From the IMG/VR virus record IMGVR_UViG_3300042453_005575, positions 26,077 to 90,076 of that record: DNA of 64,000 bases; one strand, given 5' to 3'. The DNA is from a virus. The notes under the pieces are model-generated. The model was given only the letters and a program-made list of their open reading frames with translations. It ran no database searches and was not told the origin of the DNA. This document shows, one piece after another, positions 1 through 64,000 of the stretch; positions within the stretch are counted from its first letter, which is position 1, and every line of letters starts with the position of its first letter. A program made the translations under genes and the position numbers.

Positions 1-1
1 C

Positions 2-814
2 CACCCACTCTCCTCGCTTTGCATCCAGTAGACCGCCACACTTACTACAACTCAAGCCTTCTTTACCAATCATTTTCATAGGGTCATTACCTTCTGTTAA
101 AGAATTCCAATGCCCGCACGAGCCGCATTTCATCATCCATTCTAATTGATTCGAAGACTTCCATAACTTATGTATTGTGTTCGTAGAATCTAAAGGAGTT
201 CCTGCGAATATTTCACGTTTATAAGGCGACATTGCCATTGTTTCTTGAACAATCGGTATTTGGTCGTACTGGATGTCTTGAATTTCATCATATACAACAC
301 AATCAATCGCAGGACCACGAGTCCGAGTAGCGTCGTCTTTTACATATCTAAACAGCACACTACTCCGCGTATCATCAAGAATCTTTTCAAACACATCATT
401 TTTAAACCAGCCTTTTACTAAAAGTTTTTTAATTTTAGGACTGTCAAATCTCGGAGGTATATAGTTACTTGAAAAATATTTAGTTGTTAGCTCCTGAGGC
501 CCCACATACATCATCTTGAAATAATTCCATCTAATTAAATTAAGACAAATAAAATTACTTAATAGTGTAGATTTTAAAGTTTTACGACTACACTTCAATA
601 AAAGCTTTTGAGGCATATGATCGTAAATATGCTTCAGCATAGGGAAAGCAGTCAGACTCTGCAGTCTACCTTCGTTATCATAAAGATAATTCTCGACAAA
701 GTGCGAAGGAGGCAGTACCGAAAAAATTAATTGTCGGGCAAGAAACGTGCTTTTAGGACTTTTCTTTCCTAAAAGTTTTTCAATAGTGTCTTTAATTTTA
801 TCATGGGCCATCAT
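2..814 (-). CDS. terL: Terminase large subunit, lambda GpA-like (5' part; runs off window start)
   Basis: Manually translated open frame from ATG at 814: MMAHDKIKD...LLLKCSRKTLKSTLL (Walker A-like), RTRGPAIDCVVYDEIQD (Walker B), FAGTP (coupling motif), then KCGSCGHW...CSKCGG zinc ribbon typical of GpA-type terminases. Absent from the ORF track because no stop lies inside the window. Confidence 0.85.
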   Translation of the reverse strand, partial: MMAHDKIKDTIEKLLGKKSPKSTFLARQLIFSVLPPSHFVENYLYDNEGRLQSLTAFPMLKHIYDHMPQKLLLKCSRKTLKSTLLSNFICLNLIRWNYFKMMYVGPQELTTKYFSSNYIPPRFDSPKIKKLLVKGWFKNDVFEKILDDTRSSVLFRYVKDDATRTRGPAIDCVVYDEIQDIQYDQIPIVQETMAMSPYKREIFAGTPLDSTNTIHKLWKSSNQLEWMMKCGSCGHWNSLTEGNDPMKMIGKEGLSCSKCGGLLDAKRGEWV

Positions 815-994
815 AAACGACCGAGCAGGTTGAAAAAAATCATACCGCAAGATACTGCAGTGAATATGTATCGCTTTCTAAGTAGTTCCATAGAGGCATT
901 GCTCAGTATTACTAATCCAGTAATGTCTGGCAAGAAAAAATGTTATCGTGTGTACAAAACTAAATAGTATTTTATCAGAGTATTATATAAACAT

Positions 995-1510
995 ATGCCT
1001 GAAAAATCAGAACAAAAATATACAAAAAAAATAAAAGCTAGAAGAGGAAGACCTCCAGGGTCTAAAAACAAAAAAATTGTAACCCATAAAAAAAGTAGAG
1101 TAGAGAAAGTTAATAATAAAAAAACTCGTTCTAGGGTGAAGATAAGTGCAGTCGAAGAAAAACCTGACAAATTAGCTGCATTCAGGTCTAAGCGAGTAAA
1201 GCCGTTAACTATAGAAAATCTAAAATCCACCCAGGACAAAATTCAAAATTGCAGCCACGATGCAGCTGAAACTGAGGAACTAGATAACCATATTATTATA
1301 AAAGCAGTCAAATGGTTATCACAACATATGCACCACACCGAAGTTCAGTATTATAAAAGTCATTCAAAAAAAAGAAATATGTCTTTTATAAACTGTATGG
1401 TATCCGATATTTTAGGCTTTTTTAATGTAAAAGATACAGACTTGCATAAATATGTTAAAACCAACAAATTCATAGTAAATTACACTAACACAAATGGACT
1501 TCATAAATAA
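995..1510 (+). CDS. Basic DNA-binding protein with AT-hook-like motif
   Basis: RRGRPPGSKNKK AT-hook-like motif in a Lys/Arg-rich N-terminus; overlaps the start of the AAA gene. Confidence 0.55.
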   Translation: MPEKSEQKYTKKIKARRGRPPGSKNKKIVTHKKSRVEKVNNKKTRSRVKISAVEEKPDKLAAFRSKRVKPLTIENLKSTQDKIQNCSHDAAETEELDNHIIIKAVKWLSQHMHHTEVQYYKSHSKKRNMSFINCMVSDILGFFNVKDTDLHKYVKTNKFIVNYTNTNGLHK

Positions 1511-3080
1511 AATCAACAATTACCATAAAGCTTGTTACTCAGGCTTGTTTGTATTAACCCACGAAGAAGGAAGACTTTCTAGGGAGCTATTGAGCTTGAG
1601 TGACCGAGACCCGGGAATAGCTATACACGAGTGGGACGCCCAAAACGGGTTAGTTTATAGGATAGGTGCAAATGAAGGTGTCCACCCGGACGAAACAAAA
1701 TCTACATCTTATTTGTTAGATTATATTCAAAATTATAAACATACGGACACCATTTTTATCTTGAAAGATTTTCATCTGCATTTTGATAAAGTTATTAATA
1801 TTAGAATGCTTAGGAATGCTTGGAATAAGTTAAAACGCCGCAGAAATATGATAATCTTTGTCGGGCACAAATTCGCTGTTCCTGCAGAGCTGCAGAAAGA
1901 AATCCAGCTGTTAGACTATAATCTCCCTGATGCCGCAGCTATTAACGAGAGGCTTACATTCATCAAAGATTCAATCAACAAAGAGCTGCAAGACTCAAAT
2001 AAGCCTATTATTGAAATAGAGCAATCTATTGCTGAGGCATCTGTAGAGGCTGCCAAAGGCATGACCCATGTGGAAGTCGAGAATGCTTTTGCTATGGCGT
2101 ACGTGACGGCTAAAAAGTTTGATAGTGTTTTTGTTGACGCCGTTTTTCAAGAAAAAATAGCTCAACTTAAGAAAAATGGCCTACTCACATACATGGAACC
2201 AAACATATCATTTGATAATGTGGGTGGTATGTCCGGGCTTAAAAATTGGTTATTGGCGCGTAAAAAAGCTTATTCAAAAGATGCGCGTAGTTATAATCTA
2301 CCTTTACCTAAAGGAATGTTGTTGGCCTCTGTTCCAGGCACTGGCAAATCACTCATATGCAAAGCTATAGCTAAAGAATTTGACTGCCCATTATTTGCGT
2401 TAGATCTTGGGTGCATATTCGACTCTTTAGTCGGCAACAGCGAGAAAAATATGAGAGAAGTTATTAAAACGGTCGAGAGTATAGGTAAGTGCGTAATATT
2501 GATAGACGAAATCGAAAAAGCCCTTAGCAACTCAGCAGTGTCTGGGCAAGGAGATTCAGGCGTAAGCTCACGTATATTCGGCACATTTTTAAGCTGGCTC
2601 AATGATCGAACAAATCCTGCTTTTATAGTGGCTACAACAAATAATCATACGTTGCTTCCTTCTGCGCTTATTCGCAAAGGAAGATTTGACCAGTTATTCT
2701 GGGTAGATCTTCCTAGCGCTGAGGAGCGGAAAGAAATATTCAATGTGGTTATCAAAAAATACGGAAGAGACCCTAGGGATTTTTCGATAAAAACTTTTGT
2801 TTCTGGCGCCGAAAATTTTACAGGTGCAGAAATCGAAGAGGTATTCAAAGATGCTATGTATAGAGCTTTTGATCGTGGAGAAGAAATAGCAGACAATCAT
2901 GTAACTGATGTTTTGGCAGATTTCATTCCTTTTGCTGTGTCGCATGAGGAAGACTTGAAAATAATGCGGCGACAAGCTCAAGGTAAACTTGCGATGGTCA
3001 CATCGGAAGGAGACCCTATCGCCGACGTAGAAAAAAATATGCGCAAGTTGAGCATTGCGCTAGGAGTAGGAGCAGAATAA
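1494..3080 (+). CDS. Ycf46-like AAA+ ATPase
   Basis: Degenerate N-terminal AAA domain (ILKDFH); C-terminal domain with SVPGTGKS Walker A, ILIDEIEK Walker B, TTNN sensor and RKGRFD arginine finger. Confidence 0.85.
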   Translation: MDFINKINNYHKACYSGLFVLTHEEGRLSRELLSLSDRDPGIAIHEWDAQNGLVYRIGANEGVHPDETKSTSYLLDYIQNYKHTDTIFILKDFHLHFDKVINIRMLRNAWNKLKRRRNMIIFVGHKFAVPAELQKEIQLLDYNLPDAAAINERLTFIKDSINKELQDSNKPIIEIEQSIAEASVEAAKGMTHVEVENAFAMAYVTAKKFDSVFVDAVFQEKIAQLKKNGLLTYMEPNISFDNVGGMSGLKNWLLARKKAYSKDARSYNLPLPKGMLLASVPGTGKSLICKAIAKEFDCPLFALDLGCIFDSLVGNSEKNMREVIKTVESIGKCVILIDEIEKALSNSAVSGQGDSGVSSRIFGTFLSWLNDRTNPAFIVATTNNHTLLPSALIRKGRFDQLFWVDLPSAEERKEIFNVVIKKYGRDPRDFSIKTFVSGAENFTGAEIEEVFKDAMYRAFDRGEEIADNHVTDVLADFIPFAVSHEEDLKIMRRQAQGKLAMVTSEGDPIADVEKNMRKLSIALGVGAE

Positions 3081-3084
3081 CACT

Positions 3085-4104
3085 ATGATTGCGGAAAACA
3101 ACCCAAAAGAATATAAAATAACAGATACACTGCAAAAGTATTACGACAAAGTTTTTCAAGATGGAAAACTTGTGAATGTGCATATAGGCATGTGGGGGAT
3201 GAGCTATAGTTTAACCGAGAATGATATTAAACTGGATAATAAATTACCAGAAACCATTAAACTCGGTAAAAAAATGCTTATTAAGCCTGCAGTATTCAAC
3301 GCATTCAAAAATTATGAACAGCGCGTTCGTAATTTTCTTTATAGTAATTCTTTTGAATTCCCATTAGTGAGCCAAGCGCATTTCGTCCCCAAGTCAAAAT
3401 ACATGGAAGTGTACGGAAAGCTTAATGAAATGGGGAATAAGTATATGGGAATGGTTGATGAGTTTATTGAAAAATACCAGGATTATAAAAAGGAGGCGCT
3501 TGATTATTACGAGCAGCATAAAGATTCAGTGAACGTCGAGCATTTGGAAGAATATTACCCAGAACCTGGGAAAGTTCGCTCTAAGTTTTATTTCGATATT
3601 GTTTCATTCGAGATAACTATACCTGCCGAGTTTAAAAAGTTGGACTTGCACGACGAGATTAACCGTGAAAAAGCTGCGGCCGAAGCTCGGGAGCAGGCGT
3701 TAGTTAATTACGAAGATCAATATTCGAAGCAGCTCGATGTGCATATGGCTAAAATTAGCGATTTTGTTAATGCCGCAACGCTTACCTTGCGTGAAAAGAT
3801 AACAGAGCATTGTGAAGTTGCTTTGAATAAAATTAACAAAAAAGAAATTGTGTCCGATGCCAATATTCGTACACTAATGAAACATATCAAAGAATTCAGA
3901 GAACTGAACTTTGTTGATGATAAAGCTATCGAGGATAAACTTCAAAAAGTAGAAGCGCTTCTACAAGGCGATCATGATTTTAGTAAAGATAAAGACGCTT
4001 TGGGTTTGCTTAAAGAGCACCTCGCAAGCGTTGTCACCGAGGCTGAAAACTTGACAGACTTAGCTAATGTGTCTGGAGAGTATTTTAGGAAACTAAGCGT
4101 TTAA
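3085..4104 (+). CDS. Helical protein, DUF3150-like, associated with the AAA module
   Basis: 339-aa ORF directly after the AAA gene; LGKKMLI...AHFVP...YYPE pattern and context resemble DUF3150-type proteins. Confidence 0.5.
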   Translation: MIAENNPKEYKITDTLQKYYDKVFQDGKLVNVHIGMWGMSYSLTENDIKLDNKLPETIKLGKKMLIKPAVFNAFKNYEQRVRNFLYSNSFEFPLVSQAHFVPKSKYMEVYGKLNEMGNKYMGMVDEFIEKYQDYKKEALDYYEQHKDSVNVEHLEEYYPEPGKVRSKFYFDIVSFEITIPAEFKKLDLHDEINREKAAAEAREQALVNYEDQYSKQLDVHMAKISDFVNAATLTLREKITEHCEVALNKINKKEIVSDANIRTLMKHIKEFRELNFVDDKAIEDKLQKVEALLQGDHDFSKDKDALGLLKEHLASVVTEAENLTDLANVSGEYFRKLSV

Positions 4105-4109
4105 ACGTT

Positions 4110-4415
4110 ATGGAAATGGATAATCACTCAGACGAAACTTCTACACTCGAACCTCCTAAGCACGATATGCTGCATATCAAATTTAGGGGGGATAAACACG
4201 AATATATTCTTCCTTACTGCGAAGTTGCAAACGGGGTAATAGCAGAGATATTAGAAAATGAAATTGTTATAGCGTCAGTTAAACCTGACGAACACCCTAT
4301 AACCTTGAAATACAAAGAGTTTCTTTCTATTATTGAAAAAACTTTTGATACAAAGCAAATAACATCATTGGCTGTACAAATTCAAGGAGAGTTCGACGTG
4401 TTCAAAATATTATGA
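4110..4415 (+). CDS. Hypothetical protein
   Basis: Tightly packed ORF in the operon. Confidence 0.6.
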   Translation: MEMDNHSDETSTLEPPKHDMLHIKFRGDKHEYILPYCEVANGVIAEILENEIVIASVKPDEHPITLKYKEFLSIIEKTFDTKQITSLAVQIQGEFDVFKIL

Positions 4416-4801
4416 GTCACTGCGTTAATATAAAAACCAACTTCAAAAACATCAATACGTTGCTTTCGCAATTTACATCAAAAGGATGGAAGATTGCCTT
4501 GGACGCTAAATGCCGTACATACCCAAGCGACCCCCGTAAAAACGAGGTGCATAAGTATGTGGCTCAAAACCCGAGAAATGGCGGCTATGATGTAGGTATT
4601 GATATCGACAGCTCTGGAAATGCTTATCTTGTATGCGATTTTTTTGATCGCAGTATAGAAGAGCAGTTAGGAAAAGAGTTAAAAGAAATTAAACAAGGTT
4701 ACGCTCTATCCGAGATTAAAAAGTTTATGTATGAGGAAGATCTTGACTACCAGGTTAAAGAACTAGCCACAGGTGAACTAGTAGTAATCGCAGAAAAATA
4801 A
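4412..4801 (+). CDS. DUF1257 (Ycf35-like) protein
   Basis: MSHCVNIKT N-terminus, YDVG, LVCDFFD and KQGYA motifs; next to the Ycf46-like AAA and DUF2997. Confidence 0.75.
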   Translation: MSHCVNIKTNFKNINTLLSQFTSKGWKIALDAKCRTYPSDPRKNEVHKYVAQNPRNGGYDVGIDIDSSGNAYLVCDFFDRSIEEQLGKELKEIKQGYALSEIKKFMYEEDLDYQVKELATGELVVIAEK

Positions 4802-4802
4802 C

Positions 4803-5081
4803 ATGCATAAATTAAAAATTGCCTCAAAAAACTTCGAAGACATAAAATCAAAATTGGCCCGGTCTTTAAAAGAAACTCTGTATAATGAATGCTCGCCTCC
4901 TCCGAATGAGCTCCATATACCTTATGGATCAGTGGTGGAGGATAAGGAAGAGCCATACACAGCACTAGCTGTCGTTACATATATAGTAAGATGCCCTGGA
5001 GAAAAAAAGCATACGGTGCATATTAAATTCAAATACGATAAAGAAGGAAAATTCTTAAGAGATACTATGGAATATGTCTAA
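4803..5081 (+). CDS. Hypothetical protein
   Basis: Tightly packed ORF. Confidence 0.55.
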   Translation: MHKLKIASKNFEDIKSKLARSLKETLYNECSPPPNELHIPYGSVVEDKEEPYTALAVVTYIVRCPGEKKHTVHIKFKYDKEGKFLRDTMEYV

Positions 5082-5274
5082 AAAAATCGTATTTAAAATA
5101 AATAAAAATGGAGATGTGCTTATAGATAAAGTGGAAGGCTATGGTTCTGGGTGTTTGGAAGCCACAAAATTCATAGAAGGAAAGCTGGGTTCTGTGGATG
5201 AAGCCACACGTAAATTTACCAGCGAATACGAAGAGCTTCCTCCGGTAGAAACATCCGAAGTAGCTAAGCATTAA
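5074..5274 (+). CDS. DUF2997 family protein
   Basis: IVFKINKNGDV...VEGYGSGCLEATKFIEGKLG...TSEY matches the DUF2997 pattern. Confidence 0.8.
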   Translation: MSKKIVFKINKNGDVLIDKVEGYGSGCLEATKFIEGKLGSVDEATRKFTSEYEELPPVETSEVAKH

Positions 5275-5277
5275 AAT

Positions 5278-5541
5278 ATGCCCTCTGTTATTTATATAGA
5301 TAACGCGGGGTGTATAACGGGGTTAGCCGACGACACACTCGATAAATTAGGTTTTCTCGGGACAAAAACCGTGGAAAGAGTTTCCGAAATAGAATTCAAC
5401 CACGATATACAAAAGTGGGTGGCAATTTCATCGAAAACACAAAAGGTTATTTCGACTGACACTGTCCGCAGTGTTCTAATCGATAAAGAGCGAGAGTACC
5501 TTAACTCCCAATTAGAGCAATCGTTTGCTCTTAAACGATAA
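5278..5541 (+). CDS. Small conserved protein of AAA/DUF1257/DUF2997 clusters
   Basis: IYIDNAG...LG...ERVSEIEF...KWV pattern resembles small genes that accompany this cluster. Confidence 0.5.
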   Translation: MPSVIYIDNAGCITGLADDTLDKLGFLGTKTVERVSEIEFNHDIQKWVAISSKTQKVISTDTVRSVLIDKEREYLNSQLEQSFALKR

Positions 5542-5607
5542 TAATTAATGGGGTTGGTCGCCTACATCGGTCGCGGCCAACCCCAAATTATTTACAAACC
5601 GCAATAT

Positions 5608-5979
5608 ATGAATCGTATAAAAACAGAAATTCTTCATTTTAAACAAGGTAAAAGCCACGATAAAGTTTATATCGTTGAGGTGCTCGAGCACGATAAGCAG
5701 TATTATGTTTACGCCTATTATGGTAAAAGAACACAAGAGCACCTTGTGAGGCAGTTCAAACATATCGCTGATTTCCAAGGCGAAGCTGTTGATCATTTTA
5801 ATTTACTGGTTAGAAAAAAAATTAAAGCAGGCTATAAAATGCTTGCGAATAATTCTCATATAGATATCCCTGGTATGAAGCATTTGTTGTCCGTCCATTC
5901 GGTTAAAACCGATATGGTGAAAAAAATTGAAAAAGCTGAAGAAAAAATTGTTATAGAACATAGAAAATTATTGGTATGA
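5608..5979 (+). CDS. WGR-domain protein
   Basis: HFKQGKSHDKVY...VYAYYGKR...KKIKAGY; likely start MNRIK at 5608 (track start 5548). Confidence 0.7.
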   Translation: MNRIKTEILHFKQGKSHDKVYIVEVLEHDKQYYVYAYYGKRTQEHLVRQFKHIADFQGEAVDHFNLLVRKKIKAGYKMLANNSHIDIPGMKHLLSVHSVKTDMVKKIEKAEEKIVIEHRKLLV

Positions 5980-7076
5980 GCAAAAAATTTATAGTTTTTT
6001 CTGACCAACACTTGGAAGCTAAGCTGTATAATCTCCCGGACTTAGAAAAAGATAACCGGCAACTATTCACTGATGTAATAAATATTGCAGTAGAGCTTGA
6101 AGTAGATTACTTGATTTCTGTTGGTGACTTATTTGATAATAATCGCCCCAGCTCTGAAACTATAACTTTTGTTTCGAGTGAAGTAGCCAGGCTAAAAAAA
6201 AGCGGTGTAACCCCTTTAGCTATCGCCGGAGATCACAGCAAGCCTATCGACGGGGCTACATGGGAAACTATCTGCGGCTTCCAAAGTGTGAATATTGTTT
6301 CGGAGTTCGTAGGATTTGATTATATGGATAACCCTCAAGAGGTGCTGAGGCGTATAAACAATGAGCTTAGCGTAAGACCGCGAGATTCGGTGGAATTCAT
6401 ATTTATGCACCAGCAAATACCAGAAATATGGCCTTTTTGCGATGAAAAGAAAAAAATACATTTAAAAGATATCGACCTGGGTAATCATTGCGCGTCGATG
6501 AAAGCCTTTTTCCTGGGCGACATACATAAACGCCAAGACATACGCTACAAAGACATAGTTTGTGGTCGTGAAATATTTGCAGGTTACTGCGGAAGCTTAG
6601 GAGTGACCGCGTCCGATGAAACTAAGAAAGAGGGGCTGTACTATTGGAATGGACAAAAATTGGAGTTAATCGAATACAAGCTCCCTAGGAAATTTATAAC
6701 TATTGATGTGACAAAACAGTCCCTAGAGATTTTGACTCAGGAGCTATTTAAAGAATACTTGGGAGTAGCGGCAAAACCTGTGTTTATATGCAGAGTGGAT
6801 AATGGTGTGAAGATCGAGCATAAGCTTGATTTTTTATACGACTTAGGGCATGTCAGATTCACAAGAGTTAAACAAACTATCGAAGGTACAGAAGAGATGC
6901 TCAACATTAGATCTGAATTGAAAACTACCGAAAGACTGGCCAATGTTTTGAAAGACTTAACGCAGCCTTTGGAAAACAATACGGAAGTTTACAACGCAGC
7001 TTATAGTTTGTTAGTGGACGAAGATCCTAAAAGAATATTAGACAATTTATATGCAACCATAATTGAAAAACCTTAA
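5976..7076 (+). CDS. sbcD: SbcD/Mre11-like (gp47-like) nuclease
   Basis: FSDQH, VGDLFD, AGDHS, FMHQ, LGDIH and YCGS metallophosphoesterase motifs; next to SbcC. Confidence 0.85.
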   Translation: MSKKFIVFSDQHLEAKLYNLPDLEKDNRQLFTDVINIAVELEVDYLISVGDLFDNNRPSSETITFVSSEVARLKKSGVTPLAIAGDHSKPIDGATWETICGFQSVNIVSEFVGFDYMDNPQEVLRRINNELSVRPRDSVEFIFMHQQIPEIWPFCDEKKKIHLKDIDLGNHCASMKAFFLGDIHKRQDIRYKDIVCGREIFAGYCGSLGVTASDETKKEGLYYWNGQKLELIEYKLPRKFITIDVTKQSLEILTQELFKEYLGVAAKPVFICRVDNGVKIEHKLDFLYDLGHVRFTRVKQTIEGTEEMLNIRSELKTTERLANVLKDLTQPLENNTEVYNAAYSLLVDEDPKRILDNLYATIIEKP

Positions 7077-7237
7077 CCCCCAAAATATAGACATGAACAG
7101 AGAACCTTTGAGTAATTTGCTATTAGAATACCCTCTTCTTGCGGTATCCAAACATATCCAACAAGATAATTTTTTAAATGACGAGGTGGCGGACTTTAGA
7201 TGTTTTGAAACTATAAACTTACTTACTATTGACAGTT

Positions 7238-9283
7238 ATGGAACTCACCAAGCTGATAATGAAAAATTTTCGAGCGCACAAAGCTTTATCCCTAAACCTA
7301 GCGCAGGGAATCACTGGAATAATCGGAGGAAACGGAACCGGCAAGTCCAGTATAGTTGAAGCGATAATGTTTTTGCTGACCGGAGAAGGTTACGGCAAAA
7401 CTAAAAATGAAATGCTGACTGTTGGAGAAGTCAGCGGTTATGTAATCGGGCATTTATCTATAGACGGCAAAGAAGCTGTTCTGGAAAGACATATAGACAC
7501 AGCCAAGGTAAACTTGAAATATGATGGAAAAGTTTATAAAAAATCCTCAGAAGTTTCGGAATTGTGGGGAAACTTATTCCAAATAGATAAACACATAGTT
7601 AAAAATATCGTTATTTCCAACCAAGGAGAAATAGCACTGTTGTTGAACGGCGATGCCAGCACTAAAGAAAAGTTATTCCAAAAAATATTTATGGTTCCGA
7701 ATACATCAAAATTGCGGGACATAATATGGAATAATTATATAAAGGCCGCTCCGCCAGAATATCCTGTTAAAGACTCGTCAGAGCTTCGAAGCGAAGTACA
7801 CATTTTAAAAAAATTGATAGAAGAAGAAGAATTGGAGCTGGCGGCTGTTCATGTAGATGAAGGTGCTTATGATAAACTTATTGCACGTAAATCTTTTTTG
7901 ACTCAAGTTGTAAATTCGGCAATGCTTCTAGCAAAGTATGACGCTTTAATCCCGAGATTAGAGTTGGATATAACTGAACTTCGGGCAGAAAAAGCAGGTA
8001 TAAACAACAAGACAGCGCATATCGACATAGCTACCTACATACAAAAGTTACAAGCTCTGGATGCATCGAAGCCCTTATATGAATCAAAACAATTGGTTTT
8101 GGTGAAGAAAAAGACGCTTATTCCTCCAGGAAAGATATTAGACCAAAAGGCTTACGATGAAGCAAACCATAAGCACTCCGAATTGGAAACAAAGCTCGCT
8201 TCTTTAAACTTGGTTACTAGGGAGTTTCGTACCAAAATCGCTGATTATGAGTCTAAAGGGATTGCTTCTGGAGTATGCCCAACTTGTGGAACAAGTCTAG
8301 AAAATCTTTTGGACGTGGTTGCACATATAAAATCAGACTTAGCAATTCGCGAAAAAGAGATAGCCGGGGTATCGCAAGAACTTATGAGCGCTAAAAATGA
8401 TTATGAAAATTTAAGTAAGCTTAAAATTGCTTGGGAACTATACCATACCGAGCTAAAAAGTCTCGACGACAAGCTTGAGGCATATGAAAATATCGATTAT
8501 TCTGAGGAAGACCATAACTTATACAAGTCTGTGGTTAGCCAGTACGACTTGTACGCGGCAGAAGTTAGAAAAATTGACGCCCGGCTAGCTTCGCTCGAGA
8601 CTGAGTTAAATTCAGCCAAACTAAGCCTTGCAGGAATCACTCAATATGATAGGGACAGATCAGAATTTGATGGAGAACAAGCTGAGATAGACGCGCAGAT
8701 AATAAAGTTTAAGGAAGCGCAAGCCAAAGCCACAGCTATAAAGGTTTCTATAGGGGCTAAAACCAAAGAGTTAGAGGCATTACTAAAACAAGTAGATGAA
8801 AACAACAGATATATTGAAAAAAATGCTCGACGTAAAAAATACGTAGGTATTCTCAATTCATTATACGACCTGTTCCATACTTCCAAGTTTCCTCGCGCGC
8901 TTATACAAACCTATGCATCAACTGTTTCAGAATATATGACTGAAATATTAGCTTCTTTTGAATTTCCTTACACAGCAAAAGTGAATGAAAGCTTTGGGAT
9001 AAATATCTATGATTCTGAAGATCGTGAACTCCCTAGTATATCGGGCGGTCAACAAGTTATGGTTGGGTTTAGCTTACGCATGGCGTTGCATCAAATGTTT
9101 GTAGGTGCATTTCCGTTCATGATTATAGACGAAGGTTCCTACGGGCTAGCCGAAGATTCTATAAAAAAATATTTTAATATTATTTCTAAGCTTAACAAAA
9201 CCAGTAAATTCAAACAGGTCATTGTGATCGACCATCACAAAGAGTTGTCTGACTACGTTGATCATACTATATTGCTGACATGA
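7238..9283 (+). CDS. sbcC: SbcC/Rad50-like (gp46-like) SMC ATPase
   Basis: GGNGTGKSS Walker A, coiled coil, CPTCG zinc hook, SGGQQ signature, IIDEG Walker B, IDHH; likely start MELTKL at 7238. Confidence 0.9.
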   Translation: MELTKLIMKNFRAHKALSLNLAQGITGIIGGNGTGKSSIVEAIMFLLTGEGYGKTKNEMLTVGEVSGYVIGHLSIDGKEAVLERHIDTAKVNLKYDGKVYKKSSEVSELWGNLFQIDKHIVKNIVISNQGEIALLLNGDASTKEKLFQKIFMVPNTSKLRDIIWNNYIKAAPPEYPVKDSSELRSEVHILKKLIEEEELELAAVHVDEGAYDKLIARKSFLTQVVNSAMLLAKYDALIPRLELDITELRAEKAGINNKTAHIDIATYIQKLQALDASKPLYESKQLVLVKKKTLIPPGKILDQKAYDEANHKHSELETKLASLNLVTREFRTKIADYESKGIASGVCPTCGTSLENLLDVVAHIKSDLAIREKEIAGVSQELMSAKNDYENLSKLKIAWELYHTELKSLDDKLEAYENIDYSEEDHNLYKSVVSQYDLYAAEVRKIDARLASLETELNSAKLSLAGITQYDRDRSEFDGEQAEIDAQIIKFKEAQAKATAIKVSIGAKTKELEALLKQVDENNRYIEKNARRKKYVGILNSLYDLFHTSKFPRALIQTYASTVSEYMTEILASFEFPYTAKVNESFGINIYDSEDRELPSISGGQQVMVGFSLRMALHQMFVGAFPFMIIDEGSYGLAEDSIKKYFNIISKLNKTSKFKQVIVIDHHKELSDYVDHTILLT

Positions 9284-9495
9284 TGTTCGTGCTATACGAG
9301 GGTATCAAAGACAAACAAGAGATGATGTGGGAACCGCCTTATGGTCCCGGGTTCACAAAAGATGAAATAGCGAATGCCGAAACCATGGATATCGTTGCTT
9401 CTGATATAAAAGAACCCGGGATAGATTACGCTATATTTATGTTAAGAAATAAAACAGGTGAAGTAATTCAAAGCAAAAAAATTATTGGATATTAA
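9280..9495 (+). CDS. Hypothetical protein
   Basis: Overlapping start/stop with SbcC. Confidence 0.55.
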   Translation: MMFVLYEGIKDKQEMMWEPPYGPGFTKDEIANAETMDIVASDIKEPGIDYAIFMLRNKTGEVIQSKKIIGY

Positions 9496-9753
9496 CTTTA
9501 TGGGAAAAGAACTAAAAGAAAACGCGATCATTCCTACTTTGCTAGCTGGGGCTGCTGTGTATTTCGGCATGACCAGGAATAGTAGTAAGCTTGGGGATGT
9601 AACTAAAATGGCTGTGTCAAGGCTTGTAGACGACCAGGTGAGTAGAAATACCGGAGGTCAACCAAAGCCAAACAATCATAAAATGAAGCATAAAACCGCA
9701 AAAAGTAAGTCGAATAAAACTAATAAAATACGTTTGCACGATATTCAACATCG

Positions 9754-11211
9754 ATGAAAATCAAGTTAACTAGATTCGATGGAGGTTTGAAAATAAACCC
9801 CAGCCCTGTGTATTTATTAAAATTTCTTCGTTATTTCCACAGAGAAATGCAATCAATTCAATGGAAAAGAGAAAGTGTATTTGTTGAAAAATTATTATAT
9901 GTTTCTGACGAGGAAGGTTCTATATACACATTGCCGGGGTTTTTTAAAGAGATTGTTGATTTATGCCATAAAAACATGGACGCTGTAGAAATAGAGGATT
10001 ATAGAACATCTATGCCTGAGCCTGATTGGGCTGCGGTTAAAAAAATAAAACTGCGCGATTACCAAGTTGAAATGGTTCTGGATATGCTTTTCAAAGGCAA
10101 AGAAGACATCGGAGTTATTAACGCTACAGGAGGCGCAGGAAAAACGTATCTACAAGCTATCACATATGCTGCTTGGAATAAATTGAATACTATTTTGGCT
10201 ATCCCTCTCAAACAGGTTGTGCTGCAGACGCACGCCAAATTTAAACAATTATTCCCAGATAAGCATATTGGTATTGTGGGAGACGGGAAAAACGATATAA
10301 GCTCGGATATCACAATAGCAACATTCAGGTCTTTAAAAAATTGTGCCTTAGAAAAATGTGAACTTCTTCTTGTGGACGAAATGCAGTCTGCGGGGCAGGA
10401 CACTTTCCAAAACTGCTTGAAGTTGGTTAAGCCTCGAAGAATATTTGGGTTTTCAGCAACAACTGAAGGTATGTTCAATAATACAGATAAATTGCTGAAA
10501 GGCATGTTCGGAGAAGATTTGATATATTTTCCTTATGACGATGCGGAGGTAGCCGGGGCGGTTGTTCCTGGGGTTGTGTATATGGTAAAAATGCCGGATG
10601 ATTTAATTACTGACGGGTACACAAGTATGGAAGCTAAAATTAAACATGGAATAAAACGGTGCTCCGAAAGAAACGAAATAATCGGTAAAGTATGCGCAGC
10701 AATTCCTAAAACTTGGCAAACAATTGTATTTATAGATCATGTCAAGGACCACTTGGTTTCTTTGTTTAAGTATTTACCTCAAGGCTCTAAATATTTGCAT
10801 AGAGAAAGCAGTAAAAAAAGTGTTGGGGCTTTCGCATTATCCCCTAGCGAACAAAATAAAGTAATCGAAGAATTTGCCAATAACAAATTTCAGATACTTG
10901 TAGCTAGTGATGCTTTCCGGGCAGGTGTAGACATACCTAATTGTAGGGTAGTTGTTCAGGCTTCGGGAGGGTCATCTAAAGTTGAAATATTGCAGGAGGC
11001 TTATCGTGGGAGCAGAATTCTAACAGAAGAGTATAAGGAAAAGTTTGGGCTGGAAGAAAAAACTCATTTTGTGTTGGTGGATTTCATGGACAACCATGAC
11101 CCGACACTGGAAAATATGGCTAAAAAGCGCATTTCTTATTACAAAGAACAGAAATGGAAGATTAAAATCATAGAAGATTATAGTAAAATCGACTGGTTTA
11201 ATTACACGTAA
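9754..11211 (+). CDS. Superfamily 2 DNA helicase (UvsW/Rad25-like)
   Basis: LRDYQ Q-motif, ATGGAGKT, VDEMQ, FSAT, AGVDIP, QEAYRGSR. Confidence 0.85.
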   Translation: MKIKLTRFDGGLKINPSPVYLLKFLRYFHREMQSIQWKRESVFVEKLLYVSDEEGSIYTLPGFFKEIVDLCHKNMDAVEIEDYRTSMPEPDWAAVKKIKLRDYQVEMVLDMLFKGKEDIGVINATGGAGKTYLQAITYAAWNKLNTILAIPLKQVVLQTHAKFKQLFPDKHIGIVGDGKNDISSDITIATFRSLKNCALEKCELLLVDEMQSAGQDTFQNCLKLVKPRRIFGFSATTEGMFNNTDKLLKGMFGEDLIYFPYDDAEVAGAVVPGVVYMVKMPDDLITDGYTSMEAKIKHGIKRCSERNEIIGKVCAAIPKTWQTIVFIDHVKDHLVSLFKYLPQGSKYLHRESSKKSVGAFALSPSEQNKVIEEFANNKFQILVASDAFRAGVDIPNCRVVVQASGGSSKVEILQEAYRGSRILTEEYKEKFGLEEKTHFVLVDFMDNHDPTLENMAKKRISYYKEQKWKIKIIEDYSKIDWFNYT

Positions 11212-11420
11212 ATTTATGACCAACGCACAAGAACAACATATAGCGTATACTATAAAATCAGTGCATGACTATTGGCTGGCCAGGCCTTGGCTCAGATTAG
11301 GCCAGCTTATGTATAATGTAGCTCATACAGGTGGGTGGAGGCACGCTGATCTATTCAATTGTCCTGACGAAATAATTACCGCAGGGTTGGAAAAATCAGC
11401 CCAGGAAAATAATATGTAAA

Positions 11421-12347
11421 ATGAACCAAAAGGTAAAAGAACTCCTGAAATCTAAATTTGGTAAGGTAAAAAGCGTCTCGGGCGGAAGCTACCGAATAGT
11501 ATGCCCGACATGCACCCCAAAAAATTCGAAAAAAATGAAACGGTATATAAACCCCAGCTGGTCTGTTAGCAATTGTTTTATATGCAGCCAAATTATACCT
11601 ATATATGATTTATTAGGAGAAGATACATTCTATTTTGCTAACTCAAAGACTCACGAAAAAAATGAAGAAGAATATAAGTACGCAAAAATACTACCATATA
11701 ATTCTTCTGTTAAGCTTTCTGAGCTTGCTTGTGACGCTCCGGTTATTCATTTTTTGCAAAATGACCATCTGTATAATATGTTATACTATGATTCATTAGG
11801 TATTAGATACATACCAGCGAACGGAGGAATCAATATTCCTTTCGATTCAGGCTTTGTGGTCAACACAGCTGAAAGCCTTTTTTTCCCTGTGTTCGACAAA
11901 AATAATGAATATGCTGGGTGGCAATTAAGATTCATTCCTAACACATGGAACGGAGACAGATTTCAATTCATGCGTTATATGCAGCTTTTTCCTAAAGGTG
12001 ATCATTTATTCAATTATAATTTTGCAAAACAATACACAGATGTAGTCGTTGTGGAAGGAGTGAAGAAAGCTTTGAAACTTGGAAATGCTGTTGCTACTTT
12101 AGGTAAAGGAATATCAGACACGCAAAAACAGCTTATACAGGAGTGGAGAAACATAACACTGATATTAGACGGCGAAGAAAGCACACAAATTCTTGCCGAA
12201 GCAATCAGAAAAGAATTCCGCTCGAACGGTAGAAAGTGTGTAAATATAGATTTAAGAAAATATGGATTTGAGTCTCCAGACGATACCACGACAGAACAAT
12301 TGCAGACTATAATAAAACAAGAATATGCTAAACAGCGCGCAAGTTAA
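11421..12347 (+). CDS. DNA primase (zinc ribbon + TOPRIM)
   Basis: CPTC...CFIC zinc ribbon, GWQLR, VVVEG and ILDGE TOPRIM motifs. Confidence 0.8.
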   Translation: MNQKVKELLKSKFGKVKSVSGGSYRIVCPTCTPKNSKKMKRYINPSWSVSNCFICSQIIPIYDLLGEDTFYFANSKTHEKNEEEYKYAKILPYNSSVKLSELACDAPVIHFLQNDHLYNMLYYDSLGIRYIPANGGINIPFDSGFVVNTAESLFFPVFDKNNEYAGWQLRFIPNTWNGDRFQFMRYMQLFPKGDHLFNYNFAKQYTDVVVVEGVKKALKLGNAVATLGKGISDTQKQLIQEWRNITLILDGEESTQILAEAIRKEFRSNGRKCVNIDLRKYGFESPDDTTTEQLQTIIKQEYAKQRAS

Positions 12348-12897
12348 TAGCCGTATAAAAGAAGATTTGGAGTACGAATTCACCAACAAAAAGCGGTTAA
12401 GTCTTCCAAAATATTCATATTTTTCAACTCCCGCAGGCGAAAATTATTTTTGCGAAGCTGCTTTGCTTTGCGAAAAATTTAATTTACACCCTGCGCAATA
12501 TATAGACATTATGTGGAAGCATATGGGTGATAATAAAGTAGAGTTTTTTAGCCCTGCTCATATCCGCGGAAACGGAGCTTTAAAAGCCATTAATGAGTAT
12601 TTCGAAGAAAATAAAAATTATGAGATAGAAATTACTAACGCTAATATCGACTATAATGATATGTGGTTTTTCCAAAAAAACAGCGTTATGCAGTATCTTC
12701 AAATAGGTGTGCCTCTAAAAGATATACTGATGGATTCTTCTCTAAAATTCCCTGCATGGTTTAGGATTTTATCTACTGAAAGCCGGGATCCGGATATAAT
12801 CGATAAATATAAAGCAATAGCCAAAAAAGAATTAAATAATGCTTTGATAGATTTTATAAAACTTAACAATTTAGACATGAATAGAATACTTGATTAA
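12325..12897 (+). CDS. Hypothetical protein (replication module)
   Basis: 190-aa ORF coupled between primase and helicase. Confidence 0.6.
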   Translation: MLNSAQVNSRIKEDLEYEFTNKKRLSLPKYSYFSTPAGENYFCEAALLCEKFNLHPAQYIDIMWKHMGDNKVEFFSPAHIRGNGALKAINEYFEENKNYEIEITNANIDYNDMWFFQKNSVMQYLQIGVPLKDILMDSSLKFPAWFRILSTESRDPDIIDKYKAIAKKELNNALIDFIKLNNLDMNRILD

Positions 12898-14308
12898 TAT
12901 GCACGAATTATACAATGACGCGGATTTTATCGAGCTTGTTATAAAATGCATGTTTAGGTCTAAAAACATTTTGCAAAAAGCATTAGACTTAAAGCTGGTC
13001 CCTGAGGATTTCGGGACAATCACAGTTTACCAGGCATTTGCGCAGGCAGCGCTAGAAATAGGCGAGGCCCCCATAAATTCCAAATTATGCCTAGCCAAGC
13101 TAAAATCAATCTTGCCTGAAAAAGGCATCGATGACACAAGTTCGGCTATAGAATTTTGGGAATTTGTGTATGATGAGGGTGAAGATATAAACGAAGGTTA
13201 CGTTTTAAAAAACCTTCCAGATTTTACGTCAACACGAAAGTTTCAAAGAGTACGTTTGGAAGAATGTAATTCTCCTGAAGAAGCTGTTATTAAGGCGCAG
13301 AATATCATTGGGGATATAGCATTCAGGAAAACTGCGCAGGATATTCGTACTTTTACACCGTTCAAAAATATCGTTTTAACCGAATTAAGGGAGTCACTCG
13401 AAACCGGGTTTAGTGCTATCGATATGGTGGCGCGGGGCCTAAACTATCAAGAGTTTGGGCTAATCCTAGGGCATAGCGGGTCAGGTAAAACAGCAGTCGC
13501 AGTTTATTCCGCGATACAGAACGCAAAAAAAGGCAGGAAAGTTCTCTATCTATCTATCGAAGAACCGGCGGAAAACATATGTAGTCGTATATATTCGAAT
13601 ATATTCAGAATTTGTTATACTGACTTACACAAAGGCTCGGTCATTGTTCAAGAAGATTTGGTTAAGCTTTATAATAATATGACCGAATTTCAAAAAACTC
13701 CGCTTTTAAATTTGCATGTGCATGATTTACGCGGGGCTCAGGGCTCGATAACTGCTAAATATCTCGAGAACTATCTTGATCATTTGTATTTAAGCACAGG
13801 ATTTCACCCTGACTTGGTATACATAGATCAAATGGACTACCTAACAACGAACAGTAAATATGATTCAGAATGGCAAAAATATGGAAAAGTGGCTTTTGAA
13901 ATTGATGAATTTTCAAATCATTTAATCGGAGGGAAGCATAAGTTTTCAATATGGCTGCTACACCAAGCCGGTGGTAAGATGACAAAAAATTTCACTAACG
14001 CTGAAATAACAGGGTTCAAAGGTATTATAAAACCCACCGACATGGCTTTGGCTATTGGGAGGGACAGCTCACACTCCACACTTGTTAACATATTCTCTCT
14101 TAAATCTAGGCACGCGAAAAACTTCAGGTTTGATTATATAGCTGAGTTGGAATTTATGAATTTTGAAGAGTTGAACAATGGAGCCGAGGATAGAATAAAG
14201 ATGGAGCATGAAGATAAAATGAAACTTAAAAAAAGTAATTTTGCCAACGTCCCTAATAAAAGTATGTTGTTGCCTTCGGCTAACACGGGGTTTGAGAGCG
14301 TTGTGTGA
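12890..14308 (+). CDS. dnaB: DnaB-like replicative helicase
   Basis: ETGFSAID, GHSGSGKT Walker A, YLSIEE, VYIDQMDY Walker B, LHQ, LKSRH. Confidence 0.85.
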   Translation: MINMHELYNDADFIELVIKCMFRSKNILQKALDLKLVPEDFGTITVYQAFAQAALEIGEAPINSKLCLAKLKSILPEKGIDDTSSAIEFWEFVYDEGEDINEGYVLKNLPDFTSTRKFQRVRLEECNSPEEAVIKAQNIIGDIAFRKTAQDIRTFTPFKNIVLTELRESLETGFSAIDMVARGLNYQEFGLILGHSGSGKTAVAVYSAIQNAKKGRKVLYLSIEEPAENICSRIYSNIFRICYTDLHKGSVIVQEDLVKLYNNMTEFQKTPLLNLHVHDLRGAQGSITAKYLENYLDHLYLSTGFHPDLVYIDQMDYLTTNSKYDSEWQKYGKVAFEIDEFSNHLIGGKHKFSIWLLHQAGGKMTKNFTNAEITGFKGIIKPTDMALAIGRDSSHSTLVNIFSLKSRHAKNFRFDYIAELEFMNFEELNNGAEDRIKMEHEDKMKLKKSNFANVPNKSMLLPSANTGFESVV

Positions 14309-14314
14309 GTAAGT

Positions 14315-17020
14315 ATGAATAAAAATTCAAGTAAATTATGTATTAGACCCAAAGCTTTGGCAGATACGCAGCCCGAGCTTATGATTATATTTTCGCATCC
14401 AAACATGGACGACTTGCAAGTTCGTGAATTTGGTAAAAAAGGATATGCCGCTGAAGAAGTGGTTAGCGCCTTAGAAGCTGCCGGCATCCCTCTAGATAAG
14501 GTATATTTTACAGCAATGGTCAAGCACGGTATAGGGAGTAAGGCCAAACCTTCTGCCGAAGACATAGACCTTTTTGCAGGTGAGCTGGACGAAGAAATCG
14601 ACCGGTTGAAACCTAAATTAATTATGCCTTTGGGTGCGGAAGTATTCAAAAGGATAATGAAGTCCAATATAAAAGTAGGAGATTATATCGGAGAAATCAC
14701 AGATACCCCGTACGGCAAAGTTTTAGCCAACTACGCACCTGGTATGATTGTGATGATGGACCCTACTAAGCGCCCTGAGTTTAGAGAAAATTTCCTATTG
14801 GCGAAACGAGCTCTAGACAACAACCTACAATATCAAGATTTTAAGTATATTGTTATAGATAGCCCCGCTGAAAACGAAGCGATATTAAATAAATATATTA
14901 AATCCGGGGCATTTACAATCGGCTACGACGCAGAATGGTTCGGTAGTAAATTTACAGACGACGAGGTCATGTACGAGTTCCAGTACTCTTGCGAAAAAAA
15001 TGTAGCTGTGGTGTTAAACATATCCAAAGACGGTAAGACAGAAAATTTGGAATTATTGAACACTATGAAGTTGTTATTAGAGCACCCACAAGCACAGCGC
15101 ATGGGCTGGAATATTCGTGCTGATGACCTCAGGCTAAAGCATAGAGGTTTTAATATACCGGATGAGACGCTCGCTTTTGATGGTATGAAAGCCGTGGCTT
15201 TCTTCGATTCCAGGCTAAGTAAGGGTTTGGAAACAGGTGTAAAAATATTTACAGATTATCCTCCCTACTACACCGAGCTAAACAGAAAACTAAAAGAGCA
15301 TAAATTAGCTAAAAATGAGTTAGCAAAATTAAAATTTTTAGACCCAGATGTTTATTATTACTATTGCGCGGGTGATGCGGTGAGCCACCGAGAAGCTTGC
15401 TGTAGAATGCGGCATTCGTTCCCCGCGAACCTGAAAGACTTTTATTTCAATGTGTATCTTCCTTTAACCCATTATTTTTTGGATATGGAGTACACAGGAA
15501 TTGCGGTGGATAAAAATATTCTAGAAGATCTGACAGCGAAATATTCTTCTAAATATTACGAGTTACGAGAGGAGTTAACAACGTTCCTTAAATTGATTTA
15601 TGGTGTTGAAGATTTCAATCCTAATTCAGCCCCGCAAAAGAAAGAATTGCTTTTTGATGTTCTGAAGCTGGAACCTGCGTATTATACAAAATCAGGTAAA
15701 TCCCCCAAATCAAAGGTATGGTACGATAAACAATCGCCGCAGTCGCAGAAAATGTATCAGCCGTCCACTAACGGTAAATCATTATCTACGATGAAATTCA
15801 AATTAGAAGAAATATTAGAGCAACATCCGAATTCTATTGAGCTAAAGAACAAGCATAAAGCCATAACTCTGCTGCTGAATGTAAGCAGAGTCGGAGTATT
15901 TGCCACAAAATTTCTTTCTAAAAAAGGTATTATTGAAGATGCAACGGATGACTCACTCGAGGATGACTCGGAGGAGCCGCTGAAACAAAGTTATTGGGCT
16001 GCTATATGTAACGACGGAAAAGTTCATGCTAGCTTTTTTGAGTGCTTGAAAAATTTTAGAGCTTCAAGTTCACCTAACGTGCAAAACCCTGCATCCAAGG
16101 TGTTGGCGTACATACCTGACATTTTTGTTCCAAATTACACCAAACTTTCTTCGGAAGAACAGAAGTCTCTTGCGCATATTATGCCTAAAAATATACGCAA
16201 TATATTTCACCCTGCGGATCCTGATTATTATTGGGTTGAGCTTGATGTCGCAGGAGCTGACCTTGCGATTATGGCTTTTTTATCTCGCGATAAAGATTTC
16301 ATACAGGATATTAGGGCAGGTAATTTCCATCAAACTAAAATGCGAGAATATTTTAATGACCCTACGCTAACAAAAAAAGATGTATCCAAATATGTGATAT
16401 CCAAGAGTATCACATTTCGTGTTTCTTACACCGCAGGTTTAAAATTTGCCGCATTACCCATACAGGCTGATATATACGCTGAGAATGGGCTGTATGTTTC
16501 GTTGGAAACATTAAATTATGCGCTGGAAACATGGCAAAGGTATAAAGACTATATGCTTTTCCGTGACAAATGTACGGCTGAAGTTGATAACCACAATAAA
16601 ATAACAAACGCGAGAGGCCTAGTGCTGAACTATGAAAAAACCGATAATTTCGGTATTTTAGCTGGGTGGAAAAATGAAAGTTTGGCTTTTCCTGTAGCCA
16701 GTGAGTTGGCTTGTTTTATGTGGGATGCTTCGGTTAATTTTAAAAACCTCATGAAAAAGGAAGGTTTATGGATGAAATATATTTACCCTGTTAATACTGT
16801 ACATGACGCAGGTTATTGGGTAGTGCATAAAGATTTAGTTAAAGATGATTACATCCAAGAAATGCTCAAATACATATTCTGTCACAAAACTTATTTAGCT
16901 ACTAATGATAATGTAGGCTGTGAGTTGGTAATTTCTGACAGATGGAAGGGAAAGGAAAAAATCTTTGAAAAAGAAACTGCCTGGAACTTTGAAAAAAATA
17001 TTTGGGAGTGGAAAAATTGA
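14315..17020 (+). CDS. polA: Family A DNA polymerase with N-terminal UDG-like domain and 3'-5' exonuclease
   Basis: UDG family 4-like N-terminus (KPKLIMPLG); Exo I YDAE, Exo II WNIRAD, Exo III YCAGD; FNPNS; RASSSPNVQN; motif A ELDVAGADL; motif B KSITFRVSY; motif C VHD. Confidence 0.85.
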   Translation: MNKNSSKLCIRPKALADTQPELMIIFSHPNMDDLQVREFGKKGYAAEEVVSALEAAGIPLDKVYFTAMVKHGIGSKAKPSAEDIDLFAGELDEEIDRLKPKLIMPLGAEVFKRIMKSNIKVGDYIGEITDTPYGKVLANYAPGMIVMMDPTKRPEFRENFLLAKRALDNNLQYQDFKYIVIDSPAENEAILNKYIKSGAFTIGYDAEWFGSKFTDDEVMYEFQYSCEKNVAVVLNISKDGKTENLELLNTMKLLLEHPQAQRMGWNIRADDLRLKHRGFNIPDETLAFDGMKAVAFFDSRLSKGLETGVKIFTDYPPYYTELNRKLKEHKLAKNELAKLKFLDPDVYYYYCAGDAVSHREACCRMRHSFPANLKDFYFNVYLPLTHYFLDMEYTGIAVDKNILEDLTAKYSSKYYELREELTTFLKLIYGVEDFNPNSAPQKKELLFDVLKLEPAYYTKSGKSPKSKVWYDKQSPQSQKMYQPSTNGKSLSTMKFKLEEILEQHPNSIELKNKHKAITLLLNVSRVGVFATKFLSKKGIIEDATDDSLEDDSEEPLKQSYWAAICNDGKVHASFFECLKNFRASSSPNVQNPASKVLAYIPDIFVPNYTKLSSEEQKSLAHIMPKNIRNIFHPADPDYYWVELDVAGADLAIMAFLSRDKDFIQDIRAGNFHQTKMREYFNDPTLTKKDVSKYVISKSITFRVSYTAGLKFAALPIQADIYAENGLYVSLETLNYALETWQRYKDYMLFRDKCTAEVDNHNKITNARGLVLNYEKTDNFGILAGWKNESLAFPVASELACFMWDASVNFKNLMKKEGLWMKYIYPVNTVHDAGYWVVHKDLVKDDYIQEMLKYIFCHKTYLATNDNVGCELVISDRWKGKEKIFEKETAWNFEKNIWEWKN

Positions 17021-17029
17021 AACATACGT

Positions 17030-17785
17030 ATGAATGACGCGCAAGAAGTGGTCAAAAAATTTGATCACCTCAAGTTAACCAATAATTCCAAAGTAAGATT
17101 TTATGAAAAACATAACAATACTTTCAGTTTAAGGCAGGGCAGACCCGAAGATGGCGGGACATGTCCTCACGCCACCCAAGGAAAAGGTGGATGCCTGAGT
17201 GTCTGTTACGACGCTAATTTAAGAAAACTCTATAAAAACTACGCTGCTGTGGAAGATGATAACACAGCTCTGGTACGCGGCGCAAAAGATGCAGCAGAGC
17301 TGGTAGGGATACTCGAAAAAACTGTTTCTGTGTGGCTTGCAGGCGACAAAAAAGACAAAAAGTTTTTCAGAATCCATACTGGCGGGGATTTTTACAACAT
17401 GGACTACGTGGTGGCTTGGGCAAGGGTTATCGAAAAGTTCTCTGGTGTTAGGTTTTGGGCATACACCAGATCACTTTTCGCTATCTCTACACTCGCAGAG
17501 CTTAAAAATTTAACTCTGCTCTTGAGCTGCGACCCGGTAAATAAAGATGAAGTTTTAAAAGCTTACGCCCCATATCGAGATTACCCTAACGTCACCGTAG
17601 CTTGGATGGGTAATGATTTCCCGGAAGAACACCTAAGCGACAGATCTGTATTGATTTGTCCGGAAGTAACAAAGAAGGTTAAAAATACTAAAGAAATAGG
17701 CGCATGCGCACGTTGCAGAGCCTGCATAGATCGTCCGTTAAAATCAGGATTTTTTAGATACATACAATTTCCTATTCATAGATAA
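17030..17785 (+). CDS. Phage Gp88-like Cys-rich protein (possible Fe-S/radical-SAM-related)
   Basis: TCPHATQGKGGCLSVCY, FRIHTGGDFY, FWAYTRS, C-terminal ICP...CARCRAC. Confidence 0.7.
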   Translation: MNDAQEVVKKFDHLKLTNNSKVRFYEKHNNTFSLRQGRPEDGGTCPHATQGKGGCLSVCYDANLRKLYKNYAAVEDDNTALVRGAKDAAELVGILEKTVSVWLAGDKKDKKFFRIHTGGDFYNMDYVVAWARVIEKFSGVRFWAYTRSLFAISTLAELKNLTLLLSCDPVNKDEVLKAYAPYRDYPNVTVAWMGNDFPEEHLSDRSVLICPEVTKKVKNTKEIGACARCRACIDRPLKSGFFRYIQFPIHR

Positions 17786-17814
17786 CCACTCAAAACATTC
17801 CTATATAACACAAT

Positions 17815-18447
17815 ATGAAAAAAATCGAAATACAAATGGCACAAATCGCCACAGTTGAATTCCTTGCAGGCTTTGGCGTAGTAGAAAATAAAGACATTGC
17901 GGCCGTACTCGGTCCGCTCTCGAGCCATGATAAACTCCGCGGAGTTAAAAGATCTATAACAGTTATCAAAAACAAAAACCAAAAAGCTAAGAAAAAACCT
18001 GAAGTTAAAACAGTTGCGCTAGCCAAAATTTATGTAAACCCGAAGGTAAAGGCTAAGCCCCGCGAAAAAACTGCGACAGGAGAAAACATCACTTCTCAAG
18101 ATTTAAAAGTCTCTGATCTTGCAACAGCAAGAATTCGAGGCTATAAAGCAGAGATTATTCGCCTCTGTGGGCGAGAAGCAAGAAAGAACATCATGGCCAA
18201 TAATATGTCTATGCATGACATCGAGTCTTCTGGGCGCGAAGTGTATCGCGAACCGTTTAGAACTCTTTACCATGAATTTGATGCTGTGATTTCTCGCAAG
18301 CTTGAAAATACTGGCATGACTCTAGCCGACTATGGGTTAGGATTCAAGCTGGATAAAAATGCCGCTAACTATCTCGAAAAGGTGGCTAATGCTGGGTTCC
18401 TCACCCATATGTATACGGTTGCAAAAAATCTTTACGGTTCTAGATAA
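17815..18447 (+). CDS. Hypothetical basic protein
   Basis: 210-aa Lys-rich ORF. Confidence 0.6.
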   Translation: MKKIEIQMAQIATVEFLAGFGVVENKDIAAVLGPLSSHDKLRGVKRSITVIKNKNQKAKKKPEVKTVALAKIYVNPKVKAKPREKTATGENITSQDLKVSDLATARIRGYKAEIIRLCGREARKNIMANNMSMHDIESSGREVYREPFRTLYHEFDAVISRKLENTGMTLADYGLGFKLDKNAANYLEKVANAGFLTHMYTVAKNLYGSR

Positions 18448-18519
18448 TACAGATAAAATATACTATTAGTGTAACTTAGTTAATTATTTAAACGCAATAT
18501 AACTTCATTTAGAAAAATT

Positions 18520-18774
18520 ATGAAATATAAAATCGACATCGCAGACAGAACTGGACACACCACCATGGCAGACTTAAATATTCAAGAGGCTACTGATCAA
18601 ATTATAGACCACGCTGAAAAAAACTTGATGTGGGTATTTATAAACGGTGAAAAGTTTGAGTTTTCTGGAGCTGATTTTCGCTCTGAAGAAAATGTTGAAA
18701 AGCTTCAAGGGAAGCTCGAAGCGCTGAATGACCCTGCGGTTCTCTTGACTGGCGCATTGGTTGGCGGTTGCTAA
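18520..18774 (+). CDS. Ubiquitin-like (ThiS/MoaD beta-grasp) protein ending in Gly-Gly-Cys
   Basis: 84 aa; two N-terminal strands plus helix, WVFINGE, final strand VLLTGALVGG then TGC TAA; JAB and E1 genes lie downstream. Confidence 0.75.
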   Translation: MKYKIDIADRTGHTTMADLNIQEATDQIIDHAEKNLMWVFINGEKFEFSGADFRSEENVEKLQGKLEALNDPAVLLTGALVGGC

Positions 18775-18813
18775 TCAAATAGAGTAAAGCTTTTACTAAA
18801 AGCCGAAACTTAC

Positions 18814-18849
18814 TTAGCCCTGCACCGTTTAAATATGGTGCAGGGCTAA
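18814..18849 (+). terminator. 13-bp perfect stem-loop after the Ubl gene (terminator or processing/stability element)
   Basis: TTAGCCCTGCACC-N10-GGTGCAGGGCTAA; no strong U-tract. Confidence 0.55.
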
Positions 18850-18884
18850 AAGTTTATATACATACACACACACTTATCTAAAAT

Positions 18885-20963
18885 TTGAGCATTTTTATTC
18901 CTATGCATTTTTCCATAAAAGAATTTAAAACAATTGTAAACGACTTTTTCGCATACAATAAACATATTATAAGCGGGCAAGTAACGGTAGACTATCACTA
19001 TTCTTCAGAAGCAGCCCCGAAATATAGATTAAATTTCGGAAACCTAGAGTTTGAAACTGTGGAGGATATGCATCAAGTTTCCAAATACATACCAATACCT
19101 CTCCACGGGCTGATATATAAGAATAAAGACCGTCACCCTAAGCTTTGGAACCATCTGGTCGTGAGCGCTAATTCTAATGACAAGCCTGCCACATTAAGCC
19201 TCATACAGAAAAAGCATACCGAAGCATTCAAAAGTATTAAACTAATTCCGGAAACTCTAGCAGAAGATCGCCAACCGTTTATTATATGTGAGGAACCTCT
19301 TGAAGTTACTGAAGGAAATTATACTTATAGGTTTTTAACAATACCTGCATCAGGCAGATTCCGTGGCGGATCAAGATCTGATATATATTTGGCAGCTCGA
19401 AATGACGAGCCTATATATGATTACCTGGATAAAGGTTATTTTGTGCTTCCGCTAGTCCGCCGGTTCTCGGCTTCGAATAAAACAGGTAAAACCACGCTTG
19501 TTGCAGATGAATACAACGTTCATGTGGCTCACATCATGCTAATGTGCTGTATACAGCCTGCTTTGGTCTCGGAATTGCAGGATGGATGTTTTATAAATTC
19601 GCATAACGCTGAAATAATGAGGCTGAAATTAGAGAAAAAATTAAGTGAAAAACAAAAAGCAGTTTTCGATAAGGAGAAAGCCAATATCGAAGCAGATTAC
19701 AGGAAAAATACAACTCTCATTGTTATAGGAAAACTCATGTCAGACGATATCCCAAAAACAACTATGAGAGATATCGTGTTTACAAAAACTTCTGCCGCAT
19801 ACGAAAACATTACGATAGAGGCATCTGATTTGCTGAATGTCCTATACTCCAGGATGAATTTCCAAGGCGAGTTCGACATCTACGCTATCAGCAATTTATA
19901 TAGCCAGTATGTAGAAGAATTATTGAACCAATCTCTTGAGGCTAAGGTATTAACACCGATTAAAATTAACGGAATCGAGATCAAGCCCTCGATAACTGCA
20001 ACATATCAAAGATATATCAATGGAATACGAATAAACAAAGACGAAGTAGCCAAAGTTATCCACCGCGCTTCTTGCTTTCATGACCAGAAAGACTACAATT
20101 TGTTTCTTAAGTCCATTTCCCGTATGTCTATACGTTGGCATGATATTATTGCTAATGGCCTGCCTGTAAAAATCCATCAAATGAACTATGATGAATTAAA
20201 ATCGCCAACACCCTCGGAGCGCGCTCCGGTTATAAAATTCTTTATAGACACCGATGACCACAGACAGATCAAAATCAAAGTAGATGACAAGCGTGCTGTG
20301 CGTGTCCAGTTTTCAAAATTACTGAAAAAGGTTGATAGCTTAAATAGAAAAACAAACGGCGGCTATGGTGCTCAGTATATTAACGGGTACAGATACACAA
20401 CTCGAAACGGTGAGTGGTGCGCTCGAGAGCTTGTCGCTATTTTAGCTGAGTGTTGCACATTCGCTGAAAAAACAAAAAATGAAAACGGGGAAGAAGTAAA
20501 CACAGTAAAAGTTGAGATAACGAAAGAAGATCTTACAAAACTTTTAGGTGTGGTGCAAAAAGAAAAAGAAGCAATGCTTAAAAGATCTAAAGAATTTTTG
20601 GCTTCGGCTGTCAAGCTGACCGGAGCAGAATCTATAGAATTTTTGGGTAAACCAGCCTATAAAGTAAAAGGCTTACTCCGTGAATACGCTGTGGTTATAG
20701 AAGACGCTAAAGTTTACGATTACGCTACAAAGCAATACCGCTGTATTGTGAATGACCGCCATTATAAAGGAGCCGGCTATGACGACATAGCATCTCGCTT
20801 ATTGGCACTTAAAAATGACTCTGTTATGCAAAATCATATCGGCACACTCAAAGGAGCTGCTCAACCAGGAGCGGAAAACGCTCACAATAGCTACGCACCC
20901 GACAGAGAGATAGGAGAGATGGTCGAAACTATGGTTGACGAAGTGCTGAAAAAAACTGCATAG
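18885..20963 (+). CDS. Large hypothetical protein of the Ubl cluster; C-terminal Cys-containing domain (candidate E2-like)
   Basis: 692-aa ORF (TTG start; alternative ATG at 18903); C-terminus YKVKG-REYAVV-KVYD-QYRCIV...DDIASRLLALKND. Confidence 0.55.
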   Translation: MSIFIPMHFSIKEFKTIVNDFFAYNKHIISGQVTVDYHYSSEAAPKYRLNFGNLEFETVEDMHQVSKYIPIPLHGLIYKNKDRHPKLWNHLVVSANSNDKPATLSLIQKKHTEAFKSIKLIPETLAEDRQPFIICEEPLEVTEGNYTYRFLTIPASGRFRGGSRSDIYLAARNDEPIYDYLDKGYFVLPLVRRFSASNKTGKTTLVADEYNVHVAHIMLMCCIQPALVSELQDGCFINSHNAEIMRLKLEKKLSEKQKAVFDKEKANIEADYRKNTTLIVIGKLMSDDIPKTTMRDIVFTKTSAAYENITIEASDLLNVLYSRMNFQGEFDIYAISNLYSQYVEELLNQSLEAKVLTPIKINGIEIKPSITATYQRYINGIRINKDEVAKVIHRASCFHDQKDYNLFLKSISRMSIRWHDIIANGLPVKIHQMNYDELKSPTPSERAPVIKFFIDTDDHRQIKIKVDDKRAVRVQFSKLLKKVDSLNRKTNGGYGAQYINGYRYTTRNGEWCARELVAILAECCTFAEKTKNENGEEVNTVKVEITKEDLTKLLGVVQKEKEAMLKRSKEFLASAVKLTGAESIEFLGKPAYKVKGLLREYAVVIEDAKVYDYATKQYRCIVNDRHYKGAGYDDIASRLLALKNDSVMQNHIGTLKGAAQPGAENAHNSYAPDREIGEMVETMVDEVLKKTA

Positions 20964-20988
20964 CCCATCAAATAAACACAGAAAACAA

Positions 20989-21630
20989 ATGAAAGCACCT
21001 TATATACTGGATATAGCTACCACACCCTTGCCAAGAGAAACCCTCTTGGCAAGGGCTCCAGAATTCAAAGCTGGCGCGAATCTAAAAGACCCGGCTAAAA
21101 TAGCCGAAGATATAGAACGAAAAAAGAAAAAGTATTTGGAAGATGCCCATCTTTCAGAAGCAACTGCTACTGTTTCGTGCATAGCTATAGCTGATTATAA
21201 CCATCCAACTGATTCGATGTTGCTCACCAACGACTCTGAGAAGGATTTGCTGGCGAGCTTCGAAGAATTTATAACTAAAAATGAAAAAGAAAAACTAATA
21301 ACATTCAGAGGATTTAAATTTGTTTATCCTTTCTTAGCTAGAAGAGGTGCGGTACACGGGTTCAATTTTTTCAAATATCTTGTGTACCCCGCAGCACTTC
21401 AAAGCAACCCATTCGAGCAACATATCGACGTGGCAAAAATATGGGCTTGTGGGAGCATTTTTCATCCTGAAACGCTTCAAGAAATAGCTGATGTTCTAGG
21501 TATAGAATGCAGCGGGGTTTCTGACATTTACCATGAATTAGTTAATAACACGTCTGATTCTTATGCGTTCGTACATATGTTCAATAAATTAAAAATAATA
21601 AATAAAATAGGTAAAGCCTTAGGAATATAA
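20989..21630 (+). CDS. DnaQ/PolB-type 3'-5' exonuclease-like protein, catalytic motifs degenerate
   Basis: ILDIAT (cf. DIET), EKDLL..F, LITFRGFKFVYPFL (cf. FNG..FD.PFL), HID. Confidence 0.65.
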   Translation: MKAPYILDIATTPLPRETLLARAPEFKAGANLKDPAKIAEDIERKKKKYLEDAHLSEATATVSCIAIADYNHPTDSMLLTNDSEKDLLASFEEFITKNEKEKLITFRGFKFVYPFLARRGAVHGFNFFKYLVYPAALQSNPFEQHIDVAKIWACGSIFHPETLQEIADVLGIECSGVSDIYHELVNNTSDSYAFVHMFNKLKIINKIGKALGI

Positions 21631-21634
21631 TATT

Positions 21635-22084
21635 ATGGGGTTATTTGAAAATATTAATCATCTATTGGCTAAAGAAATAGTCGAAGCCTCCCGTGTATGT
21701 GGATATTCAGAAGAAGAACAGGGTGGTATTATTCTTGAAAAAAATGGGGAGTATGTTTTTACCTATGTGAAAAACAAGCATAGAGGAAGTGATATGGCTC
21801 CTCAGCTGTACGAAACTGACTTAGAAGATTTTAAAGAAAATGTGGCCCCGAAAGTTGCGGATGGGTGGAAATTCTTTGCGAGTTTCCACACACATCCGTC
21901 ATTCAGCCCTACCCCTAGCCGCTTGGATTTGGAGAAGTTATTCACAGGATTCAAATATAATGTTATTTTTGCTACCCATCAAAAAATGTTTTGTTGGGCA
22001 GAATGGTTGTCGCAAGATCATTTATTTTTATATTACATTCCATTAAATTCACTCAAACTTATTATACATCATAATGAATCATAA
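21635..22084 (+). CDS. JAB/MPN+ (JAMM) metalloprotease
   Basis: EQGGIIL catalytic Glu and FHTHPSFSPTPSRLD = HxH-x7-S-x2-D JAMM motif. Confidence 0.9.
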   Translation: MGLFENINHLLAKEIVEASRVCGYSEEEQGGIILEKNGEYVFTYVKNKHRGSDMAPQLYETDLEDFKENVAPKVADGWKFFASFHTHPSFSPTPSRLDLEKLFTGFKYNVIFATHQKMFCWAEWLSQDHLFLYYIPLNSLKLIIHHNES

Positions 22085-22667
22085 AATTGCAATCGCGGGG
22101 GCAGGAGGAATCGGCTCTAACCTATTAGCTATATTATTCGACTACGGCTTTAACCGTAAACAATTTGACTATGCTTCTGCCAAGGTCGATATTTACGATG
22201 ACGACACAGTCGATTTGACTAACTTATTACATCAAAATTATAAAATAGACGACATCGGTAAATACAAAGTATCTGTTATGGAAGACAAGTACATTGTGAA
22301 TGGGATCAAACGAAGGATGACCCCAGACGATTTTAAAAATTACAATGTTGTCTTTTGTTGCGTAGATAATATGCCTTTCCGTAAGGCTCTTTACGAGTAT
22401 AGTTGGAACAACACAGATAAAAAATTGTTCTGGGTTGACGGGCGCTGCACATCGCGGCAAGGCGCGGTGTTCACTTCTGAAATGCCTAAAGATATTCTGC
22501 TAAACTACATAGACGCTTCAAAAGAGGAAGGTGGATGTCTACTCGCCTTTGAGAAAGAACAGAACATCAGCCACACACTTCCAACGATTGTCGCAGGAAT
22601 GATGGCTCAAGCTTTTCTAAACAACCTTCGTGAGCAAAAAACATCCAAACTTATATTTATGGTGTAA
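22074..22667 (+). CDS. E1/ThiF-family adenylyltransferase (Ubl-activating enzyme)
   Basis: GAGGIGS, YDDDTVDLTNLLHQ, IGKYK, CCVDN..FRK, WVDGR, candidate catalytic EGGC. Confidence 0.9.
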   Translation: MNHKIAIAGAGGIGSNLLAILFDYGFNRKQFDYASAKVDIYDDDTVDLTNLLHQNYKIDDIGKYKVSVMEDKYIVNGIKRRMTPDDFKNYNVVFCCVDNMPFRKALYEYSWNNTDKKLFWVDGRCTSRQGAVFTSEMPKDILLNYIDASKEEGGCLLAFEKEQNISHTLPTIVAGMMAQAFLNNLREQKTSKLIFMV

Positions 22668-22682
22668 CTATTTGAGATAGAA

Positions 22683-22721
22683 TTGTGTAGGTATACTGTT
22701 GTACCCGGTGTACCTGCACAA
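22683..22721 (+). terminator. Stem-loop closing the Ubl-JAB-E1 cluster
   Basis: GTGTAGGTATAC pairs with GTGTACCTGCAC (two G-U pairs), just after the E1 stop. Confidence 0.5.
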
Positions 22722-22733
22722 AATTTTAACTAC

Positions 22734-22762
22734 TTGACAACTAAACTCAGGGAAACCATATT
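22734..22762 (+). promoter_or_regulatory. Sigma70-like promoter upstream of SSB/RecA
   Basis: TTGACA-N17-CATATT. Confidence 0.45.
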
Positions 22763-22870
22763 CAGATAGTTAACCACAGTTTTATCAAATCATCGATTTT
22801 TAAAATGCTTTTTAATATAGCTGGCAAACGCAAAACCTTTATTACTGTATAAACACACTAAAATATCACA

Positions 22871-23899
22871 ATGCCTATCATCAAACCATCAATTAAATTC
22901 GAAGGTTCCGATTTAAACTTAACCGCTTCGTCAGCCCCTTACATTCGCGAGGGTGTTCGGCGAGCGATATTTAATAAAACTACAAACCAAGAAGGAGCTT
23001 ATCTTTACTTTCTGCCTGCGTTCAAAGCAGACGCTCATGGAAATGGAGTGTGGTATAAGAAGATAACTATTCGAGATAATTTCGGGACAAATTTTAAAGA
23101 AAAATATTATGTTCCTGACCGTAATGAAGATCCGGCGGAATATTTTTCAAACAACTTTAGAATTTTGTATACTGAAGAAAGCCGCCCGAGAGACGAAGAA
23201 GTTAATGGTCGCAAGTTTAAAAAATACCCCAGCTATGGTCGTTTAACAGACCGTGTGCTGTATAATGTAGCTTTTGCTCAGAATTTAGGTCTCGGAGCAC
23301 ATGTTTTAGATTTACCGTTAAGAAACGGTGCCGATATTTTAAACAATTGGCTTGGAAGTAAAGATTTGGCTGGCAATAACCGACAACCAATAAATGACCC
23401 TGACCACTGTTTTCCTGTTTTTGTAAAACTCAAGGAAAACAGCGCTAACCCATGGGTTCTACAAATAGACAGCAGCCAGGCAGTCAAGCTTCCTCCTCAA
23501 CTGGCGAACAGTGATTACTTATATGATTTAGACGACATTTTCGAAACAAAGTCCAAAGAAGAGATTATTGCTAAGCTTCGTGAAATGTATTCTAGCAGTG
23601 TATTTGAAGCTTGTATGGATGGATATGATGGTTTGACTAAAGGGGCTATTTCACCTAGAGGCGTTGTCGCCCCAAAGTTCACAGCTCCTTCAGCCGAATC
23701 GTACAGTCCTGCCCCGACCAAACCGGTCGCCGCACCAGTCGCAGCAGTTGATATCCCCAAGGCTACTATAACTGCCCCAAAAATAGCAGTTAATCCCCCG
23801 CCAGCTGCGGAGATAGATATAAGCACTCTTCCGGCTAACCCAATAGCTTCTGCGAAGTTGTCTAGGGAAGAAGCAATGAAGTTCATTAGCTCGAATTAA
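22871..23899 (+). CDS. Putative single-stranded DNA-binding protein (gp32-like)
   Basis: Aromatic-rich core (LYFLPAF, RVLYNV), Pro/Ala-rich flexible tail, directly upstream of RecA. Confidence 0.5.
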   Translation: MPIIKPSIKFEGSDLNLTASSAPYIREGVRRAIFNKTTNQEGAYLYFLPAFKADAHGNGVWYKKITIRDNFGTNFKEKYYVPDRNEDPAEYFSNNFRILYTEESRPRDEEVNGRKFKKYPSYGRLTDRVLYNVAFAQNLGLGAHVLDLPLRNGADILNNWLGSKDLAGNNRQPINDPDHCFPVFVKLKENSANPWVLQIDSSQAVKLPPQLANSDYLYDLDDIFETKSKEEIIAKLREMYSSSVFEACMDGYDGLTKGAISPRGVVAPKFTAPSAESYSPAPTKPVAAPVAAVDIPKATITAPKIAVNPPPAAEIDISTLPANPIASAKLSREEAMKFISSN

Positions 23900-23900
23900 A

Positions 23901-25091
23901 ATGGATTTTGAAGGCTATCTAAATTCTATCAAAAAAAATTTCGGAAAAACATTTAAAGCAGACAATGTTAATCTGGAATTAAATACTGTAGATAAAGAGT
24001 TACCTCCTACAGGGATTGTCCTAGACAATCCCTTGTTGGAGTATGCTTTTGACCGAAGGTTTATGGCGTACGGAAGGTGTTATTTAATTTATGGTAAAAA
24101 GGGGTGCTCTAAAACAACCATGCTTTTTGATATAGCTAAAATATTTCAAAAAGCAGGCGGGAAAATGTTTTGGGTCGAAACCGAGAGCGCCCCAGATTTC
24201 AATTATATGCAGCTACAGGGTGTGAACCCTAACGGCGTAATATATCACAATCCTAGATCATTAGAGGAAGCTCTGACATTATGCAAAATAACTATAGAGA
24301 ACTACTCTAAATACACCGACGGTAAAACACCTATCATGGTGGCGCTCGACTCGATTGCTGGCGCTGCTACCGACTATGAGCGGGACCAAGATATAATAGG
24401 CCAACAAAAGGTGGGCGAACACGCTAAATTAATGGCTGCTTTCTATAGAAACATTATTCCATACCTGGAATGCGAGAATATGGTCTTTGTAGCTACCAAC
24501 CAGCTTCGAGACAATATTAGCGCCACTGGTCCTGGGTTTGGGATGGAGAAACCAGAAGCGCTTATCGGAGGCGAGGCGCAAAGGTTCAACTCTACTTATC
24601 AGTTCAAAGTAGCCAGAATAAAAGATAACCTCACGGAAGACCATATGGGAGTTAAGCGTAAATCAGGCTCCACACACTCTCTAACTGTTAAGCGTAATAA
24701 GCTAGGTAGAGAAGGCAATAGCCAAAAAATAGAGTTTGATATACATATCAATGGAGGTATTGATTGGTATTCGCCATTGGTTCGGATGCTTGGAGAAAAT
24801 TATTCTGCTCTTGTTGGTAAGACTGGTGGGTGGTATACTTGGAAAATACCTAACACTAAATTTGCTATTAACGTAGATGGAGAAGTGCAAGAAGGAGTTA
24901 TTGACACAGAGAAGAAATTCAGGGAATCTGAATTGGCTTATCTGTTGGCCAATAGCGTTGAAGGTAAAGAAGTTGCTAGAAAAGCTTTTAGCATTCCTGA
25001 CATGCCTTCCGCAGAAGTTATTGAAGAAATTGATAACACAAACAAAGCTCGACGCAAAAGAAAGTCTGAGTTAGAAGTTGATGGAGAATGA
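23901..25091 (+). CDS. recA: RecA/UvsX recombinase
   Basis: YGKKGCSKTT Walker A, VETESA, ALDSIAG, TNQLRD, GGEAQRF, VKRNK, GGWY. Confidence 0.9.
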   Translation: MDFEGYLNSIKKNFGKTFKADNVNLELNTVDKELPPTGIVLDNPLLEYAFDRRFMAYGRCYLIYGKKGCSKTTMLFDIAKIFQKAGGKMFWVETESAPDFNYMQLQGVNPNGVIYHNPRSLEEALTLCKITIENYSKYTDGKTPIMVALDSIAGAATDYERDQDIIGQQKVGEHAKLMAAFYRNIIPYLECENMVFVATNQLRDNISATGPGFGMEKPEALIGGEAQRFNSTYQFKVARIKDNLTEDHMGVKRKSGSTHSLTVKRNKLGREGNSQKIEFDIHINGGIDWYSPLVRMLGENYSALVGKTGGWYTWKIPNTKFAINVDGEVQEGVIDTEKKFRESELAYLLANSVEGKEVARKAFSIPDMPSAEVIEEIDNTNKARRKRKSELEVDGE

Positions 25092-25234
25092 AACAGATAT
25101 TTTGGTGCGTGTGACTGCAGAACTTAAAAAGCATTACAGCCTACGCGGTGTGGCTCAGGATCTTTTCCCTGATTTTGACGTTACGCCCGCGCAGCCCCAA
25201 AATATTACCAATGATTCCTCAGTAGAAAAAATCA

Positions 25235-25420
25235 ATGAACGACTATCTTCAAAAGCTAGCCGAGATTGAAAAGCTCATCAAAAAAATGGATCTTCCCTTT
25301 TACCGTAAAAAAGTAAAAAATAACGAAGATTTAAGATGGCTGAAAAGTAGTTTGTGTGTAAAAAATACTAAACACGCTAATTATAGCAAAGCTATGGAAA
25401 TAATAAGTTCCTTAGTTTAA
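25235..25420 (+). CDS. Hypothetical protein
   Basis: MDLPFYRK...DLRWL small phage-type ORF. Confidence 0.5.
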   Translation: MNDYLQKLAEIEKLIKKMDLPFYRKKVKNNEDLRWLKSSLCVKNTKHANYSKAMEIISSLV

Positions 25421-25460
25421 TTATTCAGGGAGGTCCGAACCCTTCCTGAATATAAATATT

Positions 25461-25964
25461 ATGGTATATATCGGGTTTGATAACGGCGTAACTTCACAAG
25501 GCATAGGAGTCATTTCTTCGAAAGGAGAGGTGCATCTCTACGCATTGCCTATTAAGCGCGAACCTAGCTACACAAAAGAAGAAAAGCATATCACAAGAAT
25601 AGACTATGCGGGGCTTGTCAACCTGTTAAAAGCCATCAAATCTTCATTTCCTGGAGAAAAATTTATAACAGCTATAGAAAGGCCCATGGTTAATAGCCGT
25701 CGCTTTAACGCGACATTATCCGCGATAAGGTGTCTGGAAGCTACCATTATAGCTCTAGAAAGTGTAGGGTTAAAATACCATTATATAGATTCAAAAGAGT
25801 GGCAAAGATCTTTACTCCCTGCAGGCACAAAAGGAAGTGAAGACCTCAAAAAAGCCAGCTTAGATGTAGGTAGAAAAATGTTTCCCCATATAAAATTCAA
25901 AAAAGATGCTGACGGAATGTTGATAGCTGAGTATTTGAGAATCAAAGATTCTAGAAAACTTTAA
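25461..25964 (+). CDS. RuvC-like Holliday junction resolvase
   Basis: YIGFDNG, AIERP, KEWQR, DADGMLIAEY RNase H-fold acidic motifs. Confidence 0.8.
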   Translation: MVYIGFDNGVTSQGIGVISSKGEVHLYALPIKREPSYTKEEKHITRIDYAGLVNLLKAIKSSFPGEKFITAIERPMVNSRRFNATLSAIRCLEATIIALESVGLKYHYIDSKEWQRSLLPAGTKGSEDLKKASLDVGRKMFPHIKFKKDADGMLIAEYLRIKDSRKL

Positions 25965-25986
25965 CATTAAATATATAACTATTCTT

Positions 25987-26757
25987 ATGTTGCAATTAGA
26001 CTTCTTGGGAAACTTTTCTCAAGAACAAGAGGATATAAGTTTAAATGACGGTCAGTATGAGTTTTGGGACAGTGAATATAAAATACACCCAAAACCTCCG
26101 GTGATAATTAATTATAATAAAATTGAAAAATTTTTTATAGAGTTGGATTATTCGAAAGTTTCAGATTACAAAGGTTACTGGGAGAGTATAACTCCACAGA
26201 ATGATGCGGATGTGTTTTGTCGTTGGTTGTTCGCTTTTATGAGTGTGCACACATCGTGGAAGGCTAATATTGTCGGGTATGCCGCTATAAAAAATTGGTG
26301 GACGTGGATAAATAAATGGGAAAATTTATTGGAGTTGATACAAGCTAGCGGCGTCGGCATGCATAATAATCGGCTTAAGTTTATTTCTGAGTTTGCTTAT
26401 GATTTTTGGGAAGACCCCTCAAAGTATAAAAAAGAGCAAAATGAATCTTGGAGTCAATTCAGAAATAGGCTTGAAAAAATTACTTTAGGATTAGGCATGG
26501 CAAAAACAAGTTTTGCTTTAGAAATGTGCTACCCGAATCAGGCTAAAATTACATGTTTAGATACACACATGTTTCAAGCTTACGGCTTAGATCAATCCAA
26601 GCACGCTAAGAAATACAAAACAATCGAACAGCATTGGGTCTATATGAGTAATATGTGGAATATTCCTCCATACATAGCCAGGTGCATGTATTGGGACCAT
26701 AAACAGGGCCACTTAGACAGCAGATATTGGAGCTTTGTATTCGAAAAACAAAAATAA
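25987..26757 (+). CDS. HhH DNA glycosylase/AP lyase (OGG-like)
   Basis: HhH motif LGLGMAKTSFAL followed by CLDTHM (catalytic Lys/Asp pattern). Confidence 0.7.
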   Translation: MLQLDFLGNFSQEQEDISLNDGQYEFWDSEYKIHPKPPVIINYNKIEKFFIELDYSKVSDYKGYWESITPQNDADVFCRWLFAFMSVHTSWKANIVGYAAIKNWWTWINKWENLLELIQASGVGMHNNRLKFISEFAYDFWEDPSKYKKEQNESWSQFRNRLEKITLGLGMAKTSFALEMCYPNQAKITCLDTHMFQAYGLDQSKHAKKYKTIEQHWVYMSNMWNIPPYIARCMYWDHKQGHLDSRYWSFVFEKQK

Positions 26758-26760
26758 AAT

Positions 26761-26964
26761 ATGGAAGACAATGAAGAATTAATTCAAGACGTGGAGAATG
26801 TACTGGAATATCTTTTAGCTGAAGGGATAGTTGAAAAAACTTACAAAAACGGAGAAGCGTATTATAACATAACCCCCGAAGGTTCGAGGCTAGTGCAAAA
26901 AACTAAAAAAGCCCCGCGTATGTCACTACGGCGTAAGAAATCTTTGATTATGATAAAACCATAA
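26761..26964 (+). CDS. Small winged-helix-like protein (paralog 1)
   Basis: LEYLLAEGIVE...YNITPEG. Confidence 0.55.
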   Translation: MEDNEELIQDVENVLEYLLAEGIVEKTYKNGEAYYNITPEGSRLVQKTKKAPRMSLRRKKSLIMIKP

Positions 26965-26981
26965 GTTATAATATAGATGCT

Positions 26982-27203
26982 ATGGACAACGAAGATTATG
27001 AATCTTGGGGTGAAAATAGCCCTAACGAACAATTCGAGCAAATACAAAAATTAATCAATGAATTAAACCGCAGGTCCAAAAAATGTATGGACTATTTGGT
27101 TGCCGAAGGGTTTATAGAACCCACAGCAACGCCTGGGGTTTATAACTATACGCCAGAAGGTTTGGTGTTAGCAAAACGAGAGTTTAAAAAGCTGTCTAGC
27201 TGA
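26982..27203 (+). CDS. Small winged-helix-like protein (paralog 2)
   Basis: MDYLVAEGFIE...YNYTPEG. Confidence 0.55.
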   Translation: MDNEDYESWGENSPNEQFEQIQKLINELNRRSKKCMDYLVAEGFIEPTATPGVYNYTPEGLVLAKREFKKLSS

Positions 27204-27237
27204 AATCTTCGGCAGCCGGTAAAAATTCTCATTTTTT

Positions 27238-27310
27238 GGGGGTGTAGCTCATTTGGTAGAGCAAGACCTTTGCAAGGTCGAGGTAGCAGGTTCGAGCCCT
27301 GTCATCTCCA
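27238..27310 (+). tRNA. tRNA-Ala(UGC)
   Basis: Cloverleaf; anticodon loop TTTGCAA; G3-U70 Ala identity pair; GGTTCGAGCCC T-arm; CCA not encoded. Confidence 0.92.
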
Positions 27311-27330
27311 ATTTTTGGCAAACAATTTAT

Positions 27331-27837
27331 ATGAAAAAAGAATTAGAACTAAAATTAGTCGAGAAGTATCCAAAAATATTAGCTGACTATGGTGGTGATA
27401 AAATGCTTACGTGCATGCACTGGGGGGTAGAGTGCGGCGACGGTTGGTATGAGCTATTAGATAAAGGAATGGAGAAAATTCAGCATATATGTGATATGAC
27501 CTCGGATAACATGCAATTAAAAGCTTCACAAATTAAAGAAAAGTATGGTACTTTGCGATTCTATTATATTATAGAAAACGGGTCAGAGGTTCAAAACGAA
27601 ATACTTGACGACCTAGTTGAAATAATGGAATTGAAGTCTTCTAGAATTTGCGAAAATACAGGCAAACATGGCGAACCGTGCGTTTTTGCTGGGTGGTACA
27701 AAACATTATGCTACGCTGAAGCGAGGAAGCAAAAATACAGGGCTGTTAATGATTCCACCGAAGCATACTGGAAGACGTTGGACGCAAAACAAAACCCTGC
27801 AGAAGAAACCTCTGAAGATGAGGAAATTAAAATATAA
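27331..27837 (+). CDS. Conserved phage hypothetical protein
   Basis: ECGDGW...QIKEKYGTLRFY...ICENTG; likely start MKKELE at 27331 (track start lies inside the tRNA). Confidence 0.7.
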   Translation: MKKELELKLVEKYPKILADYGGDKMLTCMHWGVECGDGWYELLDKGMEKIQHICDMTSDNMQLKASQIKEKYGTLRFYYIIENGSEVQNEILDDLVEIMELKSSRICENTGKHGEPCVFAGWYKTLCYAEARKQKYRAVNDSTEAYWKTLDAKQNPAEETSEDEEIKI

Positions 27838-27871
27838 AATATTCGACGAGTAACAAAGTATTATAAAATAT

Positions 27872-28270
27872 ATGGGACTAGACATGTTTGCATATAGTGT
27901 ACCTAAAAACCATGCAATTTCTCCATTTAGTTACACCAAAGATACACAAAAAGAAATACATTATTGGAGAAAACACCCGGCTTTGCATGAGTGGATGGAA
28001 ACATTATGGACAGAAAAGATGCGGGATGCTAATTATGGGTATTTGGATGCGTCATTAACGTTTAATACTTGCCCTATAGAACTGAATTCAGAAGACTTAG
28101 ACCGCTTAGAAAAAGATATTAAGTGCAATAATCTTTCACATAAAAAAAGGTTTTTTTCATGTGAAAATTCTCCGGATGAAGAACGCGTTATTGACGATTT
28201 AACATTCATACATAAAGCTCGCCAAGAATTATCAGACGGAAACGCTATCTATTACGATTCTTGGTGGTGA
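27872..28270 (+). CDS. Conserved phage hypothetical protein
   Basis: MGLDM...YWRKH.ALH.W...YYDSWW pattern common in phages. Confidence 0.7.
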   Translation: MGLDMFAYSVPKNHAISPFSYTKDTQKEIHYWRKHPALHEWMETLWTEKMRDANYGYLDASLTFNTCPIELNSEDLDRLEKDIKCNNLSHKKRFFSCENSPDEERVIDDLTFIHKARQELSDGNAIYYDSWW

Positions 28271-28325
28271 TATTAAATAAATTTTCCACCTTGATCGCCG
28301 GCATATTTACGTAGATAATATATGC

Positions 28326-28979
28326 ATGACTAACTCCGAGCTAGAAGAACATTGGAATAACAAACATCCTAAAAATCCAGTTATTTACACCGGGAGAGCT
28401 ATACCTAGCAAATGTCCTACATGTAAAAGTAATACTTTACAGGATAAGGTTAGGATCGATGTAAAAACAATGCTTTCTGCGAATGACTATCAGCTTAAAA
28501 AATTAGCGGAAGTCGAACGCCTGATTGGGGTTAGCTATGATGAAACTATATGGAACATCCAAAAATGGGTAGTCAAAAACATCAAATATGTCGGCGACGA
28601 TTTAAGCCAAGGGGTATTAGAATATTGGCAGTTTCCTTTTGAGACTTTAAACCTCAGGTTGGGTGATTGCGAAGACGGTGCTTTGCTGCTGGCAGGGTTG
28701 GCGATAAACAGCAATGTCCCGGCTTTCAGGGTTCGTATGGTGGCTGGAAATGTTCAGCCTGATGTAACGGCCCCGGAAGGCGGGCATGCTTATGTAATGT
28801 ACTTACGAGAATCAGATAATCAATGGGTTGCTATAGATTGGTGTTACTTAGAAGATTCGGCTGTGCCAGTAGCATCCAAAAAGTTATTTAACCAAAACTC
28901 TAGTTACAAAAATATTTGGTTTTCATTTAACCAAATGTTCTCATGGTCCAAAAGAGCAGAGGAGTTCATGTCTTTTTGA
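28326..28979 (+). CDS. Transglutaminase-like cysteine protease
   Basis: YWQFPFETL...GDCEDGA (Cys), GGHAY (His), AIDW (Asp) triad. Confidence 0.8.
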   Translation: MTNSELEEHWNNKHPKNPVIYTGRAIPSKCPTCKSNTLQDKVRIDVKTMLSANDYQLKKLAEVERLIGVSYDETIWNIQKWVVKNIKYVGDDLSQGVLEYWQFPFETLNLRLGDCEDGALLLAGLAINSNVPAFRVRMVAGNVQPDVTAPEGGHAYVMYLRESDNQWVAIDWCYLEDSAVPVASKKLFNQNSSYKNIWFSFNQMFSWSKRAEEFMSF

Positions 28980-29063
28980 ACTAGCTGTGGGCTCACAAAG
29001 TCGGTAGAGTATAAATTCATAAATTCGAAAGCGGAGTCTAGTTTGACTACCGGGTTCATTTTT

Positions 29064-29137
29064 GCGGGATTGTTGTAATGGTAGCGATTCTCTTTTACAC
29101 GGAGAAAGTGGAGGTTCGATTCCTTCATCCCGCACCA
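29064..29137 (+). tRNA. tRNA-Val(UAC)
   Basis: GCGGGAT/ATCCCGC acceptor stem, loop TTTACAC, GGTTCGATTCC, encoded CCA. Confidence 0.9.
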
Positions 29138-29142
29138 AATTT

Positions 29143-29472
29143 ATGCAAGAACAAAATAATTGTAATACAACTTTAATAGAAATACCTTTAAAAAAAGATC
29201 AAGATGACCTGTGGTTGAATAAAAGATTGCGGAATGCGGCAGTCCAAATAACATGCAAAAAATACGTAGATAAGACCGCATCTCCTAAAGAGTATGCGCA
29301 AGACAACGGGATGCACTGCCCTTTTTGCCGTAGTTATACGATGACTAGCGGAAATATAGAAATCGATGATACACAAATATTCCAAAAAATTTCCTGCCTC
29401 GAATGTGGAGAATCCTGGTGCGATATCTATAAACTGGCTGGGTATTATAGCCCAAAAACTGTGTGCCTATAA
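29143..29472 (+). CDS. Zinc-ribbon protein
   Basis: CPFC...CLECGESW; start at 29143, after the tRNA. Confidence 0.6.
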   Translation: MQEQNNCNTTLIEIPLKKDQDDLWLNKRLRNAAVQITCKKYVDKTASPKEYAQDNGMHCPFCRSYTMTSGNIEIDDTQIFQKISCLECGESWCDIYKLAGYYSPKTVCL

Positions 29473-29498
29473 CATGGGACTAACTATTAAAACACAAC

Positions 29499-29849
29499 AT
29501 GGAATCAACTACTAAAGCACAACAAACAAATTCAACGAAAGCCGGCCAAGAAAATAATAACGGTACCTGCTTTTCCACTATATCAAAAGTGCATTATACC
29601 CTTCTGGGAGAACATCCAGAAGATAGGATTTATGGAGATAAGGAACATATTCAGAAGCTGTACACATATATAACTTCTATAATATGTGGGCTAGCAGATA
29701 GCTTGAGGCTAACTTTATCCGGAGAAAAAATATTAATAGATTATTTGAACGATGCCCGTGACATTCTTTTCGAAGAATATCTTGAAGAGAAAAATTTAAA
29801 ATATGTAGATTTAGTTTGCGAAAATAATCATTACATACGCAATAAATAA
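29499..29849 (+). CDS. Hypothetical protein
   Basis: ORF in co-directional array. Confidence 0.5.
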   Translation: MESTTKAQQTNSTKAGQENNNGTCFSTISKVHYTLLGEHPEDRIYGDKEHIQKLYTYITSIICGLADSLRLTLSGEKILIDYLNDARDILFEEYLEEKNLKYVDLVCENNHYIRNK

Positions 29850-29853
29850 ATAA

Positions 29854-30081
29854 ATGAAAGCAATACTCGAATTTGACCTGCCGGACGATAAACATGACCA
29901 TGCATACGCCGTAGCCGGGCTTGACGCATTAATACTTATAGACGATGTTTTGAATGAAATACGAAATAAACTTAAATATGAAGGTGGAGCGTTTAAAGAA
30001 TGTGATGATGCTACGCTAGAAAAAGTAAGAGAATTTATACTGGGGCTAAAACAAGCCAGTAATATCCCTGAATTAATTTAA
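29854..30081 (+). CDS. Conserved phage hypothetical protein
   Basis: MKAILEFDLPDD N-terminus common in phages. Confidence 0.65.
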   Translation: MKAILEFDLPDDKHDHAYAVAGLDALILIDDVLNEIRNKLKYEGGAFKECDDATLEKVREFILGLKQASNIPELI

Positions 30082-30099
30082 ACTATATATTTTGTCGCA

Positions 30100-31035
30100 A
30101 TGAATAAAACAAGATTAGGGTACTGTTGTATTTCTTTAGGTGAGCACTTAAGTAAATTTAGAACAATAACTTTAACCAGAGCAAAGGCCTTAGGCGCAGA
30201 AGCAAAAGACAAACCTTACAAGCTTTGGCGAAAAGAAAAGTTATTCACGATATGGCGGCATAATTTGCAGGAGTACGTGGATATTTTGCACTATAATTTA
30301 CAAAATAATTTTCAGGTTTACAGAATAAGCAGCGATTTATTTCCTCTTGCCGACCATGAGGACTTTTTGTCTATCTGGGATGATTTTTCATCAGACAAAG
30401 CTAACTTCAACCAAGCCTATCAAGCTACACAATACGTAATTTCGGCCGGATTTAGATTATGCGCTCACCCTGGACAATTCGTCTCACTCGGGAGCCCAAA
30501 CGATAGAGTTAGAGAAAATTCTATAAAAAATTTAGAGCTGCATGCAAAAATATTTGATTTGCTTGGTTTAGAGAAAACGTGGGAATCCCCGTTAAATATC
30601 CATTTAAGCAACGGGAAAGATAATATAAAAAATTTAAAATATTTTCAAAGCTCTATAGAAAAATTAAGCGAGTCCGCGCGATCAAGATTGATTTTTGAAA
30701 ATGAAGATAAATCTTTTTGGGTTTGGCAGAACATACGTAAATATTTTGAAAATTTTCCTGTGACTTTAGATTTTCATCATAGAGCTATAAATAATCTTGG
30801 CGAGCAAGAGAAAGAGGCGTTTGACGCTTGTAAAAGCTCTTGGGGAAAATTTCGACCATTAATGCATATCTCAGAAGGGAAAACCGGAAAAATGGATAGA
30901 ACTCATCATGACTGGGTAGAGACCTTGCCGGAATGTATTTTATCTGATGGTGGAGTTGACCTGGAAATAGAGGCTAAGAAAAAAGACTTGTCTGTTTTTA
31001 AACTGCGGAAAAAATATGCAATGTTAGTTATTTGA
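30100..31035 (+). CDS. uvsE: UV DNA damage endonuclease (UVDE)
   Basis: RLGYCCI, YRISSDLFP, HPGQF, NIH, FENED, LDFHH, HISE, HHD, EIEAKKKD. Confidence 0.92.
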   Translation: MNKTRLGYCCISLGEHLSKFRTITLTRAKALGAEAKDKPYKLWRKEKLFTIWRHNLQEYVDILHYNLQNNFQVYRISSDLFPLADHEDFLSIWDDFSSDKANFNQAYQATQYVISAGFRLCAHPGQFVSLGSPNDRVRENSIKNLELHAKIFDLLGLEKTWESPLNIHLSNGKDNIKNLKYFQSSIEKLSESARSRLIFENEDKSFWVWQNIRKYFENFPVTLDFHHRAINNLGEQEKEAFDACKSSWGKFRPLMHISEGKTGKMDRTHHDWVETLPECILSDGGVDLEIEAKKKDLSVFKLRKKYAMLVI

Positions 31036-31257
31036 ATTGGATGCAAAGAGTGTACATAAATTTTAACTGGTTAGCTAAAAAATATGGAGGATTATATATA
31101 GGTTTACGTGCAAATTTTCCTACCTATATTTTATACAGTAATCAAAGAATATATAAAACACGTATTATAAGTATTGGGCTGCTATTTTTTCAAATATCTG
31201 TACGTATTCGAGGAAAAAGGGGAAGAACCATAACACAAAATATACCGTGCTGGAAAA

Positions 31258-31869
31258 ATGAAAGCTAAATTCCAAAATATAACTATAACTAAAGAGTTTT
31301 TAGATCAAAATCAAACTGCTTTCTATGTATATAGCGATAACGGGCAAAAAACAGCTACTCCGGAAGATGCGCAATTTAGAGGATATCCTAGAGCAATTGG
31401 GTTTGTGACAAGAAAGATGTGGCAAATAATACCTTCATCATTTTTTAGACCTGAAGAGTACATAAAACCTTTTTTTGACCAACTGAAGCAGTTGCGTCAG
31501 TATATCCAGAGTAACCCAGGCCATACGTTCTATATATCAAAATTAGGTTATTCTACCGATAATTATTATTATATCTGGGAAAAAATAATTGGGCATAATT
31601 TGATAGATGATTTGGCTGAATTTGAAAACGTGATATTTTGCTGGGAAAATACCCTCGAACCCCAGGCTGTTTCTTCACCCACGAATGAACTCGCTAATAA
31701 TGATAAAGATGATAAAATACGTGAATTAGAACTAAAATTGGATGAAGCTTATGCTGTTATAGATGCGCAGCGAGATGAATTCACGAGAAATCTAGAAGAA
31801 GTGGAAAACAGCGTTGACTCAAGCTACCGTAGTGTTAGATATTATTCAAAGTCTGATGATCTAGAATAA
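31258..31869 (+). CDS. Hypothetical protein with C-terminal coiled coil
   Basis: FYVYSDN...AIGFVTRK. Confidence 0.55.
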   Translation: MKAKFQNITITKEFLDQNQTAFYVYSDNGQKTATPEDAQFRGYPRAIGFVTRKMWQIIPSSFFRPEEYIKPFFDQLKQLRQYIQSNPGHTFYISKLGYSTDNYYYIWEKIIGHNLIDDLAEFENVIFCWENTLEPQAVSSPTNELANNDKDDKIRELELKLDEAYAVIDAQRDEFTRNLEEVENSVDSSYRSVRYYSKSDDLE

Positions 31870-31873
31870 AGTT

Positions 31874-32437
31874 ATGCAGAATATCAAAAAAATATTAAAT
31901 GATCAAATTATTGCCGGTAGGCTGCTCGAAGAAATTAAAATAAACGAACGGTTCACTAGCCACAGCTGGAAATTGATTGATTTACCTCAAAAAGAAACAG
32001 CAGGTAAAAATAGATTAGAAGGCATACAACTGGTAAGTGCAAATTTTAAACAAACCGAGGGCAGCTACGCAAAAAATTCATATTTATCGACTCATTACCC
32101 TTATTCGGAAGAAATATTGAGTTTGTTTGAATCACTATGCTGCGGTCCAGTAGTTAACGCTGCTTTTATAAGATTAACACAGGGAGACGCGCTTTTACCT
32201 CATAAAGATAATGATTGTTTCTTGCCTGACTCTGACTTTCATTTCCATCACGACCACTATCATTTTATGGTAAGAGGAAAAATAGAGCTTTCGGTGGAAA
32301 CAGAGGTTTTTACTGTTGTAACAGGGGACTTTATTTTTTTTAAAAATGAGCTGTTGCACAGTTTTAAAAATCTAGAAACCTCGGACAGCTTAATACTTGT
32401 TCTAGATGTCAGAACACCCGAAAAATATAGGAACTGA
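31874..32437 (+). CDS. 2OG-Fe(II)/cupin hydroxylase (aspartyl/asparaginyl beta-hydroxylase-like)
   Basis: LLPHKD (HxD), HYHF, FFKNELLHSFKN distal His, LVLDV. Confidence 0.7.
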   Translation: MQNIKKILNDQIIAGRLLEEIKINERFTSHSWKLIDLPQKETAGKNRLEGIQLVSANFKQTEGSYAKNSYLSTHYPYSEEILSLFESLCCGPVVNAAFIRLTQGDALLPHKDNDCFLPDSDFHFHHDHYHFMVRGKIELSVETEVFTVVTGDFIFFKNELLHSFKNLETSDSLILVLDVRTPEKYRN

Positions 32438-32511
32438 CACATCCATTCGTATATGATAAAATTATTTTTTTCGGTAGTAGAGTGTTCCGAAATAAGTAGT
32501 CTCTTTTTGCC

Positions 32512-32750
32512 TGTTAGTGTGTTAGAAGAGATTATGAAGCCGGTCGAGTTAAGCTACGATAAAACTACGACACCGAGCATTATATAAACACAGGCTTTGG
32601 ACGGCGTTTTAGCCTTTTTGGGCTGGAACTCGTTAAGGAAGGGGACAATTTCCGGAGCAAACCCCCTTCGAACACTAACAATAATGTGGGCTGGTTCCCG
32701 ATGACCCAGTGAGTCGGATATTTCCGACCGAAAACAAAATCGGAGGCACT
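32512..32750 (+). ncRNA. Large structured non-coding RNA, resembles the manA RNA motif
   Basis: Long-range pairs TGTTAGTGT(32512-20)/ACACTAACA(32672-80), GCATTAT/ATAATGT, GCCG/CGGC, CGAG/CTCG; hairpins GAAGGGG/CCCCTTC and GTCGGA/TCCGAC; intergenic, near a tRNA cluster. The manA resemblance is from memory, not a search. Confidence 0.6.
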
Positions 32751-32779
32751 TAAGCTTTTTAAACCTAAAAATTAAAATT

Positions 32780-33001
32780 ATGCCCAAACTCACTCTTAAA
32801 AAATTTCGAGAAATGACTGAAAATCTTTCTGAAAACACTCTTTTGGCTTACCATAGTTTTGACAAAGGCCTTTGCTTGACTAGCTATCGTGTAGAAGATT
32901 TTTGGCTTTTCCCTAAAGACCATCCTAACAAAACTTTAATTGTGCTGAACCCTGCCTCAGATTATGACACTCGAGCTTCTCGAAAGGTTGAAGAAAAGTA
33001 A
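32780..33001 (+). CDS. Hypothetical protein
   Basis: ORF directly downstream of the structured RNA. Confidence 0.55.
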   Translation: MPKLTLKKFREMTENLSENTLLAYHSFDKGLCLTSYRVEDFWLFPKDHPNKTLIVLNPASDYDTRASRKVEEK

Positions 33002-33074
33002 TTGCACGGTGTTTAAAACTATGCTATAGATAAAATATGGCCAGCACTAAATTTAACCTTTTGTACTTTATCTA

Positions 33075-33145
33075 GCGAAATTAGTTTAATGGTAGAACTG
33101 GACTCTTCCAAAGTCAGGACGAGGGTTCGATTCCCTCATTTCGCA
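33075..33145 (+). tRNA. tRNA-Gly(UCC)
   Basis: GCGAAAT/ATTTCGC acceptor stem, loop CTTCCAA, GGTTCGATTCC. Confidence 0.85.
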
Positions 33146-33147
33146 GT

Positions 33148-33222
33148 GCCGGTGTAGCTCAGTGGTAGAGCGTCGGTTTTGTAAACCGTTGGTCGTCGGT
33201 TCGAATCCGACCGCTGGCTCCA
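33148..33222 (+). tRNA. tRNA-Thr(UGU)
   Basis: GCCGGTG/CGCTGGC acceptor stem, loop TTTGTAA, encoded CCA. Confidence 0.93.
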
Positions 33223-33230
33223 TTTATACT

Positions 33231-33302
33231 TTGCTCGTGGTGTAGCGGCTAGCATTACTCCTTGTGACGGAGTCGGGGCGGGTTCAAATCCCGTCGAGCA
33301 AC
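33231..33302 (+). tRNA. tRNA-His(GUG)
   Basis: TTGCTCG/CGAGCAA acceptor stem, ACTCC-TTGTGAC-GGAGT anticodon arm, C73 discriminator. Confidence 0.88.
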
Positions 33303-33367
33303 TTTATCAAATTAAATTTTAAAGAGCATACACCAAAAAAGCAGCCTGATTTTGTGAAGAGCTGTAT

Positions 33368-33439
33368 GTCCTCGTAGTGTAACGGTTAGCACAGCAGGTT
33401 TTCATCCTGCTAGTCGGAGTTCGAGTCTCCGCGAGGATG
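33368..33439 (+). tRNA. tRNA-Glu(UUC)
   Basis: GTCCTCG/CGAGGAT acceptor stem, GCAGG-TTTTCAT-CCTGC anticodon arm. Confidence 0.9.
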
Positions 33440-33488
33440 CGTTGTTCTTGTTGATCATTTCTATAAATAGCTTATAGTATCTTTTTAC

Positions 33489-34064
33489 ATGAAACTTCTA
33501 TCTACAGAACCTTTCGGGAAGATATATTTAAAAAATAAATATTTCGACTCTCCTGAAATAATTGATGCTTTGGTGTCAATAACTAGAAATGCTTTCTTTC
33601 CTCCTGAAAGAAAGCCGTACATAACTAAAAAAGGAAGAACTGCGCAGTGGGCGTTTGATTTCAGAGTAGCTCTTTTTGAGCAGACCACGCGGGTATTCAT
33701 GCCTCATCTAGCTAGATACCTAAGCGAACAAAACTACAGTACAATTGGTGTTAGAGGCTACGGAGCTTTCCCATTTATAGGATTATTACAATACCCTGGG
33801 ATAAATAATATACTGGTTGTAAGAGAAAAAAGAAAACCTTACGCATTTCTCAAAGACATAGAGGGTGATGCAGACATTAATTCCCCAGTTTGTTTGCTAG
33901 AAGACCTCGTTAACAGCGGTAAAAGTTTAATGGTGGCCCACCAAATATTCGCTAGAAATAAATATAACGTAAACAAATATGTTTCTTTTCTTAATTTTGG
34001 TTGGAACACAAATAAGAAGTTGAACGTAAGTTTATTAGATACTATTTTAGAACTGCACAGATAA
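33489..34064 (+). CDS. Type I phosphoribosyltransferase (orotate PRTase-like)
   Basis: VREKRKPY flexible loop and VCLLEDLVNSGKS PRPP-binding motif. Confidence 0.75.
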   Translation: MKLLSTEPFGKIYLKNKYFDSPEIIDALVSITRNAFFPPERKPYITKKGRTAQWAFDFRVALFEQTTRVFMPHLARYLSEQNYSTIGVRGYGAFPFIGLLQYPGINNILVVREKRKPYAFLKDIEGDADINSPVCLLEDLVNSGKSLMVAHQIFARNKYNVNKYVSFLNFGWNTNKKLNVSLLDTILELHR

Positions 34065-34071
34065 TAACACT

Positions 34072-34845
34072 ATGCCCGTTAAAACAATATGCGTGGTGCC
34101 TCATGGAGGTATTCTTATCAATGGTAGGGCGAATACAAAAAAAACTATAAAAGGGTTTGAATGCGTGGCTAAGAAACTAAGTAAGAAAAATATATCTCAT
34201 CTTTTTATAGTAGACCCTCACGATATCATACACAGGCAAAAGTTTATGTGTTTTCTTTCATCTGTGTATAGTGAAGAAAAACCTGAGAGCAGAAATAAAA
34301 TAGATCGTATATATATGGGTAGTGCTGCGCTTAATCTAGCGCTTTTATCTATAAAATCTAACTATATATCGCATAAAGTAGAAATAAACCACAATATAAA
34401 ATGGGGGTCTTCTGTTCCTCTTTACTTTTTATCAGGGAAAAACAGAAGCATTACAGTAGCCTCCATAGACCGAAAGATCCCCACAAACGATATACGAAAA
34501 GCTGGTTGCGAAATATTCGAATTATTGAATAACCGGCAAGAAAATATTGCTATAGTGTTATCTTGCGATTTATCACACAGCCATTCTACCGAAAATCTTG
34601 ATTTTCCTTACCACTGTAATTCAAAAATTTACGATGACCATGTTTATAATACTGTAAACATGCAAAAAATAGAAAATTATAATGATATACCTGACATTAT
34701 TATTGAAACAGCTCGGACTGATGCTCACGCGCAGCTAACTATGCTCGCAGGAATATGCACTAAATATAGCTATTGCTCGAAAGTTTTTTCGTATGAAATT
34801 CCATCATACTATGGAATGCTCACAGGAATTATTGAATTAGAATAA
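34072..34845 (+). CDS. LigB/MEMO-like (class III extradiol dioxygenase fold) protein
   Basis: VVPHG, VDPH, WGSSVPLYFL, VLSCDLSHSH, SYEIPSYYG. Confidence 0.7.
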   Translation: MPVKTICVVPHGGILINGRANTKKTIKGFECVAKKLSKKNISHLFIVDPHDIIHRQKFMCFLSSVYSEEKPESRNKIDRIYMGSAALNLALLSIKSNYISHKVEINHNIKWGSSVPLYFLSGKNRSITVASIDRKIPTNDIRKAGCEIFELLNNRQENIAIVLSCDLSHSHSTENLDFPYHCNSKIYDDHVYNTVNMQKIENYNDIPDIIIETARTDAHAQLTMLAGICTKYSYCSKVFSYEIPSYYGMLTGIIELE

Positions 34846-34848
34846 AAA

Positions 34849-35046
34849 ATGCATTGTTTAGACAAAATTAAAACTTATGCGGTGAGAGTTGAACATAATG
34901 GAAAAATTTACGAGGGAACTGTTTGGAAATACCCGAGCAGCAGTAAATTTTATAGCTGGGCATTTGTAGACCCCAAAGGCGACTACCCTGAAAAAACAAC
35001 AGAACATGAAATTGTGGAATATCTTCAAAAAAATTGGAAAGTCTAA
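34849..35046 (+). CDS. Small hypothetical protein (paralog of 38451-38666)
   Basis: SSKFYSWAFVDPKG...EIVEYLQKNW. Confidence 0.6.
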   Translation: MHCLDKIKTYAVRVEHNGKIYEGTVWKYPSSSKFYSWAFVDPKGDYPEKTTEHEIVEYLQKNWKV

Positions 35047-35314
35047 GACATATAGAATAGAAATCACGCAAGGTTGTGTTTATTTTCAAATGAAAATAAA
35101 CGAAACTTTTATTGATGAGCTTAATGAAAAAGAACAGTCTGAACTAGTTGATTATCTACTTATAAAATTAAAAGAATCTTATTCGCGGGGTGAAATAACT
35201 TTGCAGCGACTAATTGAAAATTTTGACTACGACGACTATCAATATGATTCTGTGCCGTGCGATCAGTGCGGTGACACAGTGTCTACTACAATTTGGAATA
35301 TATGAATATTACTT

Positions 35315-35614
35315 ATGACTTATGAGACATTTGAAAAAATAATTACGTCTTTACAAGATGGATCAAGCAAATACGATACACTGCATAGCCTAGGAATTGA
35401 TTTACTGGCGTATGATGAACCTTATCAAAATACTATATCCATTCTTATAGCTGAAGTTTTTGGCGAAACCGGTGCGGATTGGATTAATTGGTATTTGTAC
35501 GAAAAATTCCCGCCAGGGTCTAAAGAACCGCTTAAAGCTTGGGACGAAAACAATAACGAAATTTGTTATGATGTTAAGTCTCTATGGGAGGTAATAAAAG
35601 ATGCTCAATCTTGA
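35315..35614 (+). CDS. Conserved phage hypothetical protein
   Basis: GIDL...DWINWYLYE...ICYDVKSLWE. Confidence 0.65.
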   Translation: MTYETFEKIITSLQDGSSKYDTLHSLGIDLLAYDEPYQNTISILIAEVFGETGADWINWYLYEKFPPGSKEPLKAWDENNNEICYDVKSLWEVIKDAQS

Positions 35615-35796
35615 AGATTTGGAACCTAGAAAAGATGAATTTGTCGGAAAAACGTTGAATGAATTGGTGAGTTTAATGAAATCTTTAGAAAGTTCGATAT
35701 TTGATTCTCAATGCTACGGTGTAAATGATGTCACATTGTTGCTGCGTATAAAAAGAGAATTATCGGATAGAAGCTACAACTGGGAAACTCTGGATA

Positions 35797-35925
35797 ATGC
35801 GAGTCATAAATAAATTATTTTTACCTATATTAATTTTATTATTTAGTTACGCTCTTATGTTTTTTCTAACAAAACTAGGTGAAACAGCTATAAATTTTTA
35901 TACGACAACTTATTCATTTAAATAA
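35797..35925 (+). CDS. Small membrane protein (42 aa; below the track length cutoff)
   Basis: Manual translation MRVINKLFLPILILLFSYALMFFLTKLGETAINFYTTTYSFK; fills the gap between neighbouring genes. Confidence 0.45.
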   Translation: MRVINKLFLPILILLFSYALMFFLTKLGETAINFYTTTYSFK

Positions 35926-35927
35926 TC

Positions 35928-36212
35928 ATGAAAACCCCATCTCAAAAAGAAAAGATAGCCATGTATGAAAGTTTCCTCCATAAAATAAATACATTTGTCA
36001 TCTTAGTAGATAACGAAGGCATTAAAGAGCTAGTCACAAACGCTGATAACTTTTCATATGCTCATAGGCGTGGAAATGGCGAACTCTCCGATCGCCAGCA
36101 ACAAAGATTAATTAACAGCGCATTCTGGAAACTCTGTGACACGCCGGAGACAGATAGAAGAATAGCAGACAGGCAAAGAGCTTACACCCATAGCCGAGAT
36201 GAGAATAGGTAG
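35928..36212 (+). CDS. Hypothetical protein
   Basis: SYAHRRGNGEL motif; ORF in array. Confidence 0.6.
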   Translation: MKTPSQKEKIAMYESFLHKINTFVILVDNEGIKELVTNADNFSYAHRRGNGELSDRQQQRLINSAFWKLCDTPETDRRIADRQRAYTHSRDENR

Positions 36213-37148
36213 ATGGGAGCATAGTACAAAGCCGTCTGTGTTTATTGTTACAGAAAATGGAACAGAAATATATCGAGGAAATTATAAAGAAGGCAGCATT
36301 ATCATGAATGAATTACAGCATAATCCTGTACGCGACTTGAACAACGCTCGGAATTTACCGAGGGACACGCCAGAAATCGAGATAGTTCGAGGAAAAAATA
36401 ATCCTGTAGCGGACTTCTTTTCCTCTCCAAGCACCACACCAGAGACAGACGCTGCAGTTAGGGCTAGTGAAGGCCAATGGTCTTTTATATTAAAAGAATG
36501 TTCTCAAAAATTAGAGTTAGAATTAAGAGAAGCGAAAGAGAAAATAAAAGCCCAGGAGGAGCAAATAAGCTTATTGAAAAAAGCCGCTAATTTTACAAAT
36601 AATTTTAATTTTAGCGAAGAATTTTTTCAATGGCTTATGGCAAGTTCTTACGCGGCGTGCACTAGCGATATACATTTAGCCCTAAACGACGCTTGGGAGT
36701 CAGGTAAAAACGCAAAATTACAACAAACGCATGACTGTTGAAGAATTTTTGCAGATAAAAAATATAGATAAATTATCAGAACAAAGGCAAAAAATTTTTC
36801 ACACCGCGGAAAAATTAAACACAGTGCTGTTTAATGACAAATATTGGGATTTATTAGGCTTAATTAACACCCAATGGTATTACATCACTACAATCAAAAA
36901 AAAATATATAATCCTCAACACGACAGGCAATTTTAAACCATTTAAAAATATGAAAATTATCAGAGTATCTCCTTTTTCAGGCAAAACCAATGTGCGAGAA
37001 ATTGATGTTACAGAAGAACAGATTAAACTCTGGGAAGGCGGCGAGCTAATTCAAAACGCTATGCCTAATGTGTCGCCAGGTGATAGAGAATTCATCAAAT
37101 CAGGAATAACTGATGAAGAGTGGAATGAAACTTTTGGAGAATAAAACC

Positions 37149-38150
37149 ATGAAATTAGCGTCAATAGAAAGCATCGTATCGATTAAACCGCATTCAAACG
37201 CAGATAAACTCGAACTCGCCCAAGTTTTAGGGTGGCAAGTCGTGGTACAAAAAAGCATACACAAGCAAGGCGATAAAGTTGTGTTTATCCCGATAGACAC
37301 AATCGTCCCCAGATGCGAGTGGTCAGAATTTCTTGTGGACAAGGATAGCCCGGACAAACCGATTAGGCTAAAAACTAAAAAATTAAGGGGAGAATATTCC
37401 GCTGGAATCATTGTTTCTCTCACTAATTTTCCAGCGTTCTTTCAAGAGCTGGAAATTGGTAAAGATGTAACTGAATATTTGGGGGTTACAAAATACATAA
37501 AAGAAATACCTGCCCATTTACAAGGAGAAACAGCTGGAGATTTTCCCACACATATATGTTCAAAAACAGACGAAGACAACGGTTTGTCTGATTTAGAACT
37601 TGTTCGAAAAACAACTACAAATAATGAGGTTGTTGTTACACAGAAAATAGATGGAACGTCTATTTCAATTGTTTTTGACAATGGTGAAATTACACATGTC
37701 TGTTCTAGAAATTTATCAAAAAAAGAAACTACGGAAAGTGTGTACTGGAAAGCCGCCAGAGCGCTCAAGCAAGTTCCAGGTTTTACTGGAGTAATTCAAG
37801 GCGAATTAGCCGGAAATGGAATTCAGAAAAACCCTATGAAACTTGAAGGTATAGAATTGTTTGTGTTTCAGGTTAAAACAAAAGAAGGAGATTATTTAAA
37901 TTACCAAGCGATGAAAGGTTTTTGTAATATAGAACTATTATGCAAAACAGTTCCTCTCGTGTGGGAAGGCTCATTCGTAGGAGCGACAATAGAAGAAACT
38001 TTAGAAAAGCTACAGTCTTTGGCTGACATGCAATTTTATGCCCCTAATGTGCCTGCTGAAGGAATTGTTGTTAGACCTAAGGGTTATACTAAACTGTACG
38101 GAAGACCTATGGGGTTTAAAATATTAAATAGAAATTACAAGGATAATTAA
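37149..38150 (+). CDS. RNA ligase, DRB0094 family (N-terminal OB domain)
   Basis: MKLASI...HSNADKLE...GWQVVV OB domain, KTDE, TQKIDGTS motif I, CSRN, QGELAG.GIQKN, EGIVVR, FKILN. Confidence 0.88.
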   Translation: MKLASIESIVSIKPHSNADKLELAQVLGWQVVVQKSIHKQGDKVVFIPIDTIVPRCEWSEFLVDKDSPDKPIRLKTKKLRGEYSAGIIVSLTNFPAFFQELEIGKDVTEYLGVTKYIKEIPAHLQGETAGDFPTHICSKTDEDNGLSDLELVRKTTTNNEVVVTQKIDGTSISIVFDNGEITHVCSRNLSKKETTESVYWKAARALKQVPGFTGVIQGELAGNGIQKNPMKLEGIELFVFQVKTKEGDYLNYQAMKGFCNIELLCKTVPLVWEGSFVGATIEETLEKLQSLADMQFYAPNVPAEGIVVRPKGYTKLYGRPMGFKILNRNYKDN

Positions 38151-38438
38151 ATGTGTAAAAATCTCGACAAAAAAATTAAAAAAGCTACAGAATTAACTCA
38201 AGAATGGTATAAATTGATTGGAGGGGACCATCATAAAGACCGAGATTGTCATTTTTATATTGAAGCAACGTTTTCTTATGGTGATCCACCCATTTATCGG
38301 CTTACACATAATGGTTATTTGTCTGAGAGAATAAAAGAAGAGTACCACGATTATGAGTCCGCTATAGATGGTTTAATCAACCTACTTAAGTATATAATAA
38401 AAAATGAACAAGATTATTGCGACAATGGAGAGTTGTAA
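38151..38438 (+). CDS. Conserved phage hypothetical protein
   Basis: DHHKDRDCHFYI motif. Confidence 0.6.
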   Translation: MCKNLDKKIKKATELTQEWYKLIGGDHHKDRDCHFYIEATFSYGDPPIYRLTHNGYLSERIKEEYHDYESAIDGLINLLKYIIKNEQDYCDNGEL

Positions 38439-38450
38439 CTTTTAAATTAA

Positions 38451-38666
38451 ATGAAAGTAACGCCTGTATATACTTCTGGAGCCTACGAATTTCACGTTGA
38501 ATATAACGATAAAAAATATACCGCCAGAATATGGATGAATAATGCTAGCTCAAAATTTCAAGATTGGGAAATTGTGGATTCGAAAGGAGAAAAAGCTAAT
38601 TTTGATATAGAAGAAGATATTTTAGAGTATATCGACAATAATTGGGAAAATTTATCTCAAACATAA
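38451..38666 (+). CDS. Small hypothetical protein (paralog of 34849-35046)
   Basis: SSKFQDWEIVDSKG...DILEYIDNNW. Confidence 0.6.
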   Translation: MKVTPVYTSGAYEFHVEYNDKKYTARIWMNNASSKFQDWEIVDSKGEKANFDIEEDILEYIDNNWENLSQT

Positions 38667-38667
38667 C

Positions 38668-38898
38668 ATGAAATTATTTATATTAATTTTAACCATATTT
38701 CTCACAGGTTGTATACAAAATACTACATATATAGGCCCAGCAGATTATTTAGTGACTGTTTGGTCTGGAGGATTACCTGTTGCAGAATATTATGTGTATG
38801 ACTCACAGATCACTAGAAGCAGCGGCGGTGATTATTTTTTCTTTTCTAATAAAAAATTTATAAGAGCTACCGGGACAATTACTATAGAAGAACTTTAA
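38668..38898 (+). CDS. Putative lipoprotein
   Basis: MKLFILILTIFLTGC lipobox. Confidence 0.6.
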   Translation: MKLFILILTIFLTGCIQNTTYIGPADYLVTVWSGGLPVAEYYVYDSQITRSSGGDYFFFSNKKFIRATGTITIEEL

Positions 38899-40051
38899 TG
38901 TCACACACCTCGGATTCTTTAGAAGACCCTGAAATAGACTTATGGGAAGAGCATGCTTTTTATGAAAGCGGTTTATCCGCCGATGGCTGTTTTGATAAAC
39001 TCGATGATTATGCTATAGCTGCTATAAAACGATACGGCAGGCTTTTATTAAAATATCAATCAAGACACATTCAAATACTATCAAATGCAACACAATAACG
39101 AAATATTTTTAGATATAAAGCGCAAACCAGTTAGCCGTGGAGATTTCGTTATGTATCCGGTTAACACTTTTTTAAGATTTGCTGTTGTATCTAATGTAAG
39201 ATCTGAAAATATATTATCTGTAAAATATGTAAGATATATAAACGAGTTACTTGAAAATTCTGTATTAGGAAGGCAGACAGTCTCTAGGCATCAAAGAAGT
39301 ATAGTAAAAATTACCGGAGAAGAGCTGTTTGAATATATTGGAGAAAAATATTACGATTATATGAAGTCACTCTCAAACACAATAAAATTTCCAGTTAACG
39401 CAGCTAAAATTTTATAAACAACAAAATAAATGAAAAAGGTGACTTTAAAAACTAAAACAATACTTGATGTTATGGATTTAGATGAACTAATCCACGCTTC
39501 ATTTAGATACTATTTGGGTAGGCGTACAATATCAACATGCACTTTCGCAAAAAATTTGGCTAGAATATTTTCGCTTTTAAATAAACACACAAAGCAAATG
39601 TTAAGTAGAGAACTTCTACAAGCTTATGAAGCTGCTGAAAGGCTTCCTGACGCAAAAATCTTAGGAGATCAGTGCGATTTAAAATATTGGAATTTAGTAA
39701 AAGCAAAATGTGAGCGATATAACACACGAAGCGAAGGTTAAAAACAATGGAGAAAAAAATTGTACAACTACAGCTAAAACCTGCTAAAAGATACTATGAA
39801 AATTTACCTACCGCACTTAAAAAAGATGTACAAAAAATAAAAGATATATTGAATAACCACGGTTATGATGCTACTAACGAAATAATAGCTATGGTTTGGA
39901 ACACTGCTTCAGAAGATTATATGTGTGCAGGATGGATGTGTTTGCCTAACCACCTTCCGCGCAACCAAAAAGAAAAAACAATATTGAAATATATATTGGA
40001 ATACACCGAACCTGTCAGTAATGAATAAAACACAGAATCTATAATAATATA

Positions 40052-40855
40052 ATGCGTACACTAATATTACCAGACGTGCATTTAAAAATTGCTAAAGTCA
40101 AAAAAATAATAGATGATGAAAAATTTGATACGTTGATTTCATTAGGAGATTGGTTTGATGATTTTAATGACACTCCACTTAAAAATGAAAAAACAGCTAA
40201 ATTTATTTTAAGTCTTTACGATAAATTCGGAGAAAATTTTATATGGTTGCTAGGAAATCATGATGTTCCTTATGTTTACCCAGAAATGAAGACAACTTAT
40301 TGGTGTAGTGGTAATACAGAAGCAAAAAATAAAGTAATACAAAAAGTTTTTTCAAAAAAACTAAACAAAAATTTATTGAAGCTTGCTCATATTATTAAAC
40401 ACAATGATTTAAAACCTATTGTTTTATCTCATGCAGGTATATCTATAGGGCAATTTAAAAAAAGCTTATACTCAGCAAAAACGCCTGATGTAACAGAAAA
40501 TGACATAATCGAGCGTTGTAAAAAAGCTTTATTAAATTGTGATATAGGTAGGTATGATGAATTCCTCGGAGCAGGACCGGCAAGATATGGATATGCTCCT
40601 ATCGGCGGAGTTACCTGGCTTGACTGGAACATGGAGTTTGCGCCTGTTAAGGGATTAAGTCAAATAGTAGGGCACACACCAGTTAAATTACCGTCAATTA
40701 CAGATGGAAGCACGGATGAATATTTAATAGAAAAAGATGTAGAAGAAATGACGCATGTACTATCCGCAGATAAATGCTATAATATTAATCTAGATACTCA
40801 TTTAAACTATTATGCGATATTGGAAGATAATAATTTAATAATACGAAAAAAATAA
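40052..40855 (+). CDS. Calcineurin-like metallophosphoesterase
   Basis: PDVH, LGDWFD, LGNHD, SHAG, QIVGHT. Confidence 0.88.
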   Translation: MRTLILPDVHLKIAKVKKIIDDEKFDTLISLGDWFDDFNDTPLKNEKTAKFILSLYDKFGENFIWLLGNHDVPYVYPEMKTTYWCSGNTEAKNKVIQKVFSKKLNKNLLKLAHIIKHNDLKPIVLSHAGISIGQFKKSLYSAKTPDVTENDIIERCKKALLNCDIGRYDEFLGAGPARYGYAPIGGVTWLDWNMEFAPVKGLSQIVGHTPVKLPSITDGSTDEYLIEKDVEEMTHVLSADKCYNINLDTHLNYYAILEDNNLIIRKK

Positions 40856-41595
40856 TAATCACAATTATGTAAAATGTATGTTTCAAATATTTTTAATGAT
40901 TTTATTATGTGTTTTTACAACTAATAAAATAAATGCAAATGAAAAAAAATTTGATTGGACCGCTCGAGCAGACTTAGATTATACATATCGAGGAAAAAGC
41001 GAAGCTCTAAAAGAAACTTTGCGGTTCGGAGCGAGATATAAAGTATACGAGCCTAAGCACAAAAAATACATGTTTTATATGGGAGGTAATGCTATAACTG
41101 AACATGACTTATTCACTAAAGTCACCAAAATAAATGGTTTTTTTGTGCTAGGCTTTGAGTATTAGCCCACAGCTAATTAGTTGTGGGTAGCTATGAAAAA
41201 AATAAAAAAAATAATTGATCCCGTGACCCATGCTGAGCGCGCGGCTCAAATATTTTTAATAGGTTTGCTGTGTATTTTTATAATTAAAATAATAATAACA
41301 GGCACAAGTTTTACTGGAAAAAATATTAAATCAAATCACTATGAATTATATGAACGAGGAAGTGGAGGAGTTGATAAAAGCGGCTCTACACAAGCTCAAA
41401 AAAAATTCAGCACTTCTCAATAAAGCTGTAGCGCTTTCGAATGACGCTACTTGCCAAGCAGCATTCAAAGATGGTGTGTACGAAGTTTGCTGGCAGCTTG
41501 AGTTGGCTCTGAGCCAAAACGCTATGTATAAAATTCAAGCCGCTAAACAAAAAAATTCTCAACTATAAAATTTTAAACTTATATAAAATAATTTT

Positions 41596-42738
41596 ATGCC
41601 TAAACTAACTCTTCCTACTTTATATAAAAGAACTGCGACTGGAGCTATACAAGAATGGACTATTTTTGCAGAAAATGGCCAACATTGGTCGATAAGTGGG
41701 CAAACAGATGGAAAAAAAGTAATTGCAGCGCCATCAGTCTGTAGTCCTAAAAACCTCGGTAAAAAAAATGAAACAACTAAAGAGCAGCAAGCAGAATTCG
41801 AAGCTAAGGCAAAATGGCAAAAAAAGATTGATGAAGGGTATGCTCGGTGTTTGGACGATATTGATAAAGTGCGAGAAGTACGTGTGGAACCTATGTTAGC
41901 CAAAGATTATAAAGACTATAAAGATAAACTCATATTTCCTTTGTACTCACAGCCTAAATTAGACGGCCTCAGGTGTATTATTACTAGAGACGCAGCTATG
42001 AGTAGAAAGTGGAAGCCGTTTGTTACTTTAAATCATGTTAGAGAAGCTCTGGCTCCTCTTTTTGAAAAGTATCCATCAATTATGGCTTTTGATGGTGAGA
42101 TGTATTCGCACGAATTAAAGGATCAGTTTGAAGAAATCGTGAGTATTGTAAAACAACCAAAAGCTAATGCTCAAGATATAGAAAAAGCAAAACAATATGT
42201 TCAATATCATGTATATGACTATGTAGATAGTGATAAATCAACGCCTTTCAATATACGAAATAGTCGACTAATTGAATATTTGAAGCAAATTGATAGTTCC
42301 TATATCAAATATGTCGAAACAATATTAGCAACAAATCAAAAAGATTTAGATAAATTATCTGAAAAATATATTACTGATGGTTATGAAGGCCAAATGATCA
42401 GATGTTTTGAATCTCCTTACGAGCACAAGCGGACAAATAATCTTTTAAAAAGAAAAGATTTTGTGGATGATGAATTTAAAATTATAGGATACAAAGAAGG
42501 AAACGGGAGCAGGCAAGGCTGTGTTGTATTGAGATGCGTAACAAAAGACGGAAAGGAATTTGACTCTGTTCCTAAAGGAGGTGTTGAATATCTCCAAAAA
42601 TTATGGAAACATAAAGAAAATCTTATAGGGTTAATAGCTACTATTAAATTTCAAAGTTTAAGCCAAGAAGGTATTCCTAGATTCAATAACACTATAAAAT
42701 TCAAAAATAAAGAATTAGAAGAAATAGTATTTAATTAA
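41596..42738 (+). CDS. ATP-dependent DNA ligase
   Basis: PMLA, QPKLDGLRC motif I, FDGEMY, YHVYD, YEGQMIR, LLKRK, GIPRF. Confidence 0.92.
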   Translation: MPKLTLPTLYKRTATGAIQEWTIFAENGQHWSISGQTDGKKVIAAPSVCSPKNLGKKNETTKEQQAEFEAKAKWQKKIDEGYARCLDDIDKVREVRVEPMLAKDYKDYKDKLIFPLYSQPKLDGLRCIITRDAAMSRKWKPFVTLNHVREALAPLFEKYPSIMAFDGEMYSHELKDQFEEIVSIVKQPKANAQDIEKAKQYVQYHVYDYVDSDKSTPFNIRNSRLIEYLKQIDSSYIKYVETILATNQKDLDKLSEKYITDGYEGQMIRCFESPYEHKRTNNLLKRKDFVDDEFKIIGYKEGNGSRQGCVVLRCVTKDGKEFDSVPKGGVEYLQKLWKHKENLIGLIATIKFQSLSQEGIPRFNNTIKFKNKELEEIVFN

Positions 42739-43004
42739 ATATATGAGCGAAGAAAAATTGACAGCAATTAAAGCAGCTAAATTGAAAGTATCTGAGCTAT
42801 CTCGCGAGCAAGATCAAATTTTTGAAAAATTGATGGTTGATCTTTGTCCTAACATGGATTCAATAGATGTTGAAAAGCGCGAAGCTGCCAGGGATTGGCT
42901 TTTTGACGCTATATATAACATCGCTGAAGAAGATGATTATTTTGAAACAAGTGTGGCTCATTTTGATAAGCTGGCAACAAGCTAAAATCTGCTCGCGGTA
43001 GCAA

Positions 43005-43051
43005 GCAGGGAGGTTTTTCTCATATTTTTATGGTTGAAAAAACCTCCCTGC
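43005..43051. terminator. 14-bp perfect inverted repeat upstream of the Rnl1-like gene
   Basis: GCAGGGAGGTTTTT...AAAAACCTCCCTGC. Confidence 0.5.
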
Positions 43052-43061
43052 CACTGCTAAT

Positions 43062-44183
43062 ATGCATATAAATATTATGAAAATACTTGAAACTCTCGCA
43101 AAAGAAAAATTTTCAATTGTGGAAGGGCGCATAGCGGGAGACAAAGTTTATTTAATTTATAAGAGAGACCCTGGCGCAACCTGGAGCCCTGAGACAATAA
43201 AATATAGATCAAGCATCTGGAATGAACAGATGCAGCCTGTATCTTTAGGGTTTAAAAAATTTTTTAACCTAGGCGAAGAAAAGCGCTCACTATTATTCAA
43301 AGACCCTTCTGACTCCTCACTTATGGCTGCAGGGGCTAAAATCGTAGAAAAAATTGACGGTTCGTGTTTGATAGTATCTAAATATAAAAAAGAATTAATT
43401 GTGCGTACCAGGCAGTCTTTTGATGCCTCGAATCACTTTAGAAGTGGTGGAGAGATACCGCACCTTAAAACTAAATACCCGAAAGTTTTTAACAACCATA
43501 TTCTTGACGCTGAAAGCCACAGCCTTTTGTTTGAATGGACCACTCCCTCTAATAGAATTGTTGTGGATTATGGGCAAATTTCTGAAATTAGACTTATTGG
43601 GGCTGTAAACCATAAAGATTATAGCTATATGACGCAAGAAGAGCTCGACGAGTTGGGCAAAATTCTTGAAGTTAAAAGACCTAGCTATTTAAATATAACC
43701 TCGATAGAACAACTTTTGGATAATGTTAAGCATTTGACAAAAGCTGAAGGGTATTGTGTATACTTTAACGGCGGGCAAGATATAAAAAAGATAAAATCCG
43801 ACTGGTATTTAGCTCTCCAAAAATTTGTAATTAACCTTAAAATAGATCCTATCGTAGACTTTTATATAAGCTATAATTATCCTACGCTTTCTGAGTTTAA
43901 AAAAATATTGGAAGAGTACTTTGATTTGGAGTACTTTCCTCAACTATCGCGGTTCGCGGAAAAAATTTGCGAAGCCTACAAAATGGTTGCGAGCGAGATC
44001 GAAAGAATGAAGCGCTTTGTAGCTCCTCTGGATGGCTCTACAGCCATCGGGAGGAAAATAGCCGCCACACAGATCAACATAGCTTATGGAGCCTCGCATA
44101 AAGCAAGTTTTGTATTTGATTTGCTGGATAATAAACCTTTAACAAATCGACAAATTAGAAAATTGATATTCAAATCTTTGTAG
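43062..44183 (+). CDS. RNA ligase, T4 Rnl1-like
   Basis: FKKFFNLGE, EKIDGS motif I, LFEW...NRIVVDY, EGYCV, KIKSDWY. Confidence 0.85.
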   Translation: MHINIMKILETLAKEKFSIVEGRIAGDKVYLIYKRDPGATWSPETIKYRSSIWNEQMQPVSLGFKKFFNLGEEKRSLLFKDPSDSSLMAAGAKIVEKIDGSCLIVSKYKKELIVRTRQSFDASNHFRSGGEIPHLKTKYPKVFNNHILDAESHSLLFEWTTPSNRIVVDYGQISEIRLIGAVNHKDYSYMTQEELDELGKILEVKRPSYLNITSIEQLLDNVKHLTKAEGYCVYFNGGQDIKKIKSDWYLALQKFVINLKIDPIVDFYISYNYPTLSEFKKILEEYFDLEYFPQLSRFAEKICEAYKMVASEIERMKRFVAPLDGSTAIGRKIAATQINIAYGASHKASFVFDLLDNKPLTNRQIRKLIFKSL

Positions 44184-44662
44184 ACCAAAATGACAAGAGA
44201 GCAAAATTACGCATGTTCGGCAATAGCGAAGCATTTTAGGCTGGCTAAAAAATATATAACTAATATAGCTATAGAAAGTTTTAAAAAAATGGGTGTGCTT
44301 GAGTCCCCACGAATGTTTTTAGCGGTGATGCCTGAATTTGAAGAATTGAGGATACACACCACAAAAAATACTCTAAATATTGGAGCAATGCCATTTATAA
44401 AAATGGTTAAAAAATCTCCGCTATATAGCGATTTTAAAGAAATGGAGTGTGCCGAGTTATCTGATGTTTTGTGTTTTTTCTCGGGCGGAAAATTAATGTG
44501 TATGCATCGTAAAATAGATTATTGTGGGATTGGAGGGGTATTTGTGAGAGATGGTGATGACAAAGGTAACAATTCCGGGTTTGTTTTTGAGCCTTTCGAA
44601 CACTATTTAAAAGAAAAATATCATATTGCCTTCACAGAAGACTAAATAATTATATAAAATTT

Positions 44663-44708
44663 TTGGTATAATATATTGGAGACTGACTACTATAGTAGTT
44701 ATAGTCTT
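44663..44708 (+). promoter_or_regulatory. Repeated phage promoter-like motif TTGGTATAR-N5-TG plus hairpin (copy 1)
   Basis: TTGGTATAATATATTG followed by GACTAC-TATA-GTAGTT hairpin; same layout at 55701, 58915 and 59658. Confidence 0.6.
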
Positions 44709-44909
44709 ATTATAACCTGTAATTATCACCCATCACCCACCACCCTCCATGCACATATTAGGAATTATAATCCTGATAATAATTTGCGTTAGCTCCCCGG
44801 ATAAAGAAAAATAACCACCCGAAAGCTAGCAAAACAAGAGCTCATAACGAGCAAAGGGGAAAGTTTTTACCCCTAAACAAAAATAAAAACAACCTACAAT
44901 AAAACCAAA

Positions 44910-45791
44910 ATGGTAAAAATAAACATACCTGATGAGGCTGCGGAAGTCATCCGCGCGTCTAACCAAAAAACTTCTGCTGAACAGCTGCAGACGTCAATAT
45001 GTGAAGCCATAGCTTCTCCTAAATCAGTAAAAGAAATAGGTAGGCAATTAGAGGCTGTTAGCCTCCCGGATGAAACTCCGGTTGACTCGACATTTTTGAC
45101 GCGATGCCTCAAGAATGAGATTGAGAGAAGAAAAGAAAATAGCTCAGGGGGAGACTACAATCCAGAATTCTTTCCATCCGCAATCCGCAGACCGAAAGTT
45201 TTTGTGGCGCGCCGCGCATCAGAAACTGAGGAGTTGCGCTATGTGTCAACAGCAGAGCATTTGGAGCATTTACTTAATGAAATAACGAATATCTCGTTAG
45301 AAAGTGCTTATGTAGGCCACGATTGCAATGACGTAATCGTTCTGCGCTGCGAGCTTCCCCAGGCATATGTAGCCCGAGTTCCCTACATTAAATTAGCGCA
45401 TATCCCTATGCGTTTCTTTCAAACAGACTCGGTGGTATGTAAAAAAATGCCTCCAAAGTTACCACATAAAAAAGGAGAATTGTATCATGGTGAAAGTGTT
45501 GTTTTATGCCGTGAGCTTGAACCTGTCTGGACAGATAAGCCGCTGTATGAGATTAAGCAAGCCACTATAGCTACATATAACTGCGTTACTCTAAAAATAC
45601 GTAAAGAAGACCATACCTTGAAATCTTGGTTTCCTGGCATAGACAAAGATTCCGCTCCGTGTCAAACACTCGAAGGAACCTTTGTTTTAGTTGGTCCTCA
45701 TTTTGACAGCACTGGTCAGGTTTATAAGAACAAAAAAGCTGCGGTGGCTTCGAAATTGACTTTGGGTGATATAAAAACCAACCAAGGTTGA
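44910..45791 (+). CDS. Hypothetical protein
   Basis: 293-aa ORF between the promoter motif and a terminator. Confidence 0.65.
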   Translation: MVKINIPDEAAEVIRASNQKTSAEQLQTSICEAIASPKSVKEIGRQLEAVSLPDETPVDSTFLTRCLKNEIERRKENSSGGDYNPEFFPSAIRRPKVFVARRASETEELRYVSTAEHLEHLLNEITNISLESAYVGHDCNDVIVLRCELPQAYVARVPYIKLAHIPMRFFQTDSVVCKKMPPKLPHKKGELYHGESVVLCRELEPVWTDKPLYEIKQATIATYNCVTLKIRKEDHTLKSWFPGIDKDSAPCQTLEGTFVLVGPHFDSTGQVYKNKKAAVASKLTLGDIKTNQG

Positions 45792-45814
45792 TCAGTCTAG
45801 TAAACCTGTGAAAT

Positions 45815-45847
45815 AAAAGAGGGGGTTAACCGCACCCCCTCTTTTTT
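45815..45847 (+). terminator. Intrinsic terminator
   Basis: AAAAGAGGGGG-loop-CCCCCTCTTTTTT. Confidence 0.75.
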
Positions 45848-46630
45848 ACATCTAAATAATATGCAAAATAAAATAATAATAAGCTCTACATGCTTAATTT
45901 CAATATTAGGCTCATTTGTGGTTGCTTATAATAATCCAATATTTTTAACAGGTTACGCGTTACTCACCACAATATTATTTGCTATTGTTACTGTAGGTGG
46001 AATTATAGACTATAATAGACTAGAAGCTAGAGATATACGAGAGGTGCACAGGGAGAGAGCTAAAATAGCGAAAGAAAAGAATGCACATCTAACAGAACTG
46101 TTAGTAGAAAAAGAAAATGAAATAAAGAAACTTCGTGGTAACAAATGCCGAAACCAAACTACCGCGAATCGAGAGCCAAGCAGCACTACTGGGATTGCTA
46201 TCGAGTTTTAACAGTAGGTGCTTTCGAGGATACGCAGTTGCATCCATTATATTAAATAAAGCGTTTAAATTAATACTGTTAAACAGTTCATTTGCTTCTG
46301 ATTTTATAAACTTTAATTTTAAAAATAAAAATAATTTTGAGCAGGAAAACTACATAAATCTAAGACCTACAGATCTTCCTTACGAAATAAGAAACAAAGT
46401 AAGAAAACTTTATGCAGCTTTTCCTGGAATAAATACATCTCAAATTAAAGAAAAGTTGAACTTACCTGGCGATGCTGGTATTCTACCTATAGAGTATAAA
46501 TGGTTTTTTAATTATTATAGTAAATATGGAGGGCGCTTTAACAAATATAATATCATATCAGATGAAGAACTTCTGACTCCGCTTACAGATTCTGAAAAAA
46601 ATGAACTACAACATCTAATAGTTTAAAATT

Positions 46631-46670
46631 AAAGGGAACCTTCGGTTAAAAGGTTCCCTTTTTTTTAGCT
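46631..46670 (+). terminator. Intrinsic terminator ending T-tract-AGCT
   Basis: AAAGGGAACCTT-loop-AAGGTTCCCTTTTTTTTAGCT. Confidence 0.75.
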
Positions 46671-46955
46671 ATCGAACAAAATATATGCAAGAACAAGAAG
46701 GCTTTCAAATACCGCAAGAATTTATACACAGGTTAAATGAATACACGCAAGGTTATTTATTGTTCGTTTGTAATGAGGCCGGCGAGATATCGTCTTACGA
46801 ATCTTTCGATACACCTATAATTAAACTCGGGCTATATAATTTTGCCCAAATTCATGCAAACGCGTATCATAACCATATGGACCAAAAGGCTTTTAAACTA
46901 GAGGAAAAATGTGATGCAGATGATTATGACGCGGACGATAGCAGCGATTGACACA

Positions 46956-47429
46956 TTATAGCAACGCGGCTTGAAAATGCATCCAGTCATAATTTTTTTC
47001 TCTCCCTAAGCTAACCCACCCTTCATTTTCAACAATCGCCCAAAAGCTTTCATACTCCTTTTTAGCTAGTGAAGCTTTATTGCTGGACCATTTGAGTAAG
47101 TTTCGATCCGGGTCGATATCCACGGCTGCGCCCCAAGAGTGAATAGACCAAGATGACCCGCCGCGCATTTTTCTTACATTTAAACAACCGCCAAAGCTGT
47201 CGAGCCTAAGTCTAGCTATTTCTTCGAGGCCGTAAGTTTTAAGAGTTTTTTCAAATATCTGGTACAGTGATTTTGCGCATTTTTTATTACATGAAATTTT
47301 TCTAATTTTAGCCTTTGTGTCCCAAGCTAGATACATTTCATAAGGTAGCTGAATTTTTTCCTGATTTTCTCCGATAGGCCCATAAAAGTCTGTCATGGAT
47401 TTAAAATTTTGTTTAGGCCAATTATTCAT
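46956..47429 (-). CDS. Endolysin, peptidase M15 family
   Basis: RKMRGG...SIHSWGAAVDID (SxH-x6-D) and DWMHFQ zinc-peptidase motifs. Confidence 0.88.
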   Translation of the reverse strand: MNNWPKQNFKSMTDFYGPIGENQEKIQLPYEMYLAWDTKAKIRKISCNKKCAKSLYQIFEKTLKTYGLEEIARLRLDSFGGCLNVRKMRGGSSWSIHSWGAAVDIDPDRNLLKWSSNKASLAKKEYESFWAIVENEGWVSLGREKNYDWMHFQAALL

Positions 47430-47892
47430 GAGGTTGCTCCATAGACCAACCTATCGGAGCATAAGATCGGTCTTTCTTAAATTTTTCTTCGAATAAGCCA
47501 ACTATCGACTCATCGACTTCTTCTTTTACCTGCACCATTTCACCTTTTAAAGATGTGTTGGACTCTGAGTTGTACTTGAAATCTATAGCTGTTTGAAGTC
47601 CTAGGTAAGCTGCGATTATAAATGCAAATATTTTAATTGTTTCCACAAATATAGTTACAAAAGGCGCAGTAATTCCTGGGACCGGAGCTGTTAAAAATAA
47701 AATAAACACACTTATTCCATAAAAAGCTACGAGCATTAAAACAGAAGTAAAAACGATAAAAAATTTTTTACTTCTTAAAAAGTTAATCGATTTTAACTCT
47801 TCAACATATTCGATTGGAGTGTTAGGCGGTACGCCGCTGTTAGTCAACATGGAAGATATCGAATGCCCTAAATTTAAAATTTTATCCCACAT
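47422..47892 (-). CDS. Putative holin / membrane protein
   Basis: Two hydrophobic segments, SKKF motif, overlaps the endolysin start. Confidence 0.55.
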   Translation of the reverse strand: MWDKILNLGHSISSMLTNSGVPPNTPIEYVEELKSINFLRSKKFFIVFTSVLMLVAFYGISVFILFLTAPVPGITAPFVTIFVETIKIFAFIIAAYLGLQTAIDFKYNSESNTSLKGEMVQVKEEVDESIVGLFEEKFKKDRSYAPIGWSMEQPHE

Positions 47893-47910
47893 AACAACAT
47901 AATTAAAATA

Positions 47911-48453
47911 TCAAAATATTAAAAATACTAACAAAAATCCTAACCCGAACATAAAAAGAGGGGCAGTAATTTCAACTAGAGGCGACCATGCCCCAGTAAG
48001 TTTTGCGGTTTGTGTTACCATAGGCGAACCAAATCTGAAATATAGAAGAAGGAATAACACCCCGACAGCAGCGCCAAGAATTGTTTTTAATTTATGGTAT
48101 TTATTTTTTGTTTTATCGTGAAGTGCTTTCTCATCATCGTATTTTTGCTTGGCTCCAGCCAACTCCCCACGAGCAAAGACCAACTCTTTGTAGTACTGTA
48201 ATTTATCTGCTTGCTGCTGTAGCCCCCAAGCTTGCATATTTTTTAAATCATTTTCTATAATTTCTTTGTCTTTAAACAAATCATACACTTTTCCTTGTGC
48301 ATTGCTTAACGCTTTTTCTAAGTTATCTATTTCTTGAATTAACGCTACCTTAACGTCTTGATTTTTTTTGCTTATAACGGCAGGCTCTGCAACTGCAGGC
48401 ATTGAACCTATGAAAAATACTAAAGCTAAACAGGTATAAAATAAATTATTCAT
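47911..48453 (-). CDS. Signal peptide + coiled coil + C-terminal TM protein (spanin-like)
   Basis: N-terminal hydrophobic signal, heptad-rich middle, two C-terminal TM segments; lysis context. Confidence 0.45.
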   Translation of the reverse strand: MNNLFYTCLALVFFIGSMPAVAEPAVISKKNQDVKVALIQEIDNLEKALSNAQGKVYDLFKDKEIIENDLKNMQAWGLQQQADKLQYYKELVFARGELAGAKQKYDDEKALHDKTKNKYHKLKTILGAAVGVLFLLLYFRFGSPMVTQTAKLTGAWSPLVEITAPLFMFGLGFLLVFLIF

Positions 48454-48694
48454 TATTAAATTCTAATTGCTGTGTTAAAATTCGAATTCTGGTAGAACTT
48501 GTTTTTGCTTGTTTTAAAGCTTCATCTAAACTTCTAACGTTGCCCTCCAAGCGGTCTATTTTTGTAACAGGCGGCGGCGGATTTATAGGCGGCGGGCTTA
48601 TTCTTTTATGCGCGGGGTTTAAACAAACACACCCATTCAAACCTAATATCGCTACCGCCAAAAAAAAATATTTATACGTGTTAACCATAATCAC
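48446..48694 (-). CDS. Proline-rich lipoprotein (o-spanin-like)
   Basis: LGLNGC lipobox, SPPPINPPPP, short coiled coil. Confidence 0.5.
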   Translation of the reverse strand: MIMVNTYKYFFLAVAILGLNGCVCLNPAHKRISPPPINPPPPVTKIDRLEGNVRSLDEALKQAKTSSTRIRILTQQLEFNNE

Positions 48695-49074
48695 AAGTCC
48701 CCTCGTTTTAAATTTTTAGCTTCTTCCTCAGCTTCATTTTGTTCATCAGGAGAATTATAATAATTTAATTCTTTAGTATTATAAGGTCTAACGTGGCTAG
48801 CCTCATCCTCAACATCTTCATCTTCTAAATTAGAAGAAACACTTTTGCTTTCACTTTTAAATATACTTCTAACCGAGTCATCATAGACTTTATCTACAAA
48901 TAAAAGTTCGCTAGTACCTACTTCCCCTAAATAAACGCCTTGCCTAGGCTTTGTAAGAGAATGTTCCACACATGTCCATCTACTTTCTGGCGTACCAAGC
49001 ATTCTAAGTGCTTCGACTCTTTCTGCAGGTATAGGCTTTCCACTAACCACGCATTTGTAAAATTCGTTTGTCAT
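48691..49074 (-). CDS. DksA/TraR-type zinc-finger protein
   Basis: CVVSGKPIPAERVEAL...TCVEHS. Confidence 0.7.
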   Translation of the reverse strand: MTNEFYKCVVSGKPIPAERVEALRMLGTPESRWTCVEHSLTKPRQGVYLGEVGTSELLFVDKVYDDSVRSIFKSESKSVSSNLEDEDVEDEASHVRPYNTKELNYYNSPDEQNEAEEEAKNLKRGDL

Positions 49075-49078
49075 TTAA

Positions 49079-50842
49079 TTACTGAGGTTGTTGTTGAGGT
49101 TGCTGGGCTGCTTGCTGCTTAGCTCCTTGCAAACCTTGCGATTTTGATTCTGCTGTCATTTGTTCTAGCTGAGCTTTCACCTGCGCATATAGCTCTTGAT
49201 CTGTAGACTTTATTTGCTGTAACTGGGATCTTCGCTGCGCTCCGTCTAACGGAAAAATCTGTTGAGCTATTTGCTGAGCTTGCTCTAAAGCATCTTGAGG
49301 GGTAGTGGGCCTGCCTGCTCCAGGCTGTTGGCCGCCGCCCTGTAAAAGCTGCATTATATCTTGTTGTGTCTGCTGCGTTAGCATTTGCTTCTCTTGCTCT
49401 TCTTGTTGTATATCTTGTACAACTCGGTCCTCATCCATCTTCTTTCGAACTTGATCTTCATAATTGAAATTATACAGCTTAAGCAATTCAGATCTAGCAA
49501 TAGCGTTAGCCGAAACGAGTTGTCCGACAACAGACTTTCTCTCCAAGTCATCTGAAAATGTAATCGGAATTAACGAAATATTTGCTTTAGGTAGACCTAG
49601 AATATTTCCTATGACTTCACCTATATGGCTTAACAAAACATTGTAATTATTCGGAATTACACTCCAAGCATTTTCGAATAAACGAAGCATAGGCGCAGCC
49701 GCTTGTTGCTGAAAAGACATCTGAAACATCTCGACAGGAACGTCTAATGCGTTTAGAATAGAATTTTTTGCGTTCTCCATTAACTCCACAGGAGCAAGAT
49801 TTTTTCCTTCCCCGCCAAGTTGTTGGTATTCCAAAGGAAACGCAAATTTATGATAAGACCCTGGGTCTCGGCGATGCTCTTCAATCATATTATCAACAGC
49901 CGCAGACCATACCGCACCGCTTTGGTTTAAAAGAGGGTTTGCTGCTGGGTTGTTTGGGCTCGCCATAGCTATAACTCTAAAAGGAGCTATATCCTCAAAA
50001 CAAATTACTTCGTTATAGCGTTTTAATGTTTGAAGCATGAAAAAATCTTCAAATATAAACATGCTAGGAGGAACAGCCTTACCATCTGTTCTTATGGTGC
50101 TAGGTGTGTCTAATTTAAGATGTAAAAAATTCTTAGAATTAAAAGAGAGCATTGTTTTATTAAACACGCAATCAAATACAACCTTAGGTGTTTTTTTACT
50201 ATAAAATTTATTATTTTTTGTGGTTATTTTTTTAGAATAAGCTTGCGGGATATCCCAAAAATATTCTGATTCGCCGGTGGTGTCTTCATAGCGAATTTTA
50301 ATTTCTTTTGCGGGCCAATGCACAACATGTATTTTATCAATATCATTCGCAGGTTTATCCACGCATTCATGAAGACCTTTATAGCCACACTTGACGCATT
50401 GCATAGTGTAATCGCCTTTATTGAACTCGTAATTATTAAGTTTGTCTATATTCGACGCTTTTTGGCAGTTAGGACACACAAGAAATCTATTGAACCCTTG
50501 GTTTACCGTCAAAAACTCATTTCCATACGCCAATAAATTTAATCCTGCAACAGAACAAATTTGCTTCCACCTTAACTTTTCTAAAACTGATTGATATTTT
50601 TCTTTTGCTTTTTCATCATCGCATTCGATGGATAAAGATGTAATGAAATAGTTTGCTATTCTATTTAAAGCTTGCTTATAAAAACCATTTCTAAACAAAA
50701 AATGCTCTGCCCATAAAAGCATTCCATCGATATTGGTAGGCAAGTACTGGAGAGGTATATTGTAAAACGGATTGGAATATCTATCTTTCCCGCTATTATT
50801 TCCCACAGCAAAAAAACTATGAGGATCGTCTGTTGTTAGCAT
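49079..50842 (-). CDS. Probable portal protein with inserted zinc ribbon
   Basis: 587 aa; LLAYGNEF, FLHLK, LEYQQLGGEG, ILNALDVP, Gln-rich tail; CPNC/CVKC insertion; late-gene context. Confidence 0.55.
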   Translation of the reverse strand: MLTTDDPHSFFAVGNNSGKDRYSNPFYNIPLQYLPTNIDGMLLWAEHFLFRNGFYKQALNRIANYFITSLSIECDDEKAKEKYQSVLEKLRWKQICSVAGLNLLAYGNEFLTVNQGFNRFLVCPNCQKASNIDKLNNYEFNKGDYTMQCVKCGYKGLHECVDKPANDIDKIHVVHWPAKEIKIRYEDTTGESEYFWDIPQAYSKKITTKNNKFYSKKTPKVVFDCVFNKTMLSFNSKNFLHLKLDTPSTIRTDGKAVPPSMFIFEDFFMLQTLKRYNEVICFEDIAPFRVIAMASPNNPAANPLLNQSGAVWSAAVDNMIEEHRRDPGSYHKFAFPLEYQQLGGEGKNLAPVELMENAKNSILNALDVPVEMFQMSFQQQAAAPMLRLFENAWSVIPNNYNVLLSHIGEVIGNILGLPKANISLIPITFSDDLERKSVVGQLVSANAIARSELLKLYNFNYEDQVRKKMDEDRVVQDIQQEEQEKQMLTQQTQQDIMQLLQGGGQQPGAGRPTTPQDALEQAQQIAQQIFPLDGAQRRSQLQQIKSTDQELYAQVKAQLEQMTAESKSQGLQGAKQQAAQQPQQQPQ

Positions 50843-50847
50843 AATTT

Positions 50848-51015
50848 TTAATTACTCGCCCCAACCAAATCAATTATTGGTTTAGGTGTTTTTAATTTAC
50901 TCTTGTTTGCTTCGTCCGCAACTAAAAAACCTTCTTCGTCGAAGAATTCGGCTTTTTTAGTGTTATCAAAATCGCTAAGCGACTTTTCTGTAAGCATTCC
51001 GTTTTTTTCGTGCAT
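50848..51015 (-). CDS. Small hypothetical protein (55 aa; below the track length cutoff)
   Basis: Manual translation MHEKNGMLTEKSLSDFDNTKKAEFFDEEG...; ends 5 nt before the portal start. Confidence 0.55.
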   Translation of the reverse strand: MHEKNGMLTEKSLSDFDNTKKAEFFDEEGFLVADEANKSKLKTPKPIIDLVGASN

Positions 51016-51110
51016 AAATTATCCTTCAAATAATTGTAAAGCAACTTTTTTTATTTTTCAAGGCTACTTTCTATATAAACTTTAACTAACCTGTAAACTT
51101 TTGTGTACAT

Positions 51111-51773
51111 TTATTCTTTTGTTTTTAATGTTATACACCCATGCTTATCAATCAAAGCGTAATTTATAGGCAGGTCGCATTGAGACCCTAGGTTGACACA
51201 CTCTACACCATCGATATACTCATGGTTAGGGACATGTGTATGTCCGAATATAACTGCGTCATAATATCTATTAGAGCTATATTGTGCTACGCGTTTAGTT
51301 AATTCGTAGGCTGCGTTATGCCAAGTTTTAATTTTTTGTTTAATTTTACGAGTAAACACCTGTTTTTTATCTATTTTTTGCAGTGCGTAATATACCGCCC
51401 CAGCCAAATCTGTCAACAGAGGTTTTTTATTAATAAATGTATCCCACCTATCCCCATGGACAAACAGAAGTCTTTTTTCTCCCACAACAAGTTCATATTC
51501 TTCTTTAAAGTCCAGACCAAGTAAACAAGAGACTGTCTCGATATCTTTGTCATGGTTACCTTTTATAAATACGCACTGTTTGGTTTTGGTTATTTTTCTA
51601 AGTGTTGAGAGTATTTTCCACTGCTTTTTGCATAAACGATGTATGTTATAACTGTCTAACAAGTCTCCGCAAATAATCAATTTATCGTATTTTTCTTTTT
51701 CTAGAATTTCCAACGTTAAGTCAGCCTGGCAAATAGGGCTGCCTAAGTGTATATCAGATAAGCAAAGGATCAT
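51111..51773 (-). CDS. LpxH-like metallophosphoesterase (UDP-2,3-diacylglucosamine hydrolase family)
   Basis: LSDIHLG, CGDLLD, KGNHD, VHGDRWD, FGHTH, NLGS. Confidence 0.8.
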   Translation of the reverse strand: MILCLSDIHLGSPICQADLTLEILEKEKYDKLIICGDLLDSYNIHRLCKKQWKILSTLRKITKTKQCVFIKGNHDKDIETVSCLLGLDFKEEYELVVGEKRLLFVHGDRWDTFINKKPLLTDLAGAVYYALQKIDKKQVFTRKIKQKIKTWHNAAYELTKRVAQYSSNRYYDAVIFGHTHVPNHEYIDGVECVNLGSQCDLPINYALIDKHGCITLKTKE

Positions 51774-51789
51774 TCGTTATTATAATAGA

Positions 51790-52392
51790 TCAATCGTCTG
51801 TTTCAACAGGTAATTTAAACAATACCATCAATCGTTTATCTGGAGGATAAGAGAATGTTACTCCAGGGTAATACACTGCAAATTTTTGTTTTTCAGGAGT
51901 ATAGAGATTCAAGGTTTCCCCAATTTTAGGCTCGAAAACAACCATGTCTTCGTTAGAAAACACAAGCATGAAAGCCAACTCTTCCTCGATAACTTTTTCA
52001 ACTTTTGCTTTTATCTTACCAAACTGGTTCTCGAACTGTACGGTCTCTAAAACTCGAGAAACTTCCTCGTGAACAACATCTTTTTCCATATTTTTAGCCG
52101 CGTATTCTTGGTAACTTTCTAATGTTTTTTGTGCTGCACCACGCTTCGAAGCAATCTTTTTTATAGATTTTTTATTCGAATCCGCCAGCAATTTCCCTCC
52201 TTGATTTTCGGTCATTTTCAAAAGTATATTTCTTCTATTAGCTATATCTTTTTCATCCGCGTAGAATCTTACACCATTTTCAACTAGTTTAGCTCCGGTG
52301 TTCGAATACACCGGGCTCAAAGGATCTGCCTGGCCTATAACAACATCGCCTGGTTTAAGATGATTATTTTCTTCGTTTAATTTTTTTTCCAT
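51790..52392 (-). CDS. Hypothetical protein (late region)
   Basis: ORF of about 200 aa; likely ATG start MEKKLN at 52392. Confidence 0.6.
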   Translation of the reverse strand: MEKKLNEENNHLKPGDVVIGQADPLSPVYSNTGAKLVENGVRFYADEKDIANRRNILLKMTENQGGKLLADSNKKSIKKIASKRGAAQKTLESYQEYAAKNMEKDVVHEEVSRVLETVQFENQFGKIKAKVEKVIEEELAFMLVFSNEDMVVFEPKIGETLNLYTPEKQKFAVYYPGVTFSYPPDKRLMVLFKLPVETDD

Positions 52393-52462
52393 AGGAATAT
52401 TAGTTTTACGCACTTGCTGTTTGTTGTATAATACTTTTTATAAGATAAGCAAACAATTTATT

Positions 52463-52873
52463 ATGGCCAAAGGTATTCAAATCTCTAAACAAACTACAGT
52501 GTGGGATCCTTATCTGCTTTCATATAAACTAAAAGTATCGGTTGTCGGTGCTCAAGGTATGCCGGAAAAAATATTTGTCAAACAAAGAATCAAAAATTTT
52601 TCCAAGCAGAAGTTTGATGATACATTTGTGGCAGTAGCTACACCTGCGCAGTTGGAAGATTTTCATGAAGACGCTCCCGAAGAAGGGAGCTCGTATTTTA
52701 GAACTGACCAAATAGAAATAATCTCCCGCACACCTGAGGCAATCGCAAAAATTTTTGAATCTCTATTGTACGAAATAAAAAAACTTACAAAAGATCTCTC
52801 AGACATCGAGTTATTGTCGAATGCAGTGGTATATAGCATTTCGGATACAGGAAACATTACAATAATTCCTTAA
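52463..52873 (+). CDS. Hypothetical protein, possibly virion-associated
   Basis: Likely start MAKGIQ; FVAVATPAQLEDF...YFRTD. Confidence 0.55.
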   Translation: MAKGIQISKQTTVWDPYLLSYKLKVSVVGAQGMPEKIFVKQRIKNFSKQKFDDTFVAVATPAQLEDFHEDAPEEGSSYFRTDQIEIISRTPEAIAKIFESLLYEIKKLTKDLSDIELLSNAVVYSISDTGNITIIP

Positions 52874-52923
52874 AAATTAGGCAGCTTTATATAAACGCAA
52901 TACCGTAGCTTAATAAAAAAATT

Positions 52924-53718
52924 ATGCGCCCAAAAATAATTTTTTCTTATTGGGATGCTTCGTTTAGGCTGCCGTGGTTTGAAATGTGCGCATGTGCCAA
53001 CCATTTCGCAAGATCGCACGGTTATGAAACAATTTTATTCACGGATGACTTTGGGGAATCGGTTCTGTCAAAAATACCTTATTCTGAGATAAGAAAATTT
53101 CCTAAAGACGCATTTGAAGGGCTCCCTAACTACCTTTGGTGCATGCCAAAATTATTAGCTATGTCTTATATGCAAGAACCTTATTTTCATCTAGATAATG
53201 ATTTGTATCTATACAAAGATGCTTTGAAACATTGTTGGGGCAAGCAATTTGTTGTATTTCACAAAGAATCGTGGATACATAGAATGCCGAATTATAGAGG
53301 AATGCATAACGATTTAGATATACCGTGTAATTTACCCCCACACTACCCCGAGTATCAAAAAAATTTGACTTCACATAATTTTGGAGTTGTGGGTGGGACA
53401 GCTTATGAAGAAATTGCCGGCGTTTGTAAAGACTTAATAGTGTACGCTAAAGAACATTGCGACGAAATAAATGATTACCGGCGTACAAGACCTGGAAATT
53501 TTTTTATTTGTTTGTTTGAACAGGGGTGGATCCCTATGATGATGCTTTATAGATACGGGATAAAAACTTCGAAAGTAATAAACGAAGTGCAATATTACGA
53601 TATAAACTGTATGTCAGAAAAATTAGGTATATCACATTTTATGTCAGATTCAAAATTTGTTTGGAAAAAAAAGATTAATGATTTATACAAACAGCTACAA
53701 ATACCGTTACGCCGCTGA
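52924..53718 (+). CDS. Glycosyltransferase-like (DUF6734-like) protein
   Basis: LFTDD, LWCMPKL, PYFHLDND (DxD), NFGVVGG, LFEQ. Confidence 0.6.
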   Translation: MRPKIIFSYWDASFRLPWFEMCACANHFARSHGYETILFTDDFGESVLSKIPYSEIRKFPKDAFEGLPNYLWCMPKLLAMSYMQEPYFHLDNDLYLYKDALKHCWGKQFVVFHKESWIHRMPNYRGMHNDLDIPCNLPPHYPEYQKNLTSHNFGVVGGTAYEEIAGVCKDLIVYAKEHCDEINDYRRTRPGNFFICLFEQGWIPMMMLYRYGIKTSKVINEVQYYDINCMSEKLGISHFMSDSKFVWKKKINDLYKQLQIPLRR

Positions 53719-53857
53719 TAAAATTAATTTGACATCTAATTTTGCCATATTATATTGAGCTAAATTAAAAATCAACTAAAGCTAAACAAACAAAATTGTC
53801 GCTATATTGTTCGCAGTATAAATTACTAGTTACAAACAAATTATAAAATAAACAATA

Positions 53858-55399
53858 TTGAAACCGACTGTTTCAAAAAAAATAAAAATGCCTGTGACAT
53901 CATTACTAAAAAAATGCGCTCAATTAAAAAGAAACAAAAAAGGTGTTACTTCGTACCTTGAAAACTTAGGCTACTCAAAAAGAGAAATAGCTGAGATAAA
54001 ATCTAAAATTCCAAAAACAAAACAAAAATCGCTGCACGAAGAGCAAAACACAAAATATGCTGACGAAGAAAAATTTTCTGATGATTTATCTTGGAAAACT
54101 TCATTAAAGTTTACAGACAAATACGTCTATAATAAAGCTGATGATAAGTATGTTGTTTATTTAAAAGCAGCTAATGGAAATATAGTCATTCCTGGCTCTA
54201 CAATTCGTGGGATTATTGAAAATTATTCAAACTGGTATGACAATGCCCATAGTATAAACGAGCTGTGCAGAAATTATAAAATTCCAAAAACATATTTTAT
54301 GGAATTAAAGGATGTTTTTGGGATTACGCATGATTCAGAACCTGTTAGTAACGAAGAACTTATAGAAAAAAATATAGATAGTATCACCGAAGACATTCTC
54401 CAGAAAAAGAAATTTCAACTCTATCAAAAATTTCATAGACGTAGCTGGAAAGACACTGAAGAAGCAGCAAAAAAATGGATGGACTTTAATGAAGGTGTAT
54501 TAAACCCGTTTTCAGAATTTTTATCGAAATGGGAACCTCCGAAATATATACCTGTTAAACACCAGAGTATATCAGGAAAAACAAAAGCACAGCCTAAAAC
54601 TATGCTTGTAGGACTATCAGATATTCATTTTGGAGCAAAAGCCAACGCCAAAGATTCATTTAGGTCAAAAAGCTACAGTACCGAAGAAGCTACGGCGTGC
54701 CTAAAAAAATATGCCGAAGACATTAAAAAAGCTGTCGAAGAGCGCGGCTATAATTTTAATGAATGTATACTCACCGCGCTTGGGGATATTTTGCATACTA
54801 CCGGCGCAGGCTTCACAACCAAAGGAACTCTACTTGTACACGATTGCATTAAAGAAGAGCAGTTCAATGCGGCTTTTGATAGCACAGTTGTGTTTATAAA
54901 AGATTTGCTGGCTATATTTCCTAAAGTTCATGTAAAAAGCGTAAAAGGAAACCATAATGACTTCGGAGATTACGTGCTTTTCAAGACACTAGCAGCTTAT
55001 TTTAGAACAGAAAAAAGGATTACATTCGAAGTGTTCCAATCAGACCACGGCTTATTTAAAGTCAATAAATGCTTATTTATAATAAGTCATGGCTATAGCG
55101 CAGAATATAAGGGAAGACTACCTGCCCCAGGTAAAGCAAGAGAAAGTTATATAACTAATTTGTTTTTATCTCATCCTGAAGCTCTCCAAGGAGTAACTCA
55201 AAAAGTTTTGCTCACCGCGGATCAACATCATCTAGAAATGCGGGAATACGCTGAGTTTGAGCATTACATGCTGTCAACATCCGTGCGTGGCGACAAACAC
55301 TCAGAAGCTATGGGATTAAATAACATTGCCAGGCAATCAAGTTTTATTATAGATAACGAAGGGATTAAAGAAATAATATATAGCTATGCCAGCAAATAA
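53858..55399 (+). CDS. Large phage metallophosphoesterase
   Basis: LSDIHFG, LGDILH, KGNHN, SHG, ADQHH; TTGACA at 53729 upstream. Confidence 0.8.
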   Translation: MKPTVSKKIKMPVTSLLKKCAQLKRNKKGVTSYLENLGYSKREIAEIKSKIPKTKQKSLHEEQNTKYADEEKFSDDLSWKTSLKFTDKYVYNKADDKYVVYLKAANGNIVIPGSTIRGIIENYSNWYDNAHSINELCRNYKIPKTYFMELKDVFGITHDSEPVSNEELIEKNIDSITEDILQKKKFQLYQKFHRRSWKDTEEAAKKWMDFNEGVLNPFSEFLSKWEPPKYIPVKHQSISGKTKAQPKTMLVGLSDIHFGAKANAKDSFRSKSYSTEEATACLKKYAEDIKKAVEERGYNFNECILTALGDILHTTGAGFTTKGTLLVHDCIKEEQFNAAFDSTVVFIKDLLAIFPKVHVKSVKGNHNDFGDYVLFKTLAAYFRTEKRITFEVFQSDHGLFKVNKCLFIISHGYSAEYKGRLPAPGKARESYITNLFLSHPEALQGVTQKVLLTADQHHLEMREYAEFEHYMLSTSVRGDKHSEAMGLNNIARQSSFIIDNEGIKEIIYSYASK

Positions 55400-55682
55400 C
55401 GCAGATGATTTAATTGATTCTTATAATTATTTTATTGCTGAGCAAAATATACCTAGCAATTTCAATGAATCTTTGAACTGGACCTACTCCACAACATCTG
55501 CAGACGTAGGGTACATAAGCTCTTCCACCATCTCCGGAGTTGGGGCATATTCTTCAGAATCAGAAGAGCTGAAGCGTGTTTTAAAAGATCTACAGCAACG
55601 TATAGTTGTTTTGGAGCAGCATATTTCAAACAAGTCCACTACGCTTAACCAACCCGAGCACAGAAAATTAACAGCTCCATAA
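55386..55682 (+). CDS. Hypothetical protein
   Basis: Overlaps the previous stop; short coiled coil. Confidence 0.55.
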   Translation: MPANNADDLIDSYNYFIAEQNIPSNFNESLNWTYSTTSADVGYISSSTISGVGAYSSESEELKRVLKDLQQRIVVLEQHISNKSTTLNQPEHRKLTAP

Positions 55683-55700
55683 ATATTTTCGGTCAAATTT

Positions 55701-55742
55701 TTGGTATAATAATATGAAGAAGACGGCTTTTTGCCGTCTTTT
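55701..55742 (+). promoter_or_regulatory. Repeated promoter-like motif plus hairpin (copy 2)
   Basis: TTGGTATAATAATATG then AAGACGGC-TTTTT-GCCGTCTT. Confidence 0.6.
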
Positions 55743-55770
55743 TTATTAACTAACAATAGCAACAAACAAC

Positions 55771-55968
55771 ATGAAAAAACCAACAAAAAAACCTGCCGTT
55801 AAAAATAAAAAAGCTGACGCTAAAAAAACTCCACCAAAAAACGTAGCTAAAAAAGCAGCCAAGAAAAAAGAAGAAACCCCAGCAAAAACAACCACTAAAA
55901 AAGCTGAAAAAGCTGAAAAAGCTCCTGCTGGAAGTAGCCCATTTACCGCCAAATATTCCGCTTTTTAA
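55771..55968 (+). CDS. Histone H1-like Lys/Ala/Pro-rich DNA-binding protein
   Basis: KKPTKKPAVK...AKKAAKKK...KAEKAEKAP. Confidence 0.65.
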   Translation: MKKPTKKPAVKNKKADAKKTPPKNVAKKAAKKKEETPAKTTTKKAEKAEKAPAGSSPFTAKYSAF

Positions 55969-55972
55969 AAAA

Positions 55973-56623
55973 ATGAAGCCACGGACCTCATCAGCTGTAG
56001 ATAGTGTAAAGCTATACTTTTTTAACTCCTTAGATGCAAGATCTGCGGGATGTCCATACACTACGATAGCTCTATTGACTGGTGAGGACCCGTGGATTCT
56101 AAGGCATAAATATAAAAGTAATCCTACGATGGAAGCAAAGGTTATGATAAAGCATCTAAAATCCGTAGGGTTTAAAACAACTGAGATAACAGGAAATCTT
56201 TCGATGAAATATTTAAAAGATGGGAAAGGATTCACTAATAGTCATGTTATATTAGCCACCGTGAGAATGACTGCGCGTGAAGCCAGCTGGGTTGTTTTCT
56301 ACGGCGGGCTAATGTGGCATAATTTTGAAGCCGTGAGTACCAGCTATGTTACGTCGCTTACATTTCCTTTAATAAACGCGTTCATCTTATTTTTGCCTGA
56401 ATGGGATTACTGTGAGATTTCCGCAGTAAAAAAAGCTCGAATAATCGAAGAAGCTAAGCTATATAGAGATATTTCACATAGATACGATGGAATCACGCAG
56501 CGCAGCATACAAACACCTACACATGAAAAACCTGTCACTAATACTTGGGGTAGCAGCGATACTGCTGGGGGCAACAGCCCTTCAGACAACGCTGAAAGCA
56601 AGAACACAACTAAAAGAACTTGA
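55973..56623 (+). CDS. Hypothetical protein, possible papain/C39-like fold
   Basis: AGCPYTTIALLTG N-terminal Cys helix; downstream WVV strand; catalytic His not clearly placed. Confidence 0.35.
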   Translation: MKPRTSSAVDSVKLYFFNSLDARSAGCPYTTIALLTGEDPWILRHKYKSNPTMEAKVMIKHLKSVGFKTTEITGNLSMKYLKDGKGFTNSHVILATVRMTAREASWVVFYGGLMWHNFEAVSTSYVTSLTFPLINAFILFLPEWDYCEISAVKKARIIEEAKLYRDISHRYDGITQRSIQTPTHEKPVTNTWGSSDTAGGNSPSDNAESKNTTKRT

Positions 56624-56703
56624 GCTAGTAGTAAACCAAATGTGTTTATCTAACACAGTGTACTACAAAACCAGTAAAACAAAAAAAACATATTAATTTC
56701 AAC

Positions 56704-56775
56704 GCCCTTGTAGCTCAATGGTTAGAGCAGCCGGCTCATAACTGGTTGGTTGGGGGTTCAAATCCCTCCGGGGGC
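56704..56775 (+). tRNA. tRNA with CAU anticodon (Ile2 or elongator Met)
   Basis: D-arm GCTCAATGGTTAGAGC, loop CTCATAA, T-loop TTCAAAT; acceptor 3' strand one nt short. Confidence 0.78.
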
Positions 56776-56791
56776 ACTTAATTTACATATT

Positions 56792-56947
56792 ATGGGAATC
56801 ATAGACGAACTAAAAAAAACCAAAAACATGAAAGAACTTGATAAAATCATGGAGTTGGCCTCTAGCTATACGAATGCCTCGAATTCAACAAAACGAAAGT
56901 GGCTTCGTGTTTATAAAACAAAAAAAGAACTATTGGAAAAATCTTAA
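56792..56947 (+). CDS. Small hypothetical protein
   Basis: MGIIDELKK...; track start lies inside the tRNA. Confidence 0.5.
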   Translation: MGIIDELKKTKNMKELDKIMELASSYTNASNSTKRKWLRVYKTKKELLEKS

Positions 56948-56965
56948 TTAATACGCAAAAATTTT

Positions 56966-57039
56966 GCGCTCATAGCTCAACCGGATAGAGCAACGCTCTT
57001 CTAAAGCGTAGGTTGCTGGTTCGATTCCAGCTGAGCGCG
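56966..57039 (+). tRNA. tRNA-Arg(UCU)
   Basis: GCGCTCA/TGAGCGC acceptor stem, ACGCT-CTTCTAA-AGCGT anticodon arm. Confidence 0.93.
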
Positions 57040-57057
57040 AAGTGTATAATTACACAC

Positions 57058-57141
57058 GCTGGTGTGGCGGAATGGCAGACGCAAAGGACTTAAAATCCTT
57101 TGATCATATAGATCGTGAGGGTTCGAGTCCCTCCTCCAGCA
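57058..57141 (+). tRNA. tRNA-Leu(UAA)
   Basis: AAGGA-CTTAAAA-TCCTT anticodon arm, long variable arm GATC-ATATA-GATC, A73. Confidence 0.92.
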
Positions 57142-57153
57142 AGTCTTTTTCCT

Positions 57154-57828
57154 GTGGAAAACCTGATAAACATTCTAAAAACAGCCGAGAAATATAAAAC
57201 CCACGAGATGATAGAGGCGTTGCTTTGGCCGTGGATAAATTTCTATTTTAATTCGGGTGGCTGTGTTTGGACGATGCCTGGGCCACACGGAAAACTCGAA
57301 ACAGCTATTATAACACAATTAAAATTTCTCGAGCGGAGTCAAAACAAGCAAAGCAAAATTAAACTTTTTACGGTAGACAACAAGTTAACAGCTAACGAAA
57401 CAGGGATTGCCTATGCACAAGATAACATATGGAAACATGTTGTAGGAGACGCTTTTCAAGTGTTACCTGCAGTAATTCAAGCAGAACACCCTATGTTTGC
57501 TTGGTTTGATTTGTGCGGTCCATTAAGTGAAAAAAACATAATGGAATTAACAAAAGCCATAACACATATTTTCAGTCCTGGGAGCTTATTGTTCATAACA
57601 GCACAAACTCGAGGAATCAGAACGCCGCAGATTGTAAATTCTTTTATATATAATGCACTAAATAGCGCAGAAGACGTAGCATTCGCATTAAATAGTTATA
57701 TTATGCAAACCATAGCGTCTAAAGGAAGAAGCAAGCGTTTATTTGTGTGCGGTAAAAATTGGCCGTATATGTATTCTAGGAAGAATAAAAACTACGCTGT
57801 TTTTGGTTATGGAATAAAAAGCATATAA
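57154..57828 (+). CDS. Hypothetical protein, possible SAM-methyltransferase-like fold
   Basis: VWTMPG...LE, VGDAF, AWFDLCG, PGSLLFIT; likely GTG start after the tRNA. Confidence 0.4.
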   Translation: MENLINILKTAEKYKTHEMIEALLWPWINFYFNSGGCVWTMPGPHGKLETAIITQLKFLERSQNKQSKIKLFTVDNKLTANETGIAYAQDNIWKHVVGDAFQVLPAVIQAEHPMFAWFDLCGPLSEKNIMELTKAITHIFSPGSLLFITAQTRGIRTPQIVNSFIYNALNSAEDVAFALNSYIMQTIASKGRSKRLFVCGKNWPYMYSRKNKNYAVFGYGIKSI

Positions 57829-57829
57829 T

Positions 57830-58438
57830 ATGAGTATAGCAGTATTCGAACAACTTAATCTTGATGTTAACGATCAAACAGCTGACAAAACAATTGACGA
57901 CCTTAAAAAAGATATTGAAAGTACTAAAACAGCTATAACAAAGCAATTGTCGTCTGCCCCGAGTATCATAACCGAAGCTATAGAAAAATATAGAGCAATA
58001 AAACAAAATTTAAGTAGCCAAAAGGCTAAGTTGGCTGTGGCTATGCGTGAATTGGATGAAGAAACTCTGAAAACAAACAATGAAATTTCAAAGTTACAAA
58101 ATACTTTAGATATTTTATTATGCAAAGTCTCGCCAAAAACAAATCAATCTATATTACCTTTAGAAAAAAGAATGACTTTTGGTAATGTGGTTCTTGAAAC
58201 TTTTGTAGATAAGACGGTGCCCACTGTATCTAAAATTTTAACGTTAAAACAAATAGTTGAGCTAAACGAAGCTCATAAAATCACAATATGCCAAATCAAA
58301 TATTGGATTAAAAATGAAGGTAAAGATTATATAGAACAGACTAGTCGCCCGGTAGATACTAACGAAAGAGGCTTACGAACCTATTTTTTCAAATTAACCA
58401 AAGCTGGCCTAGAGCTAGCAAACAAAAACAATGCGTAA
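57830..58438 (+). CDS. Coiled-coil protein with C-terminal winged helix
   Basis: N-terminal heptads; RTYFFKLTKAGLELA wing. Confidence 0.5.
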   Translation: MSIAVFEQLNLDVNDQTADKTIDDLKKDIESTKTAITKQLSSAPSIITEAIEKYRAIKQNLSSQKAKLAVAMRELDEETLKTNNEISKLQNTLDILLCKVSPKTNQSILPLEKRMTFGNVVLETFVDKTVPTVSKILTLKQIVELNEAHKITICQIKYWIKNEGKDYIEQTSRPVDTNERGLRTYFFKLTKAGLELANKNNA

Positions 58439-58666
58439 AACCACACGAAGCTACAGAAAACACGGCTATTGCCGTAAAGTCGTAAAAGGCGCTCGGTCAG
58501 ACCACGGTAAGCTGAACGGAAGTTTGGCTATAGATCAACCTTTGGAAATTTTCAAAGGTAAGCCGTGTTTGACAGACTTTCGGGATAAAGCAAAAAATCC
58601 TGAGAATAAAAGACGTTCTCCGTGGAGAGGACAAACAACTGCAAAATACAAAGACGAAGGTAACCA

Positions 58667-58846
58667 ATGAAAAAAATGATACTGCTGCTATTACTCGTAA
58701 CAATCACTTATGCTTGGGCTAAATCGTACCAATATATATGTAATCGTTGCGGGTTTGTTGCGAGCTACGGAAAAATCGGAGCTTATCACTGCCCTAGTTG
58801 CCCGAAAGGCAATAGGTTTTATATGATGCCGATTAACTCGAAATAA
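58667..58846 (+). CDS. Secreted small protein with CxxC/CxxC motif (59 aa; below the track length cutoff)
   Basis: Manual translation MKKMILLLLLVTITYAWA-KSYQYICNRCG...YHCPSCPKG; ATGA overlap with the upstream stop; terminator follows. Confidence 0.65.
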   Translation: MKKMILLLLLVTITYAWAKSYQYICNRCGFVASYGKIGAYHCPSCPKGNRFYMMPINSK

Positions 58847-58851
58847 GGTAT

Positions 58852-58884
58852 AAAAGAGGGTTCTATCCCCTCTTTTTTTAGCTA
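58852..58884 (+). terminator. Intrinsic terminator ending T-tract-AGCTA
   Basis: AAAAGAGGG-loop-CCCTCTTTTTTTAGCTA. Confidence 0.75.
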
Positions 58885-58914
58885 TTAGCCCCTTAGTAAA
58901 TATTAGGCTATAAA

Positions 58915-58957
58915 TTGGTATAGTTATATGAGACAAAGAGAGCTACCAACTCTCTTT
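58915..58957 (+). promoter_or_regulatory. Repeated promoter-like motif plus hairpin (copy 3)
   Basis: TTGGTATAGTTATATG then AAAGAGAG-CTACCAA-CTCTCTTT. Confidence 0.6.
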
Positions 58958-58981
58958 AGGTATTATTTTTAATATAACAAT

Positions 58982-59593
58982 ATGAAACAACTGATGCTTA
59001 ATTTACAGCCGCAAGCCCCTACAGAGGCTGTTCTTATTATTGACGGAAGAATAGTGAAGAAAGTTGTGAGTAGCCTCGACATGTCAGAAAAAATTAGTGT
59101 GATGGAATATATCCCAAAATGGGGTGCGCTTGCAAAATATGCCAACGCAGAGCTTTCAAAAATAAATAATAGAATGCGTTGGAAAAGATATTATTTTGAA
59201 TTTGGTGAAATACAAGAATTAGAAATTTTTCATAAAAGTTTAAACAAAAAATTTCTTAAAGATTTCAAACCGGTTCTTATATCGACTAAAGCAGAAGAAG
59301 AAGGAAAAGATAAACTAAAAGAATTTATTGAGTTTTTGGGTCGAAAAAATTCACATATAGTTTTAGTCACGGATGATTATAATTTGATACCTTCTTTGGC
59401 TGATATAAAAAGTAAAAACAACGAATCCAGGTCTGTTGTTTTTTGCGGGTACTTGGAGCCCGCCACAACAGAGGCGTTAAAACAATATGACATCGATTGC
59501 TGGGACATTGTATCTAGTTGCAAAGCAGCTAGAGAAATACCGACGTTCAAGCCCATCAACTCTGAAGAATTCGACCCTTCAAAGTTGTTATAA
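58982..59593 (+). CDS. NYN/PIN-like domain protein (degenerate)
   Basis: VLIIDG, HIVLVTDDYNLIP...VVFCG resemble the LabA/DUF88 NYN fold. Confidence 0.5.
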   Translation: MKQLMLNLQPQAPTEAVLIIDGRIVKKVVSSLDMSEKISVMEYIPKWGALAKYANAELSKINNRMRWKRYYFEFGEIQELEIFHKSLNKKFLKDFKPVLISTKAEEEGKDKLKEFIEFLGRKNSHIVLVTDDYNLIPSLADIKSKNNESRSVVFCGYLEPATTEALKQYDIDCWDIVSSCKAAREIPTFKPINSEEFDPSKLL

Positions 59594-59625
59594 AAGGAAA
59601 GGGTAGCGCCTTTCCTTTTTTTAGC
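59592..59625 (+). terminator. Intrinsic terminator ending T-tract-AGC
   Basis: AAAAGGAAAGG-loop-CCTTTCCTTTTTTTAGC. Confidence 0.75.
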
Positions 59626-59657
59626 CCTCTACCCCCACTTCTATTAGCATAAATATA

Positions 59658-59700
59658 TTGGTATAACCTTGTGAAAGCCGGTTTTTATTTAACCGGTTTT
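59658..59700 (+). promoter_or_regulatory. Repeated promoter-like motif plus hairpin (copy 4)
   Basis: TTGGTATAACCTTGTG then AAAGCCGGTT-loop-AACCGGTTTT. Confidence 0.6.
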
Positions 59701-59725
59701 CTATCAACATAACCCAACCAACCAA

Positions 59726-60052
59726 ATGATAACAGAAAAAATAATGGAGTTTGAAAAAACTTTAAAAATCTACAGTCAAAACTTTCAAGACTGTGAATCA
59801 AACAGTATATTAGCAGATCAATTAGAAGACCACATCGCCGGGCTTGGTTTAACCATAATTCCTGTTTTACCTGTTTTGTTAGACCGGGGTTTAACAAACC
59901 AGCAAGATATTGTGGAAGTGTTCAAACATATCCGCCGCGTAATTAACCAAATTAAAAAAATAAAGACACCTTCTACCAACACTATATGTGTGGTAGAAAC
60001 ACTGAAATTATATCTTGTTTATGTACAGCATATGAATATCAGGAATAATTGA
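59726..60052 (+). CDS. Hypothetical protein
   Basis: Single ORF between the promoter motif and a terminator. Confidence 0.6.
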   Translation: MITEKIMEFEKTLKIYSQNFQDCESNSILADQLEDHIAGLGLTIIPVLPVLLDRGLTNQQDIVEVFKHIRRVINQIKKIKTPSTNTICVVETLKLYLVYVQHMNIRNN

Positions 60053-60060
60053 GCTTGATG

Positions 60061-60100
60061 AAAAAAGAGGAGCCTAAAAAAACTTCTCTTTTTTTAGCTA
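60061..60100 (+). terminator. Intrinsic terminator ending T-tract-AGCTA
   Basis: AAAAAAGAGGAG-loop-CTTCTCTTTTTTTAGCTA. Confidence 0.65.
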
Positions 60101-60228
60101 TCGCAACCCCCTCCTCCCCCCCGAGACAAACAACCACAATCGTGGGATAATGTATTGAATCTGCCCTGTATAGCATTACGCTTTCTGGCCCACAGATTTT
60201 AACCACCAACAAAATACTAAAACAACAT

Positions 60229-60669
60229 ATGATACCTGCAGTAATTCCACCAGCAATCGCTATCGCAAAAGTCGCATTCGCAGCCACCGGCGGCGCAGTC
60301 GCCGGAGGGGTAAGCGGCTTCTACATCGCTGGAAAAGCAATAGCAGTTGCAGAAAAAACCGGAAGTGCATTTAAATCACTAATGGTTCATCAGTCAACAA
60401 AAATTCAGCACGCGTTGGATAAACGTCGTGCTAAACAATTCGAAAAAGCCAAGATGAAGGCCAATTTAGCCGCTTTGAAAAAAGCAGTTAAACAAGAGGT
60501 CGTTCAAAACACCAACCCCGTGATTCAAGAAGAAGTAACCGGCATTGCTGTTTGCTCCACTTCTGGAACGGATGAACCTAAAAAATGGGGATGGTTCAAA
60601 AACCTTACTACTCGTAAGACACGAGTAGTTAAAATTACTCATCAACAACCTCAAGTTGTTGCTGGGTAA
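60229..60669 (+). CDS. Hypothetical protein with Gly/Ala-rich hydrophobic N-terminus
   Basis: AATGGAVAGGVSG glycine-zipper-like segment. Confidence 0.6.
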   Translation: MIPAVIPPAIAIAKVAFAATGGAVAGGVSGFYIAGKAIAVAEKTGSAFKSLMVHQSTKIQHALDKRRAKQFEKAKMKANLAALKKAVKQEVVQNTNPVIQEEVTGIAVCSTSGTDEPKKWGWFKNLTTRKTRVVKITHQQPQVVAG

Positions 60670-60736
60670 TTTCCGCCATTTGGTGGTAGGGAAAACGCCG
60701 GTTTGAATGTGGGTGGGACTCTTATTCAAACCGGGG

Positions 60737-60780
60737 GGTGCTCTGCTTTCGAAAGATTGCGGGGCACCTTTTTTTTAGCT
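60737..60780 (+). terminator. Intrinsic terminator ending T-tract-AGCT
   Basis: GGTGCTC...GGGGCACC-TTTTTTTTAGCT; preceded by an 11-bp stem CCGGTTTGAAT/ATTCAAACCGG (60698-60734). Confidence 0.7.
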
Positions 60781-60844
60781 TGTAGGTGCTTTTCTTATTT
60801 TTTATAATAAAATATTGTAAAATACAAAAAAATAAAGCTATATT

Positions 60845-63800
60845 ATGGCTAATCAAACAATTCCTCAACTTCCTGAAGCCACAACTTCAGCGTCCTCTGA
60901 TTTATTTCTAATTTTCCAAAATGGCACTACAAAACGTATTACTAAGCAATCATTGTTTGCTAGCATCGTTGGAACCCCTGGCCCTGCAGGAAAAAGTGTT
61001 TTAAATGGCGCAGTAAACCCTTCTTCCTCGGTAGGCACGATTGGTGATTTTTATATCAACATATCTACACATAGAATTTTTGGACCTAAGGCTGCTAGCG
61101 GTTGGGGAACCGGAGCTCCTTTGTTAGGGCCTCAAGGGCCTCAAGGGCCTATGGGTACTTCAATTAAAGTTTTAGGTACAGTGAATTTGACTAGTGATTT
61201 GCCGAGCACAAATAATAAACTAGGCGATAGCTATATAGTAGCAAACACAGGAGATTTATGGGTATGGGGTGGGATTAACTGGACCAATGTTGGAAAAATT
61301 GTCGGTCCCGCGGGTCCACAAGGACCGCAAGGTCTGAAGGGCGATACCGGAGCAACAGGGCTGACCGGGCCCACGGGTGCCACGGGTCCCGCGGGTCCGC
61401 AAGGACCGCAAGGCTTAAAAGGTGACACCGGAGCAACAGGGCTAACCGGACCCGCAGGTGCCACAGGTCCGCAAGGACCGCAAGGGTTGAAGGGTGATAC
61501 CGGATTGACTGGTGCCACGGGTCCGCAAGGACCGCAAGGCTTGCAAGGAGTTAAGGGCGATACCGGAGATACAGGGCTAACCGGACCCACAGGTGCCACA
61601 GGTCCGCAAGGACCGCAAGGGTTGAAGGGTGATACCGGATTGACTGGTGCCACGGGTCCGCAAGGACCGCAAGGCTTGCAAGGTGACACAGGGCTAACCG
61701 GACCCGCAGGTCCGCAAGGACCGCAAGGGTTGAAGGGTGATACCGGATTGACTGGTGCCACAGGTCCGCAAGGACCGCAAGGATTAAAGGGCGACACCGG
61801 AGATACTGGGCTAACCGGACCCGCAGGTCCGCAAGGACCGCAAGGCTTGAAGGGAGATACTGGAGCTACAGGTCCGCAAGGTCCGCAAGGATTAAAGGGT
61901 GACACAGGGCTAACCGGACCCGCAGGCGCCACAGGTCCGCAAGGACCGCAAGGATTAAAGGGTGACACCGGAGCAACAGGGCTAACCGGACCCGCAGGCG
62001 CCGCAGGTCCGCAAGGACCGCAAGGCTTGCAAGGCTTAAAAGGTGACACTGGGTTAACCGGACCCACGGGCGCCACAGGTCCGCAAGGACCGCAAGGATT
62101 AAAGGGCGATGTAGGCGCAAGTGTTAGAATACTTGGAAGCGTAATTAATTCAAGCTTACTTCCAACTTTAAATAACACTTTAGGGGATAGTTATATAGTA
62201 GACGCTGATGGAGATTTATGGGTATGGAATGGCGCTAATTGGAGCAGTGTAGGACAAATCGTGGGTCCGCAAGGCTTGCAAGGAGTTAAGGGCGATACCG
62301 GAGCAACAGGGCTAACCGGACCCACAGGCGCCACAGGTCCGCAAGGACCGCAAGGCTTAAAAGGTGACACCGGAGCAACAGGGCTAACCGGACCCGCAGG
62401 TGCCACAGGTCCGCAAGGACCTCAAGGCTTGCAAGGAGTTAAGGGCGATACCGGAGCAACAGGGCTAACCGGACCCGCAGGTCCGCAAGGACCGCAAGGC
62501 TTAAAAGGTGACACCGGAGCAACAGGGCTAACCGGACCCGCAGGTCCGCAAGGACCGCAAGGCTTAAAAGGTGACACCGGAGCAACAGGGCTAACCGGAC
62601 CCACGGGTGCCACAGGTCCGCAAGGACCGCAAGGTCTGAAGGGCGACACCGGAGCAACAGGGCTAACCGGACCCGCAGGTGCCACGGGTCCCACAGGTCC
62701 GCAAGGACCTCAAGGCTTGCAAGGAGTTAAGGGCGATACCGGAGATATAGGGCTAACCGGACCCGTAGGTCCGCAAGGACCGCAAGGACCGCAAGGATTA
62801 AAGGGTGATACCGGATTGCCTGGCGCCACAGGTCCGCAAGGACCGCAAGGCTTGCAAGGAGTTAAGGGCGATACCGGAGATACAGGGCTAACCGGACCCG
62901 CAGGTCCGCAAGGACCGCAAGGACCGCAAGGATTAAAGGGTGACACCGGAGATACTGGGCTAACCGGACCCGCAGGTCCGCAAGGACCGCAAGGGTTGAA
63001 GGGTGATACCGGATTGACTGGTGCCGCAGGTCCGCAAGGACCGCAAGGAACTGCTGGGGCATCAGGAAAAAGCATCTTAAGCGGTATTGCAGATCCTGCT
63101 TCAAACACTGGTACTGACGGAGATTTCTATATTAACACAACTACAAATCTAATTTTTGGACCTAAAACTGCAGGGAATTGGGGTATAGGTACAGCAATAA
63201 TCGGACCACAAGGTGCCACAGGTCCGCAAGGACCGCAAGGGTTGAAGGGTGACACCGGAGCAACAGGGCTAACCGGACCCGCAGGTGCTACAGGTGCCGC
63301 AGGTCCGCAAGGACCGCAAGGGTTGAAGGGTGACACCGGAGATACTGGGCTAACCGGACCCGCAGGTCCGCAAGGACCGCAAGGCTTGCAAGGAGTTAAG
63401 GGCGATACCGGAGCAACAGGGCTAACCGGACCCGCAGGTGCTACAGGTGCCACAGGTCCACAAGGTGCTACAGGCGCTACAGGTCCGCAAGGACCGCAAG
63501 GACCGCAAGGTGCCACAGGTCCACAAGGTGCTACAGGCGCTACAGGTCCGCAAGGCCCTGCAGGTAGTGTGTTAGCCGCGGCCGCTTGGACTTGGAATAG
63601 TGGGCTTGTGAATGTCGAAAATAATACCGACACTATCATGCCTCTACCTACACAAATCTATAATACCGACACAGCAACATTTGAAAGAGTTAATAACCGC
63701 ATTAATATAAAAACTGCAGGAAAATACAGATTCACAGTTTTTTATAAATCTTTCGATATGCACAGCAATATTATATTTAGAATATTTTTACAATCCACAA

Positions 63801-64000
63801 CATCAAGCACATCCTCACTTCCTTTTACAAACGTGCGAAATTTAAGTAGGTGTATAGGAAATGGGCAGTCAGTCACAGATTCTGCAGAAAGAGCATGGTC
63901 AGACTCTGCTGTAATAGACGTAACTGGAAATACCTGGTACGCGATAGTTCTACTCGCGAATATAAATAGACCTTTCCCTTCAGGAAACGATGGAACTGCC
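60845..64000 (+). CDS. Collagen-like tail fibre / receptor-binding protein (3' end beyond window)
   Basis: ATG at 60845 ([10 protein letters not shown]); start and window end are in the same frame (1052 codons); long Gly-X-Y runs ([15 protein letters not shown]), repeated globular spacers and a beta-rich C1q/BclA-like C-terminal domain. Missing from the track because no stop lies in the window. Confidence 0.88.
61304..63565 (+). repeat. Tandem 9-nt-period collagen repeats
   Basis: Recurring GGTCCGCAAGGACCGCAA, GGTGACACCGGAGCAACAGGGCTAACCGGACCC units in shuffled order. Confidence 0.9.

What the first reader, a model, noticed from the sequence alone, without database searches (positions are those of the whole stretch)
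20560..20850. Candidate non-canonical E2-like domain at the C-terminus of the 692-aa protein
Seen: a helix (AMLKRSKEFLASAVKL), four short strands (ESIEF, AYKVKG, REYAVV, KVYD), then QYRCIV (Cys codon 20742-20744) and a helix (GYDDIASRLLALKND). Known: UBC/E2 folds run helix, four-stranded meander, catalytic Cys, helix. No stand-alone E2 gene is evident in the window and the canonical HPN motif is absent. The segment also recalls the C-terminal region of DUF4132-type proteins. Inference: this may be a divergent E2 fused to about 550 aa of substrate-recognition domains (an E2-E3-like fusion), or the protein may be the substrate.
Basis: inference. Interest (0 to 1): 0.7.

Follow-up and report, generated by a model that had tools for sequence, protein, structure and literature searches.

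The report
Phage Ubl cassette's E2-like cysteine domain
The last ~110 residues of this 692-residue protein from an uncultured lake phage form a small domain with a never-changing cysteine that is predicted to hold the Gly-Gly tail of the neighbouring ubiquitin-like protein, so it is probably the carrier (E2-like) step of a phage-owned tagging kit, though it is not a recognisable classical E2.

Summary
Residues 545-656 of the 692-aa protein fold, in two AlphaFold models, as a long helix, four strands, a loop carrying Cys620 (TGT, 20742-20744) and a helix. Cys620 is present in 239 of 241 aligned domains (the other two are gaps) from a family that reaches down to ~20% identity.

The gene always travels with a GG-ended Ubl, a JAB peptidase and a 197-aa ThiF-type E1. 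This holds in 25 close loci and in 21 divergent loci with a different gene order.

A complex prediction places the Ubl and its C-terminal tail on the Cys620 loop: ipSAE 0.88, best control 0.00.

My reading is a new, very divergent E2-like Ubl carrier domain fused to a ~540-aa module with a second invariant cysteine (Cys397). Confidence is about 0.5. The rivals are a Ubl docking site or substrate in an E2-less system, and a sulfur relay.

This scan has already reported the same family on at least ten other phage genomes.

The parts
18520..18774 (+). Ubl precursor gene (84 aa, ends ...LVGG-C)
   Evidence: The GG is kept in all 24 related loci and is followed by 0-9 variable residues. In 13 divergent loci, 10 stop right after GG. 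It has a weak in-register match to ISG15 (E 0.62).
18885..20963 (+). 692-aa protein; no Pfam or PHROG family above threshold
   Evidence: 100 homologues are conserved over the full length. The AlphaFold model has pLDDT 86.6.
20073..20075 (+). Codon of Cys397, the second invariant cysteine (end of helix 385-397)
   Evidence: Invariant in 45/45 and 72/72.
20517..20852 (+). C-terminal Cys domain (residues 545-656): helix, 4 strands, Cys loop, helix
   Evidence: Always C-terminal in proteins of 600-790 aa. Distant members end at about residue 656.
20742..20744 (+). Codon TGT of Cys620, the candidate thioester-accepting cysteine
   Evidence: Present in 239/241 aligned domains. Lies in the predicted Ubl interface (domain residues 76-80).
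20853..20960 (+). Subfamily-specific C-terminal tail (residues 657-692), lower model confidence
   Evidence: Missing from distant family members.
20989..21630 (+). Optional PolB-exonuclease-like gene inside the cassette
   Evidence: Pfam DNA_pol_B_exo2 at 2.8e-4, below its cut-off. Present in 12 of 25 related loci.
21635..22084 (+). JAB/JAMM metallopeptidase (149 aa)
   Evidence: Prok-JAB at 1.4e-7. Matches PADLOC JAB models. The HTHPSFSPTPSRLD motif is seen.
22074..22667 (+). Minimal E1 (ThiF family, 197 aa), invariant Cys155 (codon 22536-22538)
   Evidence: ThiF at 3.2e-20. Best NCBIfam hit is PRTRC_ThiF at 6.1e-13, below its cut-off. C155 is invariant in 15/15.

Best explanation
The C-terminal ~110 residues (545-656) of the 692-aa protein are a new, very divergent E2-like carrier domain of a phage-encoded ubiquitin-like conjugation cassette.

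Proposed path:
1. The JAB peptidase trims the Ubl precursor (GG-Cys here) to expose Gly-Gly. This step is inferred.
2. The 197-aa ThiF-type E1 adenylates the Ubl and may hold it on its invariant Cys155. This step is inferred.
3. The Ubl docks on the C-terminal domain, with its tail running to the loop that carries the invariant Cys620. The docking is a prediction with controls. Cys620 would then take the Ubl as a thioester, which is inferred.
4. The ~540-aa N-terminal part, with its own invariant Arg149, Asp182 and Cys397, then selects a target or relays the Ubl to it, as an E2/E3 hybrid would. This step is inferred and the target is unknown.

The cassette sits among the phage's replication and recombination genes, so it probably acts during genome replication in the infected cell.
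For: (1) Topology. Helix, four-stranded meander, loop with Cys620 and helix appear in two independent models.

(2) Conservation. Cys620 is invariant in 239/241 aligned domains, the other two being gaps, and in 72/72 diverse full-length members.

(4) Gene linkage. Ubl, JAB and E1 accompany the gene in all 25 close loci wherever the contig reaches that far; each is seen in 24 of 25. In 21 of 21 divergent loci (~20% identity to the window protein) the order is different: large protein, Ubl, JAB, E1. Ubl and E1 are found in 21/21. JAB is found by HMM in 17/21 and by JAMM motif in 2 more that I inspected.

(5) Complex prediction of the domain with the mature Ubl. The median ipSAE is 0.88 (runs 0.88, 0.69, 0.89) and the best of 3 controls is 0.00. 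The mark was reached by 58 of 80 solved complexes and 2 of 110 mismatched pairs. The runs share at least 78% of contacts and the partner pLDDT is at least 85. My own alignments were used, so these counts hold only roughly. The interface contains domain residues 76-80 (Cys620 to Asp624), 82-89, 92-100 and 107-111, and Ubl residues 77-83 (the GG tail), 8-13 and 35-47. Nearly all invariant residues of both proteins lie in this interface.

(6) The slot is otherwise empty. No recognisable E2 and no rhodanese were found in 5 relatives that are 93-100% complete.

(7) The E1 keeps an invariant Cys155.

Against: No E2 sequence family matched. Pfam (including UQ_con and Prok-E2) gave nothing at E <= 0.1 for the protein. 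No E2 family recurred among 72 members at E <= 1 (only 25 of 47 families were listed). PDB profile searches gave no E2.

There is no HPN motif. The His six residues after the Cys (H626) is kept in only 133 of 241 domains.

The complex output does not list a Cys620-Gly83 pair itself. It only places both in the interface. A docked Ubl tail is equally expected for a sulfur-carrier partner or a Ubl receptor.

E2-less Ubl systems exist (SAMP/UbaA and TtuB/TtuC, recalled; Urm1, PMC9574740, abstract seen in a listing), so an E1-Ubl-JAB set does not require an E2.

No experiment exists.
Confidence: 0.5

Rival explanations
1. The system is E2-less, and the 692-aa protein is the dedicated docking partner or substrate. 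The E1 alone activates the Ubl and attaches it, as in archaeal SAMPylation, TtuB or Urm1, to the 692-aa protein or to proteins it recruits. The C-terminal domain is then a non-catalytic Ubl-binding (UEV/RWD-like) receptor. Its cysteine would be structural or redox-sensing rather than a thioester carrier.
For: The best fold matches are to non-catalytic UEV and RWD domains rather than to active E2s. There is no HPN motif and no E2 family match. The complex prediction shows binding, not chemistry. E2-independent Urm1 conjugation coupled to target cysteines has been described (PMC9574740, abstract in the listing).
Against: A cysteine invariant in 239/241 domains down to ~20% identity is unusual for a mere binding surface. 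It lies in the predicted interface next to the Ubl tail. A second invariant Cys, plus invariant Arg149 and Asp182, point to an enzyme.
Confidence: 0.22
2. The cassette is a sulfur relay. The E1 adenylates the Ubl, which becomes a C-terminal thiocarboxylate using a host sulfur donor. The Ubl then docks its tail in the C-terminal domain as MoaD does in MoaE or ThiS in ThiG. The 692-aa protein uses Cys620 (and Cys397) as persulfide or relay cysteines to thiolate a small molecule, nucleotide or nucleic acid needed by the phage. JAB only matures the capped carrier, as in QbsE/QbsD or CysO/Mec (recalled).
For: The E1 is a minimal ThiF/MoeB-type enzyme, and its NCBIfam hits are ThiF/MoeB-type models. 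The single-Cys cap after GG resembles capped sulfur carriers (recalled). The Ubl tail is inserted at the partner's conserved pocket. The cassette sits among DNA-metabolism genes.
Against: No rhodanese was found in 5 near-complete relatives, although the control rang in 13 of 14 genomes. The 692-aa protein shows no sulfurtransferase or PP-loop family. The caps after GG vary from 0 to 9 residues, as in Ubl precursors. The fold neighbours are UBC-like, not MoaE- or ThiG-like. I did not search for a cysteine desulfurase.
Confidence: 0.13
3. The resemblance is incidental. The C-terminal domain is a family-specific structural or oligomerisation module unrelated to the Ubl genes, and the cysteine is conserved for folding.
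For: All fold scores are in the range the tool calls a common arrangement.
Against: The four genes stay together in 46 loci across two gene orders and ~20% identity. The complex prediction scores 0.88 against 0.00 for controls, with conserved residues of both proteins in the interface.
Confidence: 0.05

Closest known systems
Bil systems (BilABCD: Ubl, diverged 'CEHH' E2, JAB deubiquitinase, E1) and the 6A-6E operons of Iyer, Burroughs and Aravind (PMC10557695 and PMC1779556, passages read)
   Same: Both have the same four-part logic: a GG Ubl, a JAB peptidase, a ThiF-type E1 and a cysteine protein lacking the classical HPN. In BilB and the 6d E2s a conserved His lies C-terminal to the Cys, and this subfamily has His626 six residues after Cys620.
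   Different: This cassette is phage-encoded and sits among replication genes, not in a bacterial defence island. The E1 is a bare 197-aa adenylation domain. The carrier domain matches no Prok-E2 or UQ_con model and is fused behind ~540 aa that carry a second invariant Cys. His626 is kept in only 133/241 domains.
Pfam DUF7737 (PF24879), the C-terminal domain of bacterial DUF4132 proteins
   Same: It is the only Pfam family that recurs: 26 of 72 members at E <= 1 (best 7.8e-4), and 1 of 10 divergent C-termini at 0.0014. The window protein's residues 570-626 align to profile positions 6-62 of 103. An ESM Atlas structural neighbour is a DUF4132/DUF7737 cluster (TM 0.49). In both cases the domain is C-terminal.
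   Different: All scores are under the 27-bit cut-off (12.9, 15.7 and 19.1 bits). The matches stop near the Cys and do not cover the following helix. The phage protein shows no DUF4132. I could not obtain bacterial DUF7737 sequences, so I do not know whether they keep the Cys or a Ubl neighbour. Earlier scan notes say they do, but I did not test it here.
Bub pathways (BubA/B/C/D; PMC11601596, abstract and outline read)
   Different: According to that abstract, Bub works through oxyester (serine) intermediates and uses a serine protease. This cassette has an invariant cysteine and a JAB metallopeptidase.
Type II CBASS Cap2/Cap3 (E1-E2 fusion plus JAB)
   Different: There is no CD-NTase. The E2-like domain is not fused to the E1. 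A separate Ubl is present. The PADLOC E1-E2 hits cover only the nucleotide-binding start of the E1.
Sulfur-carrier systems (ThiS/ThiF, MoaD/MoeB, QbsE/QbsC/QbsD, CysO/Mec; recalled)
   Same: Both have a minimal ThiF-type E1, a small GG carrier and a JAB that trims a short cap.
   Different: There is no rhodanese and no recognisable sulfur-using enzyme. The partner domain looks UBC-like, not MoaE- or ThiG-like.

Membership tests
UBC/E2 superfamily (Pfam UQ_con, Prok-E2_A to E) | Significant sequence-profile match to an E2 family | tested here: not met
   There was no E2 family at E <= 0.1 for the protein. None recurred among 72 members at E <= 1 (only 25 of 47 families were listed). PADLOC and NCBIfam gave none. 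PDB profile searches gave none.
UBC/E2 superfamily (Pfam UQ_con, Prok-E2_A to E) | UBC fold (N-terminal helix, 4-stranded antiparallel meander, extended loop, crossover helix) | tested here: inconclusive
UBC/E2 superfamily (Pfam UQ_con, Prok-E2_A to E) | Conserved cysteine in the loop between strand 4 and the next helix | tested here: met
   Cys620 lies 8 residues after strand 610-612 and 13 residues before helix 633-643. It is invariant in 239/241 domains.
UBC/E2 superfamily (Pfam UQ_con, Prok-E2_A to E) | HPN motif upstream of the Cys | tested here: not met
   Residues 545-692 contain no HPN. HPN is also missing from several accepted bacterial E2 families (PMC1779556, passages).
UBC/E2 superfamily (Pfam UQ_con, Prok-E2_A to E) | Binds its Ubl with the C-terminal tail at the active-site Cys | tested here: met
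   This rests on prediction only. ipSAE is 0.88 against a best control of 0.00. Cys620-Asp624 and Ubl residues 77-83 both lie in the interface. The Cys-Gly pair itself is not listed.
UBC/E2 superfamily (Pfam UQ_con, Prok-E2_A to E) | Forms a Ubl~Cys thioester after E1 activation | not testable with these tools
   This needs biochemistry.
DUF7737 (PF24879) | HMM score above the gathering cut-off (27 bits) | tested here: not met
   The window protein scores 12.9 bits and 15.7 bits. The best divergent member scores 19.1 bits. 26 of 72 members hit at E <= 1.
DUF7737 (PF24879) | Lies C-terminal to a DUF4132 domain | tested here: not met
   There is no DUF4132 hit in the window protein or as a recurring family among the 72 members.
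DUF7737 (PF24879) | Shares the invariant Cys and a neighbouring small GG protein | not tested
   I could not obtain bacterial DUF7737 sequences. Earlier scan notes claim both features.
Bil (BilABCD) | Gene set of Ubl, E2, JAB and E1 | tested here: met
   The set is analogous and conserved in 46 loci. This is function-level likeness only.
Bil (BilABCD) | CEHH-type E2 and a multidomain E1 with a separate CYS domain | tested here: not met
   The E1 is 197 aa with a single ThiF domain. No Prok-E2_E match was found. The Cys-to-His spacing is 6 here, against 13 in BilB (PMC10557695 passage).
PRTRC cassette | PRTRC_ThiF score above its cut-off, and PRTRC proteins A-E present | tested here: not met
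   The E1 scores 48.7 bits against a cut-off of 144.75. No PRTRC model hit the Ubl, the JAB or the 692-aa protein at E <= 1.
Sulfur-carrier systems (ThiS/MoaD type) | Rhodanese or another sulfur donor, and a sulfur-using enzyme, in the set | tested here: not met
   Rhodanese is absent from 5 near-complete relatives while the control rang in 13 of 14 genomes. I did not search for a cysteine desulfurase. A host donor remains possible.

The most novel reading that the evidence does not exclude
Large freshwater phages run their own complete ubiquitin-like conjugation pathway. Its carrier is a previously unrecognised class of E2, a DUF7737-like Cys domain. This domain is fused to a ~540-aa module with a second catalytic cysteine, so that one polypeptide acts as an E2/E3 hybrid and relays the Ubl from Cys620 to Cys397 to host or phage replication proteins during infection. 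If the DUF7737 link is real, the same chemistry would give a first function to the widespread bacterial DUF4132-DUF7737 proteins. One of these, D. radiodurans DRA0166, is induced by DNA damage (10.1101/2021.07.07.451423, passages).
Probability: 0.3. Interest if true: 0.85.

Novelty: new variant of a known kind. Interest (0 to 1): 0.72.

Why it matters
Ubl-E1-E2-JAB machinery in prokaryotes has so far been studied as cellular machinery, mostly anti-phage defence (Bil, Bub, CBASS type II). A conserved virus-owned version placed among replication genes would mean that phages also use protein tagging, possibly against the host or to control their own replisome.

The carrier domain matches no known E2 family. 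Showing a thioester on Cys620 would therefore add a new branch to the E2 superfamily, or reveal a convergent carrier. It would also offer a testable function for DUF7737.

The system is small (84 + 692 + 149 + 197 aa) and self-contained, so it can be reconstituted directly in vitro.

I found no paper describing a phage-encoded Ubl conjugation system. The exact-phrase search gave 0 papers. I read only the listings, and they show none. Papers outside the held library and all supplements were not seen.

Tried and rejected
**Sequence and structure searches that found nothing**
- Foldseek against the PDB found nothing at E <= 0.001, for either the whole model or the domain model.
- PDB sequence-profile searches with A1, A3 and A5 gave no meaningful hit. 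A 21-residue chymopapain match at E 0.41 is chance.
- PHROGs gave nothing for the 692-aa protein.
- tblastn against 50,697 phage records and 72,556 plasmids gave no match.
- Two genome-contig scans, with the protein family A1 and the E1 alignment A4, gave no relative in 185,579 species genomes. This left me no bacterial handle for fetching DUF7737 or DUF4132 genes.
- ESM Atlas feature searches gave no usable hit. Its structural rows rest on the Atlas's own poor model (pLDDT 0.36) and I use them only as a lead.
- BFVD gave three unnamed viral proteins (E 3e-7 to 1e-5, 13-14% identity) and no annotation.

**Ideas tested and dropped**
- I checked whether Cys397, His419 and Asp420 form a Cys-His-Asp triad. 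His419 is kept in 54/72 and Asp420 in 44/72, so I dropped the idea.
- PRTRC membership is rejected because the score is below the cut-off.
- The DpdE (PADLOC, 0.042) and MerD (0.03) hits on the domain are treated as chance.

**Other blanks**
- The look-up of sequencing runs listed no RNA holder, so nothing can be said about expression.
Supplements of PMC10557695, PMC11601596 and PMC1779556 may list phage-borne or DUF7737-type examples that I could not see.
Full report
**What is there**

The window is part of a 90-kb IMG/VR virus record that CheckV rates 46% complete. Its GC content is about 38%. The finding lies in ORF 18885..20963 (+), which encodes 692 aa.

The neighbouring genes on the same strand are:
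- an 84-aa ORF (18520..18774) ending ...LVGG-C;
- a 213-aa PolB-exonuclease-like ORF, with weak, sub-threshold Pfam hits;
- a 149-aa JAB peptidase (Prok-JAB 1.4e-7);
- a 197-aa ThiF-family E1 (3.2e-20) that overlaps the JAB gene.

Upstream lie a DnaB-like helicase, PolA and a GP88-family protein. Downstream lie a 342-aa protein and a RecA-like recombinase. The cassette therefore sits inside the replication and recombination block.

Near-identical DNA occurs in lake and freshwater metagenomes. Eight runs hold at least 95% of the sampled words. Five of these may be the source sample, and the three runs not marked as a possible source come from two studies that also hold source candidates.

**The observation**

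The codon at 20742-20744 is TGT, which is Cys620. The full-length AlphaFold model (45-sequence alignment, mean pLDDT 86.6, pTM 0.55) and the domain-only model (residues 545-692, pLDDT 80.4, pTM 0.71) agree. Both give a 33-residue helix (547-579), four strands (582-586, 589-595, 600-604, 610-612), a 20-residue loop carrying Cys620, then helices 633-643 and 645-648. No HPN tripeptide is present.

**Conservation**

A word-index search found 100 homologues, almost all 600-740 aa and aligned over 90-99% of the query, none with a Pfam domain. In 45 of them Cys620 is invariant, and the C-terminal 110 residues are the best-conserved stretch.

An exhaustive HMM search with the domain profile against 1.84 billion cluster representatives found 294 proteins at E <= 1e-3. 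Of these, 150 were listed. The domain is always at the C-terminus of proteins of about 600-790 aa. The shorter rows are probably fragments. In distant members the protein ends a few residues after the T-L that corresponds to residues 654-655. The domain proper is therefore residues 545-656, and residues 657-692 are a subfamily tail.

Across 241 aligned domains:
- Cys620 is present in 239, the other two being gaps.
- Asp645 is present in 239, Thr654 in 238, Gly596 in 238, Asp633 in 234, Arg638 in 231 and Asn644 in 228.
- His626 is present in only 133.

In 72 diverse full-length members (17-52% identity to the window protein) the invariant positions are Arg149, Asp182, Cys397, Gly425, Leu572, Gly596, Cys620, Asp645 and Thr654. 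The protein therefore has two invariant cysteines. A putative Cys397-His419-Asp420 triad does not hold, because His is kept in 54/72 and Asp in 44/72.

**Gene linkage**

In 25 related viral loci (41-54% identity), Ubl, JAB and E1 flank the gene wherever the contig reaches that far. Each is seen in 24 of 25, and each miss is at a contig end. The exonuclease-like gene is present in only 12 of 25.

All 24 Ubl genes keep ...G-x-x-[VIMR]-G-G followed by 0 to 9 unconserved residues. This is the signature of a Ubl precursor trimmed by a peptidase.

I then fetched 21 loci of a divergent subgroup, at about 20% identity to the window protein. There the order is different: large protein, Ubl, JAB, E1.
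- Ubl and E1 were found in 21 of 21.
- JAB was found by my HMM in 17 of 21.
- In two of the other four (L027 and L030), the ORF in the gap carries a JAMM motif.
- L029 and L031 gave the same coordinates and scores as those two, but I did not inspect them separately.
- Of the 13 Ubls I printed, 10 stop directly after GG.

A linkage that survives both deep divergence and a change of gene order argues strongly that the four products work together.

**The E1**

The E1 keeps three invariant cysteines in 15 of 15 sequences, including Cys155 in E-G-G-C. Cys155 lies 57 residues after the Asp of the C-V-D-N motif. From memory, this is the same spacing as the crossover-loop cysteine of E. coli ThiF and MoeB. 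I recalled this spacing and did not test it.

**Is the domain an E2?**

By sequence, no.
- Pfam gave no E2 family for the protein at E <= 0.1.
- Scanning 72 members one by one at E <= 1 gave no recurring E2 family.
- PADLOC, NCBIfam and PDB profile searches gave none.

By structure, the result is suggestive only.
- Foldseek found nothing for either model.
- A second look at Foldseek's own 840 best chains again brought up E2H (3.0), UFC1 (2.5), UbcA1 (2.2) and RWD-like kinetochore proteins.

**Docking of the Ubl**

I predicted the complex of the domain (alignment A5) with the mature Ubl (alignment A6, ending at GG), keeping the rows in the same locus order in both alignments.
- The verdict was 'supports binding'. 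The median ipSAE was 0.88 (runs 0.88, 0.69, 0.89) and the best of three controls was 0.00.
- The mark was reached by 58 of 80 solved complexes and 2 of 110 mismatched pairs in the tool's calibration. Those counts hold only roughly here, because my own alignments were used.
- The runs share at least 78% of contacts, and the partner pLDDT is at least 85.
- On the domain, the confident interface comprises residues 19-35 (helix 563-579), 76-80 (Cys620 to Asp624), 82-89, 92-100 and 107-111.
- On the Ubl, it comprises residues 6, 8-13 (the invariant T-G-H loop), 35-47 (including invariant Trp38 and Gly43) and 73-83 (the tail through Gly-Gly).

The invariant residues of both proteins thus map to the predicted interface, and the cysteine loop and the GG tail are both in it. 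The output does not list the Cys620-Gly83 pair itself, and a prediction is not a measurement. I know of no solved complex like this one, so a pass from memory seems unlikely, but I cannot exclude it.

**What the slot looks like without it**

Five relatives that are 93-100% complete (182-204 kb) have no UQ_con match, no Prok-E2_E match and no rhodanese match at E <= 1. The rhodanese control rang in 13 of 14 genomes, so that blank is meaningful. The E2 controls never passed their cut-offs, so those blanks are weaker.

**Relation to DUF7737 and DUF4132**

The only Pfam family that recurs is DUF7737 (PF24879).
- It hit 26 of 72 members at E <= 1, with a best E of 7.8e-4.
- The window protein's residues 570-626 align to profile positions 6-62 of 103, at E 0.12 and 12.9 bits.
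- A six-frame search of the record gave 15.7 bits, against a cut-off of 27.
- One of 10 divergent C-termini hit it, at 0.0014 and 19.1 bits.
- An ESM Atlas structural neighbour is a DUF4132/DUF7737 cluster (TM 0.49), but that rests on the Atlas's own poor model.

I could not fetch bacterial DUF7737 proteins. I therefore could not test whether they keep the cysteine or sit next to a GG protein, as earlier notes of this scan state. The one paper I found on a DUF4132 protein reports that the D. radiodurans drA0165-drA0166 operon is induced by DNA damage through DdrO/IrrE, and that its function is unknown (10.1101/2021.07.07.451423, passages).

**Mechanism and odds**

The best reading (about 0.5) is a new E2-like carrier. 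JAB exposes GG, the minimal E1 activates the Ubl, Cys620 takes it as a thioester, and the N-terminal ~540 aa (with Cys397, Arg149 and Asp182) choose or relay to a target.
- Shown here: the topology, the conservation and the gene linkage.
- Predicted here, with controls: the Ubl docking at the cysteine loop.
- Inferred: every chemical step, and the target.

The rivals are:
- an E2-less system in which this domain is a UEV/RWD-like receptor or the protein is the substrate (0.22);
- a sulfur relay in which the Ubl is a thiocarboxylate carrier and the cysteines carry persulfide (0.13);
- an incidental resemblance (0.05).

The rest is unassigned.

**Comparison with known systems**

The closest functional analogues are the Bil systems and the 6A-6E operons. 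In BilB, the catalytic Cys138 and a His 13 residues downstream are conserved and HPN is absent (PMC10557695, passages). Iyer et al. describe the 6d E2s in the same way (PMC1779556, passages).

The present cassette differs in four ways:
- It is phage-borne.
- Its E1 is a bare 197-aa enzyme.
- Its carrier domain matches no E2 model.
- The carrier is fused to a large N-terminal module.

Bub systems use oxyesters and a serine protease (PMC11601596, abstract). PRTRC is only the E1's best, sub-threshold NCBIfam hit (48.7 bits against a cut-off of 144.75).

**Earlier findings of this scan**

The same family has been reported on at least ten other phage genomes, with similar readings: an E2-like cysteine domain, a DUF7737 link and Ubl tail docking. 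I used these as leads. The conservation, linkage, fold, Pfam and complex results above are from my own calls on this window. What they add is the rearranged divergent subgroup and the near-complete-genome blanks.

**Literature**

An exact-phrase search for a phage-encoded ubiquitin-like system gave 0 papers. Broader searches listed only cellular systems; I read their listings only. Subscription papers and supplements were not seen.

Noticed in passing
L011:9313-10487 (same contig family as L010): The E1 gene of one relative is split between residues 46 and 47 by a ~1.17-kb insertion. The insertion carries a 330-aa ORF with two LAGLIDADG-like motifs, so it is probably a group I intron with a homing endonuclease, sitting in the most conserved part of the E1.
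   Followed up: partly
L027-L044 (divergent subgroup): The gene order is large protein, Ubl, JAB, E1 instead of Ubl, large protein, (exo), JAB, E1. Most Ubls there end exactly at GG with no cap.
   Followed up: yes
window 20989-21630: The PolB-exonuclease-like gene inside the cassette is optional. It is present in 12 of 25 close loci and was not looked for in the divergent ones. Its Pfam hits are all below cut-off.
   Followed up: partly
window 60845-64000: An ORF of over 1051 aa, open at the window end, made of collagen triple-helix repeats (Pfam Collagen 2.5e-100). It lies in a stretch of 49-54% GC against ~38% elsewhere, and is probably a fibre protein.
   Followed up: no
window 1494-4104: An AAA+ ATPase (528 aa) is followed by a DUF3150 protein (339 aa), upstream of SbcCD-like genes (Metallophos, SMC_N), a helicase and a DnaB-like gene.
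   Followed up: no
window 18520-18768: The Ubl profile gives a weak but in-register match to the first strands and helix of ISG15 (E 0.62; profile 5-37 against chain 6-38). No Pfam family matches the Ubl.
   Followed up: partly
window 18885-20960 (whole model): Three unnamed viral proteins of 416-452 aa in BFVD match the full-length model (E 3e-7 to 1e-5, 13-14% identity). They may be shorter relatives of the N-terminal part.
   Followed up: no
window 18520-22667: Near-identical DNA is held by lake-water and freshwater metagenome runs from 2024. No RNA run was listed.
   Followed up: no
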